Origin: Candidatus Limnocylindrales bacterium
Lineage (GTDB): Bacteria; Chloroflexota; Limnocylindria; Limnocylindrales; CSP1-4
Direction: 5' to 3'
Length of the DNA stretch: 64,000 nt
NCBI GenBank assembly: GCA_050014975.1
Contig: JBEKCH010000003.1
Location: forward strand, 8,081-72,080
In this document: in pieces, positions 1 to 64,000 of the stretch
Position numbering within the stretch: the stretch's first letter is position 1
Layout: each line of letters opens with the position of its first letter
Notes under the pieces: generated by a model
The model's input: the letters and a program-made list of their open reading frames with translations, nothing else
Told to the model about the DNA's origin: nothing
Databases searched by the model: none
Made by a program: the position numbers and the translations under genes

Positions 1-462
1 GCCGACGATCCACGGACGATCCGTCTGGGCCTGAACCTGGGATTGACGATGGCGCGCCTGGGGCAGCTGGAGGCGGCCCGGGCCATGTACATCACCGTCA
101 TGCAGAGCATCATCCGCGTGCACGGACCGCACCATCACCAGGTCGCGGACGTTCAGTCCCACCTCGGCGACGTTCTGTTCAAGCTGGGCGACGCCGCCGG
201 CGCGCGGGCTCGCTACGCCGAAGCCCTGGCCCTGCTGCGCAAGCAGCCCGGCCTCGAGGACCCGGACGCCCTGGAGATCCTGGGTCGCGACGCCGATGCC
301 CTGGCTGCCCTGGGCCACAAGGTGGCCGCCCGCAACCAGGCGCGGAGCGTGGTCGAGATCTACCGCCGGACCCTGGGGCCAGACAACGCGCTGACCAGGC
401 GGGCCGAGGCGCACCTGGGGCGGCTGACCCCGCGCCGCGGCAGGGCCGGCGGAGAGCGCTGA
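1..462 (+). CDS. Tetratricopeptide-repeat protein, C-terminal part (5' truncated by window edge)
   Basis: Frame open from base 1; TPR_12-like helices such as 'HLGDVLFKLGDAAGARARYAEALA' and 'YRRTLGPDNALT'. Confidence 0.75.
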   Translation, partial: ADDPRTIRLGLNLGLTMARLGQLEAARAMYITVMQSIIRVHGPHHHQVADVQSHLGDVLFKLGDAAGARARYAEALALLRKQPGLEDPDALEILGRDADALAALGHKVAARNQARSVVEIYRRTLGPDNALTRRAEAHLGRLTPRRGRAGGER

Positions 463-484
463 GGCTCTCGAGCTCGGCCTGGCT

Positions 485-1789
485 CTAGCCTGCGCGCTCC
501 ATGGCCTGCTCGAGATCGGCGATCAAGTCGGCTGCGGTTTCGATGCCGACAGAGAGCCGGATGACGTCGTTGCCGGCGCCGGCGGCATCGCGCTGCTCGT
601 CGGTCAGCTGGCGATGCGTCGTTGAAGCGGGATGGATTATGAGCGAGCGCGTGTCGCCGACGTTGGCCAGGTGCGACCACAGCTCGACCGATTCCACGAC
701 CTTTACGCCCGCTTCGTAGCCGCCCCGCAGGCCGAACGTGAAGACCGAGCCCGCGCCCTTCGGCAGGTACCGATCCGCGAGTGCGCGATACGGGCTCGAG
801 GGCAGGCCGGCGTAGCTGACCCACGCCACCCGCGGATGGCCGACCAGAAACTCGGCGACCGCCCGCGCGTTCGCCACGTGGCGTTCCATGCGCAGCGGCA
901 GCGTTTCGATACCGGTCAGGATGTAGAAGGCGTTCTGGGGCGAAAGGGCCGGGCCCAGGTCGCGCAGCGCCACCGCCCGCGTCTTCGTGCAGAACGCCGT
1001 CTCCCCGAACTTCTCGTAGAAGATGAGGCCGTGGTAGGCCGGATCGGGTTCGGTCAAGGCGGGGAACTTGCCGTCGCGGGCCCAATCGAACTTGCCCGAC
1101 TCCACGACGATCCCACCCAGCGACGTGCCGTGCCCGGAGAGGAACTTCGTCAGCGAGTGGACCACGATGTCGGCGCCCCACTCGAACGGCCGCCACAAGT
1201 ACGGGGTGGCGAGTGTGTTGTCGACCACGAGCGGAATGCCGGTCTCGTGGGCGATGGCGGCCAGCGCCTCCAGATCGACCACGACGCCGCCCGGATTGGC
1301 CAGGCTCTCGGTGAAGATGAGCCGGGTCCGTGGAGTGATGGCCGCGCGAACCTCGTCCGGGTTGCGCGGATCCACGAAGGTGCCGTGCCAGCCCAGTCGC
1401 GGGAACGTGTGCGTGAACTGCGTGATCGACCCGCCGTACAGGTAGCGCGAGGCCACGAACTCGTCGCCTGGGCCCATGAGCGTGTAGAAGGCAAGCAGCT
1501 GCGCCGAGTGGCCGGAGGCCGCCGCGACCGCCGCAGTCCCGCCCTCCAGGCTCGCCACCCGCTCTTCCAGGGCCGAGACGGTGGGGTTCCCCAGGCGCGT
1601 GTAGATGTAGCCCGCCGTCTCCAGGTTGAAGAGCGCCGCCGCGTGGTCCGCGTCATGGAAGACGTACGAGGTCGTCTGGTAGATCGGGACGTTCCGGGCT
1701 CCGGTCACGGGATCGGGCGCCGCTCCGGCATGGACGGCTCGGGTCTCGATGCCATAAGAACGGGAACGGGCTGGCGCGGTCATGGTCAT
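485..1789 (-). CDS. metY: O-acetylhomoserine aminocarboxypropyltransferase/sulfhydrylase (PLP-dependent), copy 1
   Basis: PIYQTTSY, YTRLGNPT, HSLTKFLSGHG (PLP lysine), [28 protein letters not shown]. Confidence 0.93.
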   Translation of the reverse strand: MTMTAPARSRSYGIETRAVHAGAAPDPVTGARNVPIYQTTSYVFHDADHAAALFNLETAGYIYTRLGNPTVSALEERVASLEGGTAAVAAASGHSAQLLAFYTLMGPGDEFVASRYLYGGSITQFTHTFPRLGWHGTFVDPRNPDEVRAAITPRTRLIFTESLANPGGVVVDLEALAAIAHETGIPLVVDNTLATPYLWRPFEWGADIVVHSLTKFLSGHGTSLGGIVVESGKFDWARDGKFPALTEPDPAYHGLIFYEKFGETAFCTKTRAVALRDLGPALSPQNAFYILTGIETLPLRMERHVANARAVAEFLVGHPRVAWVSYAGLPSSPYRALADRYLPKGAGSVFTFGLRGGYEAGVKVVESVELWSHLANVGDTRSLIIHPASTTHRQLTDEQRDAAGAGNDVIRLSVGIETAADLIADLEQAMERAG

Positions 1790-1943
1790 CTCCGGCGGGA
1801 TTGCTTGCGGGTGCTGGCTGGGAACGGACGCCCGACTAGATTAGGCCTACCGCGCGATCGGCGGCCGGCAGCCGGCACGGCGGGCGGGCACGGCGCGCGA
1901 CGGACGGGAATTTGCAGGCATAAGGCTTGCGCAATGCACCGCG

Positions 1944-2075
1944 ATGGCCCACACTTCGCCGCCAATGAACGCCGACGCCTTCAGCCACCGGGAGTGTTCG
2001 CGCCAGGCCTCGAGCCTGCGCGGTTCCATGATGTCCATGCCCGGGCGGCCCCGAAGTGCGGAGGACGGGGTCTGA
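1944..2075 (+). CDS. Putative Met-rich leader peptide (MAHTSPPMNADAFSHRECSRQASSLRGSMMSMPGRPRSAEDGV)
   Basis: 43-codon uORF with 5 in-frame ATG, including ATG ATG TCC ATG at 2028-2039, upstream of a terminator hairpin and metY-metX; no clear SD. Confidence 0.5.
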   Translation: MAHTSPPMNADAFSHRECSRQASSLRGSMMSMPGRPRSAEDGV

Positions 2076-2092
2076 GGCTCTCGCTCGCCTGA

Positions 2093-3628
<1,536 letters not shown>

Positions 3629-3655
3629 GCCGGCGCCGCGAACGGGAGTACCGCA

Positions 3656-4837
3656 ATGACACCGGCGAGTCGTCGGCCCGCGGAGGTGCGGGGCGGCCCT
3701 GCGCCCTCGGGTGACCCGGCGAGCGACGCAGCTACCGGGCCGGACTTCGTCCCGGCCGATCCCGGCGTTTCCATCGCACACGCGGACTCCGGTTTTCGTA
3801 GCCTGTCAGACGTGGATCACTCGCCCGACCCCCAGACCGGCAACATCGTCTCGCGCTGGCTGGGTCGCTTCGTGCTGGAGTCCGGCGCGATCCTGCCGGA
3901 CCTGGTGGTGGCCTACCGCCACGACGGCGTCCCGATCGGCGAGGGTCGCCAGATCCTGGTCGTCCACGCCCTGACCGGCTCGGCAGACGCTGCCGGCGAC
4001 TGGTGGGCGCCGATCATCGGGCCGGGCCAGGTGCTGGATACCAGTAAGTACGGCGTCATCTGCATGAACCTGCTGGGCGGCCGGTACGGCACCAGCGGTC
4101 CGATCTCCCGAAACCCGGCGACGGGCAAGCCCTACGGCCGGGCCTTTCCACGGGTGACCATTCGAGATCAGGCTCGAGCCCAATGGCGTCTCCTGGACGC
4201 GCTGGGAATCGGCAAGCTCGCCCTGGCGGCCGGCGGGTCCCTCGGTGGCATGGTCGCGATGGAGGTGGCGCTCGAGCGACCCGGCGAGATCAGCCGGGTC
4301 GTGCCGATTGCCGCGCCTGCCCGCATCGGGCAGCTCGCCGTGGGCTGGGACAACATTCAGCTCGAGATCGTCGGCAAGCTCGGCCTGGATGGCCTGGACC
4401 TGGCCCGCCAGCTGGCGATCACGACCTATCGCAGCGAGATCGACTTCGAGCAGCGCTTCGCCGGGCGCGTGGAGGCCGATGGAACGCCTTCGGTTGTCAG
4501 CTACCTCCGCCACCAGGGCCGGAAGCTGCTCGAGCGCTTCGACGAAGACACGTACCGGACGCTCGTCCTGGCCATGGACAGCCACGACATCGGCCGCGGC
4601 CGAGGCGGCACCGTCGCCGCGCTGCAGCGATTGGCCGCCTACGGGACACGGCTGACCGGCGTGGGCATCGAGGGCGACATCCTGTACGGCACGAACCAGG
4701 TCCAGGAGATGATCGCGGCCGCAGCTGCGGCCGGGATGGACGCGGCCTACCGCGAGATCCACTCGACCAAGGGTCACGACGCCTTTCTGGTCGAGTGGGA
4801 CCAGCTCACTGCCATCCTGGCGGAAGCGCTCAAGTAG
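3656..4837 (+). CDS. metX: Homoserine O-acetyltransferase (alpha/beta hydrolase)
   Basis: HALTGS, GGSLGG nucleophile elbow, GHDAFL; directly downstream of metY. Confidence 0.9.
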   Translation: MTPASRRPAEVRGGPAPSGDPASDAATGPDFVPADPGVSIAHADSGFRSLSDVDHSPDPQTGNIVSRWLGRFVLESGAILPDLVVAYRHDGVPIGEGRQILVVHALTGSADAAGDWWAPIIGPGQVLDTSKYGVICMNLLGGRYGTSGPISRNPATGKPYGRAFPRVTIRDQARAQWRLLDALGIGKLALAAGGSLGGMVAMEVALERPGEISRVVPIAAPARIGQLAVGWDNIQLEIVGKLGLDGLDLARQLAITTYRSEIDFEQRFAGRVEADGTPSVVSYLRHQGRKLLERFDEDTYRTLVLAMDSHDIGRGRGGTVAALQRLAAYGTRLTGVGIEGDILYGTNQVQEMIAAAAAAGMDAAYREIHSTKGHDAFLVEWDQLTAILAEALK

Positions 4838-4972
4838 GGTCGCGCGCCCGGGCCTCGCCAGTGGGCCGGCGGCCGGCGAACGGCCCGGGCGGCCAACCGG
4901 GGCGTGGGTGGCCGCATGGCAGCAGCCGTCGGGCGGCATACTGGCGTGGTCGAACCTTGCCGGGAGAACGAG

Positions 4973-6157
4973 ATGACCAGCCACAGCCGGGGGGGCCGGC
5001 GTGGCCGTCGGCTTCGCACCGCGGTGATCGGTTCCGGCTTCATCGGGCCGCATCACGTCGACGCCGTGCGGCGAGGCGGCTACGCGGACGTGGTCGTGCT
5101 CGCCGGTCACACCGCCAGCCACGTCGAGCCCAAGGCGACGGCCCTCGGCGTGGGGCGCTGGACGACGGACGTAGATTCTGTAATCGCCGATCCGGCCATC
5201 GACGTGATTCACGTCTGCACCCGCAACACCAGCCACGTGCCGCTCGGGGAGGCGGCCCTCCAAGCGGGCAAACACGTCGTCATGGAGAAGCCCCTGGCCG
5301 TGGATTCGGCCGGCGCAGCGCGGCTCGTGGCCGCGGCCGAGGCCGCGGATCGCCACGCCGCCACGACCTTCACTTACCGCGGCTACCCGATGTTGCGAAA
5401 GGCCCGCGCCCTCGTTGAGGCCGGAGAGCTGGGCGACATCCATCTGTCCAGTGGCGCGTACCTGCAGGACTGGCTGGCCGAAGAGACCGACTGGAACTGG
5501 CGCGTGGATCCCGCCCAAGGTGCCTCGCGCACCGTGGCCGACATCGGCGTCCACTGGTTCGACACGCTCGAGTTCGTCTCGGGGCTGCGGGCCGAGGCCG
5601 TCTTCGCCGACCTGGCCACGTTCCTTGCCAGGCGGCAGCGGCCAGTCGCCGAGGTGGAGGCCTTCGGCTCCACGGCCGGGCCCACCGAGACGGTCCGGAT
5701 CGAATCGGAGGACGCGGCAGCCATCGTCATGCGCCTGACCGGCGGCGCTCGAGCCGTCTGCCTGGTCTCGCAGGTGAGCCCCGGCCGCAAGAACGGGTTC
5801 ACCCTGGAGCTCGGCGGGTCGCGGCGCAGCCTGGCCTGGGACCAGGAGCAACCCGAGCGGTTGTGGCTCGGCTCACGCCGGGAACCGGCGCGGCTGATCG
5901 CTCGAGACCCGGCCGAGGGCTACCACTCGCCTGGCATACCGCCATTGGCCGCCGGTCATCCGGAAGCCTGGTCGGACGCGCTGCGGGACCTGCTGCGGCC
6001 CTTCTACGCCGCCGTGGCTTCGCGTGTGCCGCCATCAACCGTGCCGGCCTCGGCCGCGTCGCTCGGCTACCCGACCTTCGCCGACGGTGCCCGTGCCGTT
6101 CGATTCGTCGATGCCGTGCTCGAGAGCGCCCGATCAGAGCGTTGGGTGGATATCTAG
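4973..6157 (+). CDS. Gfo/Idh/MocA family NAD(P)-dependent oxidoreductase
   Basis: VIGSGFIG Rossmann motif, HVVMEKP, DIGVHWFD. Confidence 0.9.
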   Translation: MTSHSRGGRRGRRLRTAVIGSGFIGPHHVDAVRRGGYADVVVLAGHTASHVEPKATALGVGRWTTDVDSVIADPAIDVIHVCTRNTSHVPLGEAALQAGKHVVMEKPLAVDSAGAARLVAAAEAADRHAATTFTYRGYPMLRKARALVEAGELGDIHLSSGAYLQDWLAEETDWNWRVDPAQGASRTVADIGVHWFDTLEFVSGLRAEAVFADLATFLARRQRPVAEVEAFGSTAGPTETVRIESEDAAAIVMRLTGGARAVCLVSQVSPGRKNGFTLELGGSRRSLAWDQEQPERLWLGSRREPARLIARDPAEGYHSPGIPPLAAGHPEAWSDALRDLLRPFYAAVASRVPPSTVPASAASLGYPTFADGARAVRFVDAVLESARSERWVDI

Positions 6158-6162
6158 GGCGG

Positions 6163-8484
6163 CTAGGGAGGCGGCGGCAGGAAGTAGCCCGTGAGGTCGA
6201 CGATGAACTGCGTCGACGACCCGGACTTGTCCGCCTCGTACACGACGCTGATCGTCCCGTCATCGCTCAGGGCCACGTAGAAGCCGTTGGCCCGGTTGTC
6301 GCCCTTGGGGAAGTTGAGCGTCGAGATGCCGGGGATGACTCCGGGGTCGAGCGCCGGAGCCACGGTCAGGTAGCCGAGATAACTCTGGCCGGTTACGGTC
6401 AGGTTACCGCTGATCCCCGAGGCGTTGGCGGGCACGCCAGCACGGCCGGCTACCTGGACCGTCGCGGGCGTGGCCCGGGGTATCGGGCCGGCGAACGGCA
6501 GGTTGTAGCGGGTGTCGACCAACCGGATGGGCTCGAGCGGGACGAACTTCGAGCCGCTGGTGCCGTTCACGAAGTAGCCCGTGACATCGAACAGGAGATC
6601 CGCCGTTGAGCCCGCGGGACCGGACCACACGGCACTCAGGGTGCCGTTATCCGCCAGCTTGACCGTCACTCCGTCGGCGCGGGTGTCGCCGGCCGGCGCG
6701 TTCACGGTCGAGCAGGCGAGCTTCGTCGGGTCGCCGGTGATCGAGGGGCCAACGAACGCCCAGCCTTTGCCGGTGGGCTTGACCAGCGTGAAGTTGCCGG
6801 TGACGGCCACGGCATCGTCGGGCACGCCGGCCTGGCCAACGACCTGGAAACTTCGCGGCACGTTTGTGACGAATCTGCTAAGGCTGACGCCTGTGCCATT
6901 TCGACTGTCCAGGATCCGCCCCGGCGGGAGTGGCATGAAGGTAGCGCCGGTGTCGTCGGCGGTGAAGTAACCGGTCACGTCGAAGATGGCCTGGGTCGTG
7001 CCGCCGCCGATGTACACGACGGAGAGCATTCCATTGGCGTCGAGGGCAACCGCGACGTTGTTGGCCCTGTTGTCGGCGCGCTGGAAGTTCAGCGTCGACG
7101 ACGAAGGCGAGACCGTGAAGACCGGGCCGATGGTGAGGTAGCCGAGGGCCGTCTCGGCCGTTGCGGTCAGGATGCCCGTCACGGCGACGACGTTGGCATT
7201 GAGCGGGACGCCTCCGCGGCCCGTCACCTGGAAGCGGCGCGGCTTGTTGGGATAGAACGCGCCGCTCAAGCCGTTTCCGTAGCGAGTGTCGAGAATGCGG
7301 GTCGGTACCACGGGATGGAAGGTCGTCGCCGCATACGTGATCCTGGCTGGGGGCGGCGTGTAGATCTCGCAGTAGGCGATATAGGAGTCGGCCGCCGGGC
7401 CGTGGCCGCCGACGACCATCACGCTGCCGTTCGCGAGGGCGGTGGCAGCCTGGAAGCGGCGCCCGTGAGCCAGCGCTCCGGTCGTGCTCCAACCGCCTGT
7501 CGTCGGGTCGAACAGAGCGACGGAGGTCAGAGCCTGGCTTGGGCTGGTCGCGTAGCCGCCTGCGGCGATGACTCGCCCGTCCGGCAGGACCGTCATGGTG
7601 AACGCGGCGCGAGCCGTAGGCATCAACGCGGTCAGGGTCCACTTGCCGGTGCTGGGGTCGTATGTTTCGGCGGTGTTCTGGGCGACGCCGTTGGCGTCGG
7701 TGCCGCCGGCCACCAGGATGCGGCCATCCCTGAGGAGGACCGCCGCGCCGTCGACTCGAACCTTGCTCATCGCCTGGCCGGCCGTCCAGCCCGACCCCGG
7801 CGTGTAGATCTCGACCGACAAAAGGGCCGAGCCCGGAGAGAGCGACCCGTCGTCGCCGCCGGCCACGAGCACGTCGCCATTGGACATGGTCGTGGCCGTG
7901 AACGCGTAGCGGGCCCCGGGCAGCGCCCGTCCGGCGCTCCACGTTCCGTTCGAGGCGGAGTAGATGTCGACGGCGCCGGTGACCAGGCTGTCACCGCCGT
8001 CGTAGCCGCCGATCACGAGCACGTCGCCATCGGCCAGCGAAGCGGCCGCGCCGTAGGCGTGGGCGTGGGTCATCTCCGGCGTCTGGGTCCAGGTTCCGGC
8101 GACGGGATCGAAGAGATCGCCGTACATGTAGTAGCTCATGTCATCGGCTCCGCCGGCGAACAGAGCCTTACCGTTTGGCAACAGGGCGGCGACCTGACCG
8201 GCGACGGGCTGACCGATCGACCCCGCGCTTGCCCAGGTGCCGCCAGTCCAGCGCTCGGCCGAGGCGGTGAACGACGTGCCGTCGGTCCCGCCGGCGGTGA
8301 TGACGGAGCCGTCGCCCAGCAGCACCGCCGGCGCGAACCCGCGCGCCTGAGCGAGGCTGCCGGTGGCTGTCCAGGCACCAGGGGTTGGAGTGACAGCGGC
8401 GGCGGTCGTGGCCGGCGTGGTTGCGGCGACGCCGACGAGGATCAGGACGGCCAGGATTCGGCCTGTCATGCTGACTCGGGGCAT
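6163..8484 (-). CDS. Secreted kelch-repeat beta-propeller protein with three C-terminal 'P.R(I/L).D(T/S)R' beta-rich repeats
   Basis: Signal peptide; repeated L.DG.VLVAGG...W units; three domains of about 130 aa ending D(V/L)TGYF. Confidence 0.85.
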   Translation of the reverse strand: MPRVSMTGRILAVLILVGVAATTPATTAAAVTPTPGAWTATGSLAQARGFAPAVLLGDGSVITAGGTDGTSFTASAERWTGGTWASAGSIGQPVAGQVAALLPNGKALFAGGADDMSYYMYGDLFDPVAGTWTQTPEMTHAHAYGAAASLADGDVLVIGGYDGGDSLVTGAVDIYSASNGTWSAGRALPGARYAFTATTMSNGDVLVAGGDDGSLSPGSALLSVEIYTPGSGWTAGQAMSKVRVDGAAVLLRDGRILVAGGTDANGVAQNTAETYDPSTGKWTLTALMPTARAAFTMTVLPDGRVIAAGGYATSPSQALTSVALFDPTTGGWSTTGALAHGRRFQAATALANGSVMVVGGHGPAADSYIAYCEIYTPPPARITYAATTFHPVVPTRILDTRYGNGLSGAFYPNKPRRFQVTGRGGVPLNANVVAVTGILTATAETALGYLTIGPVFTVSPSSSTLNFQRADNRANNVAVALDANGMLSVVYIGGGTTQAIFDVTGYFTADDTGATFMPLPPGRILDSRNGTGVSLSRFVTNVPRSFQVVGQAGVPDDAVAVTGNFTLVKPTGKGWAFVGPSITGDPTKLACSTVNAPAGDTRADGVTVKLADNGTLSAVWSGPAGSTADLLFDVTGYFVNGTSGSKFVPLEPIRLVDTRYNLPFAGPIPRATPATVQVAGRAGVPANASGISGNLTVTGQSYLGYLTVAPALDPGVIPGISTLNFPKGDNRANGFYVALSDDGTISVVYEADKSGSSTQFIVDLTGYFLPPPP

Positions 8485-8790
8485 TTCTGTCCTCCGATCT
8501 CTGGGCTCCCAAGCTGGCCGGATTATGGGCCGGCAGGGCCCAACTGACGGGCGGCCGACGTCTTCGAGACGGCACAAATGGCGGCGGACTCGGTCGGTGC
8601 CGCTGCTCGGCATCGGTTGCCGGGCAGCGGTGGCGGCCGGCATTCTATGCCGGCACGAGTCCAGTGTGCCGCCCCGGCGGCCCCAAATGCAACCCGAGCG
8701 ACGGCACGCCGGGCCCGCACGGAGGTCACGGAGTGCCCAGACAGGGCCGTCACGTGACAAGCAAACCCGTTCCGTGCTACAAGAAGCGGA

Positions 8791-9735
8791 GTGACCAGCC
8801 CCGGCAGCCTACCCCCCCGAACCCCGATGGCCCGCGCATCGGGTCGGGGCTGGCCTGCCTCCCGAGGGGCACGTTTTGCGTTGCCCGCCGTGGCTCTCGC
8901 CGCCCTGGTTGTAGTCGCGGTGGTAGCCGTCGGGGACGGGCCGGCCTTGATCTCCCTGGCCGCCTCCACGGCGACGGCATCCCCCACTCCGACGTCGGTC
9001 GCCACGACGGCGGGCATCCCGACGCCGACGCCCACGCCGGCGCCGACCCCCACTCCCAGTCCCAGCCCGACGCCGTATTCCGGCCCACCAACGCCGGCCC
9101 CGCCTTCCAGCCTGACCGGCTACGTCTGGCCGCTCGTCAACGCCACGGTGACCCTGCCCTTCGGACCCAGCAGATTCGGCGATTTCCTGGTCAACGGCCA
9201 GCTGTTCCACGACGGCGTGGACATGGCGACCTATTGTGGCGACAAGGTCATGGCTGCCCACGATGGGATCGTCCTGACGGCGGGACGGGATTACGTCGAC
9301 TTCATGGGCTGGCAGGGGGACCTGACCGCCTACAAGAAGAAGTTCTCGGCGCCCAGCTGGAAGGCCTCGCTGCCGATCGTCATCGTCATCGACGATGGAG
9401 ATGGCTATCGCAGCATCTACGCCCACGAGTCCCGGGCGGTCGTGGTCGCCGGCCAGCACGTCTCGGCCGGCCAGCTGATCGGCTATGAGGGCGCGACCGG
9501 CGATGCCACCGGTTGCCATGTCCACTTCGGCATGTTCAGCCCCCTGGAGACGGCCGTTTTCGCGAACCTGCCGCAGTACATCCAGGAATACCACCTGCCG
9601 GCCACCGAGACGGCGCGCATCGACCCGTTGCTCGTCCTGCCCTATCGCGATGATGTTCCGGAGATGCGTACGCTGCGTCCCGCCGATGCAGCCGCCTGGG
9701 AGTCCGCGCATCCTTCGGCAAGCCCTTGGGACTAG
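8791..9735 (+). CDS. M23 family metallopeptidase (membrane-anchored/secreted)
   Basis: N-terminal TM and PT-rich linker; HDGVD, IYAH, GCHVHF zinc motifs. Confidence 0.88.
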   Translation: MTSPGSLPPRTPMARASGRGWPASRGARFALPAVALAALVVVAVVAVGDGPALISLAASTATASPTPTSVATTAGIPTPTPTPAPTPTPSPSPTPYSGPPTPAPPSSLTGYVWPLVNATVTLPFGPSRFGDFLVNGQLFHDGVDMATYCGDKVMAAHDGIVLTAGRDYVDFMGWQGDLTAYKKKFSAPSWKASLPIVIVIDDGDGYRSIYAHESRAVVVAGQHVSAGQLIGYEGATGDATGCHVHFGMFSPLETAVFANLPQYIQEYHLPATETARIDPLLVLPYRDDVPEMRTLRPADAAAWESAHPSASPWD

Positions 9736-9774
9736 GGCCAGGTCGCCCGCGGAGCGGCCGCGCGATCGATCGGG

Positions 9775-11274
9775 TCAGCCGGCGCGCCGATACCGCCTCG
9801 CCACCAACGAGTAAGCGGGCAGTCTGCCCAGCGACTTGCTGAGCGGCCCCGCCGGCGTGCCGTCGCGACCGACTATCGCCAGCAGCGAATCGGTGGCGTT
9901 GGCATCGGCCGGCCGAGCGTCTATTTCGGCCAGGTCTACAACCTCGCCAGCCCGCGCCTCCAGCCCGAGCTCCTGGGTCGCGGCAACACGAGTCGCCTCG
10001 CGCTCGGCTGCCTCGTAGCTGCTGCGAATCTCGGCTACGGTGCGCCATCTCGAACGGCGCAGCAGGATCGCCTGCCAGACCCGCCCCAGCTCAGCCGTGA
10101 CCGTGCCGTCGCCCGGAGCCGGCTTCTTCGAGATTGCCTCGCCCCGAGCCCAGAGGGCGGCCTGATGCAGCAGGGCATACTCGTCCAGGTCGGCGTACTG
10201 GCCGAGTGCCTCCGCCGGCGAGGCATCGCCGAAGATCGCCAGGATGCTGGGCCGGAAGACCTCGGCCAGGTCGAGGTCGATTGCCCGGACCGAGCGGTGG
10301 AAGTAGATCTGCTCGTACATGAAGAGCCGCGCGGTCAGGAACATCTCCAGTGCTGCCAGCCCGGGTTCGTAGAGGGACAGCCCGCGCGGCCCTATGAAGC
10401 TGTATCGACGCAGCCGCTCCACGTCCACGGGCCCCGTAGCGACTCCGATCAGATAGGCGTCGCGCCGCACGTAGTCGAGGTTGTCGACGGTAAAGACGCC
10501 CGAGAGCAGAGGCTGCAGCCAGCGCAGCCAGCGCGGCATGCTCGGATCCGCCAGCGCGGGCTTGGAGACCAGGAACGAGACCCAGCGCGGGTCGATCCGT
10601 TCGTCCGGCCGCAGGGAGTCACGCTCGGGGACCACGCCGGGGGCACGGCGAATGGCCGTAATCGTCTTGCTCAGTTCGCGCTCGATGATCAGCGCCGAGA
10701 GATCCTCGTGGGTCAGGCTCTTGCGAGCGCCACGCCGAGGATCGTCCGGCGCCGAGAAGTGGCACAGGAAGTGATCGTCGAAGAAGTGGGCAAAGGGCCC
10801 GTGCCCCACGTCGTGCAGCAGCCCGGCCAGCCGGAGCGTCTCGACGACCAGACCTTCGGACGGGGGCGGCGAGCCGGGGTCCGCCTCGGCCAGCGCCGTC
10901 CGAAGGCTGGGGTAGAGATGGCGGGCCCACAGGCCGGCTTCGTGCATGACGCCCAGGCCGTGGGTGAAGCGGCTGTGCTCGGCCGTGGGGAAGACCCAGC
11001 GGGCGCTCTGCAGCTGGCTGATGCGGCGCATCCGCTGCAGCCAGGCCGAGTCGAGCAGGTCGGCTTCGGCCGACTCTTCTTCCGCAACGCCGAGCTCCCG
11101 CGCACGTTCGGGCGTGAGGCGCTTGGTCAGCTCGATATAGCCGTGGATCGGGTCGCTGAAGAGGTTGACGGCCCACAGCAGCGGGTGCGGCCCGGTCCCA
11201 GCGGACGCGCCGGGTCCCTCGGGGGCCGGCCGTGGCTGCTCCGAGGCTCGCGTGGCGCCGGGCTCCAGCTTCAT
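9775..11274 (-). CDS. HD-domain phosphohydrolase, SAMHD1-like dNTP triphosphohydrolase family
   Basis: DPIHGYI, QRMRRISQL, HSRFTHGLGV, LLHDVGHGPFAH, DNLDYVRRD, MYEQIYFH. Confidence 0.88.
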   Translation of the reverse strand: MKLEPGATRASEQPRPAPEGPGASAGTGPHPLLWAVNLFSDPIHGYIELTKRLTPERARELGVAEEESAEADLLDSAWLQRMRRISQLQSARWVFPTAEHSRFTHGLGVMHEAGLWARHLYPSLRTALAEADPGSPPPSEGLVVETLRLAGLLHDVGHGPFAHFFDDHFLCHFSAPDDPRRGARKSLTHEDLSALIIERELSKTITAIRRAPGVVPERDSLRPDERIDPRWVSFLVSKPALADPSMPRWLRWLQPLLSGVFTVDNLDYVRRDAYLIGVATGPVDVERLRRYSFIGPRGLSLYEPGLAALEMFLTARLFMYEQIYFHRSVRAIDLDLAEVFRPSILAIFGDASPAEALGQYADLDEYALLHQAALWARGEAISKKPAPGDGTVTAELGRVWQAILLRRSRWRTVAEIRSSYEAAEREATRVAATQELGLEARAGEVVDLAEIDARPADANATDSLLAIVGRDGTPAGPLSKSLGRLPAYSLVARRYRRAG

Positions 11275-11380
11275 AGGACAAGCGTAGCCTCCCGCGCCCC
11301 GGACTACCGCGCAACTCCACTGCCGCGGGAAGAGAGGGCCCGCGCTTGGAGCGAGGCGCGTTGCGCGGGATCACGCGCTT

Positions 11381-12454
11381 CTAGTACCGCGCCGCGGCAG
11401 CTCTGTAAGTGGCGGCTATCTCGTCCCGCAGCTCCGTCGGCTCCAGCACCTCGACCTGCGCGCCCCACTGCAGGATCCAGCGGCTGATCTCGAGAGTGCC
11501 CGAAACCCGGCACCGCCACAGCACGCACCCGTCGGGTTCACGCAGGACCTGCTCCGTCGGGTGCCAGGTCGTCTCGGTGACCAGACCCGCGATCGCGGCG
11601 TCGAAGCGGAGCACGACCTCGACCTCTTCCTGGTCGGCGATGAGACCCCAGGCCCGACCCAGGCCCTCCTGGACCAGGCGCGGGTCGGGCGGCTCGAACC
11701 TGTCCGGCGTCAGCGACAGCTCCAGGATCCGCTGCAGCTTGAAGGTTCGGATGGCCTCGCGCGACTCGTCGAAGCCCATCAGGTACAGCGCGCGTGTCGT
11801 GGCCGAGACCTCGAGGAGGTACGGGCGAACGCGCGACCGTCGGGGCGGCCGGCCCGGACTGTACGTGGCGGCGTCGTAGGTGAGCTCCACGATTCGCCGC
11901 TCCGCCCAGGCGCGGGCCAGGAGCCGCAGGTGGCGCGTCAGCCGCTCGTCCGGTAGGCGGCTGGCCAGGAGGTCGATCGTCCGCTCCAGGTGCGGCGCCA
12001 CGGCAGGCGGCAGGATCGCCGCCAGCTTCTGGAAGGCGGCGCCCATGTCGGGCTCGTAGCGGTCGGCCCACTGGGCAGTGAGCCGTGCGGCGATGAAGAA
12101 GGCGACGGCCTCGTCCAGCGTCAGGCGCAGCGGCGGCAGGAATGCCCCCTCGACGATCCCCCACTTGCCGCCCTCGCTCCACAGCGGGAGGTCTATCTCG
12201 CCTTCCAGCGCCCGGAGATCACGATAGACGGTCCGCCGCGACATACCCACGAACGCGGCGATGGCATCGGGCGAGGCGCCCTCGGGGTGAGCCTGCAGGT
12301 AGCGGATGACCCTGTAGAAGCGAGCCAGTCGGTCGTGCTTGGCCGACGCTCGATCTGACGACCGATCGAAGGCCGGCTCGACTGGCGGCATGGAGGCGCC
12401 CCCGGAAGCGCGCCCAGCCGTCCGCTCGGGGGCGCGGCGATCCGTGGTCGGCAT
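11381..12454 (-). CDS. WYL-domain transcriptional regulator (HTH_11 + WYL + WCX; PafBC/DriD-like)
   Basis: MSRRTVYRDLRALE HTH; RVRPYLL, LYLMGFD, RTFKLQRI, WGAQVEVLEP. Confidence 0.9.
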   Translation of the reverse strand: MPTTDRRAPERTAGRASGGASMPPVEPAFDRSSDRASAKHDRLARFYRVIRYLQAHPEGASPDAIAAFVGMSRRTVYRDLRALEGEIDLPLWSEGGKWGIVEGAFLPPLRLTLDEAVAFFIAARLTAQWADRYEPDMGAAFQKLAAILPPAVAPHLERTIDLLASRLPDERLTRHLRLLARAWAERRIVELTYDAATYSPGRPPRRSRVRPYLLEVSATTRALYLMGFDESREAIRTFKLQRILELSLTPDRFEPPDPRLVQEGLGRAWGLIADQEEVEVVLRFDAAIAGLVTETTWHPTEQVLREPDGCVLWRCRVSGTLEISRWILQWGAQVEVLEPTELRDEIAATYRAAAARY

Positions 12455-12456
12455 CG

Positions 12457-13647
12457 TCACTGCCCGCTCTTTGGCGGCGCGATCGAAACCGGCTGGCCCC
12501 GGTCGGTGGCGGTAAGCGTGACCTGGACCGTCGCCAGCAAACCGTGAGGCAGGATCGCCTGGGCGTCGCCGTTCACCGATCCCTGCACCATGCCCACTTC
12601 GCCGTCGCCGAAGACCCAGAAGTCGAGCTCGCCCCGCCAGGCGGCCATGCTGGCGTTGCCAATGAGCCAGAACACCTGCGGGAACGAGGCGCCGAAGGTC
12701 TGGCCGTCGATCGCCACGCGACAATGCCGGGCCTGGGCCTCTTCGACATACTCGAGCCCGCGGTCTTCTGCCGTCGCACGATTCCCCGGCGAGAGGGCCT
12801 GGCCAAGCATGGTGGTGTCGATCAGCTCCGAGTCGAGCGACGCCGGCGAGACGGTTCGCCAGGATTGCCCGGGATCCTGCGTCCACGCCGAGGAGCCGAT
12901 CCTGATGGCTCCATACTGGCCGAAGAGATCCGGACGTACGACCTGCGCGGTCCACGAGATGTCGCTCCCGGAACGCATGCCGGTCAGATCAACGGTGCCT
13001 ATGGATCGCCCATCGACATTGCCTTGAATGTGAAGATCCAGCTGCGCGGTCGTGGCGGCCACCAGCACGTCATCGCATTGGGGAGGCGTGAGCTCGGGCG
13101 AGGTGGGGCCGAAGCGTGAGTAGACCGACGGCCTGTCGCGCAGTGCCGCGTTATCGGCCAGGCTGGCCCCGGCGAAGGCGGCCCCGATCAGGGCCGTCGC
13201 GGCCAGCCCGAACCCGATCGAAGCGGCCATTCGCCTGGGGCCGATCCCCGTCTCGGCGATCAACTGGCGGCTGAGACCCAGGCCGGCGAAGATCGCCGTG
13301 GCCAACAGGGCCGCGGCCCACGGGTACACCACCTCCGCCGACGGCAGCAGCGGCTCCGAGTTGCGAGCCATCACCTGAGCGGCCACTCCCGCGATCGACG
13401 GCACGAGCAGCAGGCCCGCCAGGAGCCCGAGCCAGAAGATCCCCGCCGAGCCGCGGCTGCTCGTTACCAGGGGCGGCCAGATGACGGCAGCCACGCTGAC
13501 CAGCAGCGGCAGCGAAGCGGTCACGCCGACGAGCATGTCCAGCGGACCGCCGGGTCGGTATGCGATCAGGACGACGCCGCCGCCCGCAGCCCAGAGAACG
13601 GTGAGGGCGACGGCCAGGAGCCGCAGCTCGAACAGGCGGACACGCAC
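12457..13647 (-). CDS. Hypothetical membrane protein (about 5 TM) with extracytoplasmic beta-rich C-terminal domain
   Basis: Hydrophobic N-terminal half; leaderless GTG 6 nt after TAGACT; 3' end abuts the WYL gene start. Confidence 0.75.
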   Translation of the reverse strand: MRVRLFELRLLAVALTVLWAAGGGVVLIAYRPGGPLDMLVGVTASLPLLVSVAAVIWPPLVTSSRGSAGIFWLGLLAGLLLVPSIAGVAAQVMARNSEPLLPSAEVVYPWAAALLATAIFAGLGLSRQLIAETGIGPRRMAASIGFGLAATALIGAAFAGASLADNAALRDRPSVYSRFGPTSPELTPPQCDDVLVAATTAQLDLHIQGNVDGRSIGTVDLTGMRSGSDISWTAQVVRPDLFGQYGAIRIGSSAWTQDPGQSWRTVSPASLDSELIDTTMLGQALSPGNRATAEDRGLEYVEEAQARHCRVAIDGQTFGASFPQVFWLIGNASMAAWRGELDFWVFGDGEVGMVQGSVNGDAQAILPHGLLATVQVTLTATDRGQPVSIAPPKSGQ

Positions 13648-14094
13648 GCCAGCAGTCTAGCGGTGCCCAAGGCCATCCGCGCCCCGAGGTTCTCTGTCGG
13701 GCGTGGCGGCGTGCCTGCGCGGGCTGGTTTGCGGGAGCTCCCAGCCAGGATGGGCGGGCATCCATCACCAGATCCTACTAGTCCAAACGTACTATCCCTG
13801 GAGGGCAGGTATCGGGAACCCTAAGACGTGCTGGGTATCGTGCCGGGGTCCTGTCCCGCCGAACTTCCCCTCAGAGCGGCCCGAGGAAGAAACCCGGTCG
13901 CCGGTACCACACCAAAGGTCGAAGGGTTCTCGAGATGGCAGGCACGGCGGACCAGGCGAGCACAGGCCGCAGCGGTCGCACCGAAGGACGACCGACACGA
14001 GCTCGCGGTCGCAGCCCCCGCGGGCAGGCAGCGCCTATGCCTCGGGCCTGATCGGCTACGTCTCCGGCTTGCCACGAATCGTTCGCCCTGGACG

Positions 14095-14196
14095 ATGCCC
14101 CAGATCAACGGCGTGGTCTTCCGTCGCGCCCAGTACCTGGAGACCACGTGGGGCAAGGCCGAGCGAAGGCCGGCTGGCCGCCGACCGACCGACTGA
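14095..14196 (+). CDS. Small basic ORF (MPQINGVVFRRAQYLETTWGKAERRPAGRRPTD); possibly the 3' part of a frameshifted small gene starting near 13935
   Basis: Strong GC3 codon bias; followed by two hairpins. Confidence 0.45.
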   Translation: MPQINGVVFRRAQYLETTWGKAERRPAGRRPTD

Positions 14197-14242
14197 GCGG
14201 CGAGAGACAACCCGCCACCACACAACCGAAGAGCTTGCCCGC

Positions 14243-14327
14243 CGTTTCGGGGCCTCCTCCTCCACCCCGAAACGAGCGTCTGTCGAGGCGGTGTCCTTTC
14301 TCCCGGGGCGCCGCCTCGACGCTTTCC
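14243..14327 (+). ncRNA. Tandem hairpins with C-rich loops (6C/cuckoo-like architecture)
   Basis: CGTTTCGGGG-cctcctcctcca-CCCCGAAACG (perfect 10 bp) and a 15-bp stem 14282-14320 with loop tttctcccg, then GCTTTCC. Confidence 0.5.
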
Positions 14328-14369
14328 ACCAGGTCGCACCGCCGATTGGGCAGGGCTACCATGCTCGCC

Positions 14370-15206
14370 GTGACCGCTCATTTCGTCTCGCTCCTGACCG
14401 ATTTCGGCCTGGCCGATCCGTCGGTCGCCGCGTGCAAGGGCGTGATCCTGGGCATCGACCCGGACGCGTGCCTGATCGACGTCAGCCACGGCATTGCCCG
14501 CCACTCCGTCGCTCAGGGCGCCGCGATCCTCTGGGCAGCGCTGCCTTACCTGCCGGTCGGCGTCCATCTGGCAGTCGTGGATCCGGGAGTCGGCACGGAG
14601 CGGCGCCCGATCGGCCTGCAGACGGGCCGGGGCGACCATCTCGTCGGACCGGACAACGGTCTGCTCCTGCCCGCGGCCGAGCGGCTTGGCGGCATCGTCG
14701 CGGCTCATCTATTGGAGGCCGACGCCTACCGCCTGACCCCGCTCAGCCGGACCTTCCACGCCCGTGACGTCTTCGCTCCGGCGGCCGCGCACCTGGCCCG
14801 GGGAGTGGCGCTGGGCGCGTTCGGACCGCCGCTGGAGCCGTCCACGCTGGCGCAGCTCGAAATGCCCGCTCCAATTGCCTCCGGGGGTCGTCTGGAGGCC
14901 AGCGCCGTGTTCGTGGACACCTGGGGCAACGTCCAGCTGCTGGCCGAGCTGTCCGACCTGGAGACCGCGCTGGGGCGGGTCGTGCCCGGCGACGAGCTGG
15001 CGGTCGAGGCCACGGACGGGTCGTCGCCCAACGGCCCGACGGCGATAGAGCTGCGCTGGCGGCTCACCTACGGCCAGGCCGAACCGGGCGAACCGCTGCT
15101 GTGCCTCGACTCGTACGGCCGCCTGGCGCTGGCGGTCAATCTCCAGAGCGCCGCCGAGAAGTTCGGCCTCGGCCCCGGTCGCCGGCTGCGAATCGGCCGC
15201 CGCTGA
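14370..15206 (+). CDS. SAM hydroxide adenosyltransferase / SAM-dependent halogenase family (DUF62)
   Basis: LLTDFG, VHLAVVDPGVGTERRPI, GPDNGLL, SRTFHARDVFAP, VDTWGN. Confidence 0.9.
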   Translation: MTAHFVSLLTDFGLADPSVAACKGVILGIDPDACLIDVSHGIARHSVAQGAAILWAALPYLPVGVHLAVVDPGVGTERRPIGLQTGRGDHLVGPDNGLLLPAAERLGGIVAAHLLEADAYRLTPLSRTFHARDVFAPAAAHLARGVALGAFGPPLEPSTLAQLEMPAPIASGGRLEASAVFVDTWGNVQLLAELSDLETALGRVVPGDELAVEATDGSSPNGPTAIELRWRLTYGQAEPGEPLLCLDSYGRLALAVNLQSAAEKFGLGPGRRLRIGRR

Positions 15207-15325
15207 AGTGCCCCTCGTCGGGCAGCGCCATGGCCACCCTGGCTCGCGACCCGGTCGCGAACGGCACTTCCGCTCGCGGGCCCCGCGGGCCCGGCGCTCC
15301 CCGGCGCTCAGGGCCTCGCGCGCAT

Positions 15326-15409
15326 AAGGAAACGCCCGAAGGAACCTTCTCGCTGCGTGGGCTTTGATGTCATCGCCGCCACTAGCAGTCGCTCGACCCC
15401 TTCGGGCGT
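15326..15409 (-). ncRNA. Orphan rod-shaped small RNA of about 80 nt, unknown class
   Basis: 5' ACGCCCGAAGG pairs perfectly with 3' CCUUCGGGCGU; inner helices; starts 7 nt after a -10 box; U-rich tail; no downstream gene on this strand. Confidence 0.6.
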
Positions 15410-15416
15410 GGCAGGA

Positions 15417-15445
15417 ACGCTACGCAAGAGTGAGCTCGCCTTCAA
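15417..15445 (-). promoter_or_regulatory. Sigma70-type promoter TTGAAG-N17-TAGCGT for the small RNA
   Basis: -35 at 15445-15440, -10 at 15422-15417, 17-nt spacer. Confidence 0.65.
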
Positions 15446-15585
15446 TCGGGTTTTCCACCGGGAAGGCATTTCTGCCAGGTGAGTTGTCCACCGCTCATTC
15501 ACCGGGCCCGCACCCCAAGGTGCCGCCTGCGCGCAGCAAGTCAGCCGCAGCTGAGGCGAACGAAAGGGCGACGCGGTCGACCGGT

Positions 15586-16149
15586 CTAGGCGGTGGATCC
15601 GCCGGACTCGAAGCGGAGACGGGTATCCATGCCGATCGCGGCCGGGATCCACGGCTCCTCGGCGATTGGGGCCACCAGGGCATTGGCCAGGGCACGCAGC
15701 GTGCCGGGCGGCACCGGGAAGACGGCGGCATCGGTGCCGGCCGAGGCCCAGACGACCGGGTAGGGGCACAGATCCGGGTCCATCACGATTCGAACGTCGT
15801 GGCCGTGCCCGAACGGCGGGATCCCGCCGATCGAGAAGCCGGTCAGGTCTCTCGTCTCGCGAGCCGTGGCGCGCCGGATTGCCGCCTCGCCGGTCACCGC
15901 CGCCAGCTGCGCGAGGTCCACGCGATTGCGTCCAGAGACAAGGCACACGATCGGGACCAGCCGCCCGCCGGCTCGCGGCGCGACGAAGACCAACGACTTG
16001 ACGATCTGACCGAGGTCCGCGCCAACGATCGCAGCCGCCTCTTCAGCGGTGTGCGTGGATTCGTCGAAGACGGTGATGTCGAGCTTGACGCCCTTGCGGG
16101 CGGCAACTTCGACAACGCGCTGGATGGCTGGATGCGAGAGGTCGCTCAC
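15586..16149 (-). CDS. YbaK/EbsC family aminoacyl-tRNA deacylase
   Basis: THTAEEAA, QIVKSLVF, TGFSIGGIPPFGH, VWASAGT. Confidence 0.9.
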   Translation of the reverse strand: MSDLSHPAIQRVVEVAARKGVKLDITVFDESTHTAEEAAAIVGADLGQIVKSLVFVAPRAGGRLVPIVCLVSGRNRVDLAQLAAVTGEAAIRRATARETRDLTGFSIGGIPPFGHGHDVRIVMDPDLCPYPVVWASAGTDAAVFPVPPGTLRALANALVAPIAEEPWIPAAIGMDTRLRFESGGSTA

Positions 16150-16418
16150 GACTGGAAATCTACCATGTGTTCGACTGGGCTTTCCCTGAGAGTATCGTCA
16201 CGCGGGTCACGATCCAACAGTCCGAGATCGCGGGCCCTTCAACCTAAGGACCCTGATCGGGCGCCCCTGGTTCCCCAGTCTTCTGTAATCGATACGATCC
16301 GGGCCGCCCAACGGATCGTAGCTGCCAGAACTTGTCTTCGCACGGCCTGCGTGCAACTTGGGAACCGGGCTGGCAGGCGGGCCCCGGGCGGGTGTAGAGT
16401 CAGCCCACAACAGAAAAC

Positions 16419-16510
16419 ACGACAGGGGAGCGCCGGCGGGCGCTGAGAGTGCGGAGCGGATCCGCAGACCCTTGGAACCTGATCCGGGTAATGCCGGCGA
16501 AGGGAGTCAA
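16419..16510 (+). ncRNA. TPP riboswitch
   Basis: AGGGGAGC...GCTGAGAG...AGACCCTTGGAACCTGATCCGGGTAATGCCGGCGAAGGGA upstream of thiamine genes. Confidence 0.96.
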
Positions 16511-16517
16511 GCACCGA

Positions 16518-16549
16518 GCACCTCTGTCGAGTCCGATGGAGGTGTTTTC
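16518..16549 (+). terminator. TPP riboswitch expression-platform terminator
   Basis: GCACCTCTGTCG-agtc-CGATGGAGGTGT stem followed by TTTC. Confidence 0.7.
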
Positions 16550-16638
16550 ATGCGCACTGGGACGGCCAAAGGGACAGCTCTGGGGCGCACCCATCCGACC
16601 TCCCAACGGACGAAGCGGGCGCCCGCAGCCGGGCAGAT

Positions 16639-17352
16639 ATGCGTGCCCTGATCGTCGCCGACGGAGACGTTCCGAGCCGCGCCGCGCTGGACGCGGGCTG
16701 GCCGGGCTGGGATCGCGCCGTGGAGCTCGTCGTGGCCGCCGACGGCGGTTGGGAGAGAGCCGCCACGCTCGGCCTGCGGCCGGCGCTGCTGGTTGGCGAC
16801 GGCGATTCTCTGCCCGAAAGCCGCCTCGCGGAGCTGGCCGGGCAGGGCGTCCCGATCGAGCGCTCCCCCACTGCGAAGGACGAGTCGGACGCGGAGCTGG
16901 CGCTCCTGGCCGCGCTCCGGCGGGGGGCGATGCAAGTGACGATCCTGGGGGCGATGGGCGGGCGGCGCTTCGACCACGCCCTCGCCAACGTGGGCCTGCT
17001 GGCGCTGCCGGAGCCGGCGGCCGCGGAAGTGGATCTGCTCGACGCATCGACGCGGGTGCGCCTCCTGCGCGCCCCGGCGGTCAGCGGGGCGATCTCCCGG
17101 CTCGAGCTTCCCGGCGTCATCGGCGACCTGGTCTCGCTGCTGCCGCTCGGAGAACCGGCCGAAGGCATCACCACGGTCGGGCTTCTCTACCCGCTCCTGA
17201 ACGGAACCCTGCGCGCGGGCCCCGCGCGCGGGCTCTCCAACGTGAGGCTCACGGCCGAGGCGAACGTCTCGCTCCGCCGCGGCAGCCTGCTGGTCGTCGA
17301 GACCAGAGTCGACACACAGGCAGGACGATTAGGAACAGGAGATCTAATGTGA
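16639..17352 (+). CDS. thiN: Thiamine diphosphokinase
   Basis: VAADGG, VGDGDS, KDESDAELAL, GAMGGRRFDHALAN, GLLYPL, GLSN. Confidence 0.92.
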   Translation: MRALIVADGDVPSRAALDAGWPGWDRAVELVVAADGGWERAATLGLRPALLVGDGDSLPESRLAELAGQGVPIERSPTAKDESDAELALLAALRRGAMQVTILGAMGGRRFDHALANVGLLALPEPAAAEVDLLDASTRVRLLRAPAVSGAISRLELPGVIGDLVSLLPLGEPAEGITTVGLLYPLLNGTLRAGPARGLSNVRLTAEANVSLRRGSLLVVETRVDTQAGRLGTGDLM

Positions 17353-17936
17353 AAGCCTTTCCAGCCGCCGGGCCGTCCGTCGAACTGTTCCGCTGGCGGA
17401 CAGTCGACATCGTCGTCGTGGCGCTCCTGGCCGTCGCCTTCGGCGTCGTCTTCTGGGTTTGGGGCACCTACGTCTGGGCGTGGGGCAGCTTTCTCGGCCC
17501 CCAGACCGAGTCCCTCATCACCGGAGTCTGGCTGCTTCCCGCGGTCGTCTGCCCGCTGATCGTGCGCAGACCGGGTGCGGCGCTCTTCGGCGAGCTCGTT
17601 GCCGCCTTCGTTTCGGCGATGCTCGGCAGCTACTGGGGCCTGGATACCCTGCTGTCCGGGCTGCTCCAGGGCGCTGGAGCAGAAGCCGTCTTTCTGATCA
17701 CGATGTACAGGGCGTGGAATCCAGTCGTCGCGATCCTGGCCGCTGCCGGCGCCGGGATCGGCGAGGCCAGCCACGACCTGATCGTCAGCTACGGCGCAAT
17801 CGACATCGCCGGCCGGGCGGCCATCGGCGCGGCCGAGATCGTCTCGGCCATCGCGATCGTCGGAGTCGGCGGCTGGATGCTCGTTCGGGCGCTCCGACAG
17901 ACGGGCGCGCTGCAGACGTTCCCATCCGGAGAGTGA
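17349..17936 (+). CDS. ykoE: ECF transporter substrate-specific S component (YkoE-type, thiamine/HMP)
   Basis: WRTVDIVV, VRRPGAALFGELVAA, QGAGAE; lies in TPP-regulated operon. Confidence 0.85.
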   Translation: MKAFPAAGPSVELFRWRTVDIVVVALLAVAFGVVFWVWGTYVWAWGSFLGPQTESLITGVWLLPAVVCPLIVRRPGAALFGELVAAFVSAMLGSYWGLDTLLSGLLQGAGAEAVFLITMYRAWNPVVAILAAAGAGIGEASHDLIVSYGAIDIAGRAAIGAAEIVSAIAIVGVGGWMLVRALRQTGALQTFPSGE

Positions 17937-19633
17937 AGAGCGCTCGGGGCGTTCGACCCGCGACGGGGAAAGTCGCCCCACCCGCGATCGAGGCAGCGGG
18001 GCTCGGCTGGACCTACGCCGGCAGATCCCAGCCCGCCATCGAAGGCCTGACATTTCGGCTGGAAGCAGGGCGAGTCCTGCTGGTTCTCGGCCCGTCCGGC
18101 TCGGGCAAGAGCACCCTGGCTCGCGCCCTCGCCGGCCTGGTTCCGCACGTGCTGCCCGGCCGATGGCAGGGCGGCCTGCGGGTCGGCGAGCTTGAAGTGG
18201 CCCAAACGCCGGCCCGCCTGCTGGGCGAGCGAGTCGGCCTCGTCTTCCAGGACGCCGACAGCCAGCTCGTCATGTCGCGAGTGGACGACGAGGTCGCCTT
18301 CGGCCTGGAGAACCGGGGCTGGCCGCTCTCCGCCATGGAGAGTCGCGTCCCCGTGGCGCTCGGGGACGCGGGGCTGGCCGGCTTCGAGGCCCGCCAAACG
18401 CCGACCCTCTCCGGAGGCGAGAAGCAGCGCCTGGCGATCGCCGACGTGCTCGCAGCCCTCCCGGGGCTGCTGATCCTGGACGAGCCCACGGCCAACCTCG
18501 ATCCCCCCGGGATGCATGCCGTCTTCGAGCAGCTGGAGGTGCTTGCCCGGCGCCGCGAGCACACGATCGTCCTGATCGAGCACCGGCTGGAGGCGGCCCT
18601 GCGTCTGGCCGACGAGGTTCTGCTGATCGACGACGAGGGTCACCAGCTCGCCTTCGCGCCCGCCCGGGCCGTCGGCCGCGAGGCCATCGAACTGCTGGAG
18701 CGCTGCGGCGCCTGGGTGCCGCGCGCCTGGCAGGAGGCGGGCGCCCCCGAGCCGGCAGCTGCGGGCCGCCGGTCTGTCGAGGCCGGCACGGTCCTGCTGG
18801 AGGCCGTCGGCGTTCGCATCGCATATCCCGACGACGAATGCGGGCAGCATGTCGCCCTGGATGGCGTCTCCGTCTCGGTTCGAGCCGGGGAGCGCATCGC
18901 CCTGGTGGGACCGAACGGGGCGGGCAAGTCCAGCCTGCTCCTCGCCATGGCGGGGCTGCTGCGGCCCAGCGCAGGGACTGTCCGCCTCCGCGCGCTGCCA
19001 CGGAAAGGTGAGGCGGCCGGACCCATGCGCGATCCGGCACGACTCCGAGCCGACGAGATAGCGGCCCGCATCGGCCTGGTCTTCCAGGATCCGGAGCTCG
19101 GGTTCGTGGCGCGGACCGCGCGGGATGAGGTGGCCGCCAGCGCCCGCGTCATGAGTGGTCGCGACCGCTCCGCCGACGCCGGCCACGACCACGGCGCCGA
19201 CGGAGTGCTGGCCCACTTCGGCCTGGGGCACCTGGCCTCGGACGACCCGTTTCGCCTGAGTCAGGGTGAGCAGCGCCGCCTGAGCCTCGCCGCCCTCGCC
19301 CTTCGACCACCGGCGATCCTGCTGCTTGACGAGCCCACGTTCGGCCTGGACCGGCGCGGCACCGAGGCCGTGCTCCGCCTGCTCGAGGAGCGCCGGACGG
19401 CCGGGCAGGCCCAGATCCTGGCCACTCACGACCCGCGGCTGCTGCCGGCGTGCGACCGCGTCGTCGCCCTCGATCGCGGCCGCGCCGTCTTCGACGGCTC
19501 GCCGGACGCGTTCCTGGCGGCGCCGCCGTACGACCCCGCCGGGCCGTGGCGTGCTGGCGTGGCAGCCGGCGTGGCAAGCGGCCGGGCGACGCCGCAAGAC
19601 GTGACGGCGGCACGCGAGCCAGGTGCCGGATGA
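17933..19633 (+). CDS. ykoD: ECF transporter fused double ABC ATPase (YkoD-type)
   Basis: Two Walker A (GPSGSGKS, GPNGAGKS), LSGGE and LSQGE, two LDEPT. Confidence 0.9.
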   Translation: MKSARGVRPATGKVAPPAIEAAGLGWTYAGRSQPAIEGLTFRLEAGRVLLVLGPSGSGKSTLARALAGLVPHVLPGRWQGGLRVGELEVAQTPARLLGERVGLVFQDADSQLVMSRVDDEVAFGLENRGWPLSAMESRVPVALGDAGLAGFEARQTPTLSGGEKQRLAIADVLAALPGLLILDEPTANLDPPGMHAVFEQLEVLARRREHTIVLIEHRLEAALRLADEVLLIDDEGHQLAFAPARAVGREAIELLERCGAWVPRAWQEAGAPEPAAAGRRSVEAGTVLLEAVGVRIAYPDDECGQHVALDGVSVSVRAGERIALVGPNGAGKSSLLLAMAGLLRPSAGTVRLRALPRKGEAAGPMRDPARLRADEIAARIGLVFQDPELGFVARTARDEVAASARVMSGRDRSADAGHDHGADGVLAHFGLGHLASDDPFRLSQGEQRRLSLAALALRPPAILLLDEPTFGLDRRGTEAVLRLLEERRTAGQAQILATHDPRLLPACDRVVALDRGRAVFDGSPDAFLAAPPYDPAGPWRAGVAAGVASGRATPQDVTAAREPGAG

Positions 19634-20415
19634 GCGTGCTTCCGACCCCGCTCCGCCCGACCCGGCCAGCTTTCCTGACCCGGACGACGCCGGTGGCCCG
19701 TCTCGTGGCCGGCATGACCTGGCTCCTGGCCAGCATAGTCACCCTCGATCCGATGGTGCCCGTCAGGCTGTCCGTGGCCGCCCTCGTCGCCCTGTGGCTC
19801 TGGTCGGGGCTGCCACTGCGCCGAATCCCCGGTCGGCTTGCCCCGCTGGGCTTCGCCATCCTGAGCCTCACCGTGTTCTCGATCCTGCTCTCGAGCGCCA
19901 ACGGCGATCGCACGCTGGCAACGGTTGCCCAGTTCGGCCCCGCCCGAATCACCGGTCCCGCCATCTCAGCCGGCCTGGCGATCGGGCTTCGGGTCGTGGT
20001 GATCGCCCTGACGACGCTGCTCGTCTTCGGCCCATCCGACCCGACCCGCATGGCCGACTCGCTCGTCGAACAGTGGCACCTGCCCGATCGCTTCGCCTAC
20101 GGAACGCTGGCTGCCCTGAGAGTGGCGCCGTTCATGGCCGGCGACTGGGCCACGATCGGGGCCGCTCGTCGCCTGCGTGGCCTGCAACCCCGCGGACCGG
20201 TCGCACGAGTCCGCGAATCCGGCGGACGCCTGCTGGTGATGCTCATCTCGGCGATCAGGCGCGCAGAGCGGCTCGCCCTGGCCATGGACGCGCGCGGCTT
20301 CGACAGCGGCGTCCGGCGCACTCACTTCCGCGTCCTGCGCACGACCTGGCGAGACTGGCTGACCATCGCCGTCGCCTGCGCCGTCGCGGCAGCCGCGCTC
20401 GAGCTCCCGCACTGA
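19630..20415 (+). CDS. ykoC: ECF transporter transmembrane T component (YkoC/CbiQ-type)
   Basis: ARRLRG and AMDARGF conserved Arg motifs; multiple TM. Confidence 0.88.
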   Translation: MSVLPTPLRPTRPAFLTRTTPVARLVAGMTWLLASIVTLDPMVPVRLSVAALVALWLWSGLPLRRIPGRLAPLGFAILSLTVFSILLSSANGDRTLATVAQFGPARITGPAISAGLAIGLRVVVIALTTLLVFGPSDPTRMADSLVEQWHLPDRFAYGTLAALRVAPFMAGDWATIGAARRLRGLQPRGPVARVRESGGRLLVMLISAIRRAERLALAMDARGFDSGVRRTHFRVLRTTWRDWLTIAVACAVAAAALELPH

Positions 20416-20448
20416 GGGGTCGCCGCGCCACCGTGCTAGCCTGCTTGC

Positions 20449-20934
20449 ATGAGCAACATCCCGACGGTGGGCGAGTTCGCCCCCGATTTCGAGCTTCGAG
20501 ACGACGAGGGACGGCTCCACCGCCTCTCCGATAGAAAAGGCCAGTTCACGGTCGTGTACTTCTACCCGGCCGACGACACGCCCGGCTGCACGAAGGAGGC
20601 CTGCTCCTTCCGCGACTCTCACGCCTCTTTCGGCGACGCCGGCACCGAGGTGTGGGGGGTCAGCCCCCAGGGAGCCGCCAGCAAGGCGGCCTTTCGAGCG
20701 AAGTACGGACTGCCCTTTACGCTGCTGGCCGACGAGGATCACGCCGTGGCGGACCTGTACGGCAGCTGGGCAGAGAAGCAGAACTACGGCAGGACCTACT
20801 GGGGCGTTGCCCGCAACAGCTTCCTGGTGGATCCGGATGGCCGGATCGCCTGCGTCTGGATGAAGGTCCAGCCCGAGAACCACGCCGGCGAGGTCCTGGC
20901 CGCGCTGAGGCAGGCCCGCGCCGCGATCGCCTGA
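20449..20934 (+). CDS. bcp: Peroxiredoxin BCP/PrxQ
   Basis: YFYPADDTPGCTKEACSFRD. Confidence 0.95.
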   Translation: MSNIPTVGEFAPDFELRDDEGRLHRLSDRKGQFTVVYFYPADDTPGCTKEACSFRDSHASFGDAGTEVWGVSPQGAASKAAFRAKYGLPFTLLADEDHAVADLYGSWAEKQNYGRTYWGVARNSFLVDPDGRIACVWMKVQPENHAGEVLAALRQARAAIA

Positions 20935-20962
20935 CGGCGCGCATGGAGCTCCCCGAGGGCAG

Positions 20963-20991
20963 GCGCGGGCAAGCGCGGGCAAGCGCGGGCA
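20963..20991. repeat. 10-bp tandem repeat (GCGCGGGCAA) x3
   Basis: Read directly from sequence. Confidence 0.8.
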
Positions 20992-21166
20992 TAAAGAGAG
21001 GCTTTGCTCGTGGGGGGAGACGAGCGAAGCCTCGGGCGGCATGATAACTCTCGCGCACGCCTCTCGTGGGAGGGGACACTGACCTCTCGACGCGGGCCGC
21101 GAGTTCATTCGCTGCCGACCGACCAGGCGAGTTGTGCGGGCCTGGAACCAGGAGAAGGAAACGCCC

Positions 21167-21976
21167 ATGACCGAAGAGAAGCCGTCCCCCCACGACTGGC
21201 GACCCGGGCGATTCATGGTCATCGTTGCTCACCCCGACGATGCCGACTTTGGCCCGGCCGGAGCAGCCTCGGCCTGGATCGAGGCGGGCGCCGAGGGCTG
21301 GCTGGTTTGCTGCACCTCGGGCGATGCCGGCGGAGAAGATCCCGAGGCAAACCCGCTCGAACTGGCTCAAGCGCGCGAGGAAGAACAGCGCCTGGCGGCA
21401 CGAGTGGTGGGCTACGCGGGCGTCAGCTTCCTGCACCAGCCTGACGGCAACCTGGCCAACGATCTCCCCCTGCGCGAGATGCTCGTCCGCGAAATCCGGA
21501 GCTTCCAGCCAGACGCGGTCTTCGCCGGCGACCCGGAGGTGGTGATCCACAGTGGCGGCGGGGTCAACCACACCGACCACCGCGCGGCGGCCATGGCCGC
21601 GGTGGACGCCGTATTCCCGGCCGCGCGCAACCCCATGGCCTTTCCCTGGCTGACCCGGCAGGGGTTGCCGGCCCACCGAGTGCGGCGCCTGTATCTGATG
21701 TGGTCCAACCGGCCCGACGTGTGGATTGACGTGACGCGCACCGCCGACCGGAAGATCGAAGCTCTCCGGGCGCACGCCAGCCAGCTCCACGATCCCGAGG
21801 CGGTGTTCGGCCGGGTGCGTGCGCGGCTTACCGAGCAGGGAGCAACGATCGGCGTCGACGCAGCCGAAGCCTACCGGCTGGTCGTGCTGGACCAGGACCC
21901 CGGGCAGAACGCCGAGCGCGCGGAATCCGCGGAAGTCCAGGCAACGCTAGAGGCCGACGAGCCGACCGTCCGCTAG
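21167..21976 (+). CDS. PIG-L/LmbE family deacetylase
   Basis: VAHPDDAD, TSGDAG, REEEQ, NHTDH, ALRAHASQ. Confidence 0.92.
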   Translation: MTEEKPSPHDWRPGRFMVIVAHPDDADFGPAGAASAWIEAGAEGWLVCCTSGDAGGEDPEANPLELAQAREEEQRLAARVVGYAGVSFLHQPDGNLANDLPLREMLVREIRSFQPDAVFAGDPEVVIHSGGGVNHTDHRAAAMAAVDAVFPAARNPMAFPWLTRQGLPAHRVRRLYLMWSNRPDVWIDVTRTADRKIEALRAHASQLHDPEAVFGRVRARLTEQGATIGVDAAEAYRLVVLDQDPGQNAERAESAEVQATLEADEPTVR

Positions 21977-22066
21977 ATCGGACAGGCCGGCGATGCGGCG
22001 GCCCCGGGACCGCGTGGCGCCCGGTCGCGAGCTTCCTCTTCGTCGCGCCCGCACGGCGCGGGCGCG

Positions 22067-22402
22067 TCAGGCCTTAGGGGCGGCGGTTTGCGCGCGGCGC
22101 CCGCGGTTCGTCCGCCGGTCAGGTGTGAGCAGGCCTACAAGGAATCCGTCGCCGTGCTTTCGCACTGCAATATCGACGTTGGCCTCCGCGGCAACGCGCA
22201 GCAGACGCTGCCTGATGGTGATCGCCTTCTCGTTTGGATCCAGTCGAACCGCGAAGACCTGCTCCGGACCTTTGAGCTGGGCGATCAGTCGCTTGAACTG
22301 CCGCTGCTGCTGCTCGCGCTCCTTTGCGGCGGGGCTCAGCTCCCGCGCCGGCCTTGTCGCTTTGTCCATGAGCGCCGGATCGGCCTTGCGAACTGTGACC
22401 AT
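22067..22402 (-). CDS. Small basic hypothetical protein (possible nucleic-acid binder)
   Basis: GA-rich SD before ATG 22402; 111 aa, R/K-rich, RGRR tail. Confidence 0.7.
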   Translation of the reverse strand: MVTVRKADPALMDKATRPARELSPAAKEREQQQRQFKRLIAQLKGPEQVFAVRLDPNEKAITIRQRLLRVAAEANVDIAVRKHGDGFLVGLLTPDRRTNRGRRAQTAAPKA

Positions 22403-22800
22403 AGTGTTCCTCTCTCTCCAGTCCACGGTCCGATTGATATGTGTCGCCGATAAGCCGACGATCGTGTCGACTATACCCCCTTATACAAGTGTGGCCATAG
22501 AGCATCTCGCAATGCGTCGAAGTGTGAATGCCAGCTCGATCCGTGAAACATGCATAACTCTCGATCGCCGCTAAGTGTGAGACGTGCGATTGTGCAGTCA
22601 GCGCTCGACTTGCCGGGCAGGCGAGCCGCTGGGGGGCGGATCCCGCGGCCGCCTCGCCACCGGCCTGCGGAGTCGGTCCAGGACGGTCGTGCCGGCGGGC
22701 AGGCACGTCCCGGCGGGCCGGGCTAGACTTCCAGCGCGTCCTCGCTGGACGCTGTTGCCCTGAGCAAGCCGGTCCTGACGCGTGCAGCAGGTGATACACG

Positions 22801-23961
22801 ATGAGAGTTGGCGTAGCCCGAGAGATCGCCCCGGACGAGCAGCGCGTGGCGCTGGTTCCCGAGTCGATCAAGAAGCTCCGCGACGCCGGGATGACCATCC
22901 TGGTTGAGCGCGGCGCCGGGGCGGCGGCGCATTTCCCGGATCAAAGCTACGTGGAGGCGGGCGCGAAGATCGTCAATACAGCGACCCTCTACGCGACCAG
23001 CGACGTGATCCTTCGGATCCATCGGCCCACGCCGGCCGAGGCCACGATGCTCCACGAGGACCAGGTCGTCATCGGCCTGCTCGCCCCGCTGCTTGACCCC
23101 CACGCCATGGCGGGTCTGGCCCGCCACCGGGTGACGGCTATCAGCCTGGACGCCATCCCGCGGACGCTCAGCCGCTCGCAGGCGATGGATGCGCTCTCGT
23201 CGCAGGCCAACGTCGGCGGCTACAAGGCCGTTCTAATCGCGGCCAACGCCTTCGGGCGCTACTTTCCGCTCCTCACTACTCCGGCCGGCACGGCCAAGCC
23301 GGCCAACATCCTGGTCCTCGGGGTGGGCGTCGCCGGGCTGCAGGCAATCGCCACGGCTCGCCGGCTGGGGGCGATGGTGAGGGCCTACGACGTGCGCCGC
23401 GAAACCAAGGAGCAGGCGGAATCCCTGGGCGCCCAGTTCGTCAGCCTCCAGTCCGCGATCGAGGCCACGGGCCAGGGCGGCTATGCTCGAGCCCTGACCC
23501 CGGCGGAGCAGGCGGCCCAGCAGGCCGAGCTGAACGGCATCATCGCTACCTGCGACATCGTGATCACCACGGCGCAGGTCCCCGGGCGCCGTCCCCCCAT
23601 TCTGGTTACACGCGCCGCGGTCGAAGCCATGAAGACCGGCTCGGTGATCGTCGACATGGCCGCCAGCGAGCTGGGCGGCAACTGCGAGCTCTCCAGGCCG
23701 GGCAAGGTCATCACCACTCCCAATGGCGTGGAGATTTACGCCCCCACGAACCTGCCGGCGTCGATGCCGACCGGAGCCAGCATCTTCTACTCACGCAACA
23801 TTTCCAACCTTCTGCTCAACTTCGTCGCCGACGGCAAGCTCAACCTCGATTTCGACGATGAGGTCACGGCAGCGACCGTCATCACCCACGACGGCAAGGT
23901 CGTGCAGGCGGCGACATTGAGGCTGCTCCAGCCCGCTCCCAAGGGAGGCGCCCAGGCATGA
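22801..23961 (+). CDS. pntAA: NAD(P) transhydrogenase subunit alpha, part 1 (dI)
   Basis: EQRVALVP, QAMDALSSQANVGGY, GVGVAGLQA, VDMAASELGGNCE. Confidence 0.95.
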   Translation: MRVGVAREIAPDEQRVALVPESIKKLRDAGMTILVERGAGAAAHFPDQSYVEAGAKIVNTATLYATSDVILRIHRPTPAEATMLHEDQVVIGLLAPLLDPHAMAGLARHRVTAISLDAIPRTLSRSQAMDALSSQANVGGYKAVLIAANAFGRYFPLLTTPAGTAKPANILVLGVGVAGLQAIATARRLGAMVRAYDVRRETKEQAESLGAQFVSLQSAIEATGQGGYARALTPAEQAAQQAELNGIIATCDIVITTAQVPGRRPPILVTRAAVEAMKTGSVIVDMAASELGGNCELSRPGKVITTPNGVEIYAPTNLPASMPTGASIFYSRNISNLLLNFVADGKLNLDFDDEVTAATVITHDGKVVQAATLRLLQPAPKGGAQA

Positions 23962-24272
23962 ACGTCGGAACTCTGATCAGCGACCTGACGGTCTTTGTCC
24001 TGGCGATCCTGCTCGGCTTCGAAGTGATCAGCCGCGTTCCGGCGACGCTTCACACGCCGCTCATGTCGGGCACGAACTCGATCCACGGCATCGTTCTCGT
24101 GGGCGCCGTGGGCCTGGCGGCGGCGGCCGACAACCCGCTCACCGCCGTTCTCGCCTTCGTCGCCGTGGTCTTCGCCGCGGCGAATGTCGTGGGCGGGTAC
24201 TGGGTCACAGATCGAATGCTGCAGATGTTCAAGCGACGCCCGGTCCCCAAGGCCGACAAGTCCGCCAACTGA
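23958..24272 (+). CDS. pntAB: NAD(P) transhydrogenase subunit alpha, part 2 (membrane)
   Basis: LHTPLMSGTNSIHG, NVVGGYWVTDRMLQMF. Confidence 0.95.
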   Translation: MNVGTLISDLTVFVLAILLGFEVISRVPATLHTPLMSGTNSIHGIVLVGAVGLAAAADNPLTAVLAFVAVVFAAANVVGGYWVTDRMLQMFKRRPVPKADKSAN

Positions 24273-24285
24273 GGAGGAGCCGGCC

Positions 24286-25746
24286 ATGACCACGACCGAT
24301 CTGGGATATCTCGTAGAGTTCGCCTTCCTCGTCGGAGCGGCCTTCTTCGCGCTGGGCCTGCACCTGATGAACTCGCCGGCCACGGCGCGCCGGGGCAATC
24401 GCCTCTCCGCCACGGGAATGGTCATCGCCGTAGTATCGGAGCTGATCTACGTGGCCAACCAGGGCATCGGCCCCGGCAACTGGCTGATCATCGGCGGCGG
24501 TCTGGCGATCGGCGGCGCCGCGGGCCTGCGTATGGCTCGCACGGTGGCCATGACCTCGATGCCCCAGCTGGTCTCTCTTTTCAATGCCGTCGGCGGCGGG
24601 GCGGCCGCGCTGCTTGCCATCGACGACTTCACCCGGCTCAGCAGCCAGCGGACTCCCGATGGCGCGCTCGCGGCCCTGGACGGCTGGCTGGTCTTCTTCA
24701 TCCTCGTCGATGTCATCGTCGGCTCGGTGACCTTCACCGGCTCGCTGATCGCCTCGGCCAAGCTGATGGGCCGGCTCAGGGGCCAGCCGATCATCGTTCC
24801 CGGCGGGCGGCTGGTCTCGGCCGTCGCGATGGTCCTGGCGGTCAGCTGCTCCATCGTGCTGATCCTGGCCGGTTCGGGGCTCTTCAACTACGACACGGCG
24901 GTTCTGAATCTGCTCTTCGTGGTCGCGCTGGTCAGCGCCCTGGTCTTCGGCGTGACGATGGTCCTGCCGATCGGCGGGGCGGACATGCCGGTCGTGATCT
25001 CGCTCCTGAACGCCTTCACCGGCAGCGCCGTCGCCATGGCTGGCTTCGTCGTGGGCAACGTGATCCTGATCGTGGCCGGTGCCCTCGTGGGGGCCTCGGG
25101 CGCCATCCTGACCAAGCTCATGGCCGATGCCATGAACCGCTCGATCGCCAACATTCTGGTCGGCGGCTTCGGCGCCGGTGAAGGATCGCAGGCAGGCCTG
25201 ACAGGCGAAGGCGGAACGGTCCGGGAAGTGTCGGTGGACGACGCCGCGATACAGCTCGCCTACGCCAGCAAGGTAATCATCGTCCCGGGCTACGGGCTGG
25301 CGGTTGCCCAGGCCCAGCACGGCGTCCGCGAGCTGGCGGACCTGCTCGAGGCTCGCGGCGTCGACGTCTCCTACGCCATCCATCCGGTGGCCGGCCGAAT
25401 GCCGGGCCACATGAACGTGCTGCTCGCGGAAGCGAACGTGCCGTACCCGCAACTCAAGGAGATGGACGAGATCAACCCCGAATTCGAGAGGACCGACGTG
25501 GCCCTGGTGGTGGGCGCGAACGACGTCACCAACCCGGCCGCCCGAACGGACCGCTCGAGCCCGATCTTCGGCATGCCCATCCTGGATGTGGACCGTGCCA
25601 GGTCGATCATCGTCCTGAAGCGCTCGATGGGCCGTGGCTATGCCGGGATCGACAACCCACTCTATGTGAATCCCAAAACGGGAATGTACTTCGCCGACGC
25701 CAAGGCCGGCCTGGCCAAGCTGATCGCGGCGATCAAGGCCCAGTAG
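24286..25746 (+). CDS. pntB: NAD(P) transhydrogenase subunit beta
   Basis: GGADMPVVISLLN, VPGYGLAVAQAQH, IHPVAGRMPGHMNVLLAEA. Confidence 0.97.
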   Translation: MTTTDLGYLVEFAFLVGAAFFALGLHLMNSPATARRGNRLSATGMVIAVVSELIYVANQGIGPGNWLIIGGGLAIGGAAGLRMARTVAMTSMPQLVSLFNAVGGGAAALLAIDDFTRLSSQRTPDGALAALDGWLVFFILVDVIVGSVTFTGSLIASAKLMGRLRGQPIIVPGGRLVSAVAMVLAVSCSIVLILAGSGLFNYDTAVLNLLFVVALVSALVFGVTMVLPIGGADMPVVISLLNAFTGSAVAMAGFVVGNVILIVAGALVGASGAILTKLMADAMNRSIANILVGGFGAGEGSQAGLTGEGGTVREVSVDDAAIQLAYASKVIIVPGYGLAVAQAQHGVRELADLLEARGVDVSYAIHPVAGRMPGHMNVLLAEANVPYPQLKEMDEINPEFERTDVALVVGANDVTNPAARTDRSSPIFGMPILDVDRARSIIVLKRSMGRGYAGIDNPLYVNPKTGMYFADAKAGLAKLIAAIKAQ

Positions 25747-26175
25747 AGGCAACCCCGGCGCTCGGCTCGATCCCGGCCCGTTGCTTCTCGAGGCCGGACC
25801 GGGGCCCGGACGCCCCGAAGCATGCGTCAGGCTTCTTCACTCCGGGTGATCGCCTCGACCTCGACTTCGGGCAGGCGAGCCTCGCCACGCGGCCCGGCTC
25901 GAGTCTGCTGGCCGCAGCGCAAGACCGAATTCACCGCTCGACCCTGCCGATCGCCGGCCACCGAGCGCGCTCGGATGGCGTGCCAGAGAGTCTTCTGGGC
26001 CCGCCAGGCCACGTCTGACCCGGTGCGGGCCAGTGCCCCGCTTGGGGATTCGGGCAGGTACCCTCCGTACTGATGGGCCATTGTGATTCGCAGGCCGGCA
26101 GCGATATCGTTACCGCCGCTGCGCGCGGCCTGCGCGGCGACATCCCAGCCGGGGGACAATCACAAGGAGTCGGCG

Positions 26176-26271
26176 GTGAAGCAAGCATTGCGACAGGCGC
26201 AATGGACGTTCTACGCCCTGGCTCCGGTTCTGCTGGTGCTAGACCAAATCTGGGGTAAGCGCTGGTTCTAG
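26176..26271 (+). CDS. 31-aa hydrophobic microprotein/peptide (MKQALRQAQWTFYALAPVLLVLDQIWGKRWF)
   Basis: AAGGAG SD 6 nt before GTG; candidate -10 TATCGT near 26105; terminator immediately after stop. Confidence 0.7.
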   Translation: MKQALRQAQWTFYALAPVLLVLDQIWGKRWF

Positions 26272-26285
26272 ACCGGACGCGCCGC

Positions 26286-26317
26286 AAGAAACCCGGGCAT
26301 CTGCACCCGGGTTTCTT
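26286..26317. terminator. Bidirectional intrinsic terminator
   Basis: AAGAAACCCGGG-N8-CCCGGGTTTCTT perfect inverted repeat between convergent genes. Confidence 0.85.
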
Positions 26318-26322
26318 CGTGT

Positions 26323-29300
26323 CTAGCGATCGGTCAGCCCAAGCCTGATCGCGGCAGCGGCCGCCTCCACGCGGCCCGACACCCCGAGCTTGGTCAGGAT
26401 GTTGCTGACATGGACGGCCACGGTCTTGCGGGTGATGAAGAGCTGCCGCCCGATCTCGGGATTGCTGCGACCCTCCGCGATGAGCGCCAGCACCTCCAGC
26501 TCCCGCTTGCTGAGTCCGAAGTCGTGCTGCGCCTGCTGGCTGACCGAAGCGGCGAAGTCCGCCGCGACCCCGGTCTCCGGCCTGGCCGGTACGCCGGCGA
26601 AAGCGCGCGAGGGCCCGGCACCGGCCGTCCGGCCCGTCGGGGTGGTGATCGCGGGCCGCTCCGCGAGGGCCGGGCGGCCGGCCGGTGCCCGCGATGGCCC
26701 AGGAATCGGTTCGATGCGCGCATCGAGGGCCGCTTCGATATGCCTGGGCAGAGGGAGCATCGCGCGGCGGGACAGCTCCGCCACGGCGCGAAGGAGCGGC
26801 CACGCACCCAGTGAGTAAGCGCCTTCCGCCGCCGCCATCAGGGGCTCCCTGGCCACGGTCCGAGTCGAGCGGCCTCGGGACCTGTCCAGCAGGGCCTCCG
26901 CCTCCCGCCAGCGCGCCCGTGCCGCCTCGTACGGATCACCCAGATCTGCCCAATCCGCGGCGAGCTGCGCCCAGGTAGCCGGATCGTCGTGGCCCTCGAC
27001 TCGCACCCGGAAGGCTCGAGCGAGCCGGATCGCCAGATCCGCCTGACGTCTCGAGCCGAACTTCGGCGAAACGCCGCAATCCCTCACTACAGCCTCGGCC
27101 TGCAGCACGATCGGCAGGCTCCTCTCCCGGGCCGCCGCCAGGGTAGCGAAGTCGCGCCGCCTGTGGGCGTCCGCGGCAATGGCCGCGTCGACTTCCAGGC
27201 ACGTCGCGGCCATGCCCGCCATCAGCAGCCAGTCCTCCGTGTCGGTGACCTTCTGCCAGCCACGCTCCGCAGCTCGGCGGGCGTCGACGAGGTCTTCCTG
27301 CCAGAGGGCGTAGGCAGCAGCCGTCTGCTGGGCGGGCACGGCGAACTGGGGATCTTGGACGGTCTCCAGGGCCAGCAGCACCTGCCCGAGCAACCGTCCG
27401 GCCGACTCGCCAGCGCCCATCGCGACCTCGACCGTGGCCAGATTGAGCAGTGGCGAAAGGAACCAGATCCCGACCGGATTCCAGTTCAGGGCATCCAGGC
27501 AGAGCCGGCGGCATTCCTGCCAGCGCCCCATGAAGTAGAGCGACTCAGAGGCATTGGCCCGCAGGAAGTTGCCGTAGACAGTTGCCTGACCCTCGCGCTC
27601 GGCTTCGGCGATGCCTTCGTAGGCGATCGCGATCGCCTCCTCGCGACGGCCCAGCAGATCCAGGACGGTGGTCAAGTTCGCGTAGACCCGGAACAGGTCG
27701 TCGAGGCGGCCCAGCGCGGCGGCTTCGTCGCGGGTCCGGCGGAGCATCTCCACGGCAGGTTCCGGCTCGTCGCCCCAGGCCTCTGCCACGGCCAGCGTAC
27801 AGGAGGCATGGAGCAGTTCCGGGCGGGCCCCGTCGCCGACGGCGCGAGCGACCCCGACCGCTTCCTGGGCGTAGCGCCTGGCTTCCGAGAAGACACCATC
27901 GAGCATTCGGGATTGCGCGAGTGAGGCGAGCACCCGCGCTCGGGCGGCACTCGGCTCGCGGGGAACGAGATCGACGGCTCGCTGGTACGCGGCCAGCGAG
28001 CCTTCGTGGTCGCCGGAGGCGCGCCGATAGCGGCCCAGCTGCTCCATCACCAACCCGAGCGCCAGCCTCTCGCGTGGGTCGTCCAGGGCTGCCGCCGCGG
28101 CCTCGCAGTAGGCCTCAGCCCGACCCGGGTCGCCGGCCGCGAAGGCGGCTTCGGCCGCACGCACGTACAGGTCCGGCAGCCGGGGGGCGCGGTCCTCGAG
28201 GCGAACGATCTCGTACAGCGCCAGGGCCGTCTCGTAGTGCGCGAGGGCATCCGCTCCGGCATCGAGCGCCTCGGCGGCCGCGGCCGCGGCCAGCGCCATC
28301 TGCTCGGCCTCGGCCAGCTCGTGCGCGGCGAGGTGGTGGGCCAGAGCGGCGGCCGGCTCGAGCGCCGTCGCGCCCGCACCAACGGGCGGCGCGCCCGCGC
28401 CGGAAGACGCCACCGCTTCCGCGGACGCTCGTTCGGCCGGTATGCCGACGGTCGTCGGGCGGCCCGATGGGCCCGCCGCACGGTCGTCCGCGACACCCGC
28501 GACAGTTTCCCTCTCCCCGCCGGGCGCGGCCCTGGCCCGGCCGGCTGCCGCGAGCGCCGCATGATAACGACGCCGCGTGGCGGGCAGAAGATCAGCGGCG
28601 ATCGCCTCGGCGATGAGCTCGTGGCGGAATCCGATCCGCCTCTCGCGCCCCGAGCCGCCGGGCCCGCCGTCCACTTCCTCGAGGAGGAAGCCATGCTCGA
28701 TGCCCTCGGCGGTCCCGGCTCCGATGTCCGTGTCCAGGCCTTCGCCCCTGCGCGACCCGGCTGTCGATCGGGGCGGTCGCGCGGGCGCCCTCCGCTCGAA
28801 CTCCGTGGCCATCGCCAGGAGCATCGGCGCGCTTACGGGAGATCCGGCCAGAGAGAGCAGCCGCAGCACCCGGCGGCACTCCGGAGAGCGAAGGGCGGAC
28901 CGCGCCGTCACCAGCCGCTCGAAGGAGCCGGCCAAAGACACTCCCGAAAGCTCGCGGCGAGCCGCCAGCAGCTCCTCGGCCACCAGCGGGTTGCCGCGGG
29001 AGCGCTCGGCGACAAGCAACAGCGTCGTGGACGAGGGCCGCCCGCCCTCGATCGCCTCGATCAGCTGGCCCAGTTCCGCCCGGTCCAGGGGGCTGACCTC
29101 GGCGTTCACGACCGAAGGCGTGGTAACCAGCGCGGAGAGCGTCGCCCGCAGCGGATGGGAGCGCAGCAACCTGTCCGGCTGGTAGGTCAGCACGAGCATG
29201 ACCCGTTGCCCGCGTGACACCCGGGCCAGGAAGGTCGCCAGACCGCGCGTGGCCGCGTCGGCGTGGTGCATATCTTCCAGCAGCACCGCGACGGGCTGCT

Positions 29301-29817
29301 GCTCGCCGAGCCGCTCTAGGAGGCCCAGCACCGCCTCGAACATGCGCGCCTCGCGCCACTCCGTGGCCACGATGCGGGGCCGGTCGGGCAGGACCCCGAG
29401 AGCGTCCAGCCTCGGCCGCAGGCCTGGCACCAGGCGGACAATCGCATCGCCGGTGGGACCCACCAACGACGCAAGCGTTTCGTCCGGCATGGGGACCAGC
29501 AGGTGTTCCAGGGCTGCGGCGATCGGGGCGTAAGGTATGCCGGATGTGGCCGGCACGGCCACGCCGTGAACTGCGGCGAAGGGCTGCGCCAGGACCTCGA
29601 TGCGACGCCGTGTCTCGGCCAGCAGTCGGCTCACGCCGAGGCCCGCCGTACCGGAGAGGATCAGGGCATTGGGCCTGCCGTCGGCCGCGCTCTGCAGTCC
29701 GATGGCAATTCGTTCGAGCTCGCGGTCGCGGCCCACGAACCAGTCGCTCCAGAGGCGGCGCTGCGAGAAGCGTCCTTCGGAGCCGTGGCTGCCGCTTCGC
29801 TCCATGCTGTTCGTCAT
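26323..29817 (-). CDS. Large ATP-binding LuxR regulator (STAND AAA_16 + TPR-like + LuxR HTH)
   Basis: FVGRDREL, GTAGLGVS (Walker A lacking Lys), LLEDMHHAD, SRGNPL, FRHELI, C-terminal LSKRELEVL...HVSNILTKLGV. Confidence 0.92.
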   Translation of the reverse strand: MTNSMERSGSHGSEGRFSQRRLWSDWFVGRDRELERIAIGLQSAADGRPNALILSGTAGLGVSRLLAETRRRIEVLAQPFAAVHGVAVPATSGIPYAPIAAALEHLLVPMPDETLASLVGPTGDAIVRLVPGLRPRLDALGVLPDRPRIVATEWREARMFEAVLGLLERLGEQQPVAVLLEDMHHADAATRGLATFLARVSRGQRVMLVLTYQPDRLLRSHPLRATLSALVTTPSVVNAEVSPLDRAELGQLIEAIEGGRPSSTTLLLVAERSRGNPLVAEELLAARRELSGVSLAGSFERLVTARSALRSPECRRVLRLLSLAGSPVSAPMLLAMATEFERRAPARPPRSTAGSRRGEGLDTDIGAGTAEGIEHGFLLEEVDGGPGGSGRERRIGFRHELIAEAIAADLLPATRRRYHAALAAAGRARAAPGGERETVAGVADDRAAGPSGRPTTVGIPAERASAEAVASSGAGAPPVGAGATALEPAAALAHHLAAHELAEAEQMALAAAAAAEALDAGADALAHYETALALYEIVRLEDRAPRLPDLYVRAAEAAFAAGDPGRAEAYCEAAAAALDDPRERLALGLVMEQLGRYRRASGDHEGSLAAYQRAVDLVPREPSAARARVLASLAQSRMLDGVFSEARRYAQEAVGVARAVGDGARPELLHASCTLAVAEAWGDEPEPAVEMLRRTRDEAAALGRLDDLFRVYANLTTVLDLLGRREEAIAIAYEGIAEAEREGQATVYGNFLRANASESLYFMGRWQECRRLCLDALNWNPVGIWFLSPLLNLATVEVAMGAGESAGRLLGQVLLALETVQDPQFAVPAQQTAAAYALWQEDLVDARRAAERGWQKVTDTEDWLLMAGMAATCLEVDAAIAADAHRRRDFATLAAARERSLPIVLQAEAVVRDCGVSPKFGSRRQADLAIRLARAFRVRVEGHDDPATWAQLAADWADLGDPYEAARARWREAEALLDRSRGRSTRTVAREPLMAAAEGAYSLGAWPLLRAVAELSRRAMLPLPRHIEAALDARIEPIPGPSRAPAGRPALAERPAITTPTGRTAGAGPSRAFAGVPARPETGVAADFAASVSQQAQHDFGLSKRELEVLALIAEGRSNPEIGRQLFITRKTVAVHVSNILTKLGVSGRVEAAAAAIRLGLTDR

Positions 29818-29966
29818 GGCCTCGACCGATCCCAGTAGCGGCGCCGCTGGTCCCGACGCCTCGTCCTTTCCCTCGGCCCGCCTAGGGTACCCGCTGACGG
29901 TACTTCCTCGGGCAGCGATTCCGTAGCGGCCGAGAGAGCGGACACCGGGCCTGGTAGGCTCGTCGC

Positions 29967-30896
29967 GTGAGCCCCAGGCACCCCGGCAACACCCTCAACG
30001 AACTCTCCGGGGAGGCGTGGCTGTACTTCACCAAGTCCGTGTGGGGAACCGCATACCCATCCGAACTCGGCCATGACCTCCGCAAGCGGCACGGTGCCAA
30101 CAAACCGCCCCGGCTCATGGCGCGCCTGATCGAGTTCTTCACGAGCAGCGGGGAGCTCGTGCTGGATCCGTTCGCAGGAGTAGGCGGGACGCTGTTGGGG
30201 GCGGCGATCGCGCGCGGGCCGCGGCGGGCGATCGGCATCGAGATCGAGGCGCGCTGGGTCGAGATCTACGAATCCCTGGTGCGCAGCCTGGCGGCTGAGC
30301 GGGACGGTCGCGGCCCGGTCCTGGCCGATATCGGCTCGAACGACCCGGGTGGCGAGCGATCGTTCGACCCTTCGGGTCTGCAAATGCGCCTGGGCGACGC
30401 GACGATCATCCTGCCGGAGCTGGAAGCGGAGTCCGTCGACTTCGTCGCCACGGATCCACCGTACAACATTCAGCTGCCCATCACGATGGCTGGCGGGAAG
30501 CTCGCGGCGAGGCATGCCAACCGCCGGACGGATTACTCGATGGTCACGGACCAGACCGGCGACCTCGCCAACAGCGCCGACTATCGGACGTTCCTCGATC
30601 GCATGGAGAACATCTTCGGGCAACTTGCGCGCGTCCTTCGGCCAGAGCGGTATGCAGCTGTGATCGTCCGTGACGCCTATCAGGAGGGGCGCTACATATT
30701 CACCGGCGCGGATCTGGCGGAGCGCGCGACTCGCGCCGGCTTCACCGCGAAGGGCGACGTGATCTGGTACCAGGCCGGGACCCGCTTGAGGCCTTACGGC
30801 TACCCGCGCTCTTACGTCCCGAACATCGCGCACCAGCATGTTCTGGTTCTGCGGCGCGAGAGGATTCGCTCGAAGCCCCGTCGGACGGGACGATGA
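29967..30896 (+). CDS. Orphan amino (N6-A/N4-C) methyltransferase; DNA MTase or Trm11-like
   Basis: VLDPFAGVGGT (motif I) precedes ATDPPY (motif IV); no adjacent nuclease. Confidence 0.85.
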   Translation: MSPRHPGNTLNELSGEAWLYFTKSVWGTAYPSELGHDLRKRHGANKPPRLMARLIEFFTSSGELVLDPFAGVGGTLLGAAIARGPRRAIGIEIEARWVEIYESLVRSLAAERDGRGPVLADIGSNDPGGERSFDPSGLQMRLGDATIILPELEAESVDFVATDPPYNIQLPITMAGGKLAARHANRRTDYSMVTDQTGDLANSADYRTFLDRMENIFGQLARVLRPERYAAVIVRDAYQEGRYIFTGADLAERATRAGFTAKGDVIWYQAGTRLRPYGYPRSYVPNIAHQHVLVLRRERIRSKPRRTGR

Positions 30897-32730
30897 CGGG
30901 CTGCGTCTCGACCGGCTCGATGGGCAGTTCCGGGCCCTGAACTGCGAAGCCGGCCCGCTCCAGGTAATCACGAGCGAGCGCCACGGCAGGCGCCTCGATC
31001 GCCGTGGCCGCGGGCTCGACGGTGGGCACCACGGTGGGCTCGACGGTGGGCTCGACTGCCCCGAGCTCTGCCGCAGCCTCGACGACCTGCTCGGGCTCCC
31101 ATGCGACCGACGCTACCTGCTCCGCCGGCTCGGCCTGACGAAGGAGGTCACCGCGGGCGCGCATGTAGGCCTCGAGCAAGCCATCGACCTTTTCTTTCGG
31201 ATCGGCCGCGCCTGGGATGTCGGCCCGGGGCTCGAATGGCTCGGCGCTGCGATCGGAAGCGGACTCCCGCGGGGCTTTACCGGCCGGCCCGATGGCCGCC
31301 GGAACCTCAGTCGGCGGCTCCGAGCCCGGCTCGCCGAGGGTCATCCGATGGACCCAACCAGTGCGCCCGTCGGGGCAGAGGACCCGCCAGTAGACGCCGC
31401 GGCGCTCCAGGAGCTGGACTTCGTCGCCGCGATCCAGGACGCCAATCTCGGCGGCGCGGACCTCGTCCGGGGAATCGAGCAATCGGACCAGGCGATAGCG
31501 GATATGGCGGCGCTCGTAGCTCTCGAGAGGGCGCACGCCGGCCGCCTCGAACGAGAGGTGCGGCGCCTCCGTCACCACCCGCAACGGGTCGGTCTTCCTG
31601 ACCTGCTGCAGCGAAGGCCGGCGCCAGCGAGGCAGCAGCGACTCGTCGACGACTCGCAACCCCGGCGCCGCTCCCGTATCCACGCCGGAGGCCGCCGCTG
31701 TGGCGAGCTGCAAGTCCGGTTGGGACTGGTCGCCGTCGCGCCGCCGCTTGCCGAAGATCACGAAGGCGGCCCAGGCGGCTCCACTGGTAGTTGCCGCGGC
31801 GATGCTCGGCGCCAGCTCACGCAGGAGCGTGGGCAGGGAGGCGCTGCGGTACGGCGCCAGCGGATCGACAAAGACGGGCTCGACGCCGACGGCCGTCGCG
31901 CCGTTCGTTTGCTGGACGCCGCCGCCGGCGACGTTGCTGGTGGCGCCCTGACCGCCGACCGTCCCCACTGCCCCACCCGTGCCATCACCGGGATCGGCGT
32001 TGCCGTTCCGAGCGGGCTGTCCGCCCGCGGCGCCGGGTGCGTTCGTGGCTGCGGAACCACCCATGCGCGGGCCCGATTGGCTGGGGTCGCCGGGAGCGGG
32101 AGTGACTGCGCCGGCGGGCGCCGGGGTGGCATGCGGTCGAGGAGTGGCCTGGCCCGCGCCGGGCGCTGGAGAGGCATCGCCCGAACCGGTTCCGCCGTTG
32201 TCGCCGTCACAGCCGCGGCCCCCGCGGGCGCCGGCGATCGGGGTAGGGGCAGGCTTCACCGTTGCCGTGGCCGCCGGCGTTGGAGTGGAAGCGGGCCGGA
32301 GCCTGGTAGTGGAAGTGGGTGCCGGACTCGACCCGGGGTCCGTGACCTGGACGTCGCCCGCCCAGAGCACCTCTTCGGTACCGACGGAATCGGTCGCGCG
32401 AAAGGCGACGGCGTGCCAGCCGACGGCCGGAGTCATGGAAACCGTGTAGCGCACTCCGGCGGTGAAGTCAGCCGAGCCGGCGATCATCGTCTTGCGGGCA
32501 TCGCCGATCTGTGCCACTACGGACTGAGGCGCGCCGCCGGCATCGGTGTACGTGACCGCCAGGATCACGGCCCCGCCGGACTCCACCTGGCGCGGCGAGA
32601 CGGAGGCATTCGAGAGGTGACCGGACTGGTGAGCCGCGGCGCCGCTGATCGCCAGGAGCAGCAGCAGCAGCGCAAACGGCGACGCGACCAGCCAGCTGGC
32701 GCAGAGCTTGACATGGCGCCGTCTCGACAA
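30742..32730 (-). CDS. Secreted/membrane protein with P/T/G-rich linker, TM segment and C-terminal SH3b-like domain
   Basis: Signal peptide; AAWAAFVIFGKRRR TM; LDRGDEVQLLERRGVYWRVLCPDGRTGWVH; start and 3' end uncertain. Confidence 0.7.
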   Translation of the reverse strand: MSRRRHVKLCASWLVASPFALLLLLLAISGAAAHQSGHLSNASVSPRQVESGGAVILAVTYTDAGGAPQSVVAQIGDARKTMIAGSADFTAGVRYTVSMTPAVGWHAVAFRATDSVGTEEVLWAGDVQVTDPGSSPAPTSTTRLRPASTPTPAATATVKPAPTPIAGARGGRGCDGDNGGTGSGDASPAPGAGQATPRPHATPAPAGAVTPAPGDPSQSGPRMGGSAATNAPGAAGGQPARNGNADPGDGTGGAVGTVGGQGATSNVAGGGVQQTNGATAVGVEPVFVDPLAPYRSASLPTLLRELAPSIAAATTSGAAWAAFVIFGKRRRDGDQSQPDLQLATAAASGVDTGAAPGLRVVDESLLPRWRRPSLQQVRKTDPLRVVTEAPHLSFEAAGVRPLESYERRHIRYRLVRLLDSPDEVRAAEIGVLDRGDEVQLLERRGVYWRVLCPDGRTGWVHRMTLGEPGSEPPTEVPAAIGPAGKAPRESASDRSAEPFEPRADIPGAADPKEKVDGLLEAYMRARGDLLRQAEPAEQVASVAWEPEQVVEAAAELGAVEPTVEPTVVPTVEPAATAIEAPAVALARDYLERAGFAVQGPELPIEPVETQPVIVPSDGASSESSRAAEPEHAGARCSGRKSAGSRKASSGSRPGTRSRRPSR

Positions 32731-33026
32731 CTACGCAATCCTCCGCGGACACACGAGCCCGTCTGATTCTGGACAATGGGACCGCCGGGGGGAGCGGGCA
32801 ATGGTACGGGCGTCATGGCACCCATGACCGGGCTCGAAGCCTCTGCCGGTCAACCTCTCAAGCCGCCTTGTAACCGCCGCAGAGGACCGGTCGCTGGACC
32901 GGTCAACACTCCACCGAACCCCACCGGTGCTCCGCCGAAGGGTCCGATTGACCCATCTGGGACGGGCCCGATCGACCGGTGCGCAGACGCACCGGGTTGG
33001 ACCGCGGTGACACCGGGCAACTGGTC

Positions 33027-33950
33027 ATGGGACGTAGTGCCGCCGAGGCCGCTCTCGACCTGCCGCGCGAGATCCCCCTGCTGCCGGTGTTCCTCTTGAG
33101 CGAGGGGACCCGGCCACGCTCCGCACGAACGGCCTTTCGATCCCGTCCTATCCGTTCCCGGAAGACGCCGCCCGCGCGCTGGCCCACGCCGTTCGATACG
33201 GCATCTGGGCTCAGATAGCCGAGGGCGTCGTCCCTCGGTACGGCGACCTCCGCACATCCGCACCTCCGCACCTCCGCACCTCCGCACCTCCGAGGGCAAG
33301 GCTCTCATCGCGGATGTCCTGGCCTCGCCACAGGGCATCGGCGAAGACGATTCGCGCTGGCTGCTTCCCGACGAAGTCGCGAAGCTGCCCGACTGCTACC
33401 GCATCCCGATGGCGGCGTGGCGCCTGGCGGCCACTCCGGAAGACGCGGGCGCCGCCGGGGCGGAGCTCGGCGGCAGGGTGGCGCTCAAGCGCGGCCGAGG
33501 TCAAGGCTCAAGCGTCGAAATGGCCGCGCGCATCGCCGCGCAGGGCACGAAGGTCGAGGAGTTCTTCGCCCAGGGGATGGTCCCGTCCGGCGGCGTGGAG
33601 ATGCTCGTCGGCGTCGTCCACGACATGCTCGTCGGCCCGGTCGTGGCCTGCGCCGCCGGCGGCACGGCGGTCGAGGTCATGCAGGACGTCAAGGTCCGCA
33701 TCACGCCGCTGACCGACAGCGACACCCACGTGGCGGATACCTCGTTGCGTACGTTCCCGCTCCTCGACGGCTTCCGCGCCGCGCCCAAGCGCTACATGGC
33801 CGGCCTGGAGGAACTGCTCCTGCGCGTGGCCGCCATGGGGGAGCAGCACCCGGAGATCGCGGAGATGGACGCCAACCCGGTCATCGTCCGCCCCGAGGGC
33901 GCGGTCATCGTCGACGCGCGCATCCGCATCGAGGCAGCCAGGAGTAACGC
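33027..33950 (+). pseudogene. Degraded acyl-CoA synthetase (ADP-forming)/Pat-type ATP-grasp remnant
   Basis: Fragments in different frames: 'IPSYPFPEDAARALAHAVRY', 'GGRVALK', 'GVEMLVGVVHD..VGPVVACAAGG', 'EMDANPVIV...IVDARIR'; N-terminal domains absent; boundaries approximate. Confidence 0.8.
33248..33292. repeat. 8-bp tandem repeat (CTCCGCAC) x5.5 inside the pseudogene
   Basis: Read directly; one unit is ATCCGCAC. Confidence 0.9.
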
Positions 33951-34032
33951 TCCGCCGGCTACCGAGCCGGCATCGTCACCGCCGGAAACGCAGGCCGCCT
34001 CTCTTGAGGCGGCCTGCGCGGCTGTTCCAGCC

Positions 34033-35820
34033 TCAAACGCGATCGATCAGCCGGCGACCGTCCACCCAGCCACGCCAGCCGTTGATGGCCCGAACGAGAG
34101 CCCAGGCGCCCGCGCGCGACTCCACGACGAGCTCTAGACGCTCCGGCAGGTTGAGCATGGGCGGGCGCGATGGGTCGGGGGCGTTCCACGCGGCCATCCC
34201 GCCGGGGGGCACGAGGTGCGTCGGGGCCCAGGTCGGGGGACCAGGCGGTGCCGCCGGTGCCGGCGCGGCCGCCGGGGCGACCGGCTCGGGCGCAGGAGTG
34301 CCCGGCGGCTCGGACACCGCCTCCACCTTCGCCTCAGCAGCCGCCTCCACCGTCGCCTCAGACGCAGGCTTCACGTCGGCGACGGGAGCAGCCGCAGCCA
34401 GGGACGCGGCGGCCGTCAGCGGAGCCGCGACCGGCGCGGCGGCCGGGGCAGCCGTGGGGACCGGCGCAGGAGCAGGCACCGAAGCTGCCGCAGGAGCGCC
34501 CACCGGGCCGGCGGCCGGCGCGTAAGCCACGGGGACGGGGGTCGCGGCATAGGCTGCGGGGACGGGGGTCGCGGCATAGGCTGCGGGGACGGGCACCGGA
34601 GCCGTCACGAACGGCAGCGCTCCGATCCGCTCGCGAATGCCGCGGATCTTCAAGCGTTGCGCATCGAGGGTCGGATCGATGACTGAGCCGACCCGGCTGC
34701 GGGTCATGGCGTACTCGATCTGGGCGGCCTGGAGCTGCCCGGTGAGCTTCGAGCCCATTGGGCCGCGCAGCCGCCGCGCCGCAGATCGAGCCACCCGCCG
34801 GGACATCAGGCTTCCCAGCGACTGGATCTCGGGTTCGGTGATGACCTGCGGATCGGGCTCGCCGGCGACGATGGCGCGGAAGTTAGTCTCTTCGCTGCGG
34901 GTCGCCAGCACGACCATCACGACGAGCAGGATGAGGAACGGCAGGCCCTTGATCGCACCGTACTCGGTCCACTGCACGACGCTGGGTTCGCCAGCGCCCG
35001 AGGCCACGTTCAGAACGGACATCATCCACGGCGAATCCCAGACGAAGTGCGCTCCGGCGCCCGCCACGACGAGCGCCACGAAGACGAACAGGCGCTTTGA
35101 GAACGCCGTCTGACGGCGTGTCACGAAGTACGCGAATCCCATGCCGGTCAGGCCGGCGAAGAGGACGTGGCTATAGAGCCCGCCGGCGACCACCCTGATG
35201 AGGAATGTGTCGATGACGGGCCCGGTTTGATCCGTGCCCCCGAACGCGGCAGCGGCGTTGATGAAATAGGACACGTCTTCGACCACCGTGAAACCCAGGC
35301 CGATCATCGCGCCGTAGACGAAGCCGTCCATGACCCCGTCGAATTCGGCCGGGACGATCAGGAAGAGGACGACGACACCCGTCAGCTTGAGAGTCTCCTC
35401 GGTGACTGGCGCGATGATCGCCGCGCCCCACTGGGCCGTGAAATCGGCGGGAGTGATCTTGCCCAGGATCGAGAGCCAGGCGTCGTTGGCGTAGCCGGCC
35501 AGGCTGGCGGCAACAACGCCGCCCCACAGCAGAGCGGCCGCCAGCATCAGCTTTGGCTCGCGCTCGAACAGATCGAGGCTATACACGATGAGGAAAACCG
35601 GGGCCGCGTAGACCAGGACCAGCGCCCATGACAGGGTTAGGGCGGTGGGCAGCTGGGTCATGACCGACTGCTCGTCGAGGAATAGGTAGCCGCCGATGCC
35701 GAGCAGGACGAGGTAGAGCCAGAAAGCCGGCTGACGCGGCTGGATCAGTGAGGCCTGGACACCCCAGCGCGGTGCCGGAGCGGCCGGGCCGACATTGGTC
35801 GGTGCGACGTAAGCGCTCAT
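34033..35820 (-). CDS. prsW: PrsW family intramembrane glutamic protease with Pro/Ala-rich linker and C-terminal SH3-like domain
   Basis: APVTEETLK, DGFVYGAMIGLGFTVVED, SHVLF, AHFVWD; GAWALVRAINGWRGWVD. Confidence 0.88.
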   Translation of the reverse strand: MSAYVAPTNVGPAAPAPRWGVQASLIQPRQPAFWLYLVLLGIGGYLFLDEQSVMTQLPTALTLSWALVLVYAAPVFLIVYSLDLFEREPKLMLAAALLWGGVVAASLAGYANDAWLSILGKITPADFTAQWGAAIIAPVTEETLKLTGVVVLFLIVPAEFDGVMDGFVYGAMIGLGFTVVEDVSYFINAAAAFGGTDQTGPVIDTFLIRVVAGGLYSHVLFAGLTGMGFAYFVTRRQTAFSKRLFVFVALVVAGAGAHFVWDSPWMMSVLNVASGAGEPSVVQWTEYGAIKGLPFLILLVVMVVLATRSEETNFRAIVAGEPDPQVITEPEIQSLGSLMSRRVARSAARRLRGPMGSKLTGQLQAAQIEYAMTRSRVGSVIDPTLDAQRLKIRGIRERIGALPFVTAPVPVPAAYAATPVPAAYAATPVPVAYAPAAGPVGAPAAASVPAPAPVPTAAPAAAPVAAPLTAAASLAAAAPVADVKPASEATVEAAAEAKVEAVSEPPGTPAPEPVAPAAAPAPAAPPGPPTWAPTHLVPPGGMAAWNAPDPSRPPMLNLPERLELVVESRAGAWALVRAINGWRGWVDGRRLIDRV

Positions 35821-36701
35821 TGACCCACCTCGACGCTGGAAACCATGGCTTTGACGTCATCGGCAATGTCGTACAGGCCGCCTTGAGGCGTGACGGCTTC
35901 GAAGACGACGGCGTTGTCGCCGGCAATCAGGCAGATGATCTCGCCGTCCACGGTGCCGGATCCCGATGGGCCCGACACAACCGCCTCGAAGCCGGCCATG
36001 GCCGCCTCGAAGCCGGACACGGTCCCGTCCTGCTCATCGGTGAACGAGACCTGAGCGGTTTCCGAGGAGATCGAGTCTTCCACCTCGTGGAGGGCCGCGC
36101 TGGCCGATCCGGTGTACGACACGGCCTGAACCGTGAGCTGGTCGTTGGCCTTCTGAAGCACGACGCCGTCCACGCTGCCGTCGTCGGTGCGGACCCAGCC
36201 GGGTGCGGCGGTGATCGTGACGCCGTTGCCGACGTCCACGGTGCCGGCGCTCGGGGCGGCGATCACCTTGTCCAGGCCTATGCCGCCCAGCACCACGGCC
36301 GCGATGATGGCCGCGACCACGACCGTGGGCAGCCATTTCTGGCGGTCGAAAAGCGGCTTGCGGGCGACGGCCGGGACGGCCGCGGGAGCCCATGCGGGCT
36401 GACCGTAGCCGGGCGGGGGGTACCCGGGCTGACCGTAGCCGGGCGGGGGGTACCCGGGCTGGGCCGCCGGCGCGGGCTGGGCCGCGGACCCAGGAGCGAC
36501 CTGGGCCTGCTGCTCCAGAACCGCGGCCACCGGCAGTTCCGGTGGGCCGGCTGCGGGACCGGTCGCCGCCTGGGCCGTACCCGCCCACGGCGGGGGCACG
36601 GCGGGCACTGCCCAGCGCGGTGCTTCCGCCGAGTCGACACGTTCGCCGTCCTCGGCGTCTGGTTGCGCCGTGTTGGGCACGTCGGGAGGGAGGGAGCTCA
36701 T
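35817..36701 (-). CDS. Single-TM hypothetical protein with QPGYPPPGYG repeats and an extracellular domain
   Basis: Pro-rich N terminus, one TM; 4-nt overlap with prsW start. Confidence 0.75.
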   Translation of the reverse strand: MSSLPPDVPNTAQPDAEDGERVDSAEAPRWAVPAVPPPWAGTAQAATGPAAGPPELPVAAVLEQQAQVAPGSAAQPAPAAQPGYPPPGYGQPGYPPPGYGQPAWAPAAVPAVARKPLFDRQKWLPTVVVAAIIAAVVLGGIGLDKVIAAPSAGTVDVGNGVTITAAPGWVRTDDGSVDGVVLQKANDQLTVQAVSYTGSASAALHEVEDSISSETAQVSFTDEQDGTVSGFEAAMAGFEAVVSGPSGSGTVDGEIICLIAGDNAVVFEAVTPQGGLYDIADDVKAMVSSVEVGQ

Positions 36702-36876
36702 CGCGGACGATCCTCTCGCTGCTCGCCGTTACGGGCGAATCTCCGGCCAGTCGACGGTTGCTGAAACGCTGCCAGGAAGCGCGCTGCAATCGTACGAGGG
36801 CGAGGAACGCTTGGGGAGCCCCGAAAACTAAGCGCTGCCTTGGGTAATCGTCAGGGCCGGCGGCTGACCGAACGGC

Positions 36877-37656
36877 TCAAGAACCAGGCTCCCGGTCGTC
36901 GCCGTCGGGCCATGCCGGACCGGGATCGTCCTCGAAGCCGTGCCGCCGCGAAAGCGGCTCGCTCGACTCCGCATCGCGTTGTCGGCGACGTTCGGCCCTT
37001 CCGGGGAACAGCGCGTCGAGCAGGGCCCGGTACTGGTACGGGTTGGCCAGGCCGAACAGGATCGCGATCGCGGCGATGTAGAGGTAGCCGGTTTCGATCG
37101 CCAGGGCCGCCACGAGAGCGCTCGAGACGATGCTCGCGCCAAGCGCGATAACGCGACCGCGCTCGCCGAGCGCGACCATCGTCAGGTGCATGAGGACGTG
37201 GCCACCGTCGAGCCCGGCGATCGGCAACAGGTTGAAGATGCCCCAGCCCATGTTGACGAAGATCCACATCCCGACGGCAAACCGAACGTCCGGGCTCTGG
37301 CCCGCCACGACCGGCTCGAGCGCGAGACCGGCGGCGCCCAGGACCAGGCCGACGCACGGCCCCGCCAGGGCCACGACCAGCATCTGGCGATCCGGAAGCT
37401 TCGCCGCGGCCTCCTGATCGTTCGGGACGGCGAGCCCGCCCAGGGTCCAGAAGCGGATCGACGACTCGAGCCCGTAGCGCCTGAACGCCAGGGCGTGCCC
37501 GAGCTCGTGAAGCAGGATCGCGGCGGTGCCGAAGACCACCCAGATCGCCAGGTAGATGCCGGCGAACCGCGAGATGTACCCCAGGAGCAGCAGGAAGGCC
37601 GGAAAGGCGAGGCCGATCGTGATCGGGAACCCGAGGACCCGAACGGTTATCGCCAT
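36877..37656 (-). CDS. Site-2 protease (M50) family metalloprotease
   Basis: HELGH, LAGP, FNLLPIAGLDGG. Confidence 0.92.
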   Translation of the reverse strand: MAITVRVLGFPITIGLAFPAFLLLLGYISRFAGIYLAIWVVFGTAAILLHELGHALAFRRYGLESSIRFWTLGGLAVPNDQEAAAKLPDRQMLVVALAGPCVGLVLGAAGLALEPVVAGQSPDVRFAVGMWIFVNMGWGIFNLLPIAGLDGGHVLMHLTMVALGERGRVIALGASIVSSALVAALAIETGYLYIAAIAILFGLANPYQYRALLDALFPGRAERRRQRDAESSEPLSRRHGFEDDPGPAWPDGDDREPGS

Positions 37657-37710
37657 GGTGCTCGCTGCGCTCCTGGAAGCCCGGCCCAGGCCGGTTGGGA
37701 AAGGTCCAGC

Positions 37711-38211
37711 TTAGTCCAGCGTCAGCTGGAGGTAGTCGCCCGTTCGAAAGCCCATGGCCTCGTACAGCGGCCGGCCATCGCTGCTGGCGCGAAGCCAGAT
37801 CCGGCGGACGCCCGCGGCCCTGGCCTCCTCGACGAGCCGCTCCACGAGCGCTCGGGCCAGCCCCAGCCGCCGTGCCTCCGGCCGGGTGTAGACGTTGAGG
37901 ATGTAGGCCTCCACGCCGCCCGGGTTGATGGGGCCGGGCGGATGAGCGAACCACAGCAGGCCCGCGCTGGCCACGGGCCGGCCATCGAGGTCCGCCAGCC
38001 AGGCCTCGAAGTCGCGCTCGAGGTGGTCCTCGATCCATCGCTCGTTGGCTTCGCGCATGGCTGCCGATTCGGCCGGTTGCAGGGTCCCCGCGCCTGGATC
38101 GTGGCCGGCCAGCTCCGCGAGCATCGCGAGTCGAAACTCGACCAGAATGGCGCGATCCGCCGCCGTCGCCGGGCGGATCAGGACGCGGCCGGTGTCGAGG
38201 CGCGTTGTCAT
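37711..38211 (-). CDS. GNAT family N-acetyltransferase
   Basis: NVYTRPEARRLGLARAL, GRPLYEAMGF. Confidence 0.9.
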   Translation of the reverse strand: MTTRLDTGRVLIRPATAADRAILVEFRLAMLAELAGHDPGAGTLQPAESAAMREANERWIEDHLERDFEAWLADLDGRPVASAGLLWFAHPPGPINPGGVEAYILNVYTRPEARRLGLARALVERLVEEARAAGVRRIWLRASSDGRPLYEAMGFRTGDYLQLTLD

Positions 38212-38376
38212 GCCCGAATGATGCCCGCTGTCCACGGGCTGCGCCAGGCCTGGTGCGGTGACGCGACCGCCGGGTCGCCCTGTGCCCATGCCACGGTGGT
38301 CCTCGCGTTCCGATCGGCTGAAGCCCCACGGTAGCCAGCTGCCTGGAGACGCGCTAGCATGTTGGTCGGTTCAACC

Positions 38377-38424
38377 CGCGATGAAGCTCGCGCAGTTTCC
38401 CGCCCAGCGGGTGATGGCTTCTGG
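38377..38424 (+). ncRNA. Fluoride riboswitch (crcB motif)
   Basis: CGCGATGAAGCTCGCG (P1 CGCGA/TCGCG), P2 CCCGC-cca-GCGGG, TGATGGCTTCT forming pseudoknot GAAGCT/GGCTTC; -10 TAGCAT at 38355. Confidence 0.82.
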
Positions 38425-38450
38425 ACACCGGTCCGGAGGCCTTTTTCGTT
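38416..38450 (+). terminator. Terminator overlapping the fluoride aptamer 3' end
   Basis: GGCTTCTGGAC-accg-GTCCGGAGGCC (11 bp, 2 G-U) followed by TTTTTCGTT. Confidence 0.85.
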
Positions 38451-38481
38451 ATCAGGCGGCCGCGGCCACTGGGGACGAATC

Positions 38482-39492
38482 ATGAGCAAGACCGACCCTG
38501 TCGAAACGGAGGCCGCGCCGGCCGGTGGACTTCCGAACACCAGCCAGGCACGTATCGGCCGCTTCTGGCGGGATCTCCGGGCTGCGGTCGCGGGCGCCGT
38601 CGTAGGTGAAGAGCCGGCCCTGCGTCTCCTTGCCGTGGCCCTGCTCGCCGACGGCCACGCTCTCATCGAGGACGTCCCAGGCGTGGGCAAGACGTTGCTC
38701 GCCCGCGCGTTCGCCCGCTCGCTCGGCCTTTCGTTCAGCCGCGTACAGGGGACACCCGACCTGCTCCCGACCGACGTTACTGGATCCAGCATCCTCGAGG
38801 CCGGCCGGCTGCGCTTCGTAGCGGGCCCGGTCTTCGCCAACGTCCTCCTGGTCGACGAGATCAACCGCGCCACGCCGCGTACCCAGTCGGCGTTTCTCGA
38901 GGCGATGCAGGAGCGCCAGGTCTCGATCGAGGGCGAGACGCGACCACTGCCTTCACCGTTCCTGGTCGTAGCCACGCAGAACCCCATCGAGCTCGAAGGG
39001 ACGTTCTCGCTGCCGGAGGCCCAGCTCGATCGATTCCTGGTCCGCGTGACCATGGGCTACCCGGACCGCGACGAAGAGCGGCGGATCGCCCGGCGCTACC
39101 GCGGCGGCGATGAGCCGCTGGATCGAATCGAACCGATCGTCGACCGTGACACGCTCCTCGCTCTGAAGCGGGCGGTAAGCGAGACCGTCGTCAGCGACGC
39201 CGTGGAAGGCTATGCGGTCGACCTGGCCCGCGCGACGCGGGGGCACGCGGACATCCGCCTCGGGGCGAGCCCGCGGACGAGCGTGGCGCTCTTCCGGGCG
39301 AGTCAGGCCTGGGCCGCTCTCGAGGGGCGAGGCTTCGTCCTGCCCGACGACGTGGTCGCGGTCGCCCGCCCGGTCCTGGCCCACCGGCTCCTGCTCGACG
39401 TGGACCGCCAGCTCCGCGGCGCGACCGTCGAGCGGGTGCTGATCGAGGTGCTGGACTCGGTGCCGGTGCCGGTGCCGGTACCCGAAAGATGA
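38482..39492 (+). CDS. moxR: MoxR family AAA+ ATPase (MRP subfamily)
   Basis: EDVPGVGKT, DLLPTDVTG, DEINRATPRTQSAFLEAM, ATQNPIELEGT, PEAQLDRF. Confidence 0.95.
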   Translation: MSKTDPVETEAAPAGGLPNTSQARIGRFWRDLRAAVAGAVVGEEPALRLLAVALLADGHALIEDVPGVGKTLLARAFARSLGLSFSRVQGTPDLLPTDVTGSSILEAGRLRFVAGPVFANVLLVDEINRATPRTQSAFLEAMQERQVSIEGETRPLPSPFLVVATQNPIELEGTFSLPEAQLDRFLVRVTMGYPDRDEERRIARRYRGGDEPLDRIEPIVDRDTLLALKRAVSETVVSDAVEGYAVDLARATRGHADIRLGASPRTSVALFRASQAWAALEGRGFVLPDDVVAVARPVLAHRLLLDVDRQLRGATVERVLIEVLDSVPVPVPVPER

Positions 39493-40724
39493 CCCGAGCG
39501 GGACTCGCCTTCGGTCTCGCCCTCGTCGTCGCCGGCGCGGTCGTGGCGGCGCCCGGACTCGTCCTCGTCGGGGTCCTGGACCTCCTGACGGTCGGCGTGA
39601 CCGGGTTGTGGAGTAGCTACGGATTGCACAACCTGCACTATGAACGGACGATCGGCAGCGACCGGGCGGTCTGGGGCGACGAGGTGCCCCTCGACGTCGC
39701 GGTCTGGAACGATAAACCGCTTCCTCTTGCCTGGCTCCTGATCGACGATTTCGCGACCCAGGGCGCGGTCGTGCGCGATGAGCCCCTCGCGCGGAGCGAT
39801 CGACCCGGCTTCACGATTCTGCGCAGCCGCTGGACGGTCGGCTGGTACGAGCGCGTCGTGCGCCATCTCACGATCCTGGCCGACCACCGCGGCGTGTATT
39901 CCTTCGGCCCCGTTCGCGTCACGGTCGCCGACCTGTTCGGCCACGGGGCGGCGACCGAGGAGCACGAAGACCGCGGCGCGTACATCGTGCGGCCGCGCAG
40001 CCTGCCGGTTCGCCTGGCCAGCCAGCAGCAGGCTCCAGCAGGCTACCTTCGAGCCCGCCACAGCCTTTTCGAGGACCCGGCTCTCTTCGCCGGCGTCCGC
40101 CCTTATCAGCCAGGCGATCCGCTGCGGCGTGTCCACTGGCGCGCGACCGCTCGGACGGGGGCAACCGTGAGCAAGCGGTTCGACCCATCCCGCGCGCTTC
40201 AGGTGCTCGTCGCGCTCGACGTTCAGACCGTGGCGGGCCCGCACTGGACGCTGCACTTCGACGAGGACCTCGTTGAGAGCCTGATGGTCGCGGCGGCCTC
40301 CCTGGCACGCCAGGCGCTCGCCGAGGGCGCATCGTGCGGCCTGGCCGCGGCGGCGTTCAGCCGGACCCTCAACCTGTTCGCCCTGGCCGCCCCACGTGCC
40401 GGCCGGGACCAGCTGGCCGCGATCACCGACCTGCTGGGGCGCCTCAGCGAGGTGCCGTCGGCGCCTTTCGAGCGCCTCCTCGCTCGCCTGCCGCAGACAG
40501 TCTCACCGGGCACCACCGTCCTGGTGCTCACCGCCCGCGACCCCGCACCGTACATCGCCGCGCTCAGCCGGCTCGACAGATCCGGCTACCACGTCCAGCT
40601 TGTCGGGCTCGGCCCGAACGGCGATCGTGCCGCGGCGCGGGCCCGGGCGGTCGGACTCGCGGCGACGATCGGCTCGCTCACGCCGGACTGGCGGACCAGC
40701 GATGCGTTGGTCCTGGCGAGCTGA
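39489..40724 (+). CDS. DUF58 domain-containing protein
   Basis: GVRPYQPGDPLRRVHWRATAR; coupled to moxR. Confidence 0.92.
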   Translation: MTRAGLAFGLALVVAGAVVAAPGLVLVGVLDLLTVGVTGLWSSYGLHNLHYERTIGSDRAVWGDEVPLDVAVWNDKPLPLAWLLIDDFATQGAVVRDEPLARSDRPGFTILRSRWTVGWYERVVRHLTILADHRGVYSFGPVRVTVADLFGHGAATEEHEDRGAYIVRPRSLPVRLASQQQAPAGYLRARHSLFEDPALFAGVRPYQPGDPLRRVHWRATARTGATVSKRFDPSRALQVLVALDVQTVAGPHWTLHFDEDLVESLMVAAASLARQALAEGASCGLAAAAFSRTLNLFALAAPRAGRDQLAAITDLLGRLSEVPSAPFERLLARLPQTVSPGTTVLVLTARDPAPYIAALSRLDRSGYHVQLVGLGPNGDRAAARARAVGLAATIGSLTPDWRTSDALVLAS

Positions 40725-42093
40725 CCCGCTCCCCGTCGCGCTCGACGCGCTGCTCGAAGGCAGCCTCGTCGGCGTGCCGTACCTGGCCATCGCGTCGGGG
40801 GGCACGAGCTCGAGCGCACCGATGTCGCTCGTCGAGTTCTGCCTCGCCGCCGCGGCCGGACTCGTTTGGGCTCGCCTGCGCCCGCAAGAAGCGCCGCGGG
40901 CGCTCTGGATCGGCGCCGTGGCGCTCCTCGCCGGTGCTTTCGGCTGGATCGCCGATCCGGGGGCTCGCGCCGCACTTGCCGCCCACACCGATCCGCTCGG
41001 GGCGCTCGGCCTTCACCCCGCAGGCTGGCTGCTCGGTGTCTCGGTCGTGCGCGGCTCGGCCCACGAGCAGGCGGCCGACGAGATCGACGTCTCGACCCGG
41101 GCATTCGCGTATGCGTTCCCCGTGCTCGCTGCGTCCTGGTTGCTGCACCTCGGACCGGGCGGCTCGTTCGCCGGGCCGGCCCTGGTCGGGTCCGTCGTAT
41201 GCGTCGGCTCCGGGCTGCTCGCGATCGGCCACGCCCGCTTGCGAGAGCTCGAGCTGCTCGGCTCAGATGGCCGTGGCGGTCGCACCTGGCCGATGCTCGC
41301 GGCCGGCGTCGTGGTCGCCGTCGCGGCCCTGGCGATTCCGACCGCGCTCCTCACCGGGACCTCCGCGCGGGACGTCGTGTCCGCCATCGGCGGCCCGGTC
41401 GGTGGGGCGACCGGAGCGCTGTTCGCACCCCTCGGCAGTCTTCTGGCCGCCCTGGCATCCGCTCTCGGGCAGTTCCTCAACGGCATTCACCTGCCTTCGT
41501 TTCCCGGCCTGGGTGGAGGCGGGGCCGCCGGCGCGAGTCCCGCCCCGAATGCCGGCCCGAGCGCCGGCGGGTCGGGTCGAGCTCCCGTCGGGGGACCCAG
41601 CGGCTCCTCGCCGCTCGGCCTGCTCATCCTGGTTGGGCTTGCCGTTGTCGTGGTCGCGGTGACGCTGTTGCTTCGTCGGCTCCTCGCCGCGCGGCCGACC
41701 GTGCCCCACGCCGCGCGACCGCGCGAGGAACGACACCGAGAGCTCCATCGGCCACGCTTGAGCCTCCGCCTGCCGCTGCCGGCCATCCACCCGCGCCTCG
41801 CCCTGCGGCGGCATCCGACATCCGCGGCAGCGGCATACGTCGCGTTGCTGGACGCTCTCGACGACAGGGGCGAGCTAGCACGGGAGCCGGCTGAGACACC
41901 GGAGAGCCACGCCGAGCGGGCCGGCAGTCGCGGGCTGTCGCGCCTGCCGCTCGGGCTGCTGGCCGCGGACTACGAGCTCGCGGTCTACGGGCGAACGCGG
42001 ATCAGCGAGGCGGAAACGGTTCGTGCGCTCGGCCGCTGGCGCCGGCTTCGGCGCGTGGCCCGCGACCTGCCGCGCCGGGGTGGCCAGGCCTGA
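40702..42093 (+). CDS. Multi-TM protein with C-terminal DUF4129
   Basis: Many TM segments; REPAETPESHAER...YELAVYG. Confidence 0.82.
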   Translation: MRWSWRADPLPVALDALLEGSLVGVPYLAIASGGTSSSAPMSLVEFCLAAAAGLVWARLRPQEAPRALWIGAVALLAGAFGWIADPGARAALAAHTDPLGALGLHPAGWLLGVSVVRGSAHEQAADEIDVSTRAFAYAFPVLAASWLLHLGPGGSFAGPALVGSVVCVGSGLLAIGHARLRELELLGSDGRGGRTWPMLAAGVVVAVAALAIPTALLTGTSARDVVSAIGGPVGGATGALFAPLGSLLAALASALGQFLNGIHLPSFPGLGGGGAAGASPAPNAGPSAGGSGRAPVGGPSGSSPLGLLILVGLAVVVVAVTLLLRRLLAARPTVPHAARPREERHRELHRPRLSLRLPLPAIHPRLALRRHPTSAAAAYVALLDALDDRGELAREPAETPESHAERAGSRGLSRLPLGLLAADYELAVYGRTRISEAETVRALGRWRRLRRVARDLPRRGGQA

Positions 42094-42116
42094 ACCGGGT
42101 CGGCGTGCCTGCGGGC

Positions 42117-42193
42117 TGGTAGGGGAGGGAGGACTCGAACCTCCAACCGAGGCTGTATAAGAGCCGTGCTCTGACCAATTGAGCTACTCCCCC
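42117..42193 (-). tRNA. tRNA-Ile(UAU), 77 nt, CCA encoded
   Basis: GGGGGAG TA GCTC AATTGGTCA GAGC A CGGCT CTTATAC AGCCT CGGTT GGAGG TTCGAGT CCTCC CTCCCCT ACCA; anticodon TAT, discriminator A. Confidence 0.92.
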
Positions 42194-42259
42194 GCCAGGG
42201 CCCGATGGTACACCAGCCGGCCAGCGCGACGGCGCAGGTTGCGGCCCGCCGCGGCCGGC

Positions 42260-43504
42260 CTACTCCACGCCGCCGCGAAGGACTTCCATCACGGGGCGGT
42301 GCGGGATCGACTCCGGAGTGTGGGCGGCGACCAGGGCGACGCCGTCGCGGAAGCGGCGCAGCTCGCTGTCCGTGTTGAAGAAGCCGACGCTGATGCGGAT
42401 CGCGTCCAGCGGCGGGATCGTCCGGGCGATGGCCAGCGTCCGCTGCGACAGCTCGTGGAGCGCCGGCCCGGGCGTCCAGCCTGCGATGCGGAAAGTCACC
42501 AGGCCGGCCATTCGGTCGCGCGGGGTTATTACCTCGACGCCCGGGATCTCCGCCAGCATCGCCGCCGCCTCGCCGGCCAGGCGCGCGGTTCGCTCGTGGA
42601 TCCAGTTCAGGCCGACGTACATCGAGAGCCAGGCGGTGCTTCGGGCGAAGCCCAGGATCGAGGGTTGGTGGTAGCCCGCGATCTCGAACCGCCGGGCGTC
42701 GGGCCAGGGCTTTCCGGCGGCGGCCAGGTCGATCGATTCGAAGCCGGCGTAGCCGGCGAAGGTCAGGCGCGGCCGATCCAGGACCGCCGGCGAACAGTAG
42801 ATAGCGCCCGTGCCCTCCGGGCCCAGCAGCCACTTCTGGCCGGGGACGGCGTAGAAGTCCGCGCCCAGGTCCTCGACCGAGACGGGGATCGCGCCGACCG
42901 CCTGCGCGCCGTCGACCGCGACGAGCGCCCCGCGCGAATGGGCCAGCTCGACGACCTCGGCGATCGGGAGGCGCGCGCCCGTCGCCCACGAGACGTGCGA
43001 GATGGAGACGAGCCGGGTGTTCGGCCCGATCGCCCGATCCAGCGCCGCCAGCACTTCCGCCGGGTCGCCGCCAGTGCCGATGTCGGCGACGGTCAGCTCC
43101 ACTCCCTGCCGCTCGCGCAGCGCCCACAGCGGCGCCAGCGCGCCGGCGTGCTCGAGCGAGGTCGTGACCGCCTGATCGCCCGCCCGCCAGTCGATGGCCC
43201 ACGTCGCCACGTTCATGCCGTCGGTCGTGGCATGGGTCAACGCCATCCGGCGCGGCTCAGTCCCGAGCACCGCCGCCACGGCCGCCCGGGCCTCGTTCAT
43301 GCGCTCCGCCGAATCCTTCCAGTAGGCCATGTCGGCCCGGCCAGTGCGCAGCTCGATGCCCTCCAGCTCGGCCATCGCCCGGGCCGTCTCACGCGGCAGC
43401 GGCCCGCAGGCGCCCGTGTTCAGGTAGATGCCCGCGGCCGTGGCCGGCAGAGCCTCGCGGATCGCCGGCAGCTTCTCGTCGTCGGGCATGAATGGGCCAA
43501 CCAT
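42260..43504 (-). CDS. Class V PLP aminotransferase; cysteine/cystine lyase (C-DES)-like
   Basis: YLNTGACGPLP, SHVSWATG, VDGAQAVG, PGQKWLLGPEGTG; no IscS/SufS catalytic-Cys loop. Confidence 0.85.
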   Translation of the reverse strand: MVGPFMPDDEKLPAIREALPATAAGIYLNTGACGPLPRETARAMAELEGIELRTGRADMAYWKDSAERMNEARAAVAAVLGTEPRRMALTHATTDGMNVATWAIDWRAGDQAVTTSLEHAGALAPLWALRERQGVELTVADIGTGGDPAEVLAALDRAIGPNTRLVSISHVSWATGARLPIAEVVELAHSRGALVAVDGAQAVGAIPVSVEDLGADFYAVPGQKWLLGPEGTGAIYCSPAVLDRPRLTFAGYAGFESIDLAAAGKPWPDARRFEIAGYHQPSILGFARSTAWLSMYVGLNWIHERTARLAGEAAAMLAEIPGVEVITPRDRMAGLVTFRIAGWTPGPALHELSQRTLAIARTIPPLDAIRISVGFFNTDSELRRFRDGVALVAAHTPESIPHRPVMEVLRGGVE

Positions 43505-43559
43505 CGCTCCGTATGATAGGGGTCGCGACACGCCGTTCCGCCTCGTGGGAGGGTCGAGT

Positions 43560-44405
43560 TTGAGCCCGCTCGGGTACCGGCAACCGGAGCTGCTGGCAAC
43601 GCCTGAGTGGCTGGCCGAGAACATCGCCCGGCCGGGTCTTCAGGTCCTGGACGTGCGCTGGCGGCCGGACGGCTCCGGACGGCGCGTGTACGCCGCCGGC
43701 CACATACCCGGCGCCACGTACCTCGACTGGCGTGCCGACCTAGTCGAGCCGGACGAGAGCGACCTGCTGTTGCTGGCCGGCCCGCGGCGGGTGACGGCGG
43801 CGCTGAGCCGGGTCGGCCTGGGTAATGGCATGGTCGGAGTGCTGTACGACGATACCGGCAACTCCTACGCGGCCCGGGCGTGGTGGAGCCTGCGTGTCTA
43901 CGGCTTCGATTCGGCGCGGATCCTGATGGGCGGGCTGGAGGCCTGGCGAGCGCTGGCGCAGCCCGTCTCCGCGGCGCTGGAGATGCGGCCGCCGGCAACC
44001 TTCACGCCCCGCATGGAGTCGCGCCTGCGGCTGAGCGCCGCTGAGGTGCAGGATATGCTCGAGTCGGTAGACGTCCAGCTGCTCGATGCGCGACCGCCCT
44101 CGGAGTACTCAGGCCAGGCCGGAACGACGCGCCGGCTGGGTCACATCCCCGGCGCCCTGAATGTCTCGGCGGCCGCCACCACTGAACCTCGAACGGGGCG
44201 ATTCCGGCCGGCGGAGGATCTCTGGGCATTGCTGCGGCGGGCCGGGGTCAACGTCCGGCGGCGCCTGATCTGCTACGACGACGCCGGCCTCGGGGCGTGC
44301 AAACTGGCCTTCGCGCTGGCCCTGATCGGCCACCGGGACGTGGCCGTGTACGACGGCGGGTGGGCCGAATGGGGCGACCGGCTGGACCTGCCGGTCGATC
44401 GCTGA
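43560..44405 (+). CDS. Tandem rhodanese (SseA/TST-like) protein
   Basis: GHIPGA twice, AARAWW, LLDAR, VYDGGWAEW; active-site loop reads CYDDAGLGA. Confidence 0.88.
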   Translation: MSPLGYRQPELLATPEWLAENIARPGLQVLDVRWRPDGSGRRVYAAGHIPGATYLDWRADLVEPDESDLLLLAGPRRVTAALSRVGLGNGMVGVLYDDTGNSYAARAWWSLRVYGFDSARILMGGLEAWRALAQPVSAALEMRPPATFTPRMESRLRLSAAEVQDMLESVDVQLLDARPPSEYSGQAGTTRRLGHIPGALNVSAAATTEPRTGRFRPAEDLWALLRRAGVNVRRRLICYDDAGLGACKLAFALALIGHRDVAVYDGGWAEWGDRLDLPVDR

Positions 44406-44437
44406 GCGCTCCTGCGAGGCGGCGCCTTCGTCGCCGT

Positions 44438-45004
44438 CTACCAGGGGTTCTGGTCGCCGCCCACGTCGAAGTTCGCCGGCCCCCCATCGCCGGCCCACTC
44501 GACGCCCGCCGCGATCGAGACGTGGGCCCGGCCATGGTTGACGACGAGCAGATCCGCGTTGGTGGGCAACTCCGCCACGCTGTAGGCCCAGTACCTCGCG
44601 CCCGTGACGGGGACGAAGCGCTCCCCGTACGCTTCCAGAGCGAGACGCAGCTCGGCCTCATAGGGCAGGTGGATCGTGCCCTGGACCGTGAACGGCGGCA
44701 GCAGTAGCGTCGCCTTGACCGGCTGCTTGGGCATGCGCAGGTTCGAGCCCGATTCGGTCGGCTCGCTCGAATGCACGAACAGCAGGTCGCTCAGTCGAAC
44801 CTGGGCCACGATCCCATTGGCCACTACGCGTCGCGAACCGAGCTCCATGAACGTGGCATCCTGGAGGACCAGGTGCGCCGTATCCGGGTCGTTGACCAGA
44901 TCGGTGAGGCGGCGGACGCGCGTCAGGACCGTCCCCTGGATGATCAGCTTGTCGGTCACGAGGGTGAGTGGCAGCTCCTGCACCGGGTTCATCGAGCCGA
45001 ACAT
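44438..45004 (-). CDS. Hypothetical protein with two tandem small beta domains (DUF6812-like)
   Basis: Repeated I/V-QGT-V/I; RRLTDLVN, RFVPVTGA; leaderless start. Confidence 0.7.
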   Translation of the reverse strand: MFGSMNPVQELPLTLVTDKLIIQGTVLTRVRRLTDLVNDPDTAHLVLQDATFMELGSRRVVANGIVAQVRLSDLLFVHSSEPTESGSNLRMPKQPVKATLLLPPFTVQGTIHLPYEAELRLALEAYGERFVPVTGARYWAYSVAELPTNADLLVVNHGRAHVSIAAGVEWAGDGGPANFDVGGDQNPW

Positions 45005-45119
45005 GGCCGCAGAATAGCGGCCCGCCGCGTTCGATTGGATGGTCCGTCCGGGGGAGCCGGGCAGGACGTTCGTTCGTGCGCCGGCCGCAGGCTCCGGGAC
45101 CGCAGACCGGCTGCAGGCT

Positions 45120-46883
45120 TCAGCGGCGGATCGGCTTGCGGGCCTCGGCAGTGACCAGGTACTCGGCCCCGGTCTGGAGCTCGCCGTACAACCGTTCGAC
45201 CGTCTGCAGTGTGTCGATCTCGGCAGCGCTCTTGTCGGGACGGATCCGGACGATGCGAGGGAAGCGCAGGGCGAAGCCGGACTGATGGCGCCTGGAGCGC
45301 TGGATGACGTCGAAGGCGACCTCGACCACGACCGTCGGCTCGACCAGGCGGTAGCGGCCGAGCTGGCGAACGGTGTGGGCCTCGAACCAGGCCGTCATGT
45401 CGGCCAGCTCGGCGTCGGTCAGGCCCGTGTAGGCCTTGCCGATCGTGACGTACCCGTCCGTGGCTTCGTCGCGAACCGCGAACGTGTAGTCCGACAGGAC
45501 GCCGTGGCGCTTGCCGTGGCCAACCTCCACGGCCACGACCACGCAGTCCAGGGTCGCCAGCGCACGTTTCATCTTGAGCCAGCCCAGGCCACGCCGGCCC
45601 GGGGAGTAGCCGCTGTGCGGGTCCTTCACCATCAGGCCCTCGTTCCGCCGGGCCCGCGCCTCGTCGAAGACACGATCGAGCGCCTCGACCGAATCGGCGG
45701 TCACGAGGTGCGAGAGCGCGAAGCGCCCGCCCTCGCCGACAACCGGCAGCTCCAGCGCCTCGAGGCGACGGCGACGCTCCGCGAGAGGAACGTGGAGCAG
45801 CGGCTCGACGGCGGCGGCCTCGGTCGCGTCCGCGCCGTCGTCGGATCGCTCTCCGGCGGCCGGCGATACGGCCGCCGGAGATCCCATGGCCAGCAGATCG
45901 AAGGCGACGTAGATGACCGGAACCTCGGCCCGCACCTCGGGCGAGGGTTCCTTTCGGCCCAACCGCGCCTGAAGCGTCAGGAACGGCAGGACGTGGCCCA
46001 TCGCATAGGCCAGGATCTCACCGTCGATAATGCCGTCCCAGGGCAGGTCCCTCGCCGCCTCGACGATCTCGGGGAACTGATCGCTGACGTCGTTCAGGTC
46101 GCGCGAGAAGAGGCGCGCCTCGCCACCCCGGCGGTGCAGCTGGGCGCGGATGCCGTCGTACTTGTCCTCGACCCAGACCGTGGGGCCAAGCCGCGAGACG
46201 ATCTCGGCAGCATCCTCGGCCGGGGTGGCGAGCATGAACTTGATGGGGTGGAACAGCCGCAGGCGGGCGTCGGCCAGGCGCCCCTCTTTGGCGAGGACCG
46301 CGGTTTCGCCGGCATCGCCGGTGAGCATCCCCGCTATCTGCACCGCTGCCTGGGGCCGATCGAACGCCGCGGCGATGGCCGCTTCCAGCAACCCCTCCCG
46401 CAGCCCGATGCGCAGCTCACCGCTCAGGATCTTGACCACGTACTTGGCCGTCAGGCAGTCGCAGCGCCGCAACAGCGCACCGAAGGCGGAACTCTTGGCG
46501 ACCAGCCCGGGCGCGGCCTCGATCACCGCGAACGCCTCGGCCACTTTCGCCACCGCCGGAGACTGGCTCGGATCCGGCTGGTCCGCCCGCAGGGCAAGGA
46601 CGTCGGCGACGGCCTGGCCCAGGTCCGACGATCGGTCGTAGGCCGCTCCCAGCGCACCGGCCGTCGTCCCGGCCAGGTTCGTGACCGTGGCGGCGATGGC
46701 CGACCAGCCCAGGCCCACGGTGCGCTGGTCGGACTCCGAGAAGGGACGCCCCGTCAGGAAGACGGCCGCCGGTCGCAGCTCGCTGCCGGGAAGCTGAGCC
46801 AGGTATCGGGCCAGCAATGCCGTCTTCTCGGAGGTACGGGTAGTTGCGCCGACGCGATCGGCTACCTCGCTCCAGCCACGCAT
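45120..46883 (-). CDS. ATP-dependent DNA ligase (LigB/archaeal-type)
   Basis: EDKYDGIRAQ, IDGEI, AFDLL, EGLMVK, WLKMK, ALRFPR. Confidence 0.95.
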   Translation of the reverse strand: MRGWSEVADRVGATTRTSEKTALLARYLAQLPGSELRPAAVFLTGRPFSESDQRTVGLGWSAIAATVTNLAGTTAGALGAAYDRSSDLGQAVADVLALRADQPDPSQSPAVAKVAEAFAVIEAAPGLVAKSSAFGALLRRCDCLTAKYVVKILSGELRIGLREGLLEAAIAAAFDRPQAAVQIAGMLTGDAGETAVLAKEGRLADARLRLFHPIKFMLATPAEDAAEIVSRLGPTVWVEDKYDGIRAQLHRRGGEARLFSRDLNDVSDQFPEIVEAARDLPWDGIIDGEILAYAMGHVLPFLTLQARLGRKEPSPEVRAEVPVIYVAFDLLAMGSPAAVSPAAGERSDDGADATEAAAVEPLLHVPLAERRRRLEALELPVVGEGGRFALSHLVTADSVEALDRVFDEARARRNEGLMVKDPHSGYSPGRRGLGWLKMKRALATLDCVVVAVEVGHGKRHGVLSDYTFAVRDEATDGYVTIGKAYTGLTDAELADMTAWFEAHTVRQLGRYRLVEPTVVVEVAFDVIQRSRRHQSGFALRFPRIVRIRPDKSAAEIDTLQTVERLYGELQTGAEYLVTAEARKPIRR

Positions 46884-47021
46884 GGGCGGGATGGTATACC
46901 TTCGCTTGATGAAGTCCGCTCGACCCGATCCCGCCGACCCACGCTGGCGAACGAGCCGCCGCCACTCCGTGGCGGCGGGCTGGCGCCGGTGCGCCCGCGC
47001 GGCCCACGCCTGCCCTGCCCC

Positions 47022-47603
47022 ATGACGCTGGCGCCCGAACGTCAGGCCTGGCGACCCGAGGCGATCCTGGGCAGTCTCGTCGTGCTACGGCGCCACCGCG
47101 GCGAGAACCTCAAGGCGTTCATGCGCTGGTACTCCGACCCGGAGGTCGCCCGCCTGACCCGCTACCAGACGGGGCCCCTGTCGCCGGACGAGATCCAGCG
47201 ATTCTTCTACGGCCGGATCATGGGCGCCGACTTCCTGGCGATGGCGATCCACGTCCGCGAAACCGATCGGTTGATCGGGACCTGCGCCTTCAGCCAGCTG
47301 GACGGCGACAACGGATCGACGCTGTTCCACATCACGATCGGCGAGCGCGACGCCTGGGGCCACGGCTACGGGACCGAGGCCACGGCCCTGATGATCGCCC
47401 ACGCATTCACGCGGCTCGCCATCCACCGGGTGGCCCTGACGGTCTTCGAGTTCAACCCCCGGGCGATCCGCGCCTACGAGAAATGTGGCTTCACGATCGA
47501 GGGCCGCGCCCGCGACGCCATCTACCGGGACGGCCGATACTGGGACGAGATCCACATGAGCATCCTCGCCGAGGAGTGGGAGGCGAGGCAGGCGCAGCCC
47601 TGA
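47022..47603 (+). CDS. GNAT RimJ/RimL family acetyltransferase
   Basis: WGHGYGTEA, NPRAIRAYEKCGF. Confidence 0.9.
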   Translation: MTLAPERQAWRPEAILGSLVVLRRHRGENLKAFMRWYSDPEVARLTRYQTGPLSPDEIQRFFYGRIMGADFLAMAIHVRETDRLIGTCAFSQLDGDNGSTLFHITIGERDAWGHGYGTEATALMIAHAFTRLAIHRVALTVFEFNPRAIRAYEKCGFTIEGRARDAIYRDGRYWDEIHMSILAEEWEARQAQP

Positions 47604-47660
47604 GGTCGTAATCGTTGGTCCTCGGCGCCCGCCCGATCGACCAGGCCTCCGCCGGCAGGC

Positions 47661-48098
47661 CTAGCGGCTCGCGGCAGCCGCCTGCTTGGCCACGAAGGCG
47701 TCGATGACGCCCTGGAGCGTCGCTCCGCTGAGCTTCTCCAGGATCGCGCTCTCGGCCGCGTAGAAGACGTCGTGGACGCCACATTCGCCATCCTGCCCGC
47801 AGGCCGTTCCGCGCATAACGCAGATCTGGCGATGAGGATCGCCTTCGACCGCCTCGATGACCGTCAGCAGGGTCACCGATGAAGCCGGCTTGGCCAGCTT
47901 GTAGCCTCCGGCGCGACCGGGGTGAGCATCGACGAGCCCCGCTCGGGTCAGGTCGCCCATGATCTGCGGCAGGAAGCGCGGCGGGATCTTCATCTCCTCC
48001 GCGATCTTGCGGCTGCTCAGGAGACCGCCGCCTGCCTGGGTAAGGGCCAGCATGGCCCGGATCGCGTAGTCGCTGCGCTTGGTCAGATCTAGTCGCAT
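47661..48098 (-). CDS. Rrf2 family transcriptional regulator with three Cys (Fe-S-binding type)
   Basis: SDYAIRAM, GRAGGYKLAK, VIEAVEG, CVMRGTACGQDGECGVH. Confidence 0.92.
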   Translation of the reverse strand: MRLDLTKRSDYAIRAMLALTQAGGGLLSSRKIAEEMKIPPRFLPQIMGDLTRAGLVDAHPGRAGGYKLAKPASSVTLLTVIEAVEGDPHRQICVMRGTACGQDGECGVHDVFYAAESAILEKLSGATLQGVIDAFVAKQAAAASR

Positions 48099-48292
48099 GA
48101 TCGAACAGTATCGCGCCGGCTGCCGGAGGCAACCCCTGCCGTTGGTCCCGCCGTCGGGTGACACGCGGCGGAAAGTGCACCGAACTAGGTGATTATTCCG
48201 CCGCCAGGGCCGGACACGGCGGAGCGGCCGCTCGCGCGACCGCTCCGCCCGAGAGCCTCCTGGCGACGCCTGGCCGCCCACTGTTCAGTCGC

Positions 48293-49105
48293 TCAGCCGA
48301 TCAGGTAGCTGACCGTGACCTGGACTGTGATATCCGTCGTGCCGGTCTGGATGGGCGTCGAGACCGAAGCGCTGCCGGCCGCAAGCCCGGCCGTGGGGTA
48401 GTACGTGATCGGCGAGCTGGCGCTCACCTCGCTGATGGTAGCCACGCCCTTGATCGAAACGCCCGCCGCCTGGGCCAGCGCGTTGGCCTTCGCGTGAGCA
48501 TCGGCCATGGCTAGCTGGCGAGCCTGGGCTTCGACCGTGGTGGGGTCATCCAGCCGGAAGGAGATTCCCTGGACGGTGGTTGCGCCGGCAGCGACCGAGT
48601 CGTCCACCACGGCGGCCACCTTGCCCAGATCGCGGACGGTGACCGTGATCGTGTTGCTGAACTGATAGCCGGTCAGCCGCGGGGCCGACGAGCTGTAGTC
48701 GTAGACCGGGTTCAGGCTGAGGTTGACGGTCGTGATGTCCTTGTCGGACACGCCGTCGCTCTTCACGGCCGTGAGGACGGCCGTCATCGCGGAAGCGGCA
48801 GCGGCGCGCGCGTCCTTGGCGGTCGGCTTGGTGGCGGAGACGCCGAACGTCACGTCCGCCACGTCCGGGGTCACGCTGACGGTGCCGGCGCCCGAAACGG
48901 CGACGGTGTGCTCCGGGGTGGCGGAGGCGTCGGCGGCGGAGGCGGGATGGTTGGCGATGATCGGCCCGACCAGGATGCCGACCAGCAGGCTGGCGGCCGC
49001 GGTCACGGCTACGATGCGGCCGAGGGTCAGGCGGGCCGGCCTCGTCGGCTCCGGGGTCGCGGGCGCGGTCTCGAGTTTGGCGTTGCTCGGCTTCTCGTTC
49101 ATCAT
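48293..49105 (-). CDS. SIMPL (DUF541) domain protein
   Basis: VSGAGTVSVTPDVA, AMADAHAKANALA. Confidence 0.9.
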   Translation of the reverse strand: MMNEKPSNAKLETAPATPEPTRPARLTLGRIVAVTAAASLLVGILVGPIIANHPASAADASATPEHTVAVSGAGTVSVTPDVADVTFGVSATKPTAKDARAAAASAMTAVLTAVKSDGVSDKDITTVNLSLNPVYDYSSSAPRLTGYQFSNTITVTVRDLGKVAAVVDDSVAAGATTVQGISFRLDDPTTVEAQARQLAMADAHAKANALAQAAGVSIKGVATISEVSASSPITYYPTAGLAAGSASVSTPIQTGTTDITVQVTVSYLIG

Positions 49106-49224
49106 CTTCTCCTGGTGGCGGCATCCCGGCCGGTTGGCTCGGCAGTCTTGAGGACACCGCCCAGACGTTGAGAGCGCGCGGACAGTTCCCGCCCGTTCCC
49201 GGGACCCCCGCTACGATTGGCTGT

Positions 49225-49785
49225 GTGAGCTCGAGCGAAACCAACCCCTGGCGTCGCATCTCGCGCCGCGTCGCCTATGAGAACCCGTGGATCGAGATCC
49301 TCCACGACGACGTCGTTCGGCCGGACGGGAAGCCGGGCATCTACGGCGTCGTCCACTTCCGGCATCTGGCCATCGGCGTCGTTCCGCTCGACACGGCGAC
49401 CGACCGCGTCCTGCTCGTCGGGCAGTTTCGCTACACCATGGACCGCTACTCGTGGGAGATCCCCGAGGGCGGCGGCGGCCTGGACGAGGAGCCGGAGGCC
49501 GCCGCGCGGCGCGAGCTGGCGGAGGAGACCGGCTACGCCGGCGGGGACTGGCGTGAGCTGTGCAGGGCGGAGCTGTCCAACTCCGTCACTGACGAAGTGA
49601 CGATCCTCTTCGTGGCCACCGGCCTCGAAGCGGGCCCGGCTTCGCCGGAGGGTACGGAGCAGCTCCAGCTGCGCTGGGCTCCGTTCGACGAGGCCATGGC
49701 CATGATCGCCCGCGGCGAGATCGCCGACGCGATGTCGATCCTCGCCCTGCAGCGACTGGCGCTGGAGCGGGCGACGACGCGTTGA
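49225..49785 (+). CDS. NUDIX hydrolase (ADP-ribose pyrophosphatase-like)
   Basis: EIPEGG...AARRELAEETG Nudix box. Confidence 0.92.
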   Translation: MSSSETNPWRRISRRVAYENPWIEILHDDVVRPDGKPGIYGVVHFRHLAIGVVPLDTATDRVLLVGQFRYTMDRYSWEIPEGGGGLDEEPEAAARRELAEETGYAGGDWRELCRAELSNSVTDEVTILFVATGLEAGPASPEGTEQLQLRWAPFDEAMAMIARGEIADAMSILALQRLALERATTR

Positions 49786-49957
49786 GGCTGCTCCGCCCGC
49801 CCGCCTGGCGGTCCGGCGCGAGCGCCCGGGCCGGCCATGCGCCATTCCCGATGGGGCGATGTATGATCCAGTTGCATGCAGGGTGTATAGGGATTATGCG
49901 TTCGAGCCGGGCCCGCCGACCCCGGCGGCAGAGATGGCGACAGAGCGGAGGCGCGTC

Positions 49958-51682
49958 ATGGTCGAGCCCGGAGCCGGAGGTCGTGACCTTGTGACTCGCC
50001 CCGAGGGCGAGCCGGCCACGCACCGCGACGACGTGGTGCCAGGCGCCGCGCCCGGCCACGACCTGGCCGCGCGCGGGGAGGCCCCTTTCGTCAACCTGCG
50101 AGATCCCGCCCGCGCCCTCGGCCCCGATGGCAAACCCGCCGTAAGCCGCCGCGCGCCGATCTGGGAGGACGTGCCGGACGAGCGCTGGAACGACTGGCGC
50201 TGGCAGCTATCCAACCGCGTCAACACGGGCGAGGAGATCGGCCGCGTCCTGAACCTGACCGACGACGAGCGCGAAGGCCTCTCCGCGCCGGACAAGTTCC
50301 GGGTCGACGTCACGCCCTACTTCCTGAGCCTGATCGACCCCGACGACCCCGCTGATCCGATCCGCCGCCAGGTCATCCCCACGGCGTGCGAGCACGAAGC
50401 CTTCACGGCGATGATGGAGGACTCGCTGGCCGAGGATCGCCACTCGCCGGTGCCGGGGCTCGTACATCGCTACCCGGACAGGGTCCTGATGCTGGTCACG
50501 ACCCAGTGCGCGAGCTACTGCCGCTACTGCACCCGGTCGCGGATCGTCGGCGACGCCGCGCAGAACTTCAACCGCGCCGAGCACGAGGCCCAGCTCGAGT
50601 ACCTGCGCCGCACGCCGCAAGTCCGCGACGTGTTGATCTCAGGCGGCGACGGCCTGACCCTCGCCCCCAGGCTCCTGGAGTCGATCGTCCGCGGCATCCG
50701 CGAGATCCCGCACATCGAGGTCATCCGCATCGGCTCGCGCGTGCCCGTCTTTCTGCCGCAGCGAATCGACGACGAGTTGTGCGAGATGCTGGCGAAGTAC
50801 CACCCGCTGTGGATGAATCTCCACTTCAACCATCCCAACGAGCTCACGCCCGAGGTTGCCCGCGCCTGCGACAAGCTGACCCGGGCCGGCATCCCGCTTG
50901 GCAACCAATCGGTCCTGCTCGCTGGCGTGAACGACTGCCTGCACATCCAGCGGGCCCTCGTCCACAAGCTCGTCGAGAACCGGATCCGTCCGTACTACCT
51001 GTACCAGTGCGATCTGGTCGAGGGTTCCGGCCACTTCCGGACGCCAGTCGGCAAGGGGATCGAGATCATGGAAGGCCTGCGCGGCCACACGTCGGGCTAC
51101 GCGGTCCCCACGTACATGATCGACGCGCCCGGTGGCGGCGGGAAGATCCCCGTCATGCCCAACTACCTGATCAGCTACTCGGACCACAAGGTCGTGCTGC
51201 GCAACTACGAGGGCTACATCACGACCTACGAGGAGCCGCTCCACTACCAGCCACACGACCAGGCCAGCTGCACGTACTGCCAGCACCCGCGCTCCGAGCC
51301 GGGCCAGGCCGGCGTCACGGGGCTGCTCCAGGGCGAGCGGCTCTGGATCGAGCCCACGGGCTTCGAGCAGACGCACCGCCGCGGCATCGGGGCCGCGCAC
51401 CGCCTGCAGGACCCGTCGAAGTGGGTGCCCTACGGGGTCGGACCGATCGAAGGAAAGGCCGGCCAGCCTCTGCCCGGGCTCGAGCCGGGCTCGAGCGGCC
51501 CGACGCCGGGGGGCGCGGTGGCCGGGGGCGCGTCCAGCTCCACAGTGCCGGAGACCTCAGGCGCCGCAGCGGCGGCCGGCGGAGAGTCCGCCGGCGAGCC
51601 CAACGCCGAGTACGGCCCCGGCGAGGAGCCGCGTCCGCGCGACGGAGAGCCCACGGGCTGGTCCCACGGCGAGCTTCTCTAA
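49958..51682 (+). CDS. kamA: Lysine 2,3-aminomutase (radical SAM, PLP)
   Basis: HRYPDRVL, CASYCRYCTR, SGGD, YLYQCD, DAPGGGGKIP; GGAGG SD before 49958. Confidence 0.93.
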   Translation: MVEPGAGGRDLVTRPEGEPATHRDDVVPGAAPGHDLAARGEAPFVNLRDPARALGPDGKPAVSRRAPIWEDVPDERWNDWRWQLSNRVNTGEEIGRVLNLTDDEREGLSAPDKFRVDVTPYFLSLIDPDDPADPIRRQVIPTACEHEAFTAMMEDSLAEDRHSPVPGLVHRYPDRVLMLVTTQCASYCRYCTRSRIVGDAAQNFNRAEHEAQLEYLRRTPQVRDVLISGGDGLTLAPRLLESIVRGIREIPHIEVIRIGSRVPVFLPQRIDDELCEMLAKYHPLWMNLHFNHPNELTPEVARACDKLTRAGIPLGNQSVLLAGVNDCLHIQRALVHKLVENRIRPYYLYQCDLVEGSGHFRTPVGKGIEIMEGLRGHTSGYAVPTYMIDAPGGGGKIPVMPNYLISYSDHKVVLRNYEGYITTYEEPLHYQPHDQASCTYCQHPRSEPGQAGVTGLLQGERLWIEPTGFEQTHRRGIGAAHRLQDPSKWVPYGVGPIEGKAGQPLPGLEPGSSGPTPGGAVAGGASSSTVPETSGAAAAAGGESAGEPNAEYGPGEEPRPRDGEPTGWSHGELL

Positions 51683-51724
51683 CCCACACCGTAGCGCGCC
51701 GCACCCCACACCGTAGCGCGCCGC
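51683..51724. repeat. 20-bp direct repeat x2 (CCCACACCGTAGCGCGCCGC), period 22
   Basis: Read directly from sequence. Confidence 0.85.
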
Positions 51725-51799
51725 GATCCGTCGCAAGGCCCATTCGCCATCGTGCGCCGGGCTGATGCAGCAACCGCTGCCGCGGCGTACCTTGCGACC

Positions 51800-53290
51800 A
51801 TGCAACGAGTTGAGGCAACGGGGCCGCACGGCCTCGGGCATCTCCACTGGAACCAGGATTACGCCGACGTCGCCCTGGCGCTGGCCCTGACCTTCCTCGC
51901 GCTCTCGACGGCCGTCCGCGATCACTACCGTCTCGATGCCGTCAGCATTTCGCTCCTGATCCTCCAGACACTGCCGATCGCGCTGCGGCGCCGCAACCCG
52001 ATGAGGATTCTCTTCATCACGGGGTCGGCGATCACCCTGTACAGCCTGTTGGGCTACCTCGGCGCGAATGGCGTCGGGGACTCGAATGGGGCTTACGGCG
52101 TGGTCGTGGCCTTCTACACCGTGGCCGCGAACGAGCCTCGGCGTCGGGCGATGGTCGCGGCCGCAGTGATGGCTGTCGCCGTCCTGGTCAGCTTCGCCGC
52201 ATATGCCGCATTCGATTCGATTTCCGGCTGGACGGCGAACTTGAGCGTCACGTACCTCTCATTCGGCCTGGCCTGGCTGATCGGCGACAACCTGCGTGTC
52301 CGGCGAGCCTACACGAGACAACTCGAGAACCGTGCCACGGAGTTGGAGCTCGAACGCGAGGAAAAGGCCACGCAGGCAGTGACGGAAGAGCGGGCCCGCA
52401 TCGCGCGAGAGTTGCACGACGTCGTGGCGCACTACGTCAGCGTCATGGTGGTCCAGGCCGCCGGGGCGCGCCGCATCGCAGACATGGACCCGGTTGCCGC
52501 AAAGGGAGCGCTCGAGGCCGTAGAGGCGGCGGGAAGGACCGCCCTGGCCGAGATGCGACGCATGCTCGAGGTTCTCCGGGCGGACGAGGCCGGCGTCGGC
52601 CCGCAGCCCGGGCTGGCCGACCTCGATCGACTGGTCGCGCAGGTGCGTGAGACCGGGCTGCCGGTCGAAGCCAGGATGGACGGCGACGAACGACCGCTGG
52701 CTGCCGGCATGGACCTGGCCGCCTACCGGATCATCCAGGAGGCCCTCACCAATGTGGTGAAGCACGCCGGAAACGCGACCGCTCGAGTCGCGGTGAGCTA
52801 CGAGCCACAGGCGCTCGACATCGAGGTCGTGGACGATGGGCGGGGCGCGGCGGCGCCGCTTCTGGCCGGGGCCGTCGAGGGCGGTCACGGCCTGATCGGC
52901 ATGCGCGAACGAGTCGCGCTGTACGGCGGCGAGCTGGAGACGGGGCCCGTCTTCCCCGGCGGCTATCGAGTCCATGCGCGCTTCCCTCTGGAACCGACGG
53001 CGCCGGGCAGCCTGGCGACGTGCTGCGACGAGGAGTCGGCGCTGTCGCTGGTCGCCGCTTCGGCGGAGCGCGATCGGCAACGTGCCGCGCGCGCCCTGCG
53101 CCCCGCGAGCGGGCGCGCTCACGAGCCGGCGCTGCTGGTCAAGCCGCGGGTCGTGCCGCCGCTGATCGGTCGAGTGGTGCCGCCCCAGCCGCGCCCGGCA
53201 ACGACGCGTCCGACGCGTCACACTCATCAGCGGACGGATCGACCGCCCGGCGGCGATTCGACGTCCAGGGCGGAGAAGAGCGAGCCGTGA
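51800..53290 (+). CDS. Membrane sensor histidine kinase (HisKA_3)
   Basis: ERARIARELHDVVAH, QEALTNVVKHA, DDGRG, GHGLIGMRER. Confidence 0.95.
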   Translation: MQRVEATGPHGLGHLHWNQDYADVALALALTFLALSTAVRDHYRLDAVSISLLILQTLPIALRRRNPMRILFITGSAITLYSLLGYLGANGVGDSNGAYGVVVAFYTVAANEPRRRAMVAAAVMAVAVLVSFAAYAAFDSISGWTANLSVTYLSFGLAWLIGDNLRVRRAYTRQLENRATELELEREEKATQAVTEERARIARELHDVVAHYVSVMVVQAAGARRIADMDPVAAKGALEAVEAAGRTALAEMRRMLEVLRADEAGVGPQPGLADLDRLVAQVRETGLPVEARMDGDERPLAAGMDLAAYRIIQEALTNVVKHAGNATARVAVSYEPQALDIEVVDDGRGAAAPLLAGAVEGGHGLIGMRERVALYGGELETGPVFPGGYRVHARFPLEPTAPGSLATCCDEESALSLVAASAERDRQRAARALRPASGRAHEPALLVKPRVVPPLIGRVVPPQPRPATTRPTRHTHQRTDRPPGGDSTSRAEKSEP

Positions 53291-53943
53291 AGATTCGAGT
53301 GCTCCTGGTCGATGACCAGCCGCTGCTGCGGACCGGGTTCCGAATGATCCTGTCGTCCGAACCGGATCTGACGGTGGTCGGCGAGGCCGGCGACGGCGTC
53401 GCGGCAGTCGAGGCCGCCCGAAGGCTCGTGCCCGACGTCGTGCTGATGGACATCCGGATGCCGGGCATGGACGGCATCCAGGCCACCCGTGCGCTCGCCG
53501 GGCCAGGGGTCGAGAACCCCATCAAGGTGCTGATCCTGACCACTTTCGGGCTGGACGAGTACGTCGTAGAGGCACTCCGTGCCGGCGCCAGCGGCTTTCT
53601 TTTGAAGGACTCGCCGCCCGAAGATCTGATCGAAGCGATTCGCGTCGTCGCGGCCGGAGAAGCGCTGCTCGCGCCGTCTGTGACCCGTCGCCTGCTGGAC
53701 CGCGTTGCCAGCCGCCTGCCGCCCGCCCAGGAGAACGCCATTCCCGCCCTCTCGGAGCTGACCGAGCGCGAGCTCGAGGTGCTGAAGCTCGTCGCCCGCG
53801 GCCTCTCCAATGCCGAGATCGCCGAGAAGCTGGTCGTGTCCGAGACGACGGTCAAGACGCACGTCTCGCGTGTCCTGGCCAAGCTCGACATCCGCGACCG
53901 GGTCCAGGCCGTGATCCTCGCCTACGAGACCGGGCTGGTCTAG
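53287..53943 (+). CDS. NarL/LuxR family response regulator
   Basis: VDDQ, DVVLMDIRMP, LTERELEVL, TVKTHV. Confidence 0.95.
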   Translation: MKIRVLLVDDQPLLRTGFRMILSSEPDLTVVGEAGDGVAAVEAARRLVPDVVLMDIRMPGMDGIQATRALAGPGVENPIKVLILTTFGLDEYVVEALRAGASGFLLKDSPPEDLIEAIRVVAAGEALLAPSVTRRLLDRVASRLPPAQENAIPALSELTERELEVLKLVARGLSNAEIAEKLVVSETTVKTHVSRVLAKLDIRDRVQAVILAYETGLV

Positions 53944-53964
53944 CTTCCTGCCCGCCGCCGGCCC

Positions 53965-54016
53965 GCCGGCCATCGCCGCCGGCCATCGCCGCCAGCCATC
54001 GCCGCCGGCCATCGCC
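53965..54016. repeat. 13-bp tandem repeat (GCCGGCCATCGCC) x4
   Basis: Read directly; one mismatch in unit 3. Confidence 0.9.
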
Positions 54017-54030
54017 TCCGGCGCGGCCCC

Positions 54031-54067
54031 TCATCCCCCGGCACGAGTGCCTCATCCCCTGGGATGA
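54031..54067. promoter_or_regulatory. Tandem 7-2-7 NarL-type operator boxes upstream of the ABC exporter
   Basis: Perfect palindrome TCATCCC-ct-GGGATGA (54052-54067) and degenerate copy TCATCCC-cc-GGCACGA 21 bp upstream. Confidence 0.7.
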
Positions 54068-54225
54068 CGCGCCGCTCACTCGCCTGAACGACCGCGATTT
54101 CGACACACCGGAGGACGGCGCCGCGCGGTTCCGCCCGTAGCTTTGGGCACGACGAGACAGACGCCCCCTCTGCGTCCTCGACTGACAGGCAACGACGGCA
54201 TCGACCGCCAGCGAAGGAGAAACAG

Positions 54226-55395
54226 ATGCGACTCGTGCGCGACCTCGGTCGCCGCAAGCTCCGCTCCACCCTGACCATCACCGGCATCACGATCGGCATC
54301 ATGGCCCTGGTCGTGTTCGGCTCCATGGCCAACAAGATCGACGCCCTGGTCAAAGGCGGCAGCGAGTACTACCAGGGCAAGGTCACCGTCAGCGCCAAGG
54401 GCGGCTACATGGGCCTCGGTGGAGTCCTCTCGACGAAGATGGCGGATCAGATCGCCACCCTCGCCGGCGTGGACGTAGTCGTGCCCAGCGTCCAGCTGAT
54501 GCTGAACGACGACGTCAGCGGCGTCTCGATGGGAACTCCCCCGATGATCGACGGCGCCGTTGCCGGAGCCGACAAGGGGCGCGAAACGTTCCCGATCCAC
54601 TACGCCACCGGCCGCGCCCTCACGGCCGCCGACGAGGGCAGCCGCGTGGTCGTCCTCGGCTCCGACCTGGCTCGCCAGTTCAACGCGCAGGTCGGCGACA
54701 CGGTCACCCTGCGAAATGTGAAGTTCCAGGTCGTGGGAATCCTGGAGCCGACCCTGACCGCCCCGGACAACTCGGCCATGGTCCCGCTGGCGGCGGCGCA
54801 GCAGCTCTACGTCAGGACCCTGTCGGACCTCGTGGCCGACAGGCTCAACGTCAACGAGATCGCCACCGGCCTGGTCGTGTATCCGAAGCCCGGCGCCGAC
54901 CCCGAGAAGATCGCCGACGAGATCGATGCCAACGTTGCGGGGATCACGACGATGACGGGCAAGGACTTCGATCAGCAGATCGGCGCCGCGACCTCGATGC
55001 TCAACGCGATCCTCATTGGGATCGGCCTGCTAAGCCTGGTCATCGGTGGGCTCTCGGTCATCAACACGATGGCCATGTCGGTCGCGGAGCGGACTCGTGA
55101 GATCGGCATCAAGCGGGCCATCGGAGCTTCCCGCTGGCGCATCCGCCGGGAGATCGTGATCGAGTCGGCCATCATCGGCCTGATAGGCGGCCTCACCGGC
55201 CTGGGACTCGGCTACGTCATCACCACCCTCGGCAACGACGCCGGCCGCAGCTCGGCCACGATCCTCTTCGACCTGACCTTCGGCACGGCCTTCTCGTCCG
55301 TCGCCTTCGCCACGATCCTCGGTGCGGCGGCCGGCTTCATCCCGGCCTGGCATGCCTCCCGACTCGATCCGGTAACCGCGCTCCGCTACGAGTAG
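54226..55395 (+). CDS. ABC transporter permease (MacB/FtsX type)
   Basis: RSTLTITGI, NTMAMSVAERTREIGIKRAIGA, LDPVTALRYE. Confidence 0.93.
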   Translation: MRLVRDLGRRKLRSTLTITGITIGIMALVVFGSMANKIDALVKGGSEYYQGKVTVSAKGGYMGLGGVLSTKMADQIATLAGVDVVVPSVQLMLNDDVSGVSMGTPPMIDGAVAGADKGRETFPIHYATGRALTAADEGSRVVVLGSDLARQFNAQVGDTVTLRNVKFQVVGILEPTLTAPDNSAMVPLAAAQQLYVRTLSDLVADRLNVNEIATGLVVYPKPGADPEKIADEIDANVAGITTMTGKDFDQQIGAATSMLNAILIGIGLLSLVIGGLSVINTMAMSVAERTREIGIKRAIGASRWRIRREIVIESAIIGLIGGLTGLGLGYVITTLGNDAGRSSATILFDLTFGTAFSSVAFATILGAAAGFIPAWHASRLDPVTALRYE

Positions 55396-55468
55396 CGGAC
55401 GGATGGCCTGCCTACCAACCCGAACGCATCGCGGGCCGCCTCGTGGCGCCCGCCAAGGAGACCTCACG

Positions 55469-56227
55469 ATGGCAATCCTCGAAGGACGCAACCTCCGCAA
55501 GACCTACAAGCTGAGCCGGCGCAACACCGTCGAAGCCCTCAAGGGCGTCGAGATCTCGATCGAGCAGGGCGAGATGGTCGCGATTATGGGTCCGTCCGGT
55601 TCCGGCAAGAGCACCCTGATGCACATCCTGGGCCTGCTTCACGCCCCCGACCCGAACCACGGTCCCGCCCCCGAGCTCTACCTTGGCGGGGAGAACGTGG
55701 CCTCGCTTTCCGACAACGCCCGGACCAGGATCCGGGCCAGGCGGATGGGCTTCGTCTTCCAGGACTTCAACCTGGTCCCGACCCTCACCGCTCTCGAGAA
55801 CGTCATGCTCGCCGGTGATTACGCGGGCATCCGCGGCAAGCAGGCCAGGCAGGCGGCGGTCGACGCGCTCGCCCTGGTGGGCCTGAACGAGCGGGCCGAC
55901 CACAAGCCGGTGGAACTCTCCGGCGGCGAGCAGCAGCGCGTGGCCCTCGCCCGGGCGCTGGTGAACAAGCCCGAGATCATCCTGGCCGATGAGCCGACCG
56001 GCAACCTCGACTCCGACCGCAGCGCCGAGGTCCTGGCGTTGCTCCGCCAGTTCAACCGCGAGCACGGCCAGACGATCGTGCTCGTAACCCACGACGCCGA
56101 GGTGGGCGAGGCCTGCGACCGGGTGATCCGGATGCGCGACGGGCGCATCCGCGACGACGGCCAGCGCACCTCCGTAAACAGGGCAACCCCGACTATGGCT
56201 CTCCCGGCCATGGCCGCCTCGGCCTAG
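55469..56227 (+). CDS. ABC transporter ATP-binding protein (LolD/MacB type)
   Basis: GPSGSGKS, LSGGEQQR, ADEPTGNLD. Confidence 0.95.
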   Translation: MAILEGRNLRKTYKLSRRNTVEALKGVEISIEQGEMVAIMGPSGSGKSTLMHILGLLHAPDPNHGPAPELYLGGENVASLSDNARTRIRARRMGFVFQDFNLVPTLTALENVMLAGDYAGIRGKQARQAAVDALALVGLNERADHKPVELSGGEQQRVALARALVNKPEIILADEPTGNLDSDRSAEVLALLRQFNREHGQTIVLVTHDAEVGEACDRVIRMRDGRIRDDGQRTSVNRATPTMALPAMAASA

Positions 56228-56324
56228 CGCCTGCGGGAATGAACCGCATTGGTGCTGCGCCGGCTCAATTCGGGGGGTAAGCTTCGGCAGCATCCGGTGC
56301 AAGGTCCACGATTCGCATTTCTTC

Positions 56325-56363
56325 CGCGGCCCCGCGGCCCCCTCCCGCGGGGCCGCTCCCTTT
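56325..56363 (+). terminator. Terminator hairpin with C-rich loop downstream of the ABC operon
   Basis: GCGGCCCCGCGG-ccccctc-CCGCGGGGCCGC followed by TCCCTTT. Confidence 0.65.
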
Positions 56364-56470
56364 GTGGCGGGTTGTCGCGGGCGCGCCCGACCGGAGCGCG
56401 GATGGCGAGCCGGCTGGCTCTTTCAGCTTCGCCGCCTGCGCCCGCCTGCCCTGCCAATCTATGATGCCCG

Positions 56471-56592
56471 GGGCGGACTGGCATCCGGCGGCACAGCCGG
56501 CGGTGGCCCGAATGACAATCGCTGGATGCTCGCCGTCTGCCCGCCGATTCCATGTCATGGGGCGCCCTGCTTCCCCCTCGGCCGGGCGCCCC
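56471..56592 (+). ncRNA. Structured 5' leader or small RNA of unknown class
   Basis: Begins about 6 nt after TATGAT; GGGCGGAC/GTCTGCCC and GGCATCCGGCG/CGCTGGATGCT helices; second hairpin GGGGCGCCC/GGGCGCCCC. Confidence 0.45.
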
Positions 56593-56621
56593 GCCTCAAC
56601 CACCGCCGCAGCGGAGAACGA

Positions 56622-57647
56622 ATGCCTCGACCCGCCTCGTCGCACGTCTGGCTCGACGGGGAGCTGGTCCCTTCGGACACAGCCCACATCTCCGTCTACG
56701 ACCGGGGCTTCCAGCTGGGAGACGGCGTCTTCGAGGCGCTGCGCGCTCGCCGTGGCGTGCCCATCGAACTGGCCGGCCATCTCGCGCGACTGCACGACAG
56801 CCTGACGGCCCTGGCCTTCGATCTACCGTTCGACGACAGTGTGGTCGCGGCCGGAATCGAGGAGCTGCTGGCGATCGAAGGGCTGGCCGGCGTCGAGCCT
56901 CTGGAAGGCGGCGAGCCTCTGGGCGGCGGCGAGCCTCTGGGCGGAATCGAGGCCCGGGGCGGCGAGACCACCGGCGCGGGCGGGGGGGCGAACCGAACTC
57001 CCGGCGACGCCGTGATTCGGATCACCGTCAGCCGCGGCTTCGATCCGACGCGCGGGGTCCTGCCCGGCCCGATCGGCCCTGCCACGGTCGCCATCCAGGC
57101 CTGGCCGTACGGCCCGCCTCCGGCCCGCGCGCTGGAGCAGGGCGAGCGGTTCATCACCAGCTGCATCCACCGCGACGCGGAGTCGCCCGTTTCCGGCATC
57201 AAGACAACGTCGCGCGCGGAGCTGGTCTACGCCCGAATTGAAGCGCGGCGCGCCGGCGCCGACGACGCCATCTTCCTGACCCCGGACGGCCGCATCACCG
57301 AGGCCACGACCTCCAACATCCTCTTGATAAGCGGCGACGTCTGCGCCACTCCCCGGCTTGGGACAGGTCTGCTGGCCGGCACCACGCGAGCCTGGCTGGT
57401 GGAGCACGGCGACTCCGTCGGGCTGGCGATGGTGGAGCGCGACCTGCGGCTCCAAGACGCGTTCGCGACCGACGAGATGGCCATCTGCGCCAGCATCGGC
57501 GGCGTTATTCCGGTCACATCGCTCGACGGGAAGCCGATCGGCAGCGGCCGGCCCGGACCTCGGACCATCGCCATGCGCGCAGCCCGGGAGCGCTGGATCG
57601 ACCTGGTTTCGATCGAGGGCGCACGGGCGCGCCTGGCGCGCTCCTGA
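56622..57647 (+). CDS. Class IV PLP aminotransferase (IlvE/Dat/PabC family)
   Basis: DRGFQLGDGVFE, HLARL, IKTTSR, EATTSN, LLAGTTR; in-frame GGEPLG repeat insertion. Confidence 0.92.
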   Translation: MPRPASSHVWLDGELVPSDTAHISVYDRGFQLGDGVFEALRARRGVPIELAGHLARLHDSLTALAFDLPFDDSVVAAGIEELLAIEGLAGVEPLEGGEPLGGGEPLGGIEARGGETTGAGGGANRTPGDAVIRITVSRGFDPTRGVLPGPIGPATVAIQAWPYGPPPARALEQGERFITSCIHRDAESPVSGIKTTSRAELVYARIEARRAGADDAIFLTPDGRITEATTSNILLISGDVCATPRLGTGLLAGTTRAWLVEHGDSVGLAMVERDLRLQDAFATDEMAICASIGGVIPVTSLDGKPIGSGRPGPRTIAMRAARERWIDLVSIEGARARLARS

Positions 57648-57728
57648 TCGCCGCGGTGTTCGCGGGCACGGCAATCGAACGAGCCGGCTCGCCGACGGCT
57701 TCGGCTTCGTCAGGCTAGACTTCGAGCC

Positions 57729-58397
57729 GTGACAGAGAGCAGCCCCGCACCCACGCCCAGGCGCGCTTCGAAGGCTGCCGCGAAGGCAGCGACACCCGTC
57801 CTGGCAAAGCCTTCGGCCCCGGCGAAGCCAGCCAGTCCGAAGCCGGCCAGTCCGAAGCCGGCACGGTCGAGCAAGCCCGGCAAGCAGGTCGCCCTCGCCG
57901 CCCCGGAGCCAACTCACCGTCATCCCAACCTGGGTCTGGCGCCGATCGATATGAAGGCCGGCTATCCGGCTGCTGCCGACGGGCTCCGCCGCGACAGGGC
58001 GGCCATCGCCGCCGACGCCCTGGAAGCCGCGATGGCCGCCGACCCTGAGTTGCCCGACCGCTTCGACGAAGCCGGCCTGCGTCTGCTCCAGCGCGACACC
58101 GAGGTTTTGATCGAGCGGCTGGCCATGTGCGTCTCCAGCAACGACTCGCGCTGGCTGGCCGAGTACGCCGAGTGGATCGGACCCATCTTCCGCCGCCGTC
58201 GCGTCTCCCAGTGGGACGCCGTCCGCGTGTGCGAGGCGATTCGCGAGATCGTCGGACCCCGGCTGACTGCCGAAGAGTCGGCCGCGATGGGCCGCTCGCT
58301 CGATGCCGCGGTTGCGGTGTTCCGAGGGAACGGCCGGTTGGGCGGCGATACTCACAAGCGGAACGCCCTTCTCAAGTGGCTCTACCGCGGCGTATGA
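57729..58397 (+). CDS. Hypothetical protein, globin/phycobiliprotein-like helical domain after a K/P/A-rich N terminus
   Basis: LLQRDTEVLIERLAMCVSSNDSRWLAEYAEW pattern; leaderless GTG. Confidence 0.65.
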   Translation: MTESSPAPTPRRASKAAAKAATPVLAKPSAPAKPASPKPASPKPARSSKPGKQVALAAPEPTHRHPNLGLAPIDMKAGYPAAADGLRRDRAAIAADALEAAMAADPELPDRFDEAGLRLLQRDTEVLIERLAMCVSSNDSRWLAEYAEWIGPIFRRRRVSQWDAVRVCEAIREIVGPRLTAEESAAMGRSLDAAVAVFRGNGRLGGDTHKRNALLKWLYRGV

Positions 58398-58470
58398 CCG
58401 CGGCGCGCAGGGCCGCGGCGGACGCGACAGACGCAACAGACTCTCGGCGGACGATGGACCGGAGGCAGCC

Positions 58471-58824
58471 ATGACGATCAAGTGGGTGACGGTCGATCCG
58501 CTGGTCATGTCCGGCGAGGCATTCTGCTACAACACCCGCCTGACCGTGCGGCAGCTTCTCGAGCTGCGCCGCTCCGGCTACGACCCGGCCCGCCTGCTGC
58601 GTGAGCACCCCGAGCTGCGCCTGGTGGGAGTCGCGCACGCCTACCGCTACGCCGGTGAGCACCGCGACCGCTACGCCGAGTTCTTCGATCGCGACGGATC
58701 GCTGGCGGGCCCGGGCTTTACGGCCGAAGAGGCGGCGGTGCTGCCCGAGGCCCTGCGCATCCCGGGCGTAGTCGTGGCCGGCAAGCGCAAAGCCGCCACT
58801 CGGGGCGCGAAGGCCCCGGCCTGA
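58471..58824 (+). CDS. DUF433 domain protein
   Basis: VDPLVMSGEAFCYNTRLTV...LLREHPEL; GGAGG SD. Confidence 0.82.
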   Translation: MTIKWVTVDPLVMSGEAFCYNTRLTVRQLLELRRSGYDPARLLREHPELRLVGVAHAYRYAGEHRDRYAEFFDRDGSLAGPGFTAEEAAVLPEALRIPGVVVAGKRKAATRGAKAPA

Positions 58825-58941
58825 AGCGGGCAAGGAGGCGGAGGCCCGTCCATGGCGGACGCGGTCTATCGGCCGACAAGCGCCCCGTGAAAGCCGGGCC
58901 GATCCCACTATTCCGACGAAACTGCTAGGATATCGGACACT

Positions 58942-59358
58942 ATGAGAGATCAGATGCCGGCGGTTTCGGCCGCCGCCAACGACCCCGCCGCGGTCTCGGC
59001 CGCCGCGTCCGCCGCCGCTCCCGACCCGACCGCGGTCTCGGCCGCCGGCGCGACCGAAGCCGAGCCCGTCTTCGACATGACCCGCCGGGCGACCGAGCTG
59101 GCCATCCTGGACGCGCTTCGATCCGTCGTCGATCCCGAGCTCGGGATGGACGTCGTGGAGCTCGCGCTTATCAAGCAGATCATCATTGGCAGTGAGTCAT
59201 CGGAGATCAAGATGGTCCTGACGACCCCGTTCTGCCCGTACGCCGGCTGGATGGTCCAGCAGATCAAGGACCAGGCGGAGTCGGTGCTGGAGCATCCGGT
59301 CAAGGTAACGTTGCTGGCCGAGCGCTGGGATCCTCGCGACGCCGGCTTGATGTGGTAG
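58942..59358 (+). CDS. Metal-sulfur cluster assembly factor (DUF59/SufT)
   Basis: VVDPELGMDVVELALI, LTTPFCP. Confidence 0.9.
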   Translation: MRDQMPAVSAAANDPAAVSAAASAAAPDPTAVSAAGATEAEPVFDMTRRATELAILDALRSVVDPELGMDVVELALIKQIIIGSESSEIKMVLTTPFCPYAGWMVQQIKDQAESVLEHPVKVTLLAERWDPRDAGLMW

Positions 59359-59383
59359 TGCGCTGGCAATTCGAGGGGAGGCC

Positions 59384-60010
59384 ATGGCCCAGAGGCGAGA
59401 ACGCAAGTCGGCGGTGGCCACGCGACGCGGCGACGACGGGACTACCGGGCTGCTCTTCGGCGGCGAACGCATTTCGAAGGACGATCCTAGAATCGAGGCC
59501 TGCGGCGCGATCGACGAGGCGATCGCAGCCCTTGGGCTCGCCCGCGCGGAGCTGTCCTTCAAGGCCCAGTATGGAACCCTGCCGCGCCTCATCGCCCGAC
59601 TGCCCGAGGTGCTCCTCCGCGTCCAGCGCGAGCTATTCGTGGCCGGCGCGGAGCTGGCCACCGCTCCGGGCGCTCGTGACCGTCAGCGCCCCGGCGAGAC
59701 GCGAGTGACCGCGGAGATGGTCGCCGGCCTGGACGAGCTGCTGGACGAAACCGAGGCCCAGGTCAGCCTGCCCAAGGAGTTCGTGGTGCCCGGAGAGACG
59801 CATCTGTCCGCGGCCCTGGAGCTCGCCCGCACGATCGTGCGCCGAGCGGAGCGGAGGGCAGTCGCGATCCGCAAGGCCGAACCGCTGCCGGGCGACCAGC
59901 TCGTGCCGTATCTCAATCGTCTGGCGGATCTGCTGTGGATCCTGGCTCGCGCCGCCGAACAGGGCGAGTCGCGCTCGGCCACGCCCTCCAGGGCGACCCA
60001 GGAGAGCTGA
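59384..60010 (+). CDS. pduO: ATP:cob(I)alamin adenosyltransferase (PduO type)
   Basis: TRRGDDGTT, GAIDE, ARTIVRRAER, YLNRLAD. Confidence 0.92.
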   Translation: MAQRRERKSAVATRRGDDGTTGLLFGGERISKDDPRIEACGAIDEAIAALGLARAELSFKAQYGTLPRLIARLPEVLLRVQRELFVAGAELATAPGARDRQRPGETRVTAEMVAGLDELLDETEAQVSLPKEFVVPGETHLSAALELARTIVRRAERRAVAIRKAEPLPGDQLVPYLNRLADLLWILARAAEQGESRSATPSRATQES

Positions 60011-60187
60011 CCCGCAGCCCCCGCCGGGATCAGCGTTTTCGAACCAAGACCTGTGCGGAATGCTCGGCACAAAGTAGCCCGCGAAGCGTAGGATCGAGTC
60101 AGCAGGGAGACCCTTCCGGGTCGCAGGCACGGGGGCGATGGGCCTTTCGGCTGCCAGCCCGAACCAAACCTCAATCGGAGGAAATCG

Positions 60188-60907
60188 GTGTACAACGACT
60201 ACTCGCCGGAGCGCCTGGGGGTTCGCCCGACGGCTCAGCTCGCCAACAGGTTCCTGATCGACGCGTTCCTGTGGATGTTCCTCGGCGTGCTGCTCAGCGG
60301 CATGGTCGCGTGGATGGTTCAGAGCAACCTGAGCCTCATCGAATCGATCGCCGACTGGCGCATTCCGCTCTTCATCGCCCAGCTCGGCCTGGGCCTGGGC
60401 ATCCAGTGGGGCATCCGCCGCATCAACGCCGGGCTGGCCCTGGCCCTCTTCTTCGTCTATGCCGGATTGATGGGCCTGACCATCGGCGTCTGGGTCTGGT
60501 ACTACGGCACGTACAGCGACAACCCGATGTCGGTCGTCCAGGCGTTCGTTTCCGCCTCCGCCGCCTTCGGTGGGGCCGCCCTCTACGGCGTCGTGACCCG
60601 GCGCTCGCTGGCCAGCATGGGCGCCTACCTCTTCATGGGCGCCTGGGGCCTCTTCTTCGCGTTCCTGATCAACGGCTTCCTGGTGCAGAGCTCCACGCTG
60701 GATCTCGTGCTGTCCGTCGTGGGCGTGGTGATCTTCACGGCGCTGGCGGCCTGGACGACCCAGCGGATCTCGCGTGGCGACTTCGCGGCCAGGACCGGCT
60801 CGATGGAGAAGGCCTCCGTCCTCGGCGCCATCCTCCTCTACATCGAGTTCATCAACATCTTCCTGATGCTTCTCCGCATCTTCGGCGGGGCCGGCGGCCG
60901 CCGCTAG
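60188..60907 (+). CDS. Bax inhibitor-1/YccA family membrane protein
   Basis: About 7 TM; AWTTQRI, GAILLYIEFINIFLMLLRIFG; GGAGG SD. Confidence 0.92.
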   Translation: MYNDYSPERLGVRPTAQLANRFLIDAFLWMFLGVLLSGMVAWMVQSNLSLIESIADWRIPLFIAQLGLGLGIQWGIRRINAGLALALFFVYAGLMGLTIGVWVWYYGTYSDNPMSVVQAFVSASAAFGGAALYGVVTRRSLASMGAYLFMGAWGLFFAFLINGFLVQSSTLDLVLSVVGVVIFTALAAWTTQRISRGDFAARTGSMEKASVLGAILLYIEFINIFLMLLRIFGGAGGRR

Positions 60908-61041
60908 CAGCTCCAGAGCCCGGCTAACCGGGCGCGGCCACGATCCGACTGCCCGACCCCGGCCCGCAAGGCCTGGGTCGCTTCCTGCGTGGCACTCCGC
61001 CCGGCGCCAAACCCGGCTGTGGGTGCATCATTCGCAGCGAA

Positions 61042-62391
61042 ATGCCCGAATCGGATCGCCGCACCGCTCCGCAGCGCGCCACACGGTCTCGCACCAGAGG
61101 GCGCGTGGTCGCGGCTCTCGCGACCGTCCTGCTCGTCGTCTCGATGGCGGCGTGCGGCAATTCCAGCCCGACCGGCTCCCTGGCTCCGACCCAGACCGCG
61201 GCCGCGGGTACGGCCACCCTCGGGCTGCCGACCGCCGCGGCCGCGACGCCGACCGCCCTCCCCACGGCACCACCGGCCTCCATCCCTGAGATCTATCCCG
61301 TCCCAACCCTTGGGCTGCCCCCTCCGGCGGGCGCCCCCGCCGCGATCCTCGACCAGACGACCGCGGCCACTCTGGACCAGACGGTCAAGAGCGTTCGAGC
61401 CCAGGGCGCCTTCCCGGGCCTGGCCGTCAGCATCGTGTTCCCGGACGGCTCGATGTGGACCGGCACGGCCGGCTCTGCCGTGCTGTCGACCCGGGCACCC
61501 GTTACGGCAAACACTCTCTTCTCCATCGGCAGCATCAGCAAGACCTTCGTGGCGGCCCTGGCTCTGCGGCTGGCCCAACAGGGCACGATCGGGCTGGGTG
61601 ACCCACTCTCCAAGTACCTGCCCACGTACCCCAATGCCAGCCACATCACGCTGCGCGAGCTGCTCGACCATACCAGCGGCATCCACGACGTCTTCACCTC
61701 GCCGGGCATGGCCGACGCGATCCTCTCGGACCCGAGCAGGATCTGGACCGTGGACCAGGTCTTGGCCGGGATCGGCAAGCCCTACTTCGCCCCGGGACAC
61801 GGTTATCAGTACTCGAACACCAACTACATCCTGCTGGGCGTTGCGATCGAGAAGGCAACGAATCAGACGATCGCCTCGCTCGTGCGCTCGGAGTTCCTCG
61901 ATCCGCTGGGCATGAAGAACACCTGGTTCCAGCCGGAGGAGAAGGTCGCCAGCACAGACTTCGCGCAGGGCTACATGGGCCCGTGGAGCAAACCGCGCGA
62001 CATATCGGCCGGCCAGGAGATGCTGCCCTTCAACTCCGAGGCGACAGTCGCCGGGGCAGCCGGCGGGTTCGTCTCGACCGCGCCCGACCTGGCGCGCTGG
62101 GCCTCCGCGCTGTACGGCGGCGGCGTGCTGGACGAGGCCGAACTGGCCTCGATGATCGACGTCTCCCCAACGCTGCCCTACACGCCCACCGCCCCGTACG
62201 GGTTCGGCTTCGAGCAGACGACGATCTCCGGGCGCGTGGCCTGGGGCCACCTAGGTCATCTCGACGGCTTCTGGTCGGCCATGTGGTACCTGCCGGACTC
62301 TAGAATCACGATCGTCATCCTCACGAACGACGAATGGACGAGCACTCAAGGAGTGGCGGCGCAGTTCGTCCGGGCTCTGCTCGGTAAGTGA
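61042..62391 (+). CDS. Serine hydrolase (beta-lactamase class C/DD-peptidase family) lipoprotein
   Basis: Lipobox MAAC; IGSISK, LLDHTSG, YSNTNY, GHLG. Confidence 0.9.
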   Translation: MPESDRRTAPQRATRSRTRGRVVAALATVLLVVSMAACGNSSPTGSLAPTQTAAAGTATLGLPTAAAATPTALPTAPPASIPEIYPVPTLGLPPPAGAPAAILDQTTAATLDQTVKSVRAQGAFPGLAVSIVFPDGSMWTGTAGSAVLSTRAPVTANTLFSIGSISKTFVAALALRLAQQGTIGLGDPLSKYLPTYPNASHITLRELLDHTSGIHDVFTSPGMADAILSDPSRIWTVDQVLAGIGKPYFAPGHGYQYSNTNYILLGVAIEKATNQTIASLVRSEFLDPLGMKNTWFQPEEKVASTDFAQGYMGPWSKPRDISAGQEMLPFNSEATVAGAAGGFVSTAPDLARWASALYGGGVLDEAELASMIDVSPTLPYTPTAPYGFGFEQTTISGRVAWGHLGHLDGFWSAMWYLPDSRITIVILTNDEWTSTQGVAAQFVRALLGK

Positions 62392-62448
62392 GGGCCCGAC
62401 TCATCGGCGACAGGGCGGCGGGGCGGCAGCCTGGCCGTGTATACATGG

Positions 62449-62476
62449 AAGAGCCCGGCGAAGCCGCCGGGCTCTT
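62449..62476. terminator. Bidirectional terminator
   Basis: AAGAGCCCGGCG-aagc-CGCCGGGCTCTT between convergent genes. Confidence 0.8.
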
Positions 62477-62505
62477 GTCTTGGGTGCAGGCCTTGCGGCC
62501 CGGAC

Positions 62506-62832
62506 CTACCCGCGACGGGCAGTGAAGCAGTCGCTGCAGTAGACCGGCTTGGCACCGCTCGGGCGGAACGGGACCTGGGCCTCACGGCCGCAGCTCGAGC
62601 ACGTAGCCGAGAACATCTCACGCGGACCGGAGGAGTAGCCACCGCGACTCCCGCCGCCCATGTGAGACCCGCCACCGAAATCGCCACGCTGGGCCTTGCG
62701 CGCGGCGCGGCACGAGGGGCAGCGGCGCGGCTCGCTGAACTGTCGCTCAGCGAAGAAGGCTTGCTCGCTCGCGCTAAAGACGAACTCCTGGTTGCAGTCC
62801 TGGCAAACCAGGGTCTTGTCCGATGCGTACAA
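62506..62832 (-). CDS. Zinc-ribbon + CxxC-x17-CxxC domain protein
   Basis: DKTLVCQDC...PRRCPSCR, CSSCG...VPFRP...VYCSDCF; AAGGAG SD before TTG 62832. Confidence 0.92.
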   Translation of the reverse strand: MYASDKTLVCQDCNQEFVFSASEQAFFAERQFSEPRRCPSCRAARKAQRGDFGGGSHMGGGSRGGYSSGPREMFSATCSSCGREAQVPFRPSGAKPVYCSDCFTARRG

Positions 62833-63235
62833 AGAACGCTCCTTGCTCATGCGGCCTCAGCGACACGTCTGTCTCGCCGAGAACCGTTGAGAGGAGCGAT
62901 CGTGGCAGCCGCGGGACCCGGGGCCTATTGGCCCGTCCGGAGGAGGGTACACGGATAGCGGTCGCTCTGTCTACTGTTTCAGTAGGTGAGGGTCTGACTC
63001 GACCGCGATACGAAGCGCAAGACGAGCCAGGTCCGGATCCCCGGTCAGGCGGCGCGGATCGCCGGTCCGACGAGCGCAGGCCACGCCGGCGATGAGCTCC
63101 GCGGCGAGCGCGGCCAGAGGGTGCGTGAGCGAGGCACGCATGAGCCAACGCAGGAATGTGCCCGCCGACCTGATGAGGTGCCGATGGCGGTCGGTGACTC
63201 CGGGTTGACTGCGGGCAGCGGCGGCTACTTCGGGG

Positions 63236-63838
63236 TCAGAGCGGCATCCCCTTCTCGAGGAACGAGAAGGCTCGATCCATCGAGGCCACGATGTCGGCCG
63301 AGCCATCCTCCAGGATGGGCACCATGGCGGCCAGCAATGCGCCCATGAGGGCCCCCGCGAAGACCCTCAGCTCGAAGTCATCCGGGGACCGGCGCAGCCG
63401 CATCGCCAGCTCGTCGGCGATCATCTGGCTCGAGCGGATCATCTCGTTGATCGCCACCTGGCGCAGCTCGGGAACGGAGAACAGGAGCCGGCCCCGGTCC
63501 ATCATCTCTTCCAGCTGGCCGGGTGTCAGCGCCCCGAAGATCTCGACCAGCGCCCTGCGCATGGCTGGGATCGGCGCCATCTCGGGTGGCTGGGATCGCC
63601 ACGCCGCCATGAGGACAGGATCGAGGGCGTCGTAGGACACGACGTCCTCCTTGGTTGGGAAATAGCGGAAGAAGGTGCTGGGCGAGACTTCCGCGGCCTC
63701 GGCGATCTGCTCGACGGTCGTGGCGTCGTAGCCCTGCTCGTGGAACAGCCGCAGCGCATGCTCCTGGATCGCGGCTCGTGTCTTGGCCTTCTTGCGCTCG
63801 CGTAACCCGGGTTTGTCGGCCGCCGGCAATTCGTTCAT
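63236..63838 (-). CDS. TetR family transcriptional regulator
   Basis: GLRERKKAKTR, TTVEQIAEAAEVSPSTFFRYFPTKED. Confidence 0.95.
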   Translation of the reverse strand: MNELPAADKPGLRERKKAKTRAAIQEHALRLFHEQGYDATTVEQIAEAAEVSPSTFFRYFPTKEDVVSYDALDPVLMAAWRSQPPEMAPIPAMRRALVEIFGALTPGQLEEMMDRGRLLFSVPELRQVAINEMIRSSQMIADELAMRLRRSPDDFELRVFAGALMGALLAAMVPILEDGSADIVASMDRAFSFLEKGMPL

Positions 63839-63912
63839 GGCTCCATTCTCGCGCCTAAGCGGCCCGGCGGCCAGTCGAAAGCTCACGATGCCGTGGCGGC
63901 GCAGGGGCCGAT

Positions 63913-64000
63913 CTACTCTCTGCCGTGAGCCAGGAGCGCGCGCAGGTCCCGAAGCGTGCTGGCAAGCCTGTCCATCTCGGCTTCTTCCAGTCCCGAAAGG
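63913..64000 (-). CDS. C-terminal fragment of a probable MarR-like regulator (truncated by window edge)
   Basis: LSGLEEAEMDRLASTLRDLRALLAHGRE*; upstream of tetR on the same strand. Confidence 0.45.
   Translation of the reverse strand, partial: LSGLEEAEMDRLASTLRDLRALLAHGRE

What the first reader, a model, noticed from the sequence alone, without database searches (positions are those of the whole stretch)
38355..42093. Fluoride riboswitch controlling a MoxR AAA+ / DUF58 / DUF4129 operon
Seen: -10 TAGCAT, then CGCGAUGAAGCUCGCG-caguuu-CCCGC-cca-GCGGG-UGAUGGCUUCUG. This matches crcB-motif architecture (P1, P2, pseudoknot GAAGCU/GGCUUC, conserved GAUG and UGAUG). The pseudoknot 3' strand doubles as the 5' arm of an 11-bp terminator with a U5 tail, 31 nt before the moxR ATG, making an ON switch. 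Established: fluoride riboswitches mostly control Fluc/CrcB or CLC-F exporters and fluoride-sensitive enzymes. MoxR-DUF58 modules are poorly understood chaperone systems, often tied to metal-cofactor insertion or membrane complexes. I know of no described fluoride-induced MoxR module. Inference: an undescribed fluoride-stress system, such as remodelling of Mg-F-poisoned enzymes or a new membrane resistance complex. Caveat: the usually A-rich joiner is CAGUUU here, so an altered ligand is possible.
Basis: partly seen in the sequence, partly recalled or inferred. Interest (0 to 1): 0.82.

Follow-up and report, generated by a model that had tools for sequence, protein, structure and literature searches.

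The report
Variant fluoride riboswitch before MoxR operon
A short RNA leader that looks like a divergent form of the fluoride-sensing riboswitch sits in front of a poorly understood chaperone-like (MoxR) operon in an uncultured peat bacterium, which hints at the signal that operon answers to.

Summary
The sequence is there as described. It is a real, conserved RNA element, but not a textbook fluoride riboswitch. Rfam's Fluoride model scores it 14.9 bits against a cut-off of 34.

My own covariance model and a pattern scan found 61 copies, almost all in Limnocylindria (Chloroflexota) MAGs.

What it keeps:
- P1, P2 and the pseudoknot.
- The GAUG and UGAUG binding-core letters and the U that partners the 'linchpin' A.
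- A terminator whose 5' arm is the pseudoknot's 3' strand, which makes an ON switch.

What it lacks is the conserved AACC joiner.

The 61 copies precede MutS-like ATPase pairs (26), NUDIX/MoxR-DUF58-DUF4129 operons (14 with MoxR), enolase, MFS and a metallophosphoesterase. None precedes CrcB or a cation/proton antiporter.

Canonical, above-threshold fluoride riboswitches of the same class precede exactly those transporters (27 of 34). In some genomes they lie 0.1-2.5 kb from a variant copy.

In this window a clean 435-nt deletion removed the NUDIX gene that relatives carry between leader and moxR. MoxR was already in the operon, so the switch is not stranded.

The ligand is untested. I put fluoride at about 0.7. 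Verdict: a new variant of a known kind, moderately interesting.

The parts
38332..38360 (+). Putative promoter: -35-like TAGCCA (38332-38337), 17-nt spacer, -10-like TAGCAT (38355-38360). The inferred start lies near 38367-38368.
   Evidence: Read. TAGCAT is kept in 9 of 10 leaders of this type aligned. The consensus scan found no promoter-like site, because each hexamer matches only 4 of 6. The promoter is inferred, not shown.
38376..38393 (+). P1 hairpin: CGCG/CGCG stem with 8-nt loop AUGAAGCU. The loop holds the GAUG core and the 5' strand of the pseudoknot (GAAGC, 38383-38387). The outer pair 38376/38393 is a C-C mismatch here.
   Evidence: In 59 distinct copies the four inner pairs never vary. 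The outer pair is GC 30, AU 11, GU 7, CG 2, unpaired 8.
38394..38398 (+). Joiner J1/2 (AGUUU). It replaces the conserved (G)AACC of canonical fluoride riboswitches.
   Evidence: Rfam consensus and canonical relatives. The joiner is variable in sequence and length across the 61 copies.
38399..38411 (+). P2 hairpin: CCCGC, loop CCA, GCGGG.
   Evidence: The 4th pair is GC 55, AU 1, GU 1. The 5th pair is CG 28, UA 8, UG 7, GC 1, unpaired 13.
38412..38422 (+). 3' core: UGAUG (38412-38416), the pseudoknot 3' strand GCUUC (38417-38421), and U38422, which corresponds to the partner of the 'linchpin' A.
   Evidence: Aligned to the Rfam consensus UGAUGACUCCU. The roles of the linchpin A40-U48 and of U41 come from passages of PMC11077080. 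The pseudoknot is complementary in 59 of 59 distinct copies, but it varies only by A-U to G-U in 5.
38416..38446 (+). Intrinsic terminator: an 11-bp stem whose 5' arm contains the pseudoknot 3' strand, then U5.
   Evidence: In 58 of 58 copies tested, a hairpin of -16 to -22 kcal/mol starts at this G, and 56 of 58 have at least 4 U in the next 9 nt. The upper stem covaries, e.g. GC 32, CG 20, AU 2, UA 1.
38453..38481 (+). Remnant of the 3' end of a deleted NUDIX gene. It now serves as the spacer and ribosome-binding region before moxR.
   Evidence: Global alignment with the G018 locus shows one 435-nt gap from just after the terminator to about 32 nt before the moxR ATG.
38482..39492 (+). MoxR-type AAA+ ATPase, 336 aa, with Walker A GVGKT and Walker B DEINR present.
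   Evidence: Pfam AAA_3 1.1e-57 and AAA_lid_2 2e-20. Translation. It is one of three MoxR paralogues in the genome; the others are 52% and 47% identical.
39489..40724 (+). DUF58 protein, 411 aa, with a hydrophobic N-terminus. Its start overlaps the moxR stop by 4 nt.
   Evidence: Pfam DUF58 6.7e-11. Translation.
40702..42093 (+). Multi-pass membrane protein with a C-terminal DUF4129 domain, 463 aa. It overlaps the end of the DUF58 gene.
   Evidence: Pfam DUF4129 2.3e-08. The start was set by tblastn with the orthologue. Translation.

Best explanation
Window 38368-38446 encodes a divergent member of the fluoride-riboswitch fold. The fold has P1, P2 and a 5-bp pseudoknot between the P1 loop and the 3' tail. 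The GAUG and UGAUG core and the linchpin U are kept. The conserved AACC joiner is replaced by a variable one.

It is joined to an intrinsic terminator whose 5' arm is the pseudoknot's 3' strand. Without ligand the terminator forms and transcription stops at the U-run, 35 nt before moxR. With ligand, most likely a fluoride ion held by Mg2+ on backbone phosphates as in the canonical class, the pseudoknot is locked, the terminator cannot nucleate, and MoxR-DUF58-DUF4129 is transcribed.

Shown:
- The sequence architecture.
- Its conservation in 61 copies.
- Covariation in the terminator.
- The gene contexts.
- The NUDIX deletion.

Inferred:
- The promoter and transcription start.
- Ligand identity.
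- The switching itself.

Why the operon is induced is inference. The regulon of this subclass consists largely of Mg-dependent phosphoryl-transfer and nucleotide-using enzymes: enolase, NUDIX, metallophosphoesterase, MutS-like ATPases and the MoxR ATPase. Several of these enzyme types are known fluoride targets. Induction could therefore compensate for inhibited activity, or let a membrane-anchored MoxR/DUF58/DUF4129 machine remodel damaged complexes. Exporters, by contrast, are run by the canonical subclass.
For: 1. Best and only Rfam family: Fluoride, full-length alignment 1-64, 14.9 bits. Canonical relatives in the same class score 37-56 bits. They differ from this RNA mainly in the joiner, the P1/P2 letters and the tail.
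2. Model R1: 19 hits of at least 60.9 bits in 13 of 51 genus genomes, with all other hits at or below 21.7 bits. Hits of at least 48 bits occur in 9 of 151 class genomes from two families. A GTDB-wide pattern scan gave 59 matches in 57 stretches, 53 of them labelled Chloroflexi or Limnocylindria.
3. Terminator overlapping the pseudoknot in 58 of 58 tested copies, with compensatory changes.
4. Downstream genes of the 61 copies:
   - 26 MutS_V pairs (3 of them seen only as the first gene at a locus end).
   - 14 operons with MoxR.
   - 3 with NUDIX at a locus end.
   - 3 NUDIX followed by an unknown 450-aa protein.
   - 1 directly before enolase.
   - 2 MFS.
   - 1 metallophosphoesterase.
   mutS is a published crcB-motif association, as are overlapping terminators (PMC2864571, section 'crcB motif'). 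Enolase, pyrophosphatase and ATPases are named fluoride targets (PMC11777429 passages).
5. Physical linkage to canonical units. In G024:C3 a canonical element (44.3 bits) with crcB lies 2.5 kb upstream of a variant copy. In G047:C184 a canonical element with crcB is divergent from a variant copy, 113 nt apart.
6. The same gene families sit under both subclasses. The 450-aa protein follows canonical elements in 2 of 34 cases and follows variant+NUDIX in 3. In family f3 an MFS-MutS operon follows a canonical-like element with a GAAC joiner, 28.9 bits.
7. One copy (L157:1121-1183, 40.4 bits to R1) combines variant P1 and pseudoknot letters with an AACC-containing joiner, and lies 25 nt before enolase.
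8. The leader-moxR junction stands identically in contigs of three runs.
Against: - The Rfam score is far below the cut-off, and the strongly conserved AACC joiner is absent in essentially all copies.
- The pseudoknot and most of P1/P2 never vary within the subclass. Their support is therefore homology plus one A-U/G-U/G-C series, not independent covariation. The 59 GTDB copies were also found with a pattern that fixed those letters.
- Five of 19 variant-bearing genomes also keep a canonical element above the cut-off. The two subclasses have non-overlapping first genes: 0 of 61 variants precede CrcB or an antiporter, and 0 of 34 canonical elements precede MutS, NUDIX or MoxR. In other riboswitch classes this pattern has signalled a changed ligand.
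- Four of 12 evaluable orthologous MoxR operons in the genus have no such leader.
- This genome, 93.7% complete, shows none of the following: CrcB, the riboswitch-linked antiporter, the MutS pair, a canonical fluoride riboswitch.
- No binding or expression data exist.
Confidence: 0.7

Rival explanations
1. Same fold, different signal. The joiner-less subclass has drifted to another ligand, such as another small anion or a metal-ligand complex, or to a very different fluoride range. It would then run a cytoplasmic stress regulon separate from fluoride export.
For: - The canonical joiner is lost in all copies.
- Canonical and variant elements coexist in 5 of 19 variant-bearing genomes.
- Their first genes do not overlap: 0 of 61 against 0 of 34.
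- The window's own genome keeps the variant but shows no known fluoride exporter.
Against: - All letters that align to the canonical binding core are unchanged.
- In the canonical class the ion contacts only Mg2+ and backbone phosphates (PMC8752731 and PMC5473149 passages). A changed joiner therefore need not change the ligand.
- The variant regulon (mutS-like, enolase) is the published or expected fluoride regulon.
- Variant copies sit beside canonical-crcB units.
- Shared gene families and an intermediate copy link the two subclasses.
Confidence: 0.17
2. A relic in this genome. After the NUDIX deletion the leader is a constitutive terminator or a leaky leftover, and MoxR is expressed from elsewhere or not regulated by it.
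For: - The outer P1 pair is a C-C mismatch only in this copy among the type-A leaders.
- A 435-nt deletion touches the 3' flank.
- The rest of the fluoride-linked gene set was not found in the genome.
- A hairpin at 38445-38479 could cover the ribosome-binding site.
Against: - The promoter-like hexamers, all core letters, the pseudoknot complementarity, the terminator and the U5 run are intact.
- NUDIX-less leader-moxR junctions also occur in three other lineages: L150, L149 and L133.
- The deletion ends precisely outside the terminator and keeps the moxR upstream region.
- The three genes are open and overlap as in relatives.
Confidence: 0.06
3. Not a ligand-sensing RNA. It would be a protein- or ribosome-dependent attenuator, or a small RNA, that only resembles the crcB motif by chance.
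For: Rfam E-value of only 0.099 in 301 nt, and a fold z-score of -1.52.
Against: - A full-length match to one family only.
- 61 copies with the same core before unrelated genes on many contigs.
- A continuum to above-threshold Fluoride elements in sister families.
- No leader peptide was noticed in the 60 nt before the terminator, but this was not tested formally.
Confidence: 0.04

Closest known systems
Fluoride riboswitch (crcB motif, Rfam RF01734)
   Same: - A P1 hairpin with an 8-nt loop carrying GAUG.
- A second hairpin.
- UGAUG followed by a strand that pairs with the P1 loop (pseudoknot), then a U at the linchpin position.
- A terminator overlapping the 3' part, giving an ON switch.
- Placement before mutS-like genes and enolase (PMC2864571, PMC11077080 passages).
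   Different: - Scores 14.9 bits against a cut-off of 34.
- The conserved AACC joiner is replaced by a variable 4-14-nt joiner that usually ends in U.
- P1 is CGCG rather than GGCG.
- P2 is CCCG/CGGG rather than GCC/GGC.
- The tail is CUGG or CUAG rather than CUAC.
- Never found before CrcB or the antiporter (0 of 61).
- Ligand untested.
Canonical fluoride riboswitches of the same class (Limnocylindria)
   Same: They occur in the same genomes and sometimes on the same contigs. The pseudoknot letters are one pair away: GAGGC/GCCUC, with GAGGC/GCUUC as a G-U intermediate, against GAAGC/GCUUC here.
   Different: - Canonical elements keep GAACC, often after an extra hairpin in the joiner.
- They precede a CPA2/Na_H_Exchanger gene (16 of 34), CrcB (11), an unknown 450-aa protein (2) or a TauE-like protein (1). 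No match was found for 4.
MoxR (MRP-type) AAA+ with DUF58/VWA partners, e.g. Bat-like and NorQ/NorD-type chaperone systems
   Same: AAA_3 ATPase followed by a DUF58 protein and a membrane protein. MoxR/VWA pairs act in cofactor insertion (abstract of PMC9976466, seen in the listing). The rest is my recollection.
   Different: I found no published link of such a module to fluoride or to any riboswitch. Here it is one of three paralogues, and the only one with the leader.
Variant riboswitch subclasses with changed specificity (e.g. rare FMN variants, PMC6298564; listing only)
   Same: A conserved subclass that departs from the parent consensus and has its own gene associations.
   Different: In those cases ligand-contacting bases are changed. 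Here the aligned core is unchanged and the departure lies in a joiner.

Membership tests
Fluoride riboswitch (RF01734) | Reaches the curated covariance-model score (34 bits) | tested here: not met
   14.9 bits, E 0.099 in 301 nt. Not listed at gathering score in the window or in the genome. Other variant copies score 18.8-22.6 bits.
Fluoride riboswitch (RF01734) | P1 stem with an 8-nt loop containing GAUG, and a second hairpin | tested here: met
   97.6% of cells paired, against 31.6-59.9% when the partners are slid.
Fluoride riboswitch (RF01734) | Pseudoknot between the P1 loop and the strand 3' of UGAUG | tested here: inconclusive
   The five pairs are complementary in 59 of 59 distinct copies, but four pairs never vary and one varies on one side only. 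Against canonical relatives the same pair runs A-U, G-U, G-C. The copies were partly found with a pattern that fixed these letters.
Fluoride riboswitch (RF01734) | Core letters at the ion site (A, U, G of GAUG; U, G, A, U, G of UGAUG) and the linchpin A-U | tested here: met
   All are identical to the Rfam consensus in the alignment and invariant. Their roles are taken from PMC11077080 passages. Residue numbering beyond A40, U41 and U48 is recalled.
Fluoride riboswitch (RF01734) | Conserved AACC joiner between P1 and the second hairpin | tested here: not met
   AGUUU here. The joiner is variable in the 61 copies, whereas nearly all of the 34 canonical relatives keep (G)AACC or a one-letter variant.
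Fluoride riboswitch (RF01734) | Terminator or other platform that competes with the pseudoknot (ON switch) | tested here: met
   Published for the class in PMC2864571.
Fluoride riboswitch (RF01734) | Association with fluoride-toxicity genes | tested here: met
   MutS-like pairs in 26 of 61 copies, enolase, and adjacency to canonical-crcB units. However, 0 of 61 copies precede an exporter of known type.
Fluoride riboswitch (RF01734) | Selective binding of fluoride and fluoride-dependent read-through | not testable with these tools
   No binding or expression data. No RNA run holds the stretch.
MoxR AAA+ (AAA_3) / DUF58 module | AAA_3 ATPase with intact Walker motifs next to a DUF58 protein | tested here: met

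The most novel reading that the evidence does not exclude
The joiner-less RNA is a separate sensor class built on the fluoride-riboswitch fold. It would answer to a different ligand or a very different fluoride range than the canonical switches kept in the same genomes. It would command a cytoplasmic damage-control regulon in which the MoxR-DUF58-DUF4129 machine is a dedicated effector. That would give this enigmatic chaperone family its first defined inducing signal.
Probability: 0.17. Interest if true: 0.85.

Novelty: new variant of a known kind. Interest (0 to 1): 0.63.

Why it matters
1. Rfam annotation misses a whole subclass of fluoride-type riboswitches. It numbers 61 copies in one bacterial class, so fluoride regulons in Chloroflexota are under-called.
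2. The split looks like a two-tier response: canonical switches on transporters, variant switches on cytoplasmic Mg-dependent enzymes and ATPases. It can be tested with two RNAs from one genome.
3. MoxR-DUF58 modules are widespread and their function is poorly understood. A cis-acting sensor in front of one gives a concrete condition under which to assay it.
4. The same applies to several unknown proteins that share the regulon: a 450-aa family, a 150-300-aa family, and a HEAT/zinc-ribbon protein.
5. The variant shows which part of the aptamer (the joiner) can be replaced while the core is kept. This is useful for structural work and for biosensor design.

Tried and rejected
- Baker 2012 (PMC4140402) and Ren 2012 (PMC3744881) are not held, and supplements are closed. 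Their gene-association tables, which might already list MoxR or NUDIX, could not be checked.
- Literature searches for a fluoride-MoxR/DUF58 link gave only unrelated papers.
- A search for described fluoride-riboswitch variants listed 12 papers. None was on such a variant by title. I read passages of one only (PMC5473149).
- Sequencing runs: no RNA holder was listed, so there is nothing on expression. The DNA contigs laid only confirm the junction.
- Metagenome pattern scan with free pseudoknot letters: one match. By eye it has no complementary pseudoknot and looks like coding DNA, so there was no extra covariation test.
- Weak R1 hits at or below 22 bits in the genus lie in coding-like sequence and lack the core, so they were rejected.
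- I looked for pairing between the conserved 5' flank (CAACCGA-like) and the joiner. There was no consistent scheme by eye, and RNAalifold predicted none. The flank is better explained as the transcription-start region behind a conserved -10-like ACAAT/TAGCAT. This is inference.
- My crude ORF chains called 'c5' and 'c7' proteins, which proved to be wrong-frame or antisense readings. The enolase in L165, L146 and L120 lies about 3 kb from the variant copy. In L165, the only one of the three whose ORFs were listed, opposite-strand genes lie between, so none of the three is counted as controlled by the variant copy.
- The genome's only CLC protein (678 aa, ClcA/ClcB-like with a TrkA-C-like end) gave no sign of being a fluoride-type CLC. 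No specific model for that type was available.

Full report
**1. What is in the window**

- A -10-like TAGCAT lies at 38355-38360. It is preceded at 17 nt by a -35-like TAGCCA (38332-38337).
- P1 is CGCG (38377-38380) paired with CGCG (38389-38392), around the loop AUGAAGCU.
- The joiner is AGUUU.
- P2 is CCCGC/GCGGG (38399-38411).
- UGAUG lies at 38412-38416.
- GCUUC (38417-38421) is complementary to GAAGC in the P1 loop (38383-38387).

The scan finds one terminator-like site: stem 38416-38441, 11 pairs, loop of 4, then T5. Shuffles give 0.2 such sites. Its 5' arm contains the pseudoknot's 3' strand. From the T-run to the moxR ATG (38482) there are 35 nt, not 31.

The three genes are:
- MoxR (AAA_3, 1.1e-57) at 38482-39492.
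- DUF58 at 39489-40724.
- A membrane protein with a C-terminal DUF4129 domain at 40702-42093.

Upstream and divergent lie a GNAT acetyltransferase and an M50 peptidase. Downstream lies a tRNA on the other strand.

**2. Is it more than chance?**

Taken alone, barely.
- Rfam's Fluoride model is the only sensible match. It aligns end to end but scores 14.9 bits (cut-off 34; E 0.099 in 301 nt).
- Nothing reaches the cut-off in the window or the genome.
- The fold z-score is -1.52.

Conservation decides the matter.
- The leader DNA is 83-93% identical in 8 of 24 same-genus genomes, while the moxR coding DNA beside it is 72-79% identical.
- I built a covariance model (R1; 13 copies; P1 and P2 only).
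- In the genus, R1 finds 19 hits of 60.9-85.2 bits in 13 of 51 genomes. Nothing else scores above 21.7 bits. The weak hits are noise.
- In an even draw of 151 genomes of the class, hits of at least 48 bits occur in 9 genomes of two families. The next best hits, at or below 32.7 bits, are canonical Fluoride elements.
- A pattern scan of one genome per GTDB species gave 59 matches in 57 stretches. Of these, 53 are labelled Chloroflexi, Chloroflexia, Limnocylindr- or Anaerolineaceae, one is labelled 'bacterium', and three carry other phylum labels.
- With the window and a second copy in L157, that makes 61 copies.

**3. Anatomy across copies**

Pair counts on the model-fitted alignment of 59 distinct rows:
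- The four inner P1 pairs and four of the five pseudoknot pairs never vary.
- One pseudoknot pair is A-U in 54 rows and G-U in 5.
- The outer P1 pair is GC 30, AU 11, GU 7, CG 2, unpaired 8.
- The fourth P2 pair is GC 55, AU 1, GU 1.
- The fifth P2 pair is CG 28, UA 8, UG 7, GC 1, unpaired 13.

The alignment leans to the model, and the 59 GTDB copies were found with a pattern that fixed the core. The invariance therefore says little either way.

The terminator is independent of that ascertainment. I tested 58 copies. Three were left out before the count:
- L166, which lies at a locus end.
- L129, which by eye has no such hairpin and carries another phylum's label.
- The second L157 copy.

All 58 have a hairpin of -16.2 to -22.3 kcal/mol starting at the pseudoknot's 3' strand, and 56 have at least 4 U in the next 9 nt. 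RNAalifold shows compensatory changes in the upper stem, e.g. GC 32, CG 20, AU 2, UA 1.

**4. Relation to the known class**

Canonical elements of sister lineages score 37-56 bits. They read GGCGAUG(A/G)GG..CGCC-(G)AACC-GCC..GGC-UGAUG..CUAC, often with an extra hairpin in the joiner.

The window's RNA keeps GAUG, UGAUG and the U after the pseudoknot. These correspond to the ion-site residues, to the highly conserved U41 and to the A40-U48 'linchpin' described for the class (PMC11077080 passages).

In the class, fluoride touches only three Mg2+ ions held by backbone phosphates (PMC8752731 and PMC5473149 passages).

The pseudoknot letters form a series:
- GAGGC/GCCUC in canonical elements.
- GAGGC/GCUUC in one canonical element, with a G-U pair.
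- GAAGC/GCUUC in the variant.

What the variant lacks is the AACC joiner, replaced by 4-14 variable nucleotides. It also has its own P1 and P2 letters.

One copy (L157:1121-1183) has variant P1 and pseudoknot letters with an AACC-containing joiner. Further sub-threshold Fluoride-like elements of other flavours (18-32 bits) are scattered over the same contigs.

**5. Gene contexts**

tblastn with reference proteins on up to 7 kb downstream of the 61 copies (Pfam) gives:

| Downstream context | Copies |
|---|---|
| Pair of MutS_V ATPases | 26 (3 seen only as the first gene at a locus end) |
| Operons containing MoxR-DUF58(-DUF4129) | 14 |
| NUDIX at a locus end | 3 |
| NUDIX then an unknown 450-aa protein | 3 |
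| Directly before enolase (25 nt) | 1 |
| Unknown ORF, then the second riboswitch and enolase | 1 |
| A 262-aa ORF without a Pfam match | 4 |
| MFS alone | 2 |
| Metallophosphoesterase | 1 |
| Catalase (the doubtful L129) | 1 |
| No match, or too little DNA | 5 |

The 14 MoxR operons divide as follows:
- 7 start with NUDIX.
- 3 start with MFS then NUDIX.
- 4 start with MoxR itself: the window, L150, L149 and L133.

None of the 61 precedes CrcB or a cation/proton antiporter.

For comparison I examined 34 canonical elements at or above the cut-off, with 1.5 kb of downstream DNA or less (139-732 nt in three of them):

| Downstream gene | Canonical elements |
|---|---|
| CPA2/Na_H_Exchanger gene | 16 |
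| CrcB | 11 |
| The 450-aa protein | 2 |
| TauE-like protein | 1 |
| No match | 4 |

None precedes MutS, NUDIX or MoxR.

Canonical elements at or above the cut-off occur in 34 of 151 class genomes. This tally includes one genome flagged as unpublished, G142.

mutS, ion transport and formate hydrogen lyase are the published contexts of the crcB motif, as are overlapping terminators (PMC2864571, section 'crcB motif'). Enolase, pyrophosphatase and ATPases are named fluoride targets (PMC11777429 passages).

**6. Linkage of the two subclasses**

- Five of 19 variant-bearing genomes also hold a canonical element over the cut-off.
- In G024:C3 the canonical element and crcB lie 2.5 kb upstream of a variant-NUDIX unit. 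A variant-MutS unit converges on that unit from about 5 kb further downstream.
- In G047:C184 a canonical-crcB unit and a variant-metallophosphoesterase unit diverge from a 113-nt spacer.
- G187:C72 carries six Fluoride-like elements.
- In family f3 the variant was not found, and the MutS-like gene was found in only 2 of 81 genomes.
- One of those two (G084) has a canonical-like element (28.9 bits, GAAC joiner, CUAC tail) followed by MFS and MutS.
- The other (G073) has, by eye only, a canonical-like element before MutS.

Shared gene families under both subclasses, and their adjacency, favour the same signal. The clean split of first genes and their coexistence keep a changed ligand or threshold alive as a rival.

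**7. The window's own arrangement**

Aligned with G018, the window has one 435-nt gap. It runs from just after the terminator to about 32 nt before the moxR ATG. It removes the NUDIX gene, which in relatives overlaps moxR by 4 nt. The switch therefore always governed MoxR, and the deletion merely brought them together.

Contigs from three runs carry the junction unchanged. One of these runs may be the source of this DNA.

In the genus, 13 genomes hold an orthologue of this MoxR (75-100% identity). Paralogues are at or below 54%. Of the 13:
- 8 have the leader.
- 4 do not, and show no Fluoride-like element within 1.5 kb.
- 1 lies at a contig start.

The window's genome is 93.7% complete in 148 contigs. 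It has this single copy of the variant. None of the following was found in it:
- A canonical element.
- CrcB.
- A homologue of the riboswitch-linked antiporter.
- The MutS pair.
- An orthologue of the NUDIX gene.

Absence from an incomplete MAG is not proof.

**8. Mechanism and its standing**

The architecture is that of a transcriptional ON switch. Ligand-stabilised pseudoknot and terminator are mutually exclusive because they share 38417-38421.

I hold the following with these confidences:
- Homology to the fluoride class and the switching logic: about 0.9.
- Fluoride as the ligand: about 0.7.
- Any specific role for MoxR-DUF58-DUF4129: low.

The most economical reading of the regulon is that it gathers Mg-dependent phosphoryl-transfer and nucleotide-using proteins. 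Their activity would have to be topped up or rescued when fluoride rises. The MoxR module, membrane-anchored through its partners, would be one such component.

**9. Comparison and novelty**

This is not a member of RF01734 by the curated score. It fails one conserved feature, the joiner, but it works like one by every other feature I could test.

I found no paper that describes a fluoride-riboswitch variant, or a fluoride or riboswitch link for MoxR/DUF58. The founding papers and all supplements were out of reach, so prior listing of such genes cannot be excluded.

I rate it a new variant of a known kind.

Noticed in passing
window 16414-16522 (+): A TPP riboswitch, 72.7 bits against a cut-off of 54.3, full length.
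   Followed up: no
window 42120-42193 (-): A tRNA gene (66.9 bits) directly after the DUF4129 gene on the other strand. It bounds the operon.
   Followed up: no
window 38445-38479 (+): In the minimum-energy fold, a third hairpin pairs the U-run's flank with the GGGGACGA just before the moxR ATG, and could mask the ribosome-binding site. It is made partly of the NUDIX remnant, so it is specific to this deletion form.
   Followed up: no
L145:5350-6711 (+); also L180 and L181 downstream of canonical elements; L165:4295-5884 (-): A 450-530-aa protein family without any Pfam or NCBIfam match, with a conserved N-terminal motif (VEVEEALGPG-like). It follows variant+NUDIX in 3 loci and canonical Fluoride elements in 2. 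It is a candidate unknown fluoride-response protein.
   Followed up: partly
G187:C72 (L092, L093, L106); G084:C2 (L184, L224): 'Fluoride islands': six and four Fluoride-like elements of different flavours on one contig. They precede, among others, a NADH-dehydrogenase/Hyf-like membrane subunit, MFS, MutS-like and NUDIX-MoxR genes.
   Followed up: partly
L157:2638-2709 (+); L165:6264-6337 (-): Sub-threshold Fluoride-like elements (25.5 and 23.5 bits) lie at the start of a small gene for a zinc-ribbon plus HEAT-repeat protein next to enolase.
   Followed up: no
L204 and L205, about 20-110 nt upstream of moxR: Two of the riboswitch-less MoxR orthologues (G002, G023) share a different conserved upstream stretch, GCTAAGCTGACGGCAGCGAGGC...AGCGAGACGGAGGGTTTGC. 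It may be another leader or a promoter region.
   Followed up: no
L161:3118-3582 (-); L091:2813-3733 (-); L003:1618-2163 (-): A 150-300-aa protein without family match (conserved RLR.LEERLA motif) follows the MutS-like pair in several loci. In G018 it lies just upstream of the variant leader.
   Followed up: no
L129 (Solirubrobacteraceae label), L132 (Acidimicrobiaceae label), L135 (Terriglobia label): Three pattern matches lie in MAGs labelled as other phyla. L132 and L135 have the usual MutS-pair context and terminator, which suggests mis-binning or transfer. L129 precedes a catalase, lacks the terminator, and may be unrelated.
   Followed up: no

Follow-up and report, generated by a model that had tools for sequence, protein, structure and literature searches.

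The DNA analysed here, referred to as the window, is a continuous stretch of 64,000 nucleotides on contig C3 of an assembly of 3.07 Mb in 148 contigs that is 93.7% complete. The source organism belongs to an order of uncultured soil and freshwater Chloroflexota, in which genomes of its own family (f1) measure about 3 Mb and those of the sister family (f2) about 1.1 Mb. In the 64-kb window, ARAGORN detected a single tRNA, at positions 42117-42193 on the minus strand, with the anticodon tat; the program names the isotype from the anticodon alone. The tRNA gene and its associated features are as follows.

42117..42193, minus strand: tRNA-Ile(UAU) gene, 77 nt, with encoded CCA, A73 and G1.U72 (ARAGORN and Rfam RF00005)
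42157..42159, minus strand: anticodon UAU (ATA on the plus strand) within the loop C32-U33-U34-A35-U36-A37-C38 (direct sequence reading)
42204..42214, minus strand: conserved upstream motif GGTGTACCATC holding TACCAT, likely a -10-type promoter element (putative function)

The tRNA matches Rfam model RF00005 over its full length with a score of 66.9 bits (gathering score 29, E value 8.5e-14). A C27.U43 mismatch tops its anticodon stem, both in the sequence and in the ARAGORN drawing, and the combination of C32 with C38 occurs in 3 of the 44 tRNAs of the genome. The structural details given in the initial annotation (77 nt, encoded CCA, A73, G1.U72, the loop C-U-U-A-U-A-C, C27.U43 and C38) all proved correct when read from the sequence. 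The span 42194-42215 lies outside the tRNA and comprises the upstream leader and promoter-like sequence.

Within that span, TACCAT occupies 42210-42205 on the minus strand, 11 nt ahead of the tRNA start. The surrounding motif, GGTGTAC(C/G)ATC, stands at a constant distance from the tRNA in all eight aligned genomes of the same genus, in two of which the sequence farther upstream is unrelated and the motif is still kept. Because its spacing is maintained in 8/8 genomes, a -10-type element is plausible here. The earlier proposal that the gene has its own -10 is thus plausible as regards conservation, but a sigma-70 consensus scan reported no promoter at TACCAT and no -35 match. A terminator scan around the tRNA returned nothing.

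On the same strand, a cysteine-desulfurase-family gene (window 42260-43624, minus) ends 67 nt upstream of the tRNA, and a two-domain rhodanese gene resembling 3-mercaptopyruvate sulfurtransferase (window 43428-44405, plus) is divergent from it. Genes for a MoxR-type AAA ATPase, a DUF58 protein and a DUF4129 protein stand in a row at window 38359-42093 (plus), convergent on the tRNA; this is an ordinary MoxR/DUF58 cluster. The desulfurase lies within 1.5 kb of the tRNA in several genera and is absent nearby in five others and in the sister family. A link between the desulfurase or rhodanese neighbours and thiolation of U34 was considered and set aside as a weak lead, since the proximity fails in those five genera and the sister family. 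Among the conserved neighbours of the tRNA in relatives' loci, no tRNA-modification gene was found.

Relatives were compared in a class-wide sample of 151 genomes with a completeness of 80% or more, which covers f1, f2 and three families of other orders (f3 to f5). Six unpublished genomes (G121, G139, G148, G152, G174 and G184) fall within the hundred from f3 to f5, and their omission leaves the picture unchanged.

The meaning of AUA was assessed from 35 ATA sites in f1 genes. Among orthologs, I was the majority residue at 15 of these sites, V at 7, L at 4, M at 3, T at 3 and A at 2; the one further site has a majority residue outside those itemised. I, V or L thus formed the majority at 26/35 ATA sites, and M formed the majority at 401/673 ATG sites. 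ATA sites were less conserved than ATC sites, with Met in orthologs at a mean of 7.7% versus 1.6%. Within the limits of a small sample of 35 sites, these comparisons support a reading of ATA as Ile rather than Met. They bear on the possibility that the UAU tRNA is charged with methionine, or that AUA has been recoded to Met as in many mitochondria. In favour of such a scheme, the acceptor stem of the window tRNA is one base pair off that of the local tRNA-Met, and its overall identity to a tRNA-Met of a sister order reaches 79%. The residues at ATA sites (M at only 3, against 26 for I, V or L) and at ATG sites speak against it, as does general knowledge of the synthetase: MetRS depends on C34. 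We regard methionine at AUA as very improbable. As to the origin of the window tRNA, comparison with Met, Ile2(CAU) and Ile(GAU) tRNAs gave 66-79% identity and no clear winner.

The complement of tRNAs with UAU and CAU anticodons divides the class along the order boundary. A pattern search for tRNAs with a UAU anticodon matched the source genome, 39 of the 44 other f1 genomes and 5/6 f2 genomes, and matched 0/100 genomes of f3 to f5; a control with the reversed pattern gave 0 matches. In the five f1 genomes missed by the pattern, BLAST detected a version that is one base longer (78 nt), and ARAGORN reported tat in all three loci fetched for this version. Conversely, exactly one non-initiator CAU tRNA was counted per genome in 45/45 f1 and 6/6 f2 genomes, versus two in 67/100 genomes of f3 to f5 (46/50 in f4, 20/49 in f3 and 1/1 in f5). 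In the tilS-bearing genomes that were fetched, an initiator tRNA and an elongator tRNA-Met are joined by a third CAU tRNA, whose acceptor stem is of the GGGCCC type; this last form was present in 5/5 fetched genomes of f3 to f5 and in none of the f1 or f2 loci. By elimination, and because it was lost together with tilS, the GGGCCC-type CAU tRNA is read as the probable tRNA-Ile2(CAU).

The source genome has just two CAU tRNAs: the initiator, recognizable by C1.A72 and three G-C pairs, and a single elongator. No tRNA-Ile2(CAU) was found there, nor was a second elongator-type CAU tRNA found in the 51 genomes of the order. The assembly also lacks the tRNAs of the rRNA operon (Ile-GAU and Ala-UGC) and tRNA-Trp; since it is incomplete in this way, absence from it is weak evidence alone, and the argument depends on the relatives and the locus described below. 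TiaS (PF08489) had no match in the source genome, and the four control archaea matched.

The gene for TilS was sought with a model of its N-terminal domain (cut-off 93.6 bits). In the source genome the best match scored 22.8 bits, and this PP-loop candidate was rejected: it is the GMP synthase GuaA, identified with 780.7 bits. No genome of a set of 61 (the source genome, 36 of the same genus and 24 of the sister family) had a match above the cut-off, a set that includes assemblies of 2-10 contigs. In the class sample, matches above the curated cut-off numbered 0/45 in f1 and 0/6 in f2, compared with 90/100 in f3 to f5, where fragments were present in 4 more. A tblastn search with a TilS of a sister order against the whole source genome (E value up to 10) returned one artefact, which arose because the query open reading frame started inside a tRNA, and two chance matches only.

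The place from which tilS is missing can be located. All six fetched loci from f3, f4 and f5 hold an elongator tRNA-Met(CAU), tilS and ftsH (NCBIfam scores at a tilS-bearing locus were 164.8 bits for TIGR02432 and 842.1 bits for FtsH). In the source genome, tRNA-Met is followed directly by ftsH across a gap of 278 nt, and the same direct succession was read in 27/30 f1 loci and 2/2 f2 loci; in the remaining three f1 loci, ftsH lies beyond the flank examined. By genomic comparison, tilS is cleanly missing in the source order from an otherwise conserved tRNA-Met-tilS-ftsH locus. The earlier suggestion to search the genome and its relatives for tilS and Ile2(CAU) has therefore been carried through, with neither found in the order.

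The CAU tRNA beside tilS in the sister orders was considered as a candidate for Ile2, a reading under which the single elongator CAU tRNA of the source genome would be an orphaned Ile2, and rejected, as the fetched loci show an elongator tRNA-Met at that position; in f3 and f5 it adjoins the initiator. Separately, the elongator tRNA-Met upstream of ftsH occurs in two very different forms, with the acceptor stem GGCGGAG or GGCTGGG and with further differences in the anticodon and T arms (G000 C8:16084-16158, locus L129; loci L106-L135). The two forms are mutually exclusive occupants of one chromosomal slot, and this is so even among species of a single genus with identical tRNA-Ile(UAU). The pattern resembles that left by allelic replacement or gene conversion, here affecting an essential tRNA.

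These results weigh on an explanation in which the UAU tRNA has a redundant, auxiliary role like its counterpart in Lactobacillus plantarum, and TilS and Ile2(CAU) are present in the organism and either unassembled or too divergent to be recognized. The 93.7% completeness of the assembly and its several missing tRNAs are compatible with this explanation, and tilS coexists with a UAU tRNA in G200 and G294 of the same phylum and in two Planctomycetota metagenome-assembled genomes (MAGs). Nevertheless, no tilS passed the cut-off in the 51 genomes of the order in the class sample or in the 61 of the second set, including those of 2-10 contigs; on intact contigs, tRNA-Met and ftsH stand next to each other with tilS missing (27/30 and 2/2 loci in the two families); a second elongator-type CAU tRNA is never present in 51 genomes; and the sole weak PP-loop match is GuaA. 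The auxiliary-copy explanation is largely refuted, and its remaining probability is slight.

Conservation of the tRNA itself was examined by BLAST with the window sequence, which gave a full-length match in 44/44 other f1 genomes of the class sample; ARAGORN reported tat in 30/30 of the BLAST-found loci that were fetched. Altogether, 66 loci of relatives yielded 32 distinct tRNA sequences from two families, in which the UAU anticodon and C32 are invariant (32/32) and G1.U72 is present in 28. Compensatory double changes were observed in 10 of the 21 stem pairs. Contigs from four other metagenome runs (peat and wetland, four studies) carried the same tRNA in several flanking contexts, with no other letters at any position. 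On these genomic comparisons, the window tRNA is a real gene under purifying selection. One genome of the same genus (G078) has two copies of tRNA-Ile(UAU), at C1:192844-192919 and C2:2831-2906.

ATA accounts for 1086 of 576,127 codons (1.9 per 1000) in 1358 coding-like open reading frames of the source genome, 709 of which contain at least one. In small samples from the fetched loci, the tilS-less families had 1.05 and 1.10 ATA per 1000 codons and the tilS-bearing families 0.70-0.84. A gene that is silent or decaying, with another tRNA reading AUA inefficiently or the codon being lost from the code, would agree with the rarity of ATA (about 1-2 per 1000 codons). The cloverleaf, however, has been kept by compensatory changes in two families, the upstream motif is conserved, and ATA is present in roughly half of the open reading frames (709/1358) and is at least as frequent as in the sister families that have tilS, as far as those small samples indicate. 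We give a silent gene as small a chance as an auxiliary copy. An error of sequencing or assembly, in which a single base turned CAT into TAT, is refuted: TAT stands in all 66 loci of relatives, and the contigs of the four other runs carry it without any alternative letter listed. CAT, which the initial annotation had named as a finding that would refute it, was seen in neither.

We place at about 85% the probability that the window gene is the sole AUA-reading tRNA-Ile of the organism, and that the order has replaced TilS and tRNA-Ile2(CAU) by tRNA-Ile(UAU). Replacement of the TilS system in this high-GC lineage had been conjectured from the single sequence; it is now supported for the whole order, which was found without tilS and without Ile2(CAU) and has a UAU tRNA conserved with covariation. 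The boundary of the TilS loss would accordingly run around one order and not around the whole class.

Replacement of the lysidine system by tRNA-Ile(UAU) calls for a synthetase that accepts U34. The C terminus of the IleRS of the source genome consists of Anticodon_1 and DUF5915, and its structure matches favour type 2 (8c9d, 174 bits; 1ile, 126.6 bits) over type 1 (1ffy, 24.3 bits); the enzyme is classed as type 2 on this basis. Its gene lies in two pieces, one at the start of contig C47 and one at the end of contig C14; as far as seen, this is an assembly break and not a broken gene. DUF5915, the IleRS2 marker, was detected in 150/151 class genomes, with all tilS-bearing families included. 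Type-2 IleRS, being class-wide, was therefore in place before tilS was lost, and it cannot alone have caused that loss. According to PMC13752280 (section 8), the pocket for base 34 in a bacterial IleRS2 is formed by Q961, R964, K965 and L969. The equivalents in the source IleRS are Q, R, K and V, and the Q, R and K are kept in all five families, except that f3 has N in place of Q and a few sequences have R in place of K. A lineage-specific change of this pocket was rejected as an explanation, since Q/R/K are kept throughout and nothing obvious accounts for the acceptance of U34. Near the pocket, just two positions differ between tilS-less and tilS-bearing families.

As for modification of U34, MnmA was identified in the source genome (314.5 bits), and MnmG (GidA) was not found there; a search of 61 class genomes with a completeness of 90% or more likewise gave no MnmG (0/61). 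Because MnmG was not found across the class genomes searched, (c)mnm5U and other xm5 modification of U34 tRNAs is unlikely in the class.

The odd features of the anticodon arm, which the initial annotation had put forward as a possible means of discriminating AUA from AUG, fared unequally. C27.U43 occurs in only 5/32 distinct sequences, in few genomes, and was rejected as a discrimination device. At position 38 the 32 sequences have C (19), U (12), G (1) and A (0), and a pyrimidine there (31/32) is a conserved and derived trait of the UAU tRNA in this order. It is not a requirement, as three other tilS-less Chloroflexota genomes have UAU tRNAs with A38.

A sequence of events that would fit these data is as follows. 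In the ancestor of one Chloroflexota order, a gene-encoded UAU tRNA-Ile would have taken over AUA, and tilS and its substrate tRNA-Ile2(CAU) would have been lost afterwards. The type-2 (archaeal or eukaryote-like) IleRS, already class-wide, presumably charges the UAU tRNA. As MnmG was not found in the class, U34 would be without xm5 modification. Misreading of AUG may then be limited by the ribosome, by the anticodon loop (C32 and pyrimidine 38) or by both, in line with what has been demonstrated in Mycoplasma mobile, where the UAU tRNA is unmodified.

UAU tRNAs were also sought more widely. Across 301 genomes sampled from the phylum, the UAU pattern was present in 19/20 genomes of the source order, 0/15 of f4 and 8/266 of the others. 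All eight of these other Chloroflexota tRNAs, one of them doubtful, have A38-type loops. Of the five tested for tilS, two have it (G200 and G294) and three do not; in these three, G279 and G303 (one family) and G379 (another family), tilS was not found in genomes 92-99% complete. The anticodon arm and variable region of the G200 tRNA follow the class Ile(GAU) pattern except for T in place of G34 and one further base, and the start of its T stem differs from class Ile(GAU). The other Chloroflexota thus suggest, at the level of gene content, further independent losses of tilS together with intermediate stages.

A global scan with one genome per species yielded at least 120 stretches (loci L186-L305), and ARAGORN reported tat in 112 of 120 among the matches listed. 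Of those 112 UAU tRNAs, again among the matches listed, 55 have A at position 38, 50 have C, 6 have T and 1 has G. The taxa among the matches listed include many Patescibacteria, Planctomycetota and Chloroflexota and a Dormibacterota MAG, and Streptomyces contigs, one plasmid included, are also among them. Five of the globally scanned genomes were tested for tilS: two Planctomycetota have it, and it was not found in a Saccharibacteria, a Kaiserbacteria and a Dormibacterota MAG (completeness not given). The initial annotation rightly treated tRNA-Ile(UAU) as an exception to lysidine-based decoding, but its description as rare needs revision, as such genes are common in uncultured lineages (112 among the matches listed).

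In the literature, PMC3575796 describes nine species in three clades that are without tilS and have a gene for tRNA-Ile with the anticodon TAT. PMC4013482 counts TAT tRNA genes in 19 bacterial species. TilS was present in 98.18% of the bacteria studied and was called evolutionarily stable, according to PMC6063277, and it has been proposed as an antimicrobial target (PMC12514573). Literature searches for tilS or lysidine in Chloroflexota, Limnocylindria and Patescibacteria/CPR, which left most subscription journals and supplements outside their reach, returned nothing relevant.

A close counterpart is M. mobile, for which Taniguchi et al. 2013 (PMC3575796) report that the UAU anticodon is unmodified, that the type-1 IleRS is adapted and that the ribosome discriminates, as measured. 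Like M. mobile, the source organism is without tilS, has a gene-encoded UAU tRNA for AUA and is without a CAU-type Ile2, and the path proposed for M. mobile, in which a UAU tRNA emerges and gains acceptance by IleRS before tilS disappears, fits the source order. The two differ in that M. mobile is a reduced, AT-rich parasite, whereas the source order is free-living, with about 70% GC and genomes of 1-4 Mb. M. mobile also has a type-1 IleRS with Arg at the Trp905-equivalent of the zinc-binding domain, and the source IleRS is type 2 without that domain. Finally, an unmodified U34 and ribosomal discrimination are measured properties of M. mobile and would be putative ones in the source order.

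Closer in synthetase type are the tilS-less cases of Bifidobacterium and Neorickettsia, which have a eukaryote-type IleRS according to the same source (PMC3575796). The source organism resembles them in being tilS-less, with a tRNA-Ile(TAT) gene and a eukaryote/archaea-type IleRS. It differs in belonging to another phylum, and in that its state is fixed order-wide with a tilS-bearing sister group at hand. A suppressor of a tilS deletion in Bacillus subtilis, described by Kohrer et al. 2014 (PMC3919564), has a tRNA-Ile with U34 derived from the major tRNA-Ile. It likewise does without TilS by means of a U34 tRNA-Ile, but it is laboratory-derived; unlike it, the UAU tRNA of the source organism comes from an old gene and differs clearly from tRNA-Ile(GAU). 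Neither the M. mobile subtype (type-1 IleRS with Arg or Lys for Trp905) nor the archaeal agmatidine system with TiaS was encountered here. The case matches, in gene content, the known class of TilS-independent AUA decoding in its type-2-IleRS subtype.

A broader proposal, that AUA and AUG are told apart by undescribed means (a new U34 modification or tuning of the anticodon loop) and that loss of TilS is recurrent across uncultured phyla, is tentative and, in our judgement, has about one chance in four. If it were true, TilS loss would be a recurrent state, reached several times in Chloroflexota and also in a Dormibacterota MAG and in Patescibacteria, and would extend beyond a few parasites.

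For the source order, replacement of TilS by tRNA-Ile(UAU) would mean that free-living, high-GC bacteria with ordinary genome sizes do without an enzyme held to be near-universal and essential in bacteria. The sister orders keep TilS, Ile2(CAU) and the same type of IleRS, which offers a clean natural contrast. From this contrast it may be asked which changes in IleRS, the ribosome or the anticodon loop make an unmodified-looking UAU anticodon safe, and how often the lysidine system has been given up. For annotators, a missing tilS in such MAGs would reflect biology and not incompleteness.
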